Positions 1 through 64,000 of a DNA stretch of 64,000 nucleotides are shown piece after piece (the first letter of the stretch is position 1; every line of letters begins with the position of its first letter). Under the pieces are notes generated by a model. That model did not search any database and had not been told where the DNA came from. It saw only the letters and a program-made list of their open reading frames with translations. A program made the translations under genes and the position numbers. The DNA comes from Eledone cirrhosa. Its lineage: Eukaryota. Location: assembly GCA_964016885.1 (NCBI GenBank), contig OZ024741.1:14384001-14448000 (forward strand), in the 5' to 3' direction.

Positions 1-14749: not shown

Positions 14750-14939
14750 CTGGAGTTGAGGGTTGCACATTTTTTCGGGGATATGTGTTACCCATATGAA
14801 CTGTCTCCCCCTATTGGGGAAAATCAACTAACTTTTTAAATTGCATTTGTGATAACATTTTACACGTTTTTATTGTATGTAAACTTCCCCCTTTGTATTT
14901 GTCCCCTTCTTTTGTGCCCCTGTGGCTAATAAAGAAACA

Positions 14940-14940
<1 letters not shown>
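14750..14940 (+). mobile_element. 3' UTR of a LINE (probably Tx1) inside (TATC)n
   Basis: Ends GTGGCTAATAAAGAAAC then (TATC)n; same end at 25628-25682, also inside (TATC)n. Confidence 0.6.
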
Positions 14941-15007
<67 letters not shown>

Positions 15008-15008
<1 letters not shown>

Positions 15009-15616
15009 CTCCTCCCTTCTGTATGTGTTGACTCTCGAGCCACTACTGCGGAAGTTGGAGTTGTTGCAGGGCATCCCTTTGGAACCGGGATTGCGGAAAG
15101 CGGTGTCGGCCTACGCCGATGACGTGACAGTAATGGTGTCGACGGCCTCCGAAATCGAGGCGGTCGGCACCTTACTGGAGGAGTGCGAAAAGTTCACAGG
15201 GGCTAAGCTGAACCGGGACAAGTCGATCGGTTTGCAACTCGGCACGTGGAGGGGCAGACCGATGCCCTCCGATGGCGTCGTCGGACGCTGGACGGAGGGC
15301 CCGGTGAAGTTGCTCGGGGTCTGGTTCGGACCGGACCTCCAGGTGGAGAAAAACTGGGCGGAGGTTACGAACAGGGTGTTTGCACTGACCCAGAAGTGGG
15401 CCAGTTGCAAACTATCCCTGAAAGGTCGGGCGGAGGTGGCGAACACCTACATAGCGTCCGTCATCTACTACCGCCTGACCGTAGTGCCCTGCCCAAGGGA
15501 AACCCTCACTAAGATGGAGCGCGCGCTCTTCCAATTCCTTTGGAAGAGGCGGGCTCCTATGGTGAGGAGATCCATCTGCTGTCAACACCCTTCGAAAGGA
15601 GGGCTGGGGATGCCGT
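15008..15616 (+). mobile_element. Tx1/L1-clade LINE reverse transcriptase fragment (uninterrupted frame)
   Basis: LYVLTLEPLLRKL, AYADDVTV, GAKLNRDKS, KLLGVWFG, LSLKGR, FLWK, GGLGMP; flanked by (CTAT)n. Confidence 0.92.
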
Positions 15617-16234
15617 GTATCTATCTATCTATCCATCACTCAGCGTTGTCTGACATTCACAGTATATACTGGCAACTCTGATATATTCATGGAGGAAAAT
15701 AGAGAAAAATGTTTTTTTTCTCGTTTTGATCGTTACGAAAAAATATTTTTCTTCGGCAGCGAGACTACCCATATGTTCATTGTATATAATCGTATAATAT
15801 ATGTTTATATATGTCTTCATATACACCTCTCCTTGTATATTATCCAATCCATCTCCTATGAAATGGTAATTTATTTATTGTCGTCGAAAGAAAGGAAGGC
15901 AAAGCTGGCCTCAGCAGGATTTGAACTGAGATTGCGGACAGTCGGAACAATTACGAGACATGCTACACTATTTTAATACTTTGTGTTATATTTTGTTTTT
16001 AACTCACAATATTACAATACAGGATTTAAAAGACAAACTTTATTGAATTTTCTACCACACAAATAAAAAATCGAATGTTAGAAAGTAATAGAAAATTAGA
16101 CCGAAATAACGTCTTGGCGTTTTATTTTCCTTTCAAACCGAGTGAAAACAAAAAATATTTTTTTATTTATAATTCCAAAACGTCTAAATAATTCTATTCA
16201 ATTTAATAGTAAAGAATGTTATATCTTATTTGAA

Positions 16235-16375
16235 GCATAGAGTTACGCCCCTTTATGATCTGAGTTCAAATCCCACCGAGGTTAACTTTGCCTTTCATCC
16301 TTACGGGGTCGATAAAATAAAGTACCAGTAATGTACTGAGTAATTGCTGGCCTTGTGCCTAAAATAGAAACAATT
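16235..16375 (+). mobile_element. SINE S1, 5'-truncated
   Basis: GAGTTCAAATCCCACCGAGG..GCTGGCCTTGTGCCTAAAATAGAAAC. Confidence 0.85.
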
Positions 16376-16571
16376 ATATATATATGTGTTACTAGCTATA
16401 TGGAGGTTGGAATATATATTATACTTACTTAAACACGCATAGATTTAACATGAAGTTTTGAAGTTTAAAGGAATGAGATTTAAAATTCCATTTACAAAGG
16501 ATATATATACATGAATATTAGAAAGAGTTGGGGCCCGACGGCTGAACTCTTGCTTTTTCAACAGCTAAGTC

Positions 16572-16897
<326 letters not shown>

Positions 16898-17562
16898 TAT
16901 ATCCATGAATTATCAAAGTGCTAGGTGGGTTAAAATTTCAAAATAAGAGAACCTAAAACACAAACAAAAAAAAATACAATACCAAAAATAGTCAAGCGCT
17001 ATAAATATTAGCTTAGAAAATTGGATAAGAATACCCCAAGGGACGGAGAAAAGAGGCCAGCTGCACCGAACAAAGTGTGAGTGTGTCACACCTACACCGA
17101 GGGGCTACTGACTCTTTTCTCCACCTATTTTTAGAAGGCTATGTTAAAATCTCGCGGTCATAGTGTAGCAGGAAGAAAAAAAATGTGGTGGTTCACATAT
17201 ATGTGTGTGTGCATATGTGTGTTTGTGTGTGTGTGTGCGTGTGTGTGTGTGTGTGTAAAATATTGTGTGGTTTGCACAAATAAACTAGCGTTATAGTTTC
17301 TTGAAAAGATAAGTAACCTGGTAAACTAGGCATTTGAAAACTTTTACTAAATCGTAATATTGTGGTTTCCAAAATTCAAAGTGCGTTGCAAGCCGTGCAA
17401 TAATCCCACATTAGAAGACACGATAAAATCAAATGATATTTTAAAAGGTTTTGTAAAGTCTTATCATTACATTTCTACGACAATATATTTAAACTGGAGC
17501 TAAAGTATACATTTATACATTTATACATTTATACATACATGCAGTGTACACCAGACAGATAA

Positions 17563-17652
<90 letters not shown>

Positions 17653-17826
17653 GGAGGGGAAGAGAAAGAGAAAGTGATTGTTAGATAGATTGAGAGACAA
17701 AATGACAAAGGGTGCGGGGGTGGGGGGGTGGACAGAGACAGAGATGGAAGCAAGATTATACTCATTATAGTCAGTAAGATAGAGACGTATGCTGATAAAC
17801 TAAAGACCTTCATGTATATCTACATG

Positions 17827-17929
<103 letters not shown>

Positions 17930-18053
17930 TGTGTGTATGAGTATACATACATATATATATGTATTATACCCATGCATTTATATGTACTGCATGTATATAC
18001 TAAAATAAACTTTTATTCACACACGTGTGTGTGTTTATGTTTGTTTCAGCATA

Positions 18054-18085
<32 letters not shown>

Positions 18086-18133
18086 GTTGTGTTTAACTGT
18101 GCGCAACCGTGTGTTTGTGAGCATATAGCAGCT

Positions 18134-18280
<147 letters not shown>

Positions 18281-18799
18281 TAGTATACGTGTAATCTCCT
18301 TGATGACATTGCGTACCAAGATATTAGATAAAAAGTATGTTTTTCTATCCATATATCCTGTTAGACGAAATAATGAACATTACATTATGATATCTTCATA
18401 AATGTTTTTAAAAATAAATTGACGGCGGGAGAGGAGCAAAAGAAAGGAGTAATGTGTGTGTTTGTGTGTGAAGATGCTGACTGATTGTATGGCAAAAATG
18501 GCGACAGATTTTTTGATTAGATGGCGACAGACAAGAAAATGTCGGTAGCGCTTAGAGAGATTGTGACGTTGAATGTGTCACAGTATGTTGATAAATCACT
18601 TTTTACGCTTTCGTTTAGTTCTATCAGCGGTGATTACATTTACGCATCATGCGTATAGAACACACACATGCGCGTGTGCACACATACACTGAAGTACATA
18701 CATACAATCTCACACACCCGCGCGCATTTACACACGAATCCTCTTTCTTTAACCTTTCCCCCCTCGCTCTCTTTTTGCCAGGGAGTACACACACACACA

Positions 18800-19020
18800 C
18801 AAACTTCTTCTTCGCCCACTTATTCTTGAGAGGATTATGGGGTGGGGGTGGGGGGCAGAGTCCTCAAACACTCCTTCCAGCGGATCCTGTCAGAAGTAAC
18901 CGTCTCTCCAACAGATCCGGCTGGATCCCAAGCGAGATCAGCCATGCATATGGATGTTACCCAACCTTCTTGCTGCTCGGAGTCTACTCCTGGGTCTCCT
19001 GCTGGCTGGTTTTGTCCGTA
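18800..19020 (-). mobile_element. RTE LINE 3' end
   Basis: QILRTKPASRRPRSRL and DLAW..SDRIRWKECLRTLPP resemble an RTE C-terminus; homologues at 25100, 42440 and 52940. Confidence 0.8.
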
Positions 19021-22000
19021 AAATCTGTCCAGCGATTCTTTCCTGAGATATTCTAACCACATTCCCATAATATTGGAGCTGTGACCTCTCAATTCTGAGA
19101 AGTAGTAGCTCTCCCTGGAGTGACTCTCTCATCTCCAAGCTACAAATCTGTCCAGCGATTCTTTCCTGAGATATTCTAGCCACATTCCCATAATATTGGA
19201 GCTGTGACCTCTCAATTCTGAGAAGTAGTAGCTCTCCCTGGAGTGACTCTCTCATCTCCAAGCTACAAATCTGTCCAGCGATTCTTTCCTGAGATATTCT
19301 AGCCACATTCCCATAATATTGGAGCTGTGACCTCTCAATTCTGAGAAGTAGTAGCTCTCCCTGGAGTGACTCTCTCATCTCCAAGCTACAAATCTGTCCA
19401 GCGATTCTTTCCTGAGATATTCTAGCCACATTCCCATAATATTGGAGCTGTGACCTCTCAATTCTGAGAAGTAGTAGCTCTCCCTGGAGTGACTCTCTCA
19501 TCTCCAAGCTACAAATCTGTCCAGCGATTCTTTCCTGAGATATTCTAGCCACATTCCCATAATATTGGAGCTGTGACCTCTCAATTCTGAGAAGTAGTAG
19601 CTCTCCCTGGAGTGACTCTCTCATCTCCAAGCTACAAATCTGTCCAGCGATTCTTTCCTGAGATATTCTAGCCACATTCCCATAATATTGGAGCTGTGAC
19701 CTCTCAATTCTGAGAAGTAGTAGCTCTCCCTGGAGTGACTCTCTCATCTCCAAGCTACAAATCTGTCCAGCGATTCTTTCCTGAGATATTCTAGCCACAT
19801 TCCCATAATATTGGAGCTGTGACCTCTCAATTCTGAGAAGTAGTAGCTCTCCCTGGAGTGACTCTCTCATCTCCAAGCTACAAATCTGTCCAGCGATTCT
19901 TTCCTGAGATATTCTAGCCACATTCCCATAATATTGGAGCTGTGACCTCTCAATTCTGAGAAGTAGTAGCTCTCCCTGGAGTGACTCTCTCATCTCCAAG
20001 CTACAAATCTGTCCAGCGATTCTTTCCTGAGATATTCTAGCCACATTCCCATAATATTGGAGCTGTGACCTCTCAATTCTGAGAAGTAGTAGCTCTCCCT
20101 GGAGTGACTCTCTCATCTCCAAGCTACAAATCTGTCCAGCGATTCTTTCCTGAGATATTCTAGCCACATTCCCATAATATTGGAGCTGTGACCTCTCAAT
20201 TCTGAGAAGTAGTAGCTCTCCCTGGAGTGACTCTCTCATCTCCAAGCTACAAATCTGTCCAGCGATTCTTTCCTGAGATATTCTAGCCACATTCCCATAA
20301 TATTGGAGCTGTGACCTCTCAATTCTGAGAAGTAGTAGCTCTCCCTGGAGTGACTCTCTCATCTCCAAGCTACAAATCTGTCCAGCGATTCTTTCCTGAG
20401 ATATTCTAGCCACATTCCCATAATATTGGAGCTGTGACCTCTCAATTCTGAGAAGTAGTAGCTCTCCCTGGAGTGACTCTCTCATCTCCAAGCTACAAAT
20501 CTGTCCAGCGATTCTTTCCTGAGATATTCTAGCCACATTCCCATAATATTGGAGCTGTGACCTCTCAATTCTGAGAAGTAGTAGCTCTCCCTGGAGTGAC
20601 TCTCTCATCTCCAAGCTACAAATCTGTCCAGCGATTCTTTCCTGAGATATTCTAGCCACATTCCCATAATATTGGAGCTGTGACCTCTCAATTCTGAGAA
20701 GTAGTAGCTCTCCCTGGAGTGACTCTCTCATCTCCAAGCTACAAATCTGTCCAGCGATTCTTTCCTGAGATATTCTAGCCACATTCCCATAATATTGGAG
20801 CTGTGACCTCTCAATTCTGAGAAGTAGTAGCTCTCCCTGGAGTGACTCTCTCATCTCCAAGCTACAAATCTGTCCAGCGATTCTTTCCTGAGATATTCTA
20901 GCCACATTCCCATAATATTGGAGCTGTGACCTCTCAATTCTGAGAAGTAGTAGCTCTCCCTGGAGTGACTCTCTCATCTCCAAGCTACAAATCTGTCCAG
21001 CGATTCTTTCCTGAGATATTCTAGCCACATTCCCATAATATTGGAGCTGTGACCTCTCAATTCTGAGAAGTAGTAGCTCTCCCTGGAGTGACTCTCTCAT
21101 CTCCAAGCTACAAATCTGTCCAGCGATTCTTTCCTGAGATATTCTAGCCACATTCCCATAATATTGGAGCTGTGACCTCTCAATTCTGAGAAGTAGTAGC
21201 TCTCCCTGGAGTGACTCTCTCATCTCCAAGCTACAAATCTGTCCAGCGATTCTTTCCTGAGATATTCTAGCCACATTCCCATAATATTGGAGCTGTGACC
21301 TCTCAATTCTGAGAAGTAGTAGCTCTCCCTGGAGTGACTCTCTCATCTCCAAGCTACAAATCTGTCCAGCGATTCTTACCTGAGATATTCTAACCACATT
21401 CCCATAATATTGGAGCTGTGACCTCTCAATTCTGAGAAGTAGTAGCTCTCCCTGGAGTGACTCTCTCATCTCCAAGCTACAAATCTGTCCAGCGATTCTT
21501 TCCTGAGATATTCTAACCACATTCCCATAATATTGGAGCTGTGACCTCTCAATTCTGAGAAGTAGTAGCTCTCCCTGGAGTGACTCTCTCATCTCCAAGC
21601 TACAAATCTGTCCAGCGATTCTTTCCTGAGATATTCTAGCCACATTCCCATAATATTGGAGCTGTGACCTCTCAATTCTGAGAAGTAGTAGCTCTCCCTG
21701 GAGTGACTCTCTCATCTCCAAGCTACAAATCTGTCCAGCGATTCTTACCTGAGATATTCTAACCACATTCCCATAATATTGGAGCTGTGACCTCTCAATT
21801 CTGAGAAGTAGTAGCTCTCCCTGGAGTGACTCTCTCATCTCCAAGCTACAAATCTGTCCAGCGATTCTTTCCTGAGATATTCTAACCACATTCCCATAAT
21901 ATTGGAGCTGTGACCTCTCAATTCTGAGAAGTAGTAGCTCTCCCTGGAGTGACTCTCTCATCTCCAAGCTACAAATCTGTCCAGCGATTCTTACCTGAGA

Positions 22001-22985
22001 TATTCTAACCACATTCCCATAATATTGGAGCTGTGACCTCTCAATTCTGAGAAGTAGTAGCTCTCCCTGGAGTGACTCTCTCATCTCCAAGCTACAAATC
22101 TGTCCAGCGATTCTTACCTGAGATATTCTAACCACATTCCCATAATATTGGAGCTGTGACCTCTCAATTCTGAGAAGTAGTAGCTCTCCCTGGAGTGACT
22201 CTCTCATCTCCAAGCTACAAATCTGTCCAGCGATTCTTACCTGAGATATTCTAACCACATTCCCATAATATTGGAGCTGTGACCTCTCAATTCTGAGAAG
22301 TAGTAGCTCTCCCTGGAGTGACTCTCTCATCTCCAAGCTACAAATCTGTCCAGCGATTCTTACCTGAGATATTCTAACCACATTCCCATAATATTGGAGC
22401 GGTGACCTCTCAATTCTGAGAAGTAGTAGCTCTCCCTGGAGTGACTCTCTCATCTCCAAGCTACAAATCTGTCCAGCGATTCTTTCCTGAGATATTCTAA
22501 CCACATTCCCATAATATTGGAGCGGTGACCTCTCAATTCTGAGAAGTAGTAGCTCTCCCTGGAGTGACTCTCTCATCTCCAAGCTACAAATCTGTCCAGC
22601 GATTCTTACCTGAGATATTCTAACCACATTCCCATAATATTGGAGCGGTGACCTCTCAATTCTGAGAAGTAGTAGCTCTCCCTGGAGTGACTCTCTCATC
22701 TCCAAGCTACAAATCTGTCCAGCGATTCTTTCCTGAGATATTCTAACCACATTCCCATAATATTGGAGCGGTGACCTCTCAATTCTGAGAAGTAGTAGCT
22801 CTCCCTGGAGTGACTCTCTCATCTCCAAGCTACAAATCTGTCAAGTGATTCTTTCCTGAGACATTCTAACCAGATGTCCCTAGTATCAGAGCTGTGATCT
22901 TTCAATTTGGAGAAGTAGCAGCTCTACCTGGAGTGACTCTGATATCTATGCTACCCACTCTATTGAGTAACGTTACTCTGAAGAC
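19021..22985 (-). repeat. 123-bp satellite, 31 near-identical copies plus one diverged, derived from RTE ORF sequence
   Basis: Unit starts at 19021, 19144 ... 22834; translates to RESLQGELLLLRIERSQLQYYGNVVRISQERIAGQI (cf. RTE IERSQLRWFGHVVRM..ER..RQI). Confidence 0.93.
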
Positions 22986-23847
22986 CCTTCTGAGGATCCC
23001 TATTAATCTGGCGTTCAAGATCAATATTTAACCTTTTCTTTAACCTCTTAGTGTAATCTTTACTCAATGGTGTATGAATGTATTTGTGTAATACAGGTAA
23101 TAACTGTTTCTACTTTTGGCACAAGGCCAGCAATTGCCCAGTAATACAGGTAATAACGATCCATGTTTCTTATCTCTGTAGTAAGCGAGTTCTCTACCAT
23201 CTTTCTGCCGTCTATATATGGCAATGTTGTGTTGTGGGAGTCTAGTACCATTATCTGAATGTCAACTGTACTGGTACAGTTGTACTGACAGAACTGTGAA
23301 GATATTCGGCTCACCTCTTTGCGTCATTTAGTTACATCCCTTTATGTTCTGAGTTGGAATTCCGCTGAGGTCAACTTTACATTTCATCCTACGTAGATTG
23401 ACAAGCTGAAGTAACACACACCTTCTTTACCATCCCCTGCCCCTACTAGATTGTTGTGTGTGTGTAATAGAAACATTTATCTTTTAGTGAGAATATCAAT
23501 TCATTGTGTGAGTGTTTGTGTGAGTGAGTGTGAGAGTGAGTGGCCGTGTGTAAGAGTGTGTGTGTGTCTGAATGTGAGAGTGAGTGTGTGTGTGAGTGTG
23601 AGGGTGAGTGGGTGTGTGTGAGTGTGCGTGTGAGTGTGTGTGCGAGTGTGTGTGAGTGTAAGAGTGAGTGGGTCTGTGTGTGTGTAAATGTGAGTGTGAG
23701 TGTGTGTGAGTGTGTGTGTGTTAGTGAGTGTGCGAGTTAGTGTGTGTAGGGGTGTATGTGTGTATGTGTATGTGTGGGGGTATGTGTGTGTGGGGGGAGT
23801 ATGTATGTGTGTGTATGGGAGGGAGTGTGTGTGTGTGGGGGGGGGTA

Positions 23848-23884
<37 letters not shown>

Positions 23885-24378
23885 CTTATGTTTGAAACAA
23901 TAGTAATTTTCAACGAGAGTGTATTGTTACCTTTATATTTCAAACATTATTTTTACGATATATATGTGTTTTTATATGTGTATATATGTGTTATATATAT
24001 GTGTGTGTATTTATATGTGTATGTATGTGCGTGTTCATATGTGTGTTTATGCGTATTTATATGAGTATTTATATGTGTATATATGTGTATATATATGTAT
24101 GATTATATATGTGTTTATATGTGTATATATATATATATATATGTGTATTTATATGTTTATGTATATGTATATGTGTATGTATATGTGTGTTTATATGTGT
24201 ATATATATGTGTGTATTTCTATGTGTATATAAATATGTGTGTATTTATATGTGTATATATGTGTGTATTTATATGTGTGTTTATATGTGTGTTTATATGT
24301 GTATTTATATGTGTATATATATATGCATATTTATATGTGCGTTTATATGTGTATTTCAGTGTATATATATGTGTATTT

Positions 24379-24597
24379 CTATGTGTATATTAAACCAGGT
24401 TTACATATGACGTCAGTGAAGCCTGTGTACAATATTGTACAGACGTGAATCTATGTGTATATTAAACCAGGTTTACATATGACGTCAGTGAAGCCTGTGT
24501 ACAATATTGTACAGACGTGAATCTATGTGTATATTAAACCAGGTTTACATATGACGTCAGTGAAGCCTGTGTACAATATTGTATAGACGTGAATCTA
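24379..24597. repeat. 72-bp tandem repeat, 3 copies
   Basis: CTATGTGTATATTAAACCAGGTTTACATATGACGTCAGTGAAGCCTGTGTACAATATTGTACAGACGTGAAT at 24379, 24451 and 24523. Confidence 0.9.
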
Positions 24598-24779
24598 CGT
24601 GAACAATGTGTGTCAACTATAAAACATTTCACAAAACATTGAAACATTGAAACATATCTAAAGATATTCAGCTTTAATGTCAACAATATTATAGAAGCCT
24701 TACAAATATAGACTGAAATATTTAATCCTTTTTTAAGTGACTCATTTTCTCAGATCATTTAGCCGAATCAGTGGAGCGT

Positions 24780-25050
24780 CGGAGGAATAGGTATATGTGT
24801 TAAACATTAAAATTAAAATGTGTCCCAAGTTCAGAAACTTATCAGGCCTGGTTTCATCGGTGTTAAGTAATTGAAAGTACTAAATGGGTCAGTAGTTCGT
24901 CGCAGGGTGGGGCAGACATTATCCTCAGTAAGATACAGACACATACTGATAAACTTTTCTCTCATTTTACCCGTACCTTCCTGTCCTCACTCTTTACTTT
25001 CTATTTATCTTCTATTTCTAAAACTATCTTCTGATGAAGGACTGCCCAAA
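24780..25050 (+). mobile_element. Degenerate PLE 3' end (family B-related) with truncated hammerhead
   Basis: LKVLNGSVVRRRV.QTL..INFSL resembles a decayed GIY-YIG C-terminus; TCTT-CTGATGA-AGGACT as at 37139. Confidence 0.5.
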
Positions 25051-25099
25051 ATGCACATGGAGTTAAGAAATAAGACCGCGTTTCAGATTGCCCAGTCAC

Positions 25100-25283
25100 G
25101 TGAATAGGTACGTGGATAGCATGATGGTGGGATAACATCCATGAGCTTGGCGGGTCTCGCTTGGGGATCCAGCTGGATCAGTTGAAGACGGTTGCTTCTG
25201 AAAGGACCCACTGGAAGGGTTGTTTGAGGACTCTGCCCCCACCCACGACTCACTCAGGAATAGGTGATTGGTGAAGAAAACGA
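25100..25283 (+). mobile_element. RTE LINE 3' end fragment
   Basis: TGGGATAACATCCATGAGCTTGG..TGTTTGAGGACTCTGCCCCC..GTGAAGAA shared with 18800, 42440 and 52940. Confidence 0.75.
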
Positions 25284-25572
<289 letters not shown>

Positions 25573-25597
25573 CTATCTATCTATCTATATATCTATA

Positions 25598-25628
<31 letters not shown>

Positions 25629-25732
25629 GTCTTTGTATTGTCCCCTTTTCTTGTGCGCCCTTGTGGCTAATAAAGAAATATATCTATCTCTATATATATA
25701 TATGTATGTATATATATATATATATATATATA

Positions 25733-26116
25733 TGAAAACCATGACCGCAGGAAGGTACTTTGCTCTAGCTCCCTCTAATATCCTCCTCAGCATCAAAATG
25801 TGACTGGTGGTTGATCTTCCCTCTCTGAAGCCGTTCTGATTGTCCCTGAGCTCCTTCTCCAAAAGTGACACAGAGGAGACCGAGAGACCGAGGTTGGCTG
25901 GACATGCTCACCGACATCCAGAGTTGACACTGCACTGAGTGTTCCTGTGGGAGCCCCTGCTTGGACACACTGGAAGAGGAAGACTGAGGTTAACATATGT
26001 TGATGCCCCAAGGGCAGACACTGGTCTCTTGGAGATGCAGGACATGGCAGCGATAATGTGGGACAGAGACCGCTGGAGAGAACTCGTCCATGTATCTCGG
26101 GAATTTTACCCGCCCT
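25733..26116. mobile_element. RTE-type LINE with 5' inversion
   Basis: Minus 25735-25870 gives LRDNQNGFREGRSTTSHILMLRRILEG (RT N-terminus); plus 25880-26100 gives [28 protein letters not shown] (C-terminus). Confidence 0.85.
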
Positions 26117-26136
26117 ATATATATATATACATATAC

Positions 26137-26184
<48 letters not shown>

Positions 26185-26190
26185 ATATAC

Positions 26191-26219
<29 letters not shown>

Positions 26220-26221
<2 letters not shown>

Positions 26222-26411
26222 GGAACGAGTAGGACCCCGACGGCTGGGCTCAAGCCGTTTCGACGGCTAATTCTGGACTCGAATTAGCCGTCGAAACGGC
26301 TTGAGCTCAGCCGTCGGGGTCCTACTCGTTCCTATTACCCACTCTGCTACCCCAAGTATTGAGTACTTTGGTGCGTTATGGTCCACCTGGCTCTTTACCA
26401 CATTTCCTTCG

Positions 26412-26413
<2 letters not shown>
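26220..26413 (+). mobile_element. Fold-back element, family J copy
   Basis: About 52-bp perfect arms plus the same tail as 16687. Confidence 0.85.
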
Positions 26414-26461
<48 letters not shown>

Positions 26462-26579
26462 GTATATATAAATATATATATATGTATATATATATATATG
26501 TATATATATATATGTATATATATATGTATATATATATGTGTATATATATATATGTATATGTATATATATATGTATATGT

Positions 26580-26612
<33 letters not shown>

Positions 26613-26620
26613 CATATATA

Positions 26621-26804
<184 letters not shown>

Positions 26805-26821
26805 AATATATATATATATAT

Positions 26822-26878
<57 letters not shown>

Positions 26879-26975
26879 TATATATATATATACACACATA
26901 TATATACATATATATATATACATACATATATATACATATATATATATATATACATATATATATATTTATATATAC

Positions 26976-27027
<52 letters not shown>

Positions 27028-27089
27028 CGAAGGAAATGTGGTAAAGAGCCAGGTGGACCATAACGCACCAAAGTACTCGTCAGACGAGG

Positions 27090-27134
<45 letters not shown>

Positions 27135-27157
27135 TATACATATATATATATACATAC

Positions 27158-27223
<66 letters not shown>

Positions 27224-27225
27224 TG

Positions 27226-27295
27226 CCTCGTCTGACGAACGAATGAAGTCGTTTATTTCGTATTCGCCTCATTCGGGAAACCTCTGGTAATGAGG
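27226..27295 (+). ncRNA. Type-I hammerhead ribozyme (all three stems present)
   Basis: CCTCGT-CTGACGA-A-CGAATGA..TCATTCG-G-GAAA-CC-TCT-GG-TA-ATGAGG; inverted 18-bp copy of its 5' end at 27077-27094. Confidence 0.8.
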
Positions 27296-27572
27296 TAATT
27301 ATATTGTATTGATTTTTATACATTATGTATATATATATATATATATATATATAGGGCGGGTAAAATTCCCGAGATCCATATATATATACTCATACACATT
27401 GGATGAGTGTGTAGTATTAGGAACGCTGTCACAGAGGCTTATGTATTTAGTGTATAGTGTCTTATGTATGTCAGCGGTAGTTCTGTCAGCGTTTTTATTG
27501 TAATATGTGTGTCTTGGTTTGGAGCACCTCTTTGATTTCAATTGTACAGGTGTAACATGGTTTATGATTGCC

Positions 27573-27985
27573 TCCGTTCGGATCTAGAATAATCGTCCCT
27601 CCCCATCGCTTATTCATTTTTCAGATTTATTTTACCCCTTCGCTCTTATTCTAAACCCCATATTTATTAAATTTTCTAATCTATCTCTGGCAAAATTTTA
27701 TTTTACGTGGTAGCATTCCTACAACATTTAATTTTCTTCAAACATTAAAAAACATTATACGTGGCAAAAAAAGTACATTAGTAGAAATTCCATATATTGT
27801 AAAATGAATAAATGAGTAATTCTGGTTTTTCTTAAACTCAACGGAGACAACCTAGAAAATTTACCGATTTTCCACCCACCCCCGCTTATTCCAACCCTAC
27901 CCCGCATATTCCAACTCCGCCCACGCATACTCTAACCCAAACCCCACTTATTCCAATCCACCCTATTATTTGGAACCCGAGATTA
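27573..27985. mobile_element. Degenerate MITE-like element with subterminal CCCC(G)CTTATT repeats
   Basis: Repeated CGCTTATTC/CTTATTCCAA motifs at both ends; imperfect inverted termini. Confidence 0.4.
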
Positions 27986-27989
27986 CATT

Positions 27990-28125
27990 CGAATATGTCT
28001 TAGCTAATATTTCCCATGTTATCTTGTTTGGTTTGTTCCTTACTTTCAGAAACCATATGTAGCCAGATGAAGCTGTAACATATTTGTTGTCAGTGTTTCG
28101 AAATGATTTTCTCTGCTGCAACAAG
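27990..28125 (-). mobile_element. PLE GIY-YIG endonuclease fragment (Naiad-like)
   Basis: RKSFRNTDNKYVTASSGYIWFLKVRNKPNKITWEILAK matches H..SF....T.LS.YIW.LK.....I.W.IL. Confidence 0.8.
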
Positions 28126-28320
28126 TTCACAGAGAGAATCAACACACCACAAACACCCAAGACAGACACAAATAGAATTCCATACTTAAATGTATTTAGA
28201 AGGGTAGCTACTTCCAGGTGTAGAGGAACTGAATTAATTTTTGTAAAGTGAGATTATGAATAAAGAATAATACAGAACAAACCGTCTGAAATATTAAGGA
28301 TTTCAAATTGTACTTGTAAT

Positions 28321-28396
<76 letters not shown>

Positions 28397-28482
28397 ATGT
28401 GAGTGCGAAGATAGATAGTTAACGAGATTGATAGTTAGAGGGTGAGATAGATTAGTACGTGTATATATATATATATATATAT

Positions 28483-29170
28483 TATTGAGCCCTCAGCCGC
28501 TCATTTCGAATATTGTTTATCGTGAACTCGTGCGCCGATTTTTCGATACTCGATCTTTCTAATATTTTTAGCTCTGGACATAGCTATCCACCAGTTAATA
28601 TTATTGCACATTTTTTGTCGATTCTATTGAGTGATGAATAGCTCTTGTTTTATTTTAACATGTCTATTGAGCACTCTTATTCGATATGTGTATTTCCACA
28701 TTTCCTCGAATAGTTTTCGCGGATGTAGAGGTTATCTCCCTTGTCGAAATCCATGTGCGTATTTCGCTTGTGGTTAGCCCCTTATCCGCTAGGAAAAAGC
28801 TCGTTGATGAAGTAAACTCCATTCCTCTTGCTCTAGTAGCCTTATATATTTATATGTGAGCTGATAGAGTACAGTCTAAGGATTTACAGAAACCCAAGAA
28901 GCTAGATTTAACACCTTTCTAGTGGGTCCGGGTATGATTTTACATTCATTTAAATTATTGATGTATTGTTTTATTGATATTTTTTATCTGTTTGTCCCGA
29001 ATCTTCTATTATCGATTTTTTATCGTATGGTTGATTGTAGACTTGTTCTATGTGTGACGGTATTTTAACGATAGTTATAGCTCTGATTCATCTGAATTAT
29101 TGAGCCCTCTGCCGCTCATTTCGAATATTGTTTATCGTGAACTCGTGCGCCGATTTTTCGATACTCGATC

Positions 29171-29180
<10 letters not shown>
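28483..29180. mobile_element. TA-embedded ~700-bp element with ~81-bp direct terminal repeats
   Basis: TATTGAGCCCTC.GCCGCTCATTTCGAATATTG..GATCTTTCTAATAT at 28483 and 29098. Confidence 0.65.
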
Positions 29181-29246
<66 letters not shown>

Positions 29247-29247
29247 G

Positions 29248-29278
<31 letters not shown>

Positions 29279-29279
<1 letters not shown>

Positions 29280-29541
29280 GAGAAAAAAAGATGAAATCGA
29301 AAATGCAACTGGAGTCTTATTTTTTTTTAAATATATATATTTATTTGGTTCCTTTACCGGTTTCGCAGTTATTCTGCTTTTCAAAAGTAGAGTTGAGATG
29401 GAGGGTCTGTGGTTTTTCTCACATCAGATGTGAGAAAGACTCCAGTTGCATTTTCGATTTCATCTTTTTTTCTTTATACTTTCACTCGTGTAGGACACCT
29501 CGGTTATTTTTCATTTTGTAAAAAAAAACTCACTTTCTAAT
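29279..29541 (+). mobile_element. Fold-back element, family F copy, with hammerhead-like motif on the inverted arm
   Basis: Minus 29351-29387: CTT-TTGAAAA-GCAG-AATAA-CTGC-GAAA-CCGG-TA-AAGG. Confidence 0.75.
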
Positions 29542-30780
29542 ATATATATATATATATATTTATATACAGATTTGTGTGTGAAAATATATATATACAAATA
29601 TGAATAAATTACAGATGATTATATTCATTTATACATTACACACACAGACACACACACACTCACACATACACACATATTCACACACACATACACACACTCA
29701 CATATATATTAGAAGAATATTATATTTCCTGCAATAATACGTTGATATTTCTCATCCCCTCTCTTTCGCACACACACATGCACACATACATATATACACA
29801 CATGCACACATACATATATACACACATGCACACATACATATATACACACATGCACACATACATATATACACACATGCACACATACATATATACACACATA
29901 CATTCATAAAAACTTATATATATAAATACATACATACATATATACATACATACATACATTCATAAATACATATATACATATATACATATATACATATATA
30001 CATGCATATATGCACACATACATATATACATACATGCACACATACATATATACATACATACATACATACACATATACATACATACATTCATAAATACATA
30101 TATACATACATATATACATGTGTATACATACATACATACATATATACAATACATGTGTATATACATGCATTCATACATACATACATGCATACATACATAC
30201 ATAAACAAACAAACATACATACATACATACATACATAGAAACATATATGCATACATACAAACATACATACATACAAACAAACAAACATACATACACACAT
30301 ACATACAAACAAACAAACATACATACACGCATACATACTGACACACATACATTTAAAATAGAAAAAAACTACAATAAAAGCAGAAGAGCCTCGTTCCCGT
30401 CTTTACGATCGTCTGGCGATTAATAGGTGCCTAATGGCTGATAATAATACGTTTGGTTGGCAGAGATCAAAGAGGAATCAGTCAGTAGGATTAGCAATAT
30501 GTAAAATATTCAATAAGCTATATAGTAATTTGCTTGCTACCATTTCTATAGACTGGGCTATTGCTGGTTACCTCCCCTACATGCTCTCTATTGAAATCTC
30601 GACAACTATATCTAATCATTGGTCGACGGCTTGTAGTGGCTGGGTGGCGTGTGGGAGGTAGGATAGGGTGGGTGGGGGATAGAGGTGGTAGGATGGGGTG
30701 GCGTGGGGGAGGTAGGATAGGGAGGTATGGGTCGGGAGAGGGGATCGGTCTAATATTTGTTTTTTTGGGGGAATTTTTTT

Positions 30781-31500
30781 GGTGGTTGTTGTTGTTATTA
30801 TTGGTGTTGTTGTTGCAGTTGTTGTTGTTGTTGCTGTTGTTGTTATTGGTGTTGTTGTAGTTATTGGTGTTGTTGTAGTTATTATTGGTGATGTTGTTGT
30901 TATTGGTGTTGTTGTTGCAGTTGTTATTGTTGTTGTTGTTGTTGTTGTTATTGGTGTTGTTCTTGTTATTGGTGTTGTTGTAGTTGTTATTGGTGTTGTT
31001 GTTGCAGTTGTTATTGCTGTTGTTGTTGTTGTTATTGGTGTTGTTGTTGTTATTGGTGTTGTTGTTGTTATTGGTGTTGTAATTGTTATTGGTGTTACAG
31101 TTGTTATTGGTGATGTTGTTGTGGTTATTGGTGTTATTGCAGTTGTTGCCGGTGTTGTTGCAGTTGTTGTTGGTGTTGTTGTTGTTGTTATTGGTGTTGT
31201 TGTTATTGATGTTGTTGCTGTTGTTATTGGTGTTGTTGTAGTTGGTGTTGTTGTAGTTGTAGTTGTTATTGGTGTTGTTTTTATAGGTGTTGTTGTTATT
31301 GTTGTTGTTACAGTTGTTATAGGGTGTTATTGTTGTTGTTATTGGTGTTGTTGCAGTTGTTATTGGTGTTGTTGCAGTTGTTATTGGTGTTGTTGCAGTT
31401 GTTATTGGTGCTGTTATTGTTGTTGTTACAGTTGTTATAGGGTGTTATTGTTGTTGTTATTGGTGTTGTTGCAGTTGTTATTGGTGCTGTTATTGTAGAT
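30781..31500. repeat. (GTT)n-derived compound repeat
   Basis: GTTGTTATTGGTGTTGTT(GCA) units. Confidence 0.9.
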
Positions 31501-31989
31501 ATGATGGTTGTCGTTGTTGTTGTAGCAACGGTATATGTCCTTCATGGGATTGTCGCGTTTGGTATTTTTTTTTAATAGTTACTGTCTTTGATGATGAAGA
31601 TGGTGATGACGATGATGATGATGACGATGATGACGATGATGACGATGATGATGATAACGATGATGACGATGATGATGATATTTTTGTTGTAGCTATAGTG
31701 GTCGGTATACATTCAATGTTGTGAATATTGTATGTACTGAGATCTGTAATATATAAATAGTAGTAGCAGTAGTTCTACTACTACTACTAGTAGTAGTAGT
31801 AGTATAGTAGTAGTATAGTAGTAGTATAGTAGTAGTAGTAGCAGCAGCAGTAGCAGCAGCAGCATATGAATAGCATTAATAGCTGTTCCTTTATAACGGA
31901 ATGCCAATAACAATATATATATGCACATATATAAAACACGCACACACACACATATATATATATATACATAGTAAGAGAGAGAGAGAGTG

Positions 31990-32047
<58 letters not shown>

Positions 32048-32132
32048 AAATTTCGCTCTACATGGCTGAATACAATAAATTTTCGAATATTAGTAAAAAC
32101 ATTTGATTCGTTTGCAATTATGCAAGCAAGGC

Positions 32133-32494
32133 TCAATTTTATAGCCATGTCAATAGAATGAACACTTCATTCTTGCTCTTGTGTTGGCATGTGGACAGAA
32201 CTGCAGACACTAATGTTTCTGGGTACCACCCTTCATCAGTACAGCTCACTGTTCACCTGCCAAACTGTTAGAACTGATCAGTCAGATCTGCTAATATGCA
32301 AATCAGGCCGATCACACACTGTGTATTTTTGACAATAGCATATATTTTCACTAGCTTTGACAGTTTGGCAGGTGAACAGTGAGCTGTACTGATGAAGGGT
32401 GATAACTAGAAACATTAGTATCTACAATTCTGTTCACATGCCAACACAAGAGCAAGAATGAAGGGTTCATTCTACTGACATGGCTATAAAATTG
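32133..32494. mobile_element. Fold-back element (~135-bp arms, diverged) with a hammerhead on both arms
   Basis: 32133-32270 is the reverse complement of 32358-32494. Confidence 0.85.
32201..32244 (-). ncRNA. Type-I hammerhead ribozyme (compact, canonical GUC)
   Basis: Minus strand: CTGTA-CTGATGA-A-GGGT-GGT-ACCC-A-GAAA-CA-TTAG-TG-TC-TGCAG. Confidence 0.75.
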
Positions 32495-32661
32495 ACTTTA
32501 TTAATATTCGAAAAACTCATTTATTATATATAAGGTTAAAATTATTGAAAGAATTAATTGACCCGCGTGCATATTATTTTATTCTCTTATGTTTGCGATG
32601 ACCTCCCCTTTCCGCTTGATGACAGTGTGAAATTTCTCATTCTGAGACTGCTGGAATTTCA

Positions 32662-33049
32662 AATTTGGCGGTCATTCTGACACGGAAGGGCACCATCGCT
32701 GAACATTAGATACCGGTAAGAAATTTTTTTTATATCGATGTTTGACGGGCATCCACTGATGATTTATAAGTGCCCACCTGCATATATTCCTACGGACTAT
32801 GAGTAGGCTTCTACATAACCTGGACATATTTTCCCAATTTGTAGAAATCTTATAATGAAACAATTGTTTGGAAAGGGAGATGTATTTTAATTATGTCTCA
32901 TATAAAATAATACAACTGGCTATCCGCAAAATACATATTGTTAGCACCCCAAACGTAAAATTGGGATTATACTAAGGTATATCCTAATGTTTGTTGAGTG
33001 AGACGGAAGCCGGTCGGAGTATTGCTTAAAGCTTTCTCTGTTATTGTAT

Positions 33050-33055
<6 letters not shown>
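32662..33055. repeat. Unclassified dispersed repeat next to (TA)n
   Basis: Reverse-complement copy at 42840-43238. Confidence 0.8.
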
Positions 33056-33082
<27 letters not shown>

Positions 33083-33084
<2 letters not shown>

Positions 33085-33430
33085 CACCGGCCAGAGTTAC
33101 CCCCCTTGACCTGCTGCAAAATCAAAACAAGATATTTTTGCGAGCAATGAACCTTGGTGTGGATTTAACCCCCAAAACTCTTTCCGAGCAATATAAGGAA
33201 CACTTGTGATTATTTATGCCCTTGAGAAGCCCAACTGGGCGAAACGTACGTAGGTGCTGTTTTAAATAAACATGTTTTAACGGTCTATTCTCCGATTTTT
33301 TACTTTCCCACGTGCTTACGCTCTGCTAACTCTCTAGCCCACTAAATATTAACACTTTGAATATTTAATACTGCCGGCACTAGTATCGAGCACCTTTGGC
33401 ATACGCTACTTGGCAAATAACTATATGTAT
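33083..33430 (+). mobile_element. TA-flanked PLE-like end with hammerhead-like motif and tail
   Basis: 33217-33256: GCC-CTTGAGA-A-GCCC-AACT-GGGC-GAAA-CGTACG-TA-GGT; AATAAA; tail CGCTCTGC..TCGAGCACCT. Confidence 0.65.
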
Positions 33431-33472
33431 CACCTATCCTCCCCTTTTTTTCTCTTTCTCGATACGTAAATA

Positions 33473-33592
<120 letters not shown>

Positions 33593-33817
33593 TATCGATA
33601 GATGTGTACGAACATGGTTGTGTATTTTGTCACAAACATATTTAATGTTTATATATATGTGTACATGTATGTATTTATGTGTGTGTGTGTGTATGTATGT
33701 ATGAATGTATGCATGTATGTATGTATGTGGGAGTTTATGCATGCATGTATGTATGTATTTATGCATGTATATATGTATGTGTATGTATATATGTTTATAT
33801 ATATATATGTATATATA

Positions 33818-34177
33818 AACTCTGATATAACACCTGCAACTCTGATGGAATCCAATGATGTTGACTTGTTCTTCTTTTTGGTAAATATCATCTTGGTTAA
33901 GAGAGTGGGGCTGGCTCTGTGCAGTGCCTTTGCTCACTATAAAAGCTTCACGGCACAGGCATTGCTTTATATCTGGAGATCTCTCTGCACTTGTCGTCAC
34001 ATGGTACCATGGGCCCAGCACTATGTGTCTATAATTGTCACAAGTGTAGTGTTTGTACCAGAGTTTTCAAGTCGCTGGCTGGACTAAAAAGTCACACTCG
34101 TTCAGCGCATCGGTAGGGGTTCTCCTACATGGATGTAAAGTAGTGGCCGTACTCGAAAACGAGTTGGCAGCCACCAT
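33818..34177 (+). mobile_element. Family I copy (5'-truncated)
   Basis: Same 3' end GGCAGCCACCAT. Confidence 0.75.
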
Positions 34178-34427
34178 ATGTATATATGTTTATAAATTTA
34201 GATTCTACACAGAAGTGTAGGCTCATATAGAACAATTCCTCTCATAGATAAAGGCATGAATTGCAGACAATTTAATGAAATAACTTTTAACATTCAATAA
34301 CCTCTTAGCATAGATAACTCCCATGATAAACAAGAAAGCAAATGGGAAAAAATATGAAAGCAAATGGGCCAGGTGATGTTATGAGCTAACTCTACACACC
34401 TTGTCAGGTGATATTATCTAAGCTGTG

Positions 34428-34615
34428 GCGGTGGATTGGCAGTATCTGTAGAGGGTTGGACGCCATGCTTTGTAACATAGAGTTACGTCCCTTTATGGTC
34501 TGAGTTCAAATCCCGCCGAGGTTAACTTTGCTTTCACCCTTACGGGGTCGATAAAATAAAGTACCAGTGGTACACTGGGATAATTGCTGGCCTTGTGCTA
34601 AAAGTAGAAACAATT
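34428..34615 (+). mobile_element. SINE S1, full length
   Basis: GGCGGTGGATTGGCAGTATC..GAGTTCAAATCCCGCC..AAAGTAGAAACAATT. Confidence 0.9.
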
Positions 34616-34947
34616 ATTTAAGCTGCGTCGGGTGAGCAACATGGTTAAAACACTGCCACAATCATCAACCATCGACACCCACCACATCAGCCAATCTACC
34701 GCATGGGGTTCCCTTTTCAGGAGGTATGGACCCCTTCCAAATTTGTGAAGGCAAACCGGGAGTTAGGGAACGAGGATACCTGATCCCACCGGATATCTCG
34801 ACGGTGTCTGACACGGAATGGAAGAAGTCGGTAAACAATAAAATGTTTCACACTGTTATCGCAACCATCAACATATAAACATGATTTAAAACCATTGCCT
34901 GTAGAATGAAATATATGGAAACAACTCTTTGTTGGAATGTGATTGAA

Positions 34948-35186
<239 letters not shown>

Positions 35187-35824
35187 AATTAGTCAATTAT
35201 CAAAGTTGTGTTGAAATCATTTAATAGCTGACAATCGTTTCTTCCAAATTTTCGTTTGGAGTCATCGGAGCATTATCAATGTTTGTACATATAATTAACC
35301 TCCTATTCAACTGAACAACAATCATATAGATACATATATATTGATGTTGTGAGCAACAGTTTCGTATTTATAGGGTGTACTGCATATATATATATATATA
35401 ACAACTATAAATTGATTAACATATAAATAAACATATGAAACAATCACAGGGGATAATTTTTACAAGTGTGTAAGCACACTTAGCTAGGTAGGTAACTAAA
35501 TAAAGTTAACTAGAACTTCAAAAATAGATACCTTATAATATGATTAATCTTCCCTGTATATATTCCATTAAAGAAATATATTTCACCAATTAATCGAATG
35601 GTAAACCACGGAGGCCGATACTTGGATTTTCAACAAGGAAGAAGTCCAGCGATCTATGTATACGCATTAAGTTCAAATCAGCGACTGGCCAGTATCACGT
35701 GCTGTATCTACTAAAAATACACACATCATACCAGCTTCGTCCCAGTGGCGTGAATAGGGTTATCGACAACTAGAAACAGCAGTCTTTATATATATACAGA
35801 TATATATATTTATACATATACATT

Positions 35825-36075
35825 CTTTTACTTTCTTATGTGTTTCATCCGACTGGCTGAGGCGAAGCTGGAGCACCACCATTAACACAACACAATCTAT
35901 AGCCAGCCTTCCTTGGTTGGCTATTGCTATAAAAGTGAGGTGATGGAGCCGAACTTATTTGTGGGTTCAACTGGTATCTTCGGTAACGGAATGTCAAGAT
36001 ATTTCTTAAAGATATCTATGTGAGCATCATGCAGATCTTTCCGATAGCTTATTAGAAAGTCAGGTGCCTTGGAAC
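35825..36075 (-). mobile_element. CR1/Jockey-group LINE 3' end
   Basis: RKDLHDAHIDIFKKYLDIPLPKIPVEPT (cf. FK..LD.FL..IPDEP); 3' UTR GGTGGTGCTCCAGC..GAAAC..AAGTAAAAG. Confidence 0.65.
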
Positions 36076-36084
36076 CCCTGGTAA

Positions 36085-36339
36085 TGACAGAATCATTACC
36101 ACAGCAGAGGTTCGATGAGCTTTTGATTCCAGAGTCAGGATAGATCGATACAGATCGAACCTTGAGCTGACCAATAGTGAAACGCGCGTCACCAATTAAG
36201 AAACGTAATGAAGACATAACAAATCGTCGTATTATTATATTACACTCTGTTTAGCTCTATACCTCAGTTTAGAGCTGAACCTAAACATTGAGTGCTCATC
36301 TGGGTGAACCTACAGTAACTTCATGTTACACTCCCTGGA
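36085..36339 (+). mobile_element. Family A copy (hammerhead region plus tail)
   Basis: CGATGAG..CAGAGTCAGG..GAGCTGA..GAAACGCGCGTCACC; tail to CTCCCTGGA(TA)n. Confidence 0.8.
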
Positions 36340-36351
36340 TATATATATATG

Positions 36352-36856
36352 GTAGGTGAAAGGGAACGGAACGCGAGTGTTGGGAGGGTGGGCTGAGGTC
36401 TGTTTCACGGGCGCGGGTGAGAGCAGCTTGGATCAGGGTGGGGGATATCCACGCTGGATGAAGCAGGAAGCCATGCGAAGGGAATGGGTTTCGAAATCGT
36501 CGTCCTGGCTACAGAGTCGACGAAGAGGGAGGAATTGGGAATAGGGTATGGAGTGTTTGGTGTGGGTTGGATGGGAGGAGGTGAAGTCGAGGTAAAATTG
36601 GGAGTCTGTTGGTTTAATGAAGATGGAAGTAGAGAGGGTGTGGTGAGAGTGATTAATAGATAGAGAGATATCTAGAAATGCGACAGGAGAATCGGAGACG
36701 GAGGCAGTGAAATTGAGAGCAGGATGGAAAGATTGGACAAAAGAAAGAAAACAGTCGAGCTGTTCTCGTGATAGAGAGGTGACGCCGATACAGTCGTCGA
36801 TATAACGACCGTATAGCTCAGGAGTCGGTCTTCTTGTTAGCTTCGTACGGACGTAT

Positions 36857-36858
<2 letters not shown>
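36352..36858 (-). mobile_element. Penelope-like element reverse transcriptase fragment (Neptune-like)
   Basis: YGRYIDDCI, FHPALNFT, AFLDISL, IFIKPTDSQFYLDFTSSHP, SIPYSQFL.LRRLCS, F.QRGYP: RT core plus PLE thumb motifs. Confidence 0.93.
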
Positions 36859-36907
<49 letters not shown>

Positions 36908-36914
36908 TGCTTAC

Positions 36915-37254
36915 GCACGTGCACAAGTATAGCTCTTTTTACAAAAAGTTTTTTTTTTCCATTTCAGGTAGACGCACTCCATCCACTTTTCTAAAATATA
37001 AATCCTACACAAAACACCAGCACCAACAGTTTTGGAAGAGATGTCAACATGAATGGACCTGTTATTTTTATCTAAAGGCATTTTTACCAATTCCATCCCG
37101 CCCGTCCCCTCAATCTATCTTATTTCTCATTCTTTTTTCTGATGAAGGACTAGCCTCCAAAACGTTAAGACCCTCTTCCTGCTATATCAAGCGTTAACCT
37201 AATATATACCTTCCATATACTGTACCAATTGTGTTGTTATTTCTGTTTACCTTT

Positions 37255-37262
<8 letters not shown>
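36915..37262 (+). mobile_element. PLE pLTR-like end, family B, with minimal hammerhead
   Basis: 37135-37170 CTGATGA-A-GGACTAGCCTCC-AAAA-CGT-TA-AGA; tail TTCTGTTTACCTTTTACA also at 4321-4368, 4918 and 57522. Confidence 0.75.
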
Positions 37263-37325
<63 letters not shown>

Positions 37326-37331
<6 letters not shown>

Positions 37332-37845
37332 ATGCTTTGGGAGGGTCATGTTGCCAGTAAGAAACACACGCACCAGTTGCTTTCACTCCAATTTATTATA
37401 AATTAAATTTATAAATTTAAGAATTTATAAATTTCCGGTTGGTTGGTTGGTTCCATAACCGGACGGTTGTTCATATATTGTCAAATTTCTTTCGTTACAC
37501 ATTCTGTGACCTCTTCAGTGACTGGGGATTATTTTCTTTGTTTTGTGCCTCTCTTTTGTTCTGTCCTACGCCATCTTGTTTTTTCAAGATGGCGTAGGAC
37601 AGAACAAAGGACGAAAGAACTTTGACGATATATGAACAACCGTCCGTTTGTGGAACCAACCAACCAACCGGAAATTTATAAATTCTTAAATTTATAAATT
37701 TGATTTATAATAAATTGGAGTGAAAGCAACTGGTGCGTGTGTTTCTTACTGGCAACATGACCCTCCCAAAGTATAACAATATCGGTTTAAACACACGTTT
37801 TCAGATAAAGAATCTTGCTAAACAAATTCAGAAACGAAATATATA
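37326..37845 (+). mobile_element. Fold-back element (~170-bp arms plus inner hairpin), hammerhead on inverted arm
   Basis: 37326-37495 is the reverse complement of 37611-37781; minus 37480-37522: GTCA-CTGAAGA-GGTCACA-GAA-TGTGTAAC-GAAA-GAAAT-TT-GAC. Confidence 0.8.
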
Positions 37846-37912
37846 TATATATAAATGAAGTAATTCCGTCGGAAAATACATATATATATATATACATATA
37901 TATATATCTGCA

Positions 37913-37943
<31 letters not shown>

Positions 37944-37947
37944 GTAC

Positions 37948-37984
<37 letters not shown>

Positions 37985-38194
37985 TATACGTGTGTGTGTG
38001 TATATATATATGTGTGTGAGTGGCCCCGGGCCCTGGAAACTTCTGCTCACACATATGCAGCAATAATAAAAAATGAGTCTCTCCCATTAAGGCAGCTCAG
38101 AACGTTTTCATCCCAAGTAATATCATTGAAAAACAAAAATACACACATGTCAACATACATGGATAAATATACACACATGTGCCTCTCTCTCTCG

Positions 38195-38243
<49 letters not shown>

Positions 38244-38472
38244 CATATATATATGTGTGTGTGTGTGTGTATAAATATACATATATATACATACATATAT
38301 ATATATATATACAGAGGGTGTGGTAAGAAATCAGGTGGACCTTAACGCACCAAAGTACTCAATACTTAGGGTAGTAGAGTGGGTAATAGGAAAAGAGTCA
38401 TGACCCCGACGGCTGAGCTCCGGCCGTGCGAGAGCTAGATCCGAACTATGCCAGGCTCTTTTCCCATTACAG

Positions 38473-38535
<63 letters not shown>

Positions 38536-38538
<3 letters not shown>

Positions 38539-38793
38539 AGGGAGTGTAACGCGGAGTTACTGTAGGTTCACCCCGGTGAGCACCAATCAAAACAACTTAA
38601 ACTGACCAACATATGTACGTTAGACATTTTTGTACGCCCTGTGTCATTGCTACGACAGAGGTGTGACGAGCCGTGGATTACAGAGTCGGACTACATCGAT
38701 ATAGACCGAACCGTGAGCTGAACGGTGGCGAAACGCGCGTCACCAACCAATAAACGTAGTGAAGGAGTAACCACTCGTCCTTGTATTGTTATT
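38536..38793 (+). mobile_element. Family A copy: inverted tail followed by hammerhead region
   Basis: 38536-38585 is the reverse complement of the family A tail; GGT-GTGACGA-GCCGT..GTGGC-GAAA-CGCGCG-TC-ACC at 38660-38744. Confidence 0.8.
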
Positions 38794-38814
38794 ACACACA
38801 CAGACACACACACA

Positions 38815-38898
38815 CACTACTACAACAACAACTATATACTACTACTACTACTACAACAACTATATACTACTACTACTACTACTACTACAACAACTATA

Positions 38899-38950
<52 letters not shown>

Positions 38951-38951
38951 G

Positions 38952-38985
<34 letters not shown>

Positions 38986-39067
38986 CACTACTACTACTTC
39001 TACTACTACTACAACAACAACTATATACTACTACTACTACCACCACTACTACTACTACTACTAATAA

Positions 39068-39101
<34 letters not shown>

Positions 39102-39102
39102 G

Positions 39103-39149
<47 letters not shown>

Positions 39150-39150
39150 G

Positions 39151-39184
<34 letters not shown>

Positions 39185-39251
39185 CACTACTACTACTTCT
39201 ACTACTACTACAACAACAACTATATACTACTACTACTACCACCACTACTAC

Positions 39252-39300
<49 letters not shown>

Positions 39301-39304
39301 GCTG

Positions 39305-39354
<50 letters not shown>

Positions 39355-39445
39355 GCTACTACTACTACTACTACTGCTACTACTACTACTACTACTACTA
39401 CTACTATACTACTACTACAACCACTACTACTACTGCTACTACTGC
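38815..39445. repeat. (CTA)n microsatellite with higher-order duplications
   Basis: Direct reading. Confidence 0.95.
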
Positions 39446-39739
39446 CAATAATGATGAACAACAATATCAACAACAACTAAAATAATGTAATTAAAATATA
39501 CCAAACAAAACATAATTAAAATCTAATACTTTCACTTCGTCCAGGGACACCATTTCTCCCCTTTTTCCTTTCCTCCTGCCTTTCCACCCCCTCCACCCCT
39601 CGTCCCTTTTACTCCTTCCTCTGATTTACGTCCCCCCCCCTACACATACTATGTGTTTAAAAAAAAGAAAAATTACATAACTTTAGCTCTCACTCATATA
39701 AAACGGTAAAGACCAAAACAGAGGTCTTTTACGGTAAAA

Positions 39740-40008
39740 TAACAACAGCAACAACAACAACAGCAACAACGACAACAGCAACAACACCAGCAACAACAAC
39801 AACAACAATAACTACAACAACAACAACAGCAACAACAACAACATCAATACAACAACAGCAACAACAACACCAGCAACAACAATAACAGCAACAACAACAA
39901 CATCAATAACAACAACAGCAACAACAACATCAATAACAACAACAACAACAGCAACAACATCAACAACATCAATAACAACAACTACAACAACAGCAACAAC
40001 AACAACAA
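39740..40008. repeat. (CAA)n microsatellite
   Basis: Direct reading. Confidence 0.95.
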
Positions 40009-40120
40009 GGCGGGGAAAACGTCACGATGGCACATCTCCGGTTATTCGGAGTCAGCGGAGCGTGTTCGATTCAAATGAAAGATCGTTAATCTTCATATTT
40101 TTGTGAACAAAACATCAAAA

Positions 40121-40162
<42 letters not shown>

Positions 40163-40225
40163 TATATAGACATCTGTATGTGTGTATATATATATATATT
40201 TTTTTTTTATATATATATATATATA

Positions 40226-40287
<62 letters not shown>

Positions 40288-41152
40288 TATATATATACAT
40301 ATATATATACATATATATATGTATGTATATATATATATATATGTTTGTCTGTATATATATATATATATATAAATATAAATATAAATTCAGCGAGATATAT
40401 ATATACACACAGATATATATGTTTGTGGATATGTGTATGTATTTAATACTTTCACTTATTTCTTCTTCTTCCTATTTCTCTATTTCTTTATGTATTTATT
40501 AATTCGTTTTATTCGTTTTATTCTTTCTCACTTTATTTCATTTGATTTTCTTTCTTTGTGAAACCAGATTAACGAAAATAACTAGAATAATCTATGCAAT
40601 TCTTTTTTTATTTGTGGTGGGTTGTCTGTCGTCTGCGTTTGCAAGCGATGCAGCAGACATCTTGTTTTTTCTATGATTCAGTCATTTATTTTCGCTGGCT
40701 ATGGCAGTTATTCCCTGGCACCACAAACACGCCATATAGCTCGACATTTTTCACATTTGTTCTCTTTATATTTAGTTTCTTTGATAATATTTTTGTTTCC
40801 TATATATATGTATATATATATATACATATTTTTATATATTTCGCTATATATATATACATATATTTATTATATTCATTCGTGTCTTTTTGTTTGCCTTCTA
40901 CTTTCTACTTTTTGTATTTTGTTTTTAATTTTTTTCGATATATTCTTAAAATGTTCTGATCATTTCATCGATCTCTTCAGCTATTTTTCTACTTTTTATA
41001 AATACATGTGTGAATGTGTATGTTTATTTGTATGTACATATGTATATAGGCTTTTATAACTATACGTACTTGCATATGTACACACATATGTGTGTATGTG
41101 TGTATGTCTGTACATACGTCTGTGTGTGTTTCATATTGTTGCTTACAAACAT

Positions 41153-41283
<131 letters not shown>

Positions 41284-41338
41284 TGAGAGAGAGAGAGAAA
41301 GAGAGAGGGAGAGAGAGAGAGAGAGAGAGAGAGTGAGA

Positions 41339-41388
<50 letters not shown>

Positions 41389-42153
41389 TAGATAGATAGA
41401 AAGTGGTTTTAGTCAAAACAGTTAATGGTGTCATGTCGCCTCAATATAGATTTGTACTAAACTTACTAGACGTTGGATGAATGGAAACCATCAAATTGTG
41501 AGATGTTATCCAATAAATGAGACGACTACTATTGTAATAAATAGTGTGAATTAACTAAAGGATATATCTTGCCATTCCTATAATATAGAGCCACTTTGAT
41601 ACATTGTAGAAAGTCTACATATCGGTTAAAATGGATTTTAACTCAAATGGCTTTTGAAAGAATTCGATCCGCTCTGCCGAAGTAAGTTTACGGTTATAAG
41701 ATAAAGAACCAGCGGACAAACTTGTGCTATTCTGAACTTATCTGAACTAGTTTGAACTAGTTTCATCTAGTATTTTGTTTACCAGGTCTACTCAGGCGCG
41801 ACCAATGTACCTGTTCGGATCCTCTTGCCAACCCTTATCTAACTTACCCTTCACTTGCCAACCCTAATCTAACTTACCCTTCAAACACAACGCAAAATCA
41901 ATTTCGCTCATCATTTTTCACAGAAGACTTTGGATTTTTTTTTTTCTGTTAAACTTCCCCATTCCATCGCTTAATCAAATGGATCTTATCTACGACTACA
42001 TATTTGTTCTTTTATTAAGACAAGAGAATGTGATTTGAGGAATATTTTGGTTGCTATTTCTAGCAGTTTGAGTGATTACATTGTCCAAGCTTTTATTTTT
42101 TTTAATTTAGCGAGTATTATGTATAAAATGTGTATATAAATGTAAACATTTAG

Positions 42154-42347
42154 TATGAGGTTCGGCTGAAAAGTTCATAAGCTGGACATTTCTTAGTCTG
42201 ACCAAGATACTTTCATGGAATGACCAAATAGGCTTATTTTTCAATATAGTCCTGGGAGAAATAGTTGAAATGAATGTATGCAAGATTTCACAGCTCTAGC
42301 ATCACTCGTTCATAGTCAGCCTTTGAACTTTTCATCCTACCCTAGTA
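42154..42347. mobile_element. Mariner-type MITE
   Basis: TA-TGAGGTTCGGCTGAAAAGTTCATAAGCTG ... CAGCCTTTGAACTTTTCATCCTACCCTAG-TA: inverted termini with TA duplication. Confidence 0.75.
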
Positions 42348-42439
42348 TCTAGAAATATATACCTACTACGGCTGGACTGTGTATATTCAAGTATATATTT
42401 ATTGTCACATCAGCAGAGTACAATGTAATATTCATTATA

Positions 42440-42605
42440 ATTAACTAGAGACACAAGCGCTAATAATGAGGGGCAGAGTCCTCGAACACATCTTCCAGCG
42501 AGTCCTGTTAGAAGCAACCCTCTCCAACTGATCCGGCTGGATCCCCAAGTCAGACCCCAGCCAAGCTCATAAATGTTATCCAACCATCTTGCTCTGGGTC
42601 TACAT
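42440..42605 (-). mobile_element. RTE LINE 3' end fragment
   Basis: CRPRARWLDNIYELGWG. Confidence 0.75.
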
Positions 42606-42839
42606 GTCAATCTGTAAATTTATAGACAGATTTATGCAATTAGTTCTGCACTGAATATACAAAGTGTTTGTATACTTCGTCTGCTTAACACACAATATAA
42701 TCATATTGCGCATGGGTAGTAATACATGATTCGGGTTTAAGAGTTCTATCTTGCCTCTCTTGCTTGCTGTTTTGTTTTGTTCTGTCTCTTTCCTCTCTAT
42801 TAATATATACATACATATTATATATATATATATATATAT

Positions 42840-57240: not shown

Positions 57241-57305
57241 TTTATTATGCGCATTTCAAAAACAAATATCATCATGGGATGATATTTGCGTTCTCATCAG
57301 ATAAA
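57241..57305 (-). ncRNA. Type-I hammerhead ribozyme
   Basis: Minus strand: TTAT-CTGATGA-GAACGCAAATATCATC-CCAT-GATGATATTTGTTTTT-GAAA-TGCGCA-TA-ATAA. Confidence 0.75.
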
Positions 57306-57365
57306 ATAGGGAGACATGATATGAAGCTTAAAAAACACTTGCGAGCAGTGAAGTGTTAAATCAAC

Positions 57366-57737
<372 letters not shown>

Positions 57738-57774
57738 GTGTGTGTGTGTGTGTGTGAGTGAGTGTGTGTTTGAT

Positions 57775-58188
57775 AGGTCTTCTCGAGTGCTACTGGTAAC
57801 ATGTAACCCAGTACAACCTGTCTCATGGTCGACGACTAAACCGGCAACTCCACCAAGTTTGCTTGGTGAGGAGGGTGATATTTGGACACCCACGGGATGA
57901 AATACAAGAACTCAGTAGAGTCAACGGCCATCCAAATAACTGAGGGCTGTTGTATCTTCTGTGGCAAACATTTGCACCGAGGATATGTGTCGTCAGATCC
58001 AAAAAGTGTGGTTGGTCCTACAAAGCCTTCACCACTTAAAACAAAACTTTGTGTGGGTAGTTCAACATCAGTTCACTTCCTTACATTTCCTCCGGTCTTT
58101 TGCGGGATTGAAATGTCACATGATACACTGTCACCCAGAGAGCTGAACTTTTGTTGGACACTCATATGTCGGATATCGACGGGAGAGT

Positions 58189-58195
<7 letters not shown>
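57775..58195 (+). mobile_element. RTE-like 5' UTR plus APE start (third relative)
   Basis: Shared 5' module; KLCVGS(F)NISSL with a frameshift (cf. APE TFNIRSL); ends CCATCAT(AT)n. Confidence 0.6.
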
Positions 58196-58227
<32 letters not shown>

Positions 58228-58258
58228 GTATATAGTGATAATGACTTGTTAAGGATTG

Positions 58259-58301
<43 letters not shown>

Positions 58302-58308
<7 letters not shown>

Positions 58309-58529
58309 TGTATATATAGTGTATTTTGCAATACACTGTATGCTTAATTAAAACCATTTCGAAGACGTTATGCTGTTGTTTTTGCTGAAAATTTAAAGTA
58401 AGTGAGACTGTCACTACTCTAAAACAATCGCATAATGTCTTCGAAACGCTTTTAATTAAGCATACAGTGTATTGCAAAATACACTGTATATACATTCATA
58501 TATATATCGCTATTTCAGAGCATCAATTC

Positions 58530-58535
<6 letters not shown>
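58302..58535 (+). mobile_element. Fold-back element (~75-bp arms) plus short tail
   Basis: 58302-58375 is the reverse complement of 58425-58503; TTC-GAAA-CGC; flanked by (TA)n. Confidence 0.75.
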
Positions 58536-58597
<62 letters not shown>

Positions 58598-59156
58598 TGT
58601 ATATATCCACAAAAACCAATACTAAAGATAACTGCTTTCACCCAAAGCGAGATATTCTGAAACTGGTGGTGGTGGTGGTGGTGGTGGCAATGATGATGAT
58701 CAAGTTGGTCATTATGATGATGGTCGTGTTGGTTGTCTTGGTGGTGGCGGTAGTGTTGTTGTTGGTGGTTGAGGCGGTGGTGGTAATGGTGATGTTAATG
58801 ATGATGATGATAGGTGGAGCTGGTCGTTTTCGACGTCCTGCTGATCACGATGGTGATGAAACTAATTTTTTCAAAGTTAAATGATTTCTCCAGAACAATT
58901 ATATACGGACATAATGAGAGGAGTAACGTGTATTACTGGTACCTATTTCATTGATATGAAATATGCTTCTGAGAAGAAGAAGAAGAATTTATTTTGCCGA
59001 TTTACAATTTCAGATCGAAGACTTGACTGAATGATTGATTGGAAAGACGAAAAGGAAAAGAGAAGTTAGGTGGGGGAGAAGCTAACTGGAAGAAGGAACT
59101 AAAGAAAGATTTAAAATGAAGCCAGATAGAAAGAAGGAAAGAAAGACAGATATAAA

Positions 59157-59212
<56 letters not shown>

Positions 59213-60199
59213 TAGATGTTAGAAATGAAAGAGGAAAATGAAATAAAGAAATTCAAAATAAAATTCGGTGAAAGAGACGAGGAGAGTGGACAACAACAAT
59301 AACAATAACTACAACAAAAATGAAAGAATTATGAAATAAGATTAAGATAAAAAATATAAAAAGAAGAGAAGGATGTGATGAAGGAATGGGGGGGGGGGGA
59401 TAGACAACAATAACATTTGAAAGGAGAATGTGAAAATAGATTGAATGGAAATGTGAATGAAAAGGGCAACGAAAAAAGTTTGAATAGGAAGTAGAGAAAG
59501 AATGAAAAAGAATGGTATTTGTGAAGGAAAACCTGAAGGTGCGGTGGTGTGGTGTTGAAGTGGAGGGTGTGGGTGAGCTGAGGAGGATGAACTGGGTGGG
59601 GTGGGGTTGAAGTGGAGGGTGTGGGTGAGCTGAGGAGGATGAACTGGGGTGGGGTGGGGTTGAAGAGGAGGGTGTGGGTGAGCTGAGGGGGATGAACTGC
59701 GGTGGGGGGGGGGGGGGGGGTGAAGTGGAGGGTGGGGGTGCGGTGGGGTTGAAGAGGAGGGTGTGGGTGAGCTGAGGGGGAGGAACTGCCGTGGGGGGGG
59801 GGGTTGAAATGGAGGGTGTGGGTGAGCTGAGGGGGATGAGCTGGGGATCGGGTGGTTCTGGTGGGGGTTGGGTTGGGTTGAAGATGAAAAGAGAAAATAA
59901 AAAGCGAGGTAGCAGATGCTTAATGAAAAATTTGTTTATAATAATAGGAAGAAGACGACGAGGAGGAAGAAGAAGAAGAAGATAATAATGACAATGATGA
60001 CGATGATGATGATGAGGAGGAAGAAGAGGAGGAAGAGGAGGAGGAGGAGGGGGATGAGGAGGAGGAGAATAAATGGCTGAATGAGGTTTGGATGGAAGCA
60101 AGGTTGAAATGGCTGCCGGATCTGACATTGAAAAAGGACGAACGGATCGAAATAAATTGAGCGGCACTAAATGGCTGAAATGGCGTTAACACTGTAGCG

Positions 60200-60625
60200 G
60201 GTGGTGGAGGTGGTAGTGGTGGTGGTGGTGGTGGTGGTGGTGGTGGTGGTGGTGGTGGTGGTGGTGGTGGTGGTGGTGAGGGTGATGGTGGTGGTGAGGG
60301 TAGTGGTGGTGGTGGTGGTGGTAGTGGTGGTGGTAGTAGTGATGGTGGTGGTGGTGGTGGTAAGCACAGTGGTGATGCTGGTGGTTATAGTGGTGGTGGT
60401 GTTGGCGGTGGTTGTAGTTGTGGTGTTGGTGATGGTAGTGATGATGGTGGTAGTGATGACGGTGGTGGTGTTGATGATAGTGATGATGGTGTTGGTGGTG
60501 TTGGTGGTGTTGGGGAGAGTAGTGGTGATGGTGATGGTTGTAGTAGTGGTGGCGTTGGTGGTGGTTTTCGTGGTGAGAGTATTGGCTGTGGTGGTATTGA
60601 TGGCGGTAGTGTTGGTGATGCGGGG
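60200..60625. repeat. (GGT)n-derived repeat
   Basis: Direct reading. Confidence 0.9.
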
Positions 60626-60668
60626 TTTCTAGTTGTGAAGGTAGTAGTGGAGATAATGGTGGCATATG

Positions 60669-60732
<64 letters not shown>

Positions 60733-60831
60733 ATACACACGCATGCAAACATACACACACACACACACGTGTATATATATGTATGTATACATATACATCT
60801 ATCTATATATAGACACACACATACACGTGTG

Positions 60832-60884
<53 letters not shown>

Positions 60885-61829
60885 TTACAGTAAGAATTAT
60901 AATTATAAGAAATAAAAGAAGTTAAATAGATTTAAGCCACCAACAGATATTTGCTATGGTGATAGGAGTTCGGCTTATACTTGCTATTTGCTTTCAAGCC
61001 TCTCTATATATGCCAAACGAAATGCTTTCATGTTGTTTTTTAACGATAAGCCCTAATCTCTCGGATGTACATAAATTGCAAGATCTTTTGTTGCTAGTAT
61101 ATAACTGAGCTCTAGAGAAGATGATCTATTTTACGTGCTAACTTATATCTATTTATGTATTCATTTATTTTTTCTCAAATCCCATATGATATAAGATAAA
61201 GACATTTCTGTAACTATTAGGTTTCTGCATGTATGAGTGTGGTTATTAAAGCATAACTTAAAAGGAATAGAGGTTAGGCCAACGTATGTATGATATGAAT
61301 TATTAGTCTGTACATTACATTGGTAAATGATATCGCTCGCTTAGCACTTAGATTCTGCAGGGAATGCACTTGAGTTAATGCCATTACAATTAATATTAAA
61401 TATGAGGTTAGAGTTAATATTAAGAAAGTTAGTTGAATGAAATTTATACAAGTTAAATGACGTTAAGTTTTATGCAAAATTAGGTGTGGTGGTGGAATAA
61501 AAAATATATTAGGGTGTTCCTATTGAATAATTTATAATATCTATGGCGTTGAGGGGAAGTTTTAAGTAGTTTGAAAAATTATCTAGCTGTCGGTGTAGTT
61601 TTCATTAAGTTACAAGGTGAGGTAAACCAATTAATGTTTCATTTTCCGTTTCTATTTGTATGTGATATCGTGTCTAATATTGTAAGTTTGATAATCCAAG
61701 TGAAACGTTTCTAAGTTATTTATAACGTTTCCTGTAGGATTAGAAACATCGTGTAAATACTACTGAACTAGTGTCGTCACTAAAGACAACGACAGGACTG
61801 AACTTATTTAACTTTTAAAAAATCCAGGA

Positions 61830-62090
61830 TTGGTATGCCATATATCTACATTCCAAAACCACCCCATGAGACTTATGACTAACAAACGACTTAGCTACCG
61901 TATTTCTATCAATGAGCTACTCAACATTATCAAATTTAAACCAATCACATCACTAATCAAGTCAAGAGCACTTAAACTGTATGGTCATATCAAAAGTTCA
62001 AATCATGGTATGAGTAAGTTATGCCTAGAAGGAAAGTTAGCCGGAAAAGAGAAGCAGAGGTCGGGAGCCAAAATGCTGACTTGCTAATGT
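61830..62090 (+). mobile_element. Degenerate RTE-like LINE C-terminal fragment
   Basis: RISINELL..KPITSLIKSRALKLYGHI..KLCLEGKLAGK. Confidence 0.6.
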
Positions 62091-62481
62091 CAACTTATGG
62101 ACTGAATTTGACCTTTGCTCTATAAACTCTGCAGATAGTGATCGAACTTTGTGGAGATGAATATCTCATGTTGATGCAGTGTCTGCAAGATGTGGAGTGA
62201 GCGTCTAGGAAGAATATACCTGGGTGACAGGATATATGAGATTTGCGTTTTAAGAAATTAATGGTTTGCATAAAAGAAACCCTATAGCTTTTGTTGATCA
62301 TTGACATGTAGAAGTTGTAAAAAATAAAAATGATATTTTTAATAATTTATATCCGAGATATTAATTACGCAAATGTCCAGTCTATATCTAAGTACAGATG
62401 TAGGATTGAATAGTTGGGAAACTTTGGAGAGATTATGTCTAAGTATAAATATATACTGACGGAATTACTGATGGAATTAAT

Positions 62482-62600
<119 letters not shown>

Positions 62601-62620
62601 ATATAAATATATATATATAT

Positions 62621-63535
62621 ATAGTTAAATAAGATAAAAGGACGATTGGTTACTCCTTCATTACGTTTATTGGTTGGTTACGTTTATTGGTTTCGCCACT
62701 GATCAGCTCAAGGTTCGTTCTGTATCGATCTGACCTGACTCTGTAATCCGCGGCTCGTCAGACCCCGTGTAATGTTAATGGAAGAATGAATACATGTATG
62801 CTTAAGTCAGAAGTTACAATGGTGGTCAGTAAAGTTTATTTTGATTGGTGGATGAGTTCATAGGGATGTTTTTGCCCGTAGTGTATGTGGGGGTGGGGGT
62901 GGGGGTGATGGTTGCGACATAATATTTGCAGGGTAAATTTTACGGTGGATTAAGATTAAAAAGTGGCATAGGGAATATGGGGTACTGGACTGAGGGGTGG
63001 TGGACGTATGGTGATGTGTTTGGTGGTGGTGGTGGTGGGGATGATTTGTTCGACATCATAGTTACAGGGTCGGATTTTAGCATGGGTTTACAAGTTAAAA
63101 CCTGACAGAGAAGACACATAGAACACAATAGTATTGAGAGGAGGGATGTATAGCGAAGTGTTTGTTGGTGGGGGTGAATGGTGCAACATGATATTTACAA
63201 GATATGATCTTACCATGGGTTACATGTGATAGAAGACAAATGTATTGAGATGAAGGACCGTGTGGAAAAGCAAAGTTGGTTATCCCTATGTTGGGTCAGG
63301 GTTAGTGTTTGGCCCTCGGCCGAATGTTTGTGCAGAGAGGGTGGTCATTCTGGTGTGTCTGCAGTTTACATTAACATCCGATCTTGAGTTTATGGCCGAT
63401 TTCAATTTAATGATCTCAGCCGCTTCGGCCAGGCATAATCTACAGTGGGTTTTGTCGTTGGGGAGATGTGCCACACGTCTTTTCATCTGGAATCCCAAGT
63501 TCTTGTCTTTGAGGTTCTATAAACCGGTAATAGAC
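62621..63535 (-). mobile_element. Naiad-like PLE 3' portion: GIY-YIG C-terminus, ~500-bp 3' UTR, family A pLTR and hammerhead
   Basis: NLKDKNLGFQM..HCRLCLAEAAEII..INSRSDVNVNCRH (C.LCL.E..I..N.RS....CRH); then GGGGT-CTGACGA-GCCGC..GTGGC-GAAA at 62684-62766. Confidence 0.85.
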
Positions 63536-63725
63536 AATTATTAAATATATAAATAAATAAATAAATGCCATTGTTAATTAATAAATAAATCAACTAATAC
63601 TTTAACACTTCACACAAAGTAAAATATTTCGTTTTAATCATTTTCTAACACAGAAAAAAGAGAGAGAAAATAAAAAAGGAAAAAAAATATATTTTTCTTC
63701 CTAATAATCGTCTTTTTCTCCCTGT

Positions 63726-63764
<39 letters not shown>

Positions 63765-63777
63765 TCGACATTCGCTA

Positions 63778-63824
63778 TGCTCCGATGATTCCAGACTTCC
63801 CTCTGGAAGAAGCAATTGTCAGCA
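63778..63824 (+). ncRNA. Degenerate hammerhead in a TA-flanked element
   Basis: TGCT-CCGATGA-TTCCAGA-CTTCCC-TCTGGAA-GAAG-CAATTG-TC-AGCA (two core substitutions, all stems intact); AATAAA; tail GGCTCTG..TTGAGC. Confidence 0.65.
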
Positions 63825-64000
63825 AATAAATGTTCTAAACTAAAATTTGATCGTTTTAACACTTTGTATCTCGGCTCTGTAAAACACGAGAATTGGCATT
63901 GAGCTTTTTGTCATACCGGTAACCGGCTAGGACTTAGTACTACCCTACATATTTATAGTTATATCAAGCATATATAAATATAAATATCCTTATTACTATA

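What the first reader, a model, noticed from the sequence alone, without database searches (positions are those of the whole stretch)
62621..63535. Direct link between fold-back family A and a coding Naiad-like PLE
Seen: on the minus strand a GIY-YIG C-terminus (CRLCLAE..INSRS..CRH) runs through about 500 bp of UTR into the same hammerhead-bearing sequence found alone at 3947, 36085 and 38536. A second Naiad-like endonuclease piece lies at 27990 and a Neptune-like RT at 36352. Inference: the short hairpins are 5'-truncated or inverted products of PLEs from at least two clades, and this copy identifies a parent element.
Basis: partly seen in the sequence, partly recalled or inferred. Interest (0 to 1): 0.75.

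Follow-up and report, generated by a model that had tools for sequence, protein, structure and literature searches.

The report
Truncated Hydra-clade Penelope, strong-stop siblings
This is the broken tail end of a known kind of animal jumping gene (a Hydra-type, not Naiad-type, Penelope element), and its many short sister copies likely arise when the element's enzyme starts copying near the front of its own RNA and runs off the end.

Summary
The link is real; the clade name is wrong. 62621-63516 (-) is a 5'-truncated Penelope-like element: 76 endonuclease codons, a 3' UTR and a type I hammerhead motif. It shares the motif with 3946-4258, 36093-36338 and 38537-38797. Sister copies carry RT first and GIY-YIG last; one has an open 858-codon ORF. 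They show the Hydra marks (CxCX5C, DKT, no CCHH, terminal CxxC/CxH) and no conserved UGA. So this is neither Naiad nor a selenoprotein. Family A is the element's pLTR. The Neptune piece at 36352 is a separate insertion with its own hammerhead, and the 27990 piece is weakly Hydra-like.

Beyond the known: the hammerhead has a 60-nt stem II arm, and copies end at two sites 99 nt apart. In a tail-selected sample, 27 of 32 arms stop in the 36 nt before the hammerhead core, around an initiator-like TCATT. None of 8 ORF-bearing copies stops there. This fits 'strong-stop' cDNAs from linear mRNA plus long copies from end-less templates (inferred). The scan has already noted Hydra ends, long arms and twin hairpins elsewhere in this genome, and strong-stop copies in another genome.

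The parts
63286..63516 (-). Last 76 codons and stop of a Hydra-clade GIY-YIG endonuclease. CxxC (CRLC) at 63444-63433, CxH (CRH) at 63363-63355. 5'-truncated, with a 4-codon in-frame gap against sister copies.
   Evidence: (80% identical to the natural sister piece L024, E 8e-38)
62788..63285 (-). 3' UTR with internal C/A-rich repeats. About 400 nt shorter than most sisters, with the gap near 62900; sister L020/L025 has a similar gap.
62785..62790 (-). Initiator-like TCATT (A at 62787), 26 nt before the hammerhead core. Short sister copies start around here; predicted transcription start.
   Evidence: promoter role inferred
62672..62766 (-). Type I hammerhead motif: core CUGACGA at 62761-62755, a 60-nt stem II arm at 62754-62695, GAAA at 62694-62691. 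In this copy a duplication replaced the palindromic loop 3 and left a GUA triplet (predicted cut after 62679).
62619..62624 (-). Internal 3' terminus (site 1) running into (TA)n. The 99-nt tail to site 2 is absent from this copy.
3946..4258 (+). Family A fold-back: an inverted 53-nt arm ending at site 1, joined to a forward arm from the TCATT zone through a mutated hammerhead and the tail to site 2; (TA)n on both sides.
36093..36338 (+). Family A, subfamily A3, short copy ending at site 2; core mutated.
38537..38797 (+). Family A, subfamily A2: an inverted 47-nt tail piece, then a forward arm ending near site 1; core C3 mutated.
36352..37257 (.). Not family A. A Neptune-type insertion: inverted RT piece (36836-36352, -) joined to its own 3' UTR and hammerhead remnant (36836-37257, +).
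27990..28118 (-). Old endonuclease remnant, weakly Hydra-like; not linked to family A.
   Evidence: iE 0.008, 9 bits; single place
63518..63730 (+). 3' end of a different, younger hammerhead-bearing repeat (starts in stem III), head to head with this copy across TATA.

Best explanation
The finding is a 5'-truncated piece of a Hydra-clade Penelope-like retrotransposon, family A is that element's terminal repeat (pLTR), and copies likely form by target-primed reverse transcription at (TA)n that starts at either of two internal sites in the RNA. SHOWN: order pLTR (hammerhead, site 1, 99-nt tail, site 2), then one ORF of RT-linker-GIY-YIG, a 3' UTR and the pLTR again; two fixed 3' ends; (TA)n flanks; fold-backs made of a tailed arm plus an inverted site-1 arm; a pile-up of 5' ends just before the hammerhead. 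INFERRED: the endonuclease nicks both strands of a TA run and each nick primes a cDNA, one at site 2 and one at site 1. Joining their far ends gives the fold-back. Priming in the 5' pLTR of a linear mRNA that begins near TCATT would run off after about 165 or 265 nt, giving the short copies. This copy passes that point into UTR and EN, so it would come from priming at site 1 of a downstream pLTR. Long copies that end at site 2 or overrun the start point would come from multimeric or hammerhead-cut circular RNA. Confidence is about 0.97 for the Hydra/pLTR identity and about 0.5 for the two-template step.
For: Domain order and motifs in the natural copy L194:1123-3699: WRA 38, DKTG 125, YRDD 356, CNCKKRAEC 709, NIVY 727, YIG 743, CRLC 807, CRH 834. 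These match the Hydra definition (PMC8557442 section 11 and Fig. S7). The module lies on both sides of the ORF in 13 of 20 loci. In 28 ORF-selected loci, 15 of 32 matches end at site 2 and 11 at site 1. In 30 loci chosen on the tail alone, 18 have an inverted arm ending at site 1 and 1 at site 2. 27 of 32 arms that reach the zone stop in the 36 nt before the core, against about 10% expected from the downstream rate; 0 of 8 ORF-bearing copies stop there (Fisher p 1.7e-5). 26 of 30 arms that span the core begin -8 to +21 from the A of TCATT, 13 within 6 nt, including joints with no TA flank. Two internal RT starts and two-strand cutting are shown in vitro for an anole PLE (PMC11167929, parts 1-2 of 4 read). 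An internal Inr/DPE promoter lies in the Penelope pLTR (PMC2377424 passages).
Against: Nothing was tested on RNA or protein. The stop zone was chosen after seeing the data. The two arms of one locus are not independent, and only the 30 best tail matches of 40 scored (1255 candidates) were read. Five of the 8 ORF-bearing controls are older subfamilies (79-83% identical to the reference). The zone is AT-rich (12 TA/AT steps in 36 nt), so microhomology could add to the pile-up. Long copies end at site 2 about as often as at site 1, which a simple linear mRNA plus hairpin rule does not predict. A copy's own two pLTRs were its best match in only 5 of 7 cases, which does not single out a circle. One locus (L092) joins the module to another Hydra family, but it is 1 of 25 loci of that family. 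No labelled reference sequences were in the tree.
Confidence: 0.85

Rival explanations
1. The parent is a Naiad (N-terminal EN), possibly a selenoprotein.
For: Naiads occur in octopuses and insert in (TA)n (PMC8557442 File S1).
Against: RT precedes EN in one open frame; there is no CCHH; CxCX5C and terminal CxxC/CxH are present; a full hammerhead core is present; there is no conserved TGA. Naiad_Obim begins with its EN.
Confidence: 0.01
2. Short copies are ordinary random 5' truncations, and the pile-up comes from TA-like microhomology or an RT pause at the foot of hammerhead helix I, with a single kind of template.
For: The zone is AT-rich and begins with a TATA-like stretch. Ends are spread over about 30 nt, not fixed at one base.
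Against: ORF-bearing copies pass the same zone 8 of 8 times. Arm-to-arm joints without TA flank also cluster at 0 to +5. An equally AT-rich bin further upstream stops 1 of 3 arms (small numbers).
Confidence: 0.3
3. Family A short copies are a self-propagating non-autonomous (SINE- or retrozyme-like) element with an inherited 5' boundary.
For: 26 of 30 tail-selected forward arms start less than 45 nt before the core, or further downstream. Retrozymes derived from PLE pLTRs are published (bioRxiv 10.64898/2026.07.22.740005, part 1 of 5 and passages).
Against: 5' joints differ from copy to copy, and the copies carry variants of several subfamilies. None of the loci whose matches were tabulated shows a head-to-tail array of the short module. 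Short copies lack the sequence behind site 2 (needed only if hairpin 2 is required, untested).
Confidence: 0.15
4. The adjacency is chance nesting of unrelated pieces in a TA field.
For: Nesting is common here: L092, the 63518 neighbour and the Neptune piece.
Against: There is no microsatellite at the EN-UTR-hammerhead joints, and the same order recurs genome-wide. Of 28 loci picked on the 3' module, 9 extend at least 170 nt into the same UTR and 4 reach EN codons.
Confidence: 0.01

Closest known systems
Hydra clade of C-terminal EN+ PLEs, incl. Hydra-1_Obim of Octopus bimaculoides (Craig et al. 2021, PMC8557442; sections 11 and 20, passages, and supplement parts 1, 2, 7, 52, 53, 59 read)
   Same: Single ORF RT-linker-GIY-YIG; RW[KR], DKT, YRDD; CxCX5C; no CCHH; no IFD; terminal CxxC/CxH; hammerhead in the 3' end; (TA)n target.
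   Different: A distinct family: 858 aa against 709 aa for Hydra-1_Obim. pLTR-to-pLTR unit about 3.1-4.8 kb against 'generally <3 kb'. Stem II arm 60 nt against a 7-bp stem with 8-nt loop in Hydra-1_Obim. 99-nt tail. Two subfamilies carry a U4C core. The closest stored proteins are 31-52% identical over the aligned parts.
PAc, Poseidon element of Anolis carolinensis (PMC11167929; parts 1-2 of 4 read)
   Same: Two internal RT start sites downstream of the hammerhead that define an optional tail; AT-rich target; cutting and extension on both strands.
   Different: Different clade. The tail here is 99 nt and lies before the ATG, whereas the PAc starts lie 111-118 nt into the ORF. Here only genomic footprints were seen.
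Minimal type I hammerheads of metazoan PLE pLTRs (PMC4209133; part 1 of 4 read)
   Same: Conserved core, short helix III with a palindromic loop (GCGC) suited to dimeric cleavage, position in the pLTR.
   Different: Helix II carries a roughly 60-nt extension; not matched by Rfam at gathering score.
Naiad clade (PMC8557442)
   Same: (TA)n preference; inverted and tandem insertions.
   Different: EN is N-terminal with CCHH in Naiads, canonical hammerheads are absent, and some encode Sec. None of this holds here.

Membership tests
Hydra clade PLE | Single ORF with RT first and C-terminal GIY-YIG EN | tested here: met
   L194:1123-3699, 858 codons without a stop
Hydra clade PLE | CxCX5C linker motif | tested here: met
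   CNCKKRAEC at 709; same pattern in L024 and L033
Hydra clade PLE | CCHH absent from EN | tested here: met
   No cysteine pair between NIVY (727) and YIG (743); one Cys only
Hydra clade PLE | CxxC and CxH flanking the conserved E and N | tested here: met
   CRLC-LAE ... IN ... CRH in the window copy and L194; Fig. S7 legend
Hydra clade PLE | RWK and DKT motifs; no IFD | tested here: met
   RWR in most copies (WRA in L194), DKTG. About 60 aa between motifs A and B', as in the Hydra rows of Fig. S7, compared by eye
Hydra clade PLE | Hammerhead in the 3' end and (TA)n insertion | tested here: met
   Core intact in 17 of 23 A1 copies; pair counts; TA runs at both termini
Hydra clade PLE | Generally shorter than 3 kb (a tendency, not a rule) | tested here: not met
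   Unit about 3.1-4.8 kb, owing to long UTRs and ORF insertions
Hydra clade PLE | Groups with named Hydra RTs in a tree | tested here: inconclusive
   The tree of 23 rows held only unlabelled homologues and no outgroup; the published references were not available as stored sequences
Naiad clade PLE | N-terminal EN joined to RT by a CxC domain | tested here: not met
   EN is C-terminal
Naiad clade PLE | CCHH motif in EN | tested here: not met
   Absent
Naiad selenoprotein | Conserved in-frame UGA codons | tested here: not met
   29 copies, median depth 21; most TGA at one codon is 4 of 23 (Arg378); L194 has none
Type I hammerhead ribozyme | Core CUGANGA/GAAA with three helices and an NUH site | tested here: met
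   58 copies, 89.6% of cells paired; three pairs swap on both sides between subfamilies
Type I hammerhead ribozyme | Self-cleavage | not testable with these tools
   No assay
Non-LTR retrozyme | Tandem non-coding monomers each with a hammerhead | tested here: not met
   Short copies are single or inverted pairs; tandem pLTRs enclose an ORF

The most novel reading that the evidence does not exclude
Most short family A copies are PLE 'strong-stop' cDNAs. The genome itself then records the element's transcription start (TCATT, 26 nt before the hammerhead core) and both RT start sites, each just ahead of a bulged hairpin conserved from coral and sea cucumber Hydra elements to this one. Long copies come from a second, end-less template made by hammerhead cutting and circularisation. 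This would explain pLTRs, tails and fold-backs in one scheme.
Probability: 0.4. Interest if true: 0.6.

Novelty: new member of a known kind. Interest (0 to 1): 0.3.

Why it matters
As a locus it is ordinary repeat debris, and the correction matters mainly for annotation: CxxC...CxH-ended endonucleases next to hammerheads are Hydra, not Naiad. The family is useful because how PLEs make pLTRs, tails and inverted ends is described as undefined in Craig et al. (passages). Here the copies give exact predictions: a transcription start, two RT start sites 99 nt apart, a hairpin behind each, and a natural open ORF (L194) for an in vitro test like the anole one.

Tried and rejected
Rfam at gathering score: 0 hits in the window. 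Pfam-A scan of 7 proteins: no hit above a curated cut-off, and none relevant. Shared 3' module between two Hydra families (suggested by L092): rejected, 1 of 25 loci. Neptune as a second parent: rejected, 0 of 11 other loci. One-step heterologous twin priming for the 63517/63518 joint: not favoured. TATA separates the two pieces, and their best genomic matches differ (86-87% against 95-98%), which fits two insertions into one TA run. Own-versus-other pLTR identity as a test of circles: not discriminating. An automatic classification of upstream flanks was noisy because of microsatellites and was not used; one search was redone as for the same reason. Unlabelled tree: uninformative on clade. 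RNA evidence: no RNA holder listed; no reads laid. DNA search for sisters of the 27990 piece found only itself (such searches can miss repeats). No structure prediction was run. Literature: 7 searches turned up no paper on strong-stop copies or tail hairpins in Hydra elements. 'Hairpin' and 'stem-loop' occur 0 times in the main text of PMC8557442, and 'Hydra' and 'hammerhead' 0 times in the O. vulgaris repeat paper PMC13282606 (passages). Subscription journals and bioRxiv supplements were not searchable.

Full report
Observation. The minus strand of 62621-63516 holds 76 codons ending CRLCLAE...INSRS...CRH...DPT and a stop at 63288-63286. Then come 524 nt of UTR, a hammerhead core at 62761 and a (TA)n run from about 62620. 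The last 180 nt match 3999-4159 (90%), 38660-38786 (82%) and 36125-36241 (78%). The window is G000:C2:14384001-14448000 of a 3.0-Gb genome. The named proteins among the homologues come from Argonauta hians and Octopus bimaculoides, so the host is probably an octopod (inference).

The parent. A search with the EN+UTR stretch scored 40 places; 20 were fetched, and all 19 others follow the same EN-to-UTR path. Many extend further 5' into linker and RT. A search at the ORF start gave 25 loci, of which 20 were refetched at length. In 19 of 20 the family A module precedes the ORF (the query held 70 nt of it), and in 13 of 20 it recurs behind the ORF, so family A is the pLTR. One natural copy, L194:1123-3699, is open for 858 codons: WRA 38, DKTG 125, YRDD 356, CNCKKRAEC 709, NIVY 727, YIG 743, CRLC 807, CRH 834. 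Craig et al. (PMC8557442, section 11 and Fig. S7) define Hydra by a C-terminal EN, RWK, DKT, CxCX5C, no CCHH, terminal CxxC/CxH, canonical hammerheads and (TA)n targets. All are met, with RWR for RWK. The one miss is length (unit about 3.1-4.8 kb). Naiads have the EN first and lack canonical hammerheads. Across 29 copies (median depth 21) no codon has TGA in more than 4 of 23, so there is no selenoprotein. The paper's File S1 lists one octopus Hydra family, with a different, short hammerhead, so this is a further family. The tree had no labelled references and adds nothing on clade.

The refutation test. Of 28 loci picked on the 3' module alone (30 fetched, less the window's own and one overlapping the reference), 9 extend at least 170 nt into the same UTR and 4 reach EN codons. 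The rest stop near the query start, often in microsatellite or an inverted self-copy. Subfamily A2 also links to the same EN type through an inverted piece (L083, 69% amino-acid identity). No A3 locus of 25 reached family coding sequence within 1.5 kb, so the parent of A3 is assumed from UTR similarity. One locus (L092) joins the module to another Hydra family, but it is 1 of 25 loci of that family.

The RT at 36836-36352 is Neptune-type: sisters show CX4CxxC and CCHH. It is the inverted half of an insertion whose 3' UTR and own hammerhead remnant lie at 36836-37257, and 0 of 11 other loci carry family A. The 27990 piece scores weakly with a profile of six Hydra-like proteins (iE 0.008).

Hammerhead. 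In 58 aligned copies (76 located, rows with shifts or flanks left out) a structure of 30 pairs is 89.6% paired, against 20-41% when slid. It has 63 cells changed on both sides against 25.9 in shuffles (0 of 500). The number of pairs with such changes (5) is not above shuffles (277 of 500). Three pairs carry nearly all the signal (one in helix I, two in helix II), as subfamily-level swaps, and the structure was drawn from these sequences. The distal 60-nt arm is conserved but shows almost no swaps. Loop 3 is the palindrome GCGC, as in dimer-type PLE hammerheads (PMC4209133, part 1 of 4 read). The core is CUGACGA in 17 of 23 A1 copies but CCGACGA in 7 of 15 A2 and 10 of 20 A3 copies. U4C is a known, weaker natural variant (PMC3088659 passage). 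In the finding's copy the core survives, but loop 3 was overwritten and the stretch folds no better than shuffles. The three other window copies have core mutations.

Termini. In 28 ORF-selected loci, 15 of 32 matches end at site 2 and 11 at site 1, 99 nt upstream. This is the PLE 'tail', which in an anole PLE equals the gap between two internal RT starts (PMC11167929). In 30 loci picked on the tail alone, 18 carry an inverted arm ending at site 1 and 1 at site 2. Earlier scan notes pointed to hairpins behind the termini, so I checked. A CACTC/GAGTG stem with a 2-nt bulge starts about 4 nt behind site 1 (each outer pair kept in 50-56 of 56 tails, no two-sided swaps). A weak GCTC/GAGC stem starts about 7 nt behind site 2. 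[quoted passage not shown] A role in priming is untested.

5' ends. In the tail-selected sample, 27 of 32 arms that reach the zone stop within the 36 nt before the core, against about 10% expected from the rate downstream. None of 8 ORF-bearing copies that reach the zone stops there. Fine mapping puts 26 of 30 arms at -8 to +21 from the A of TCATT, 13 within 6 nt, including arm-to-arm joints without TA flank. TCATT fits the initiator consensus TCAKTY (recalled), and D. virilis Penelope has an internal Inr/DPE promoter in its pLTR (PMC2377424 passages). Caveats: the zone was chosen after seeing the data, arms in one locus are paired, the zone is AT-rich, and the control is small and partly of older subfamilies.

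Mechanism. Shown: anatomy, clade marks, two 3' ends, the composition of fold-backs, the 5' pile-up. Inferred: two-strand nicking at (TA)n, priming at sites 1 and 2, run-off at the mRNA start for short copies, priming in the downstream pLTR for this copy, and a multimeric or circular template for long copies that overrun the start. The circle idea was also in an earlier scan note, and my test of it did not discriminate. A strong-stop reading from another genome turned up after my own count.

Verdict. A real link to a known kind of element: a new Hydra family, mislabelled Naiad. Interest 0.3, carried by the testable start-site footprint, which the scan has partly seen before.

Noticed in passing
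window 63518-63730 (+): 3' end of a younger repeat (best matches 95-98%; 1245 first-look candidates). Sisters carry a hammerhead with a U3-A8 core (UUGAUAA). It sits head to head with the finding across TATA; parent not found.
   Followed up: partly
window 61021-61665 (-): Another decayed Hydra-type linker/EN remnant of a different family (profile iE 7e-11).
   Followed up: partly
window 5857-6206: 350-nt palindrome whose arms weakly match the family A hammerhead arm (77% over 65 nt, E 5e-6); likely a distant relative.
   Followed up: no
window 4311-4436 and 57513-57733: Further 3'-end stubs of the Neptune family.
   Followed up: partly
window 4430-4811, 37324-37782, 8967-10374, 56640-57207, 58195-58593: Other fold-back repeats, mostly in (TA)n fields; the first two hold CTGAAGA...GAAA hammerhead-like cores, read by eye.
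   Followed up: no
L092:oriented 1-1823 (G000:C14:26735940-26739147): Chimera of a second Hydra family (closer by eye to Hydra-1_Obim) whose UTR switches into the family A 3' end with no microsatellite at the joint; 1 of 25 loci.
   Followed up: yes
window 62759-62756 (-) and sisters: In subfamily A1 the hammerhead core puts GACG at +29 to +32 from the TCATT adenine, where a DPE would lie; the spacing is one base shorter in A3. Speculative overlap of ribozyme core and promoter.
   Followed up: no
window 14800-15678 (+) and 6568-6894 (+): Open frames that look like RT pieces of other non-LTR elements (family names not checked).
   Followed up: no
L194:1123-3699 (G000:C3:151601400-151607200): Natural uninterrupted 858-codon Hydra ORF; its 5' hammerhead is cut short.
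   Followed up: yes
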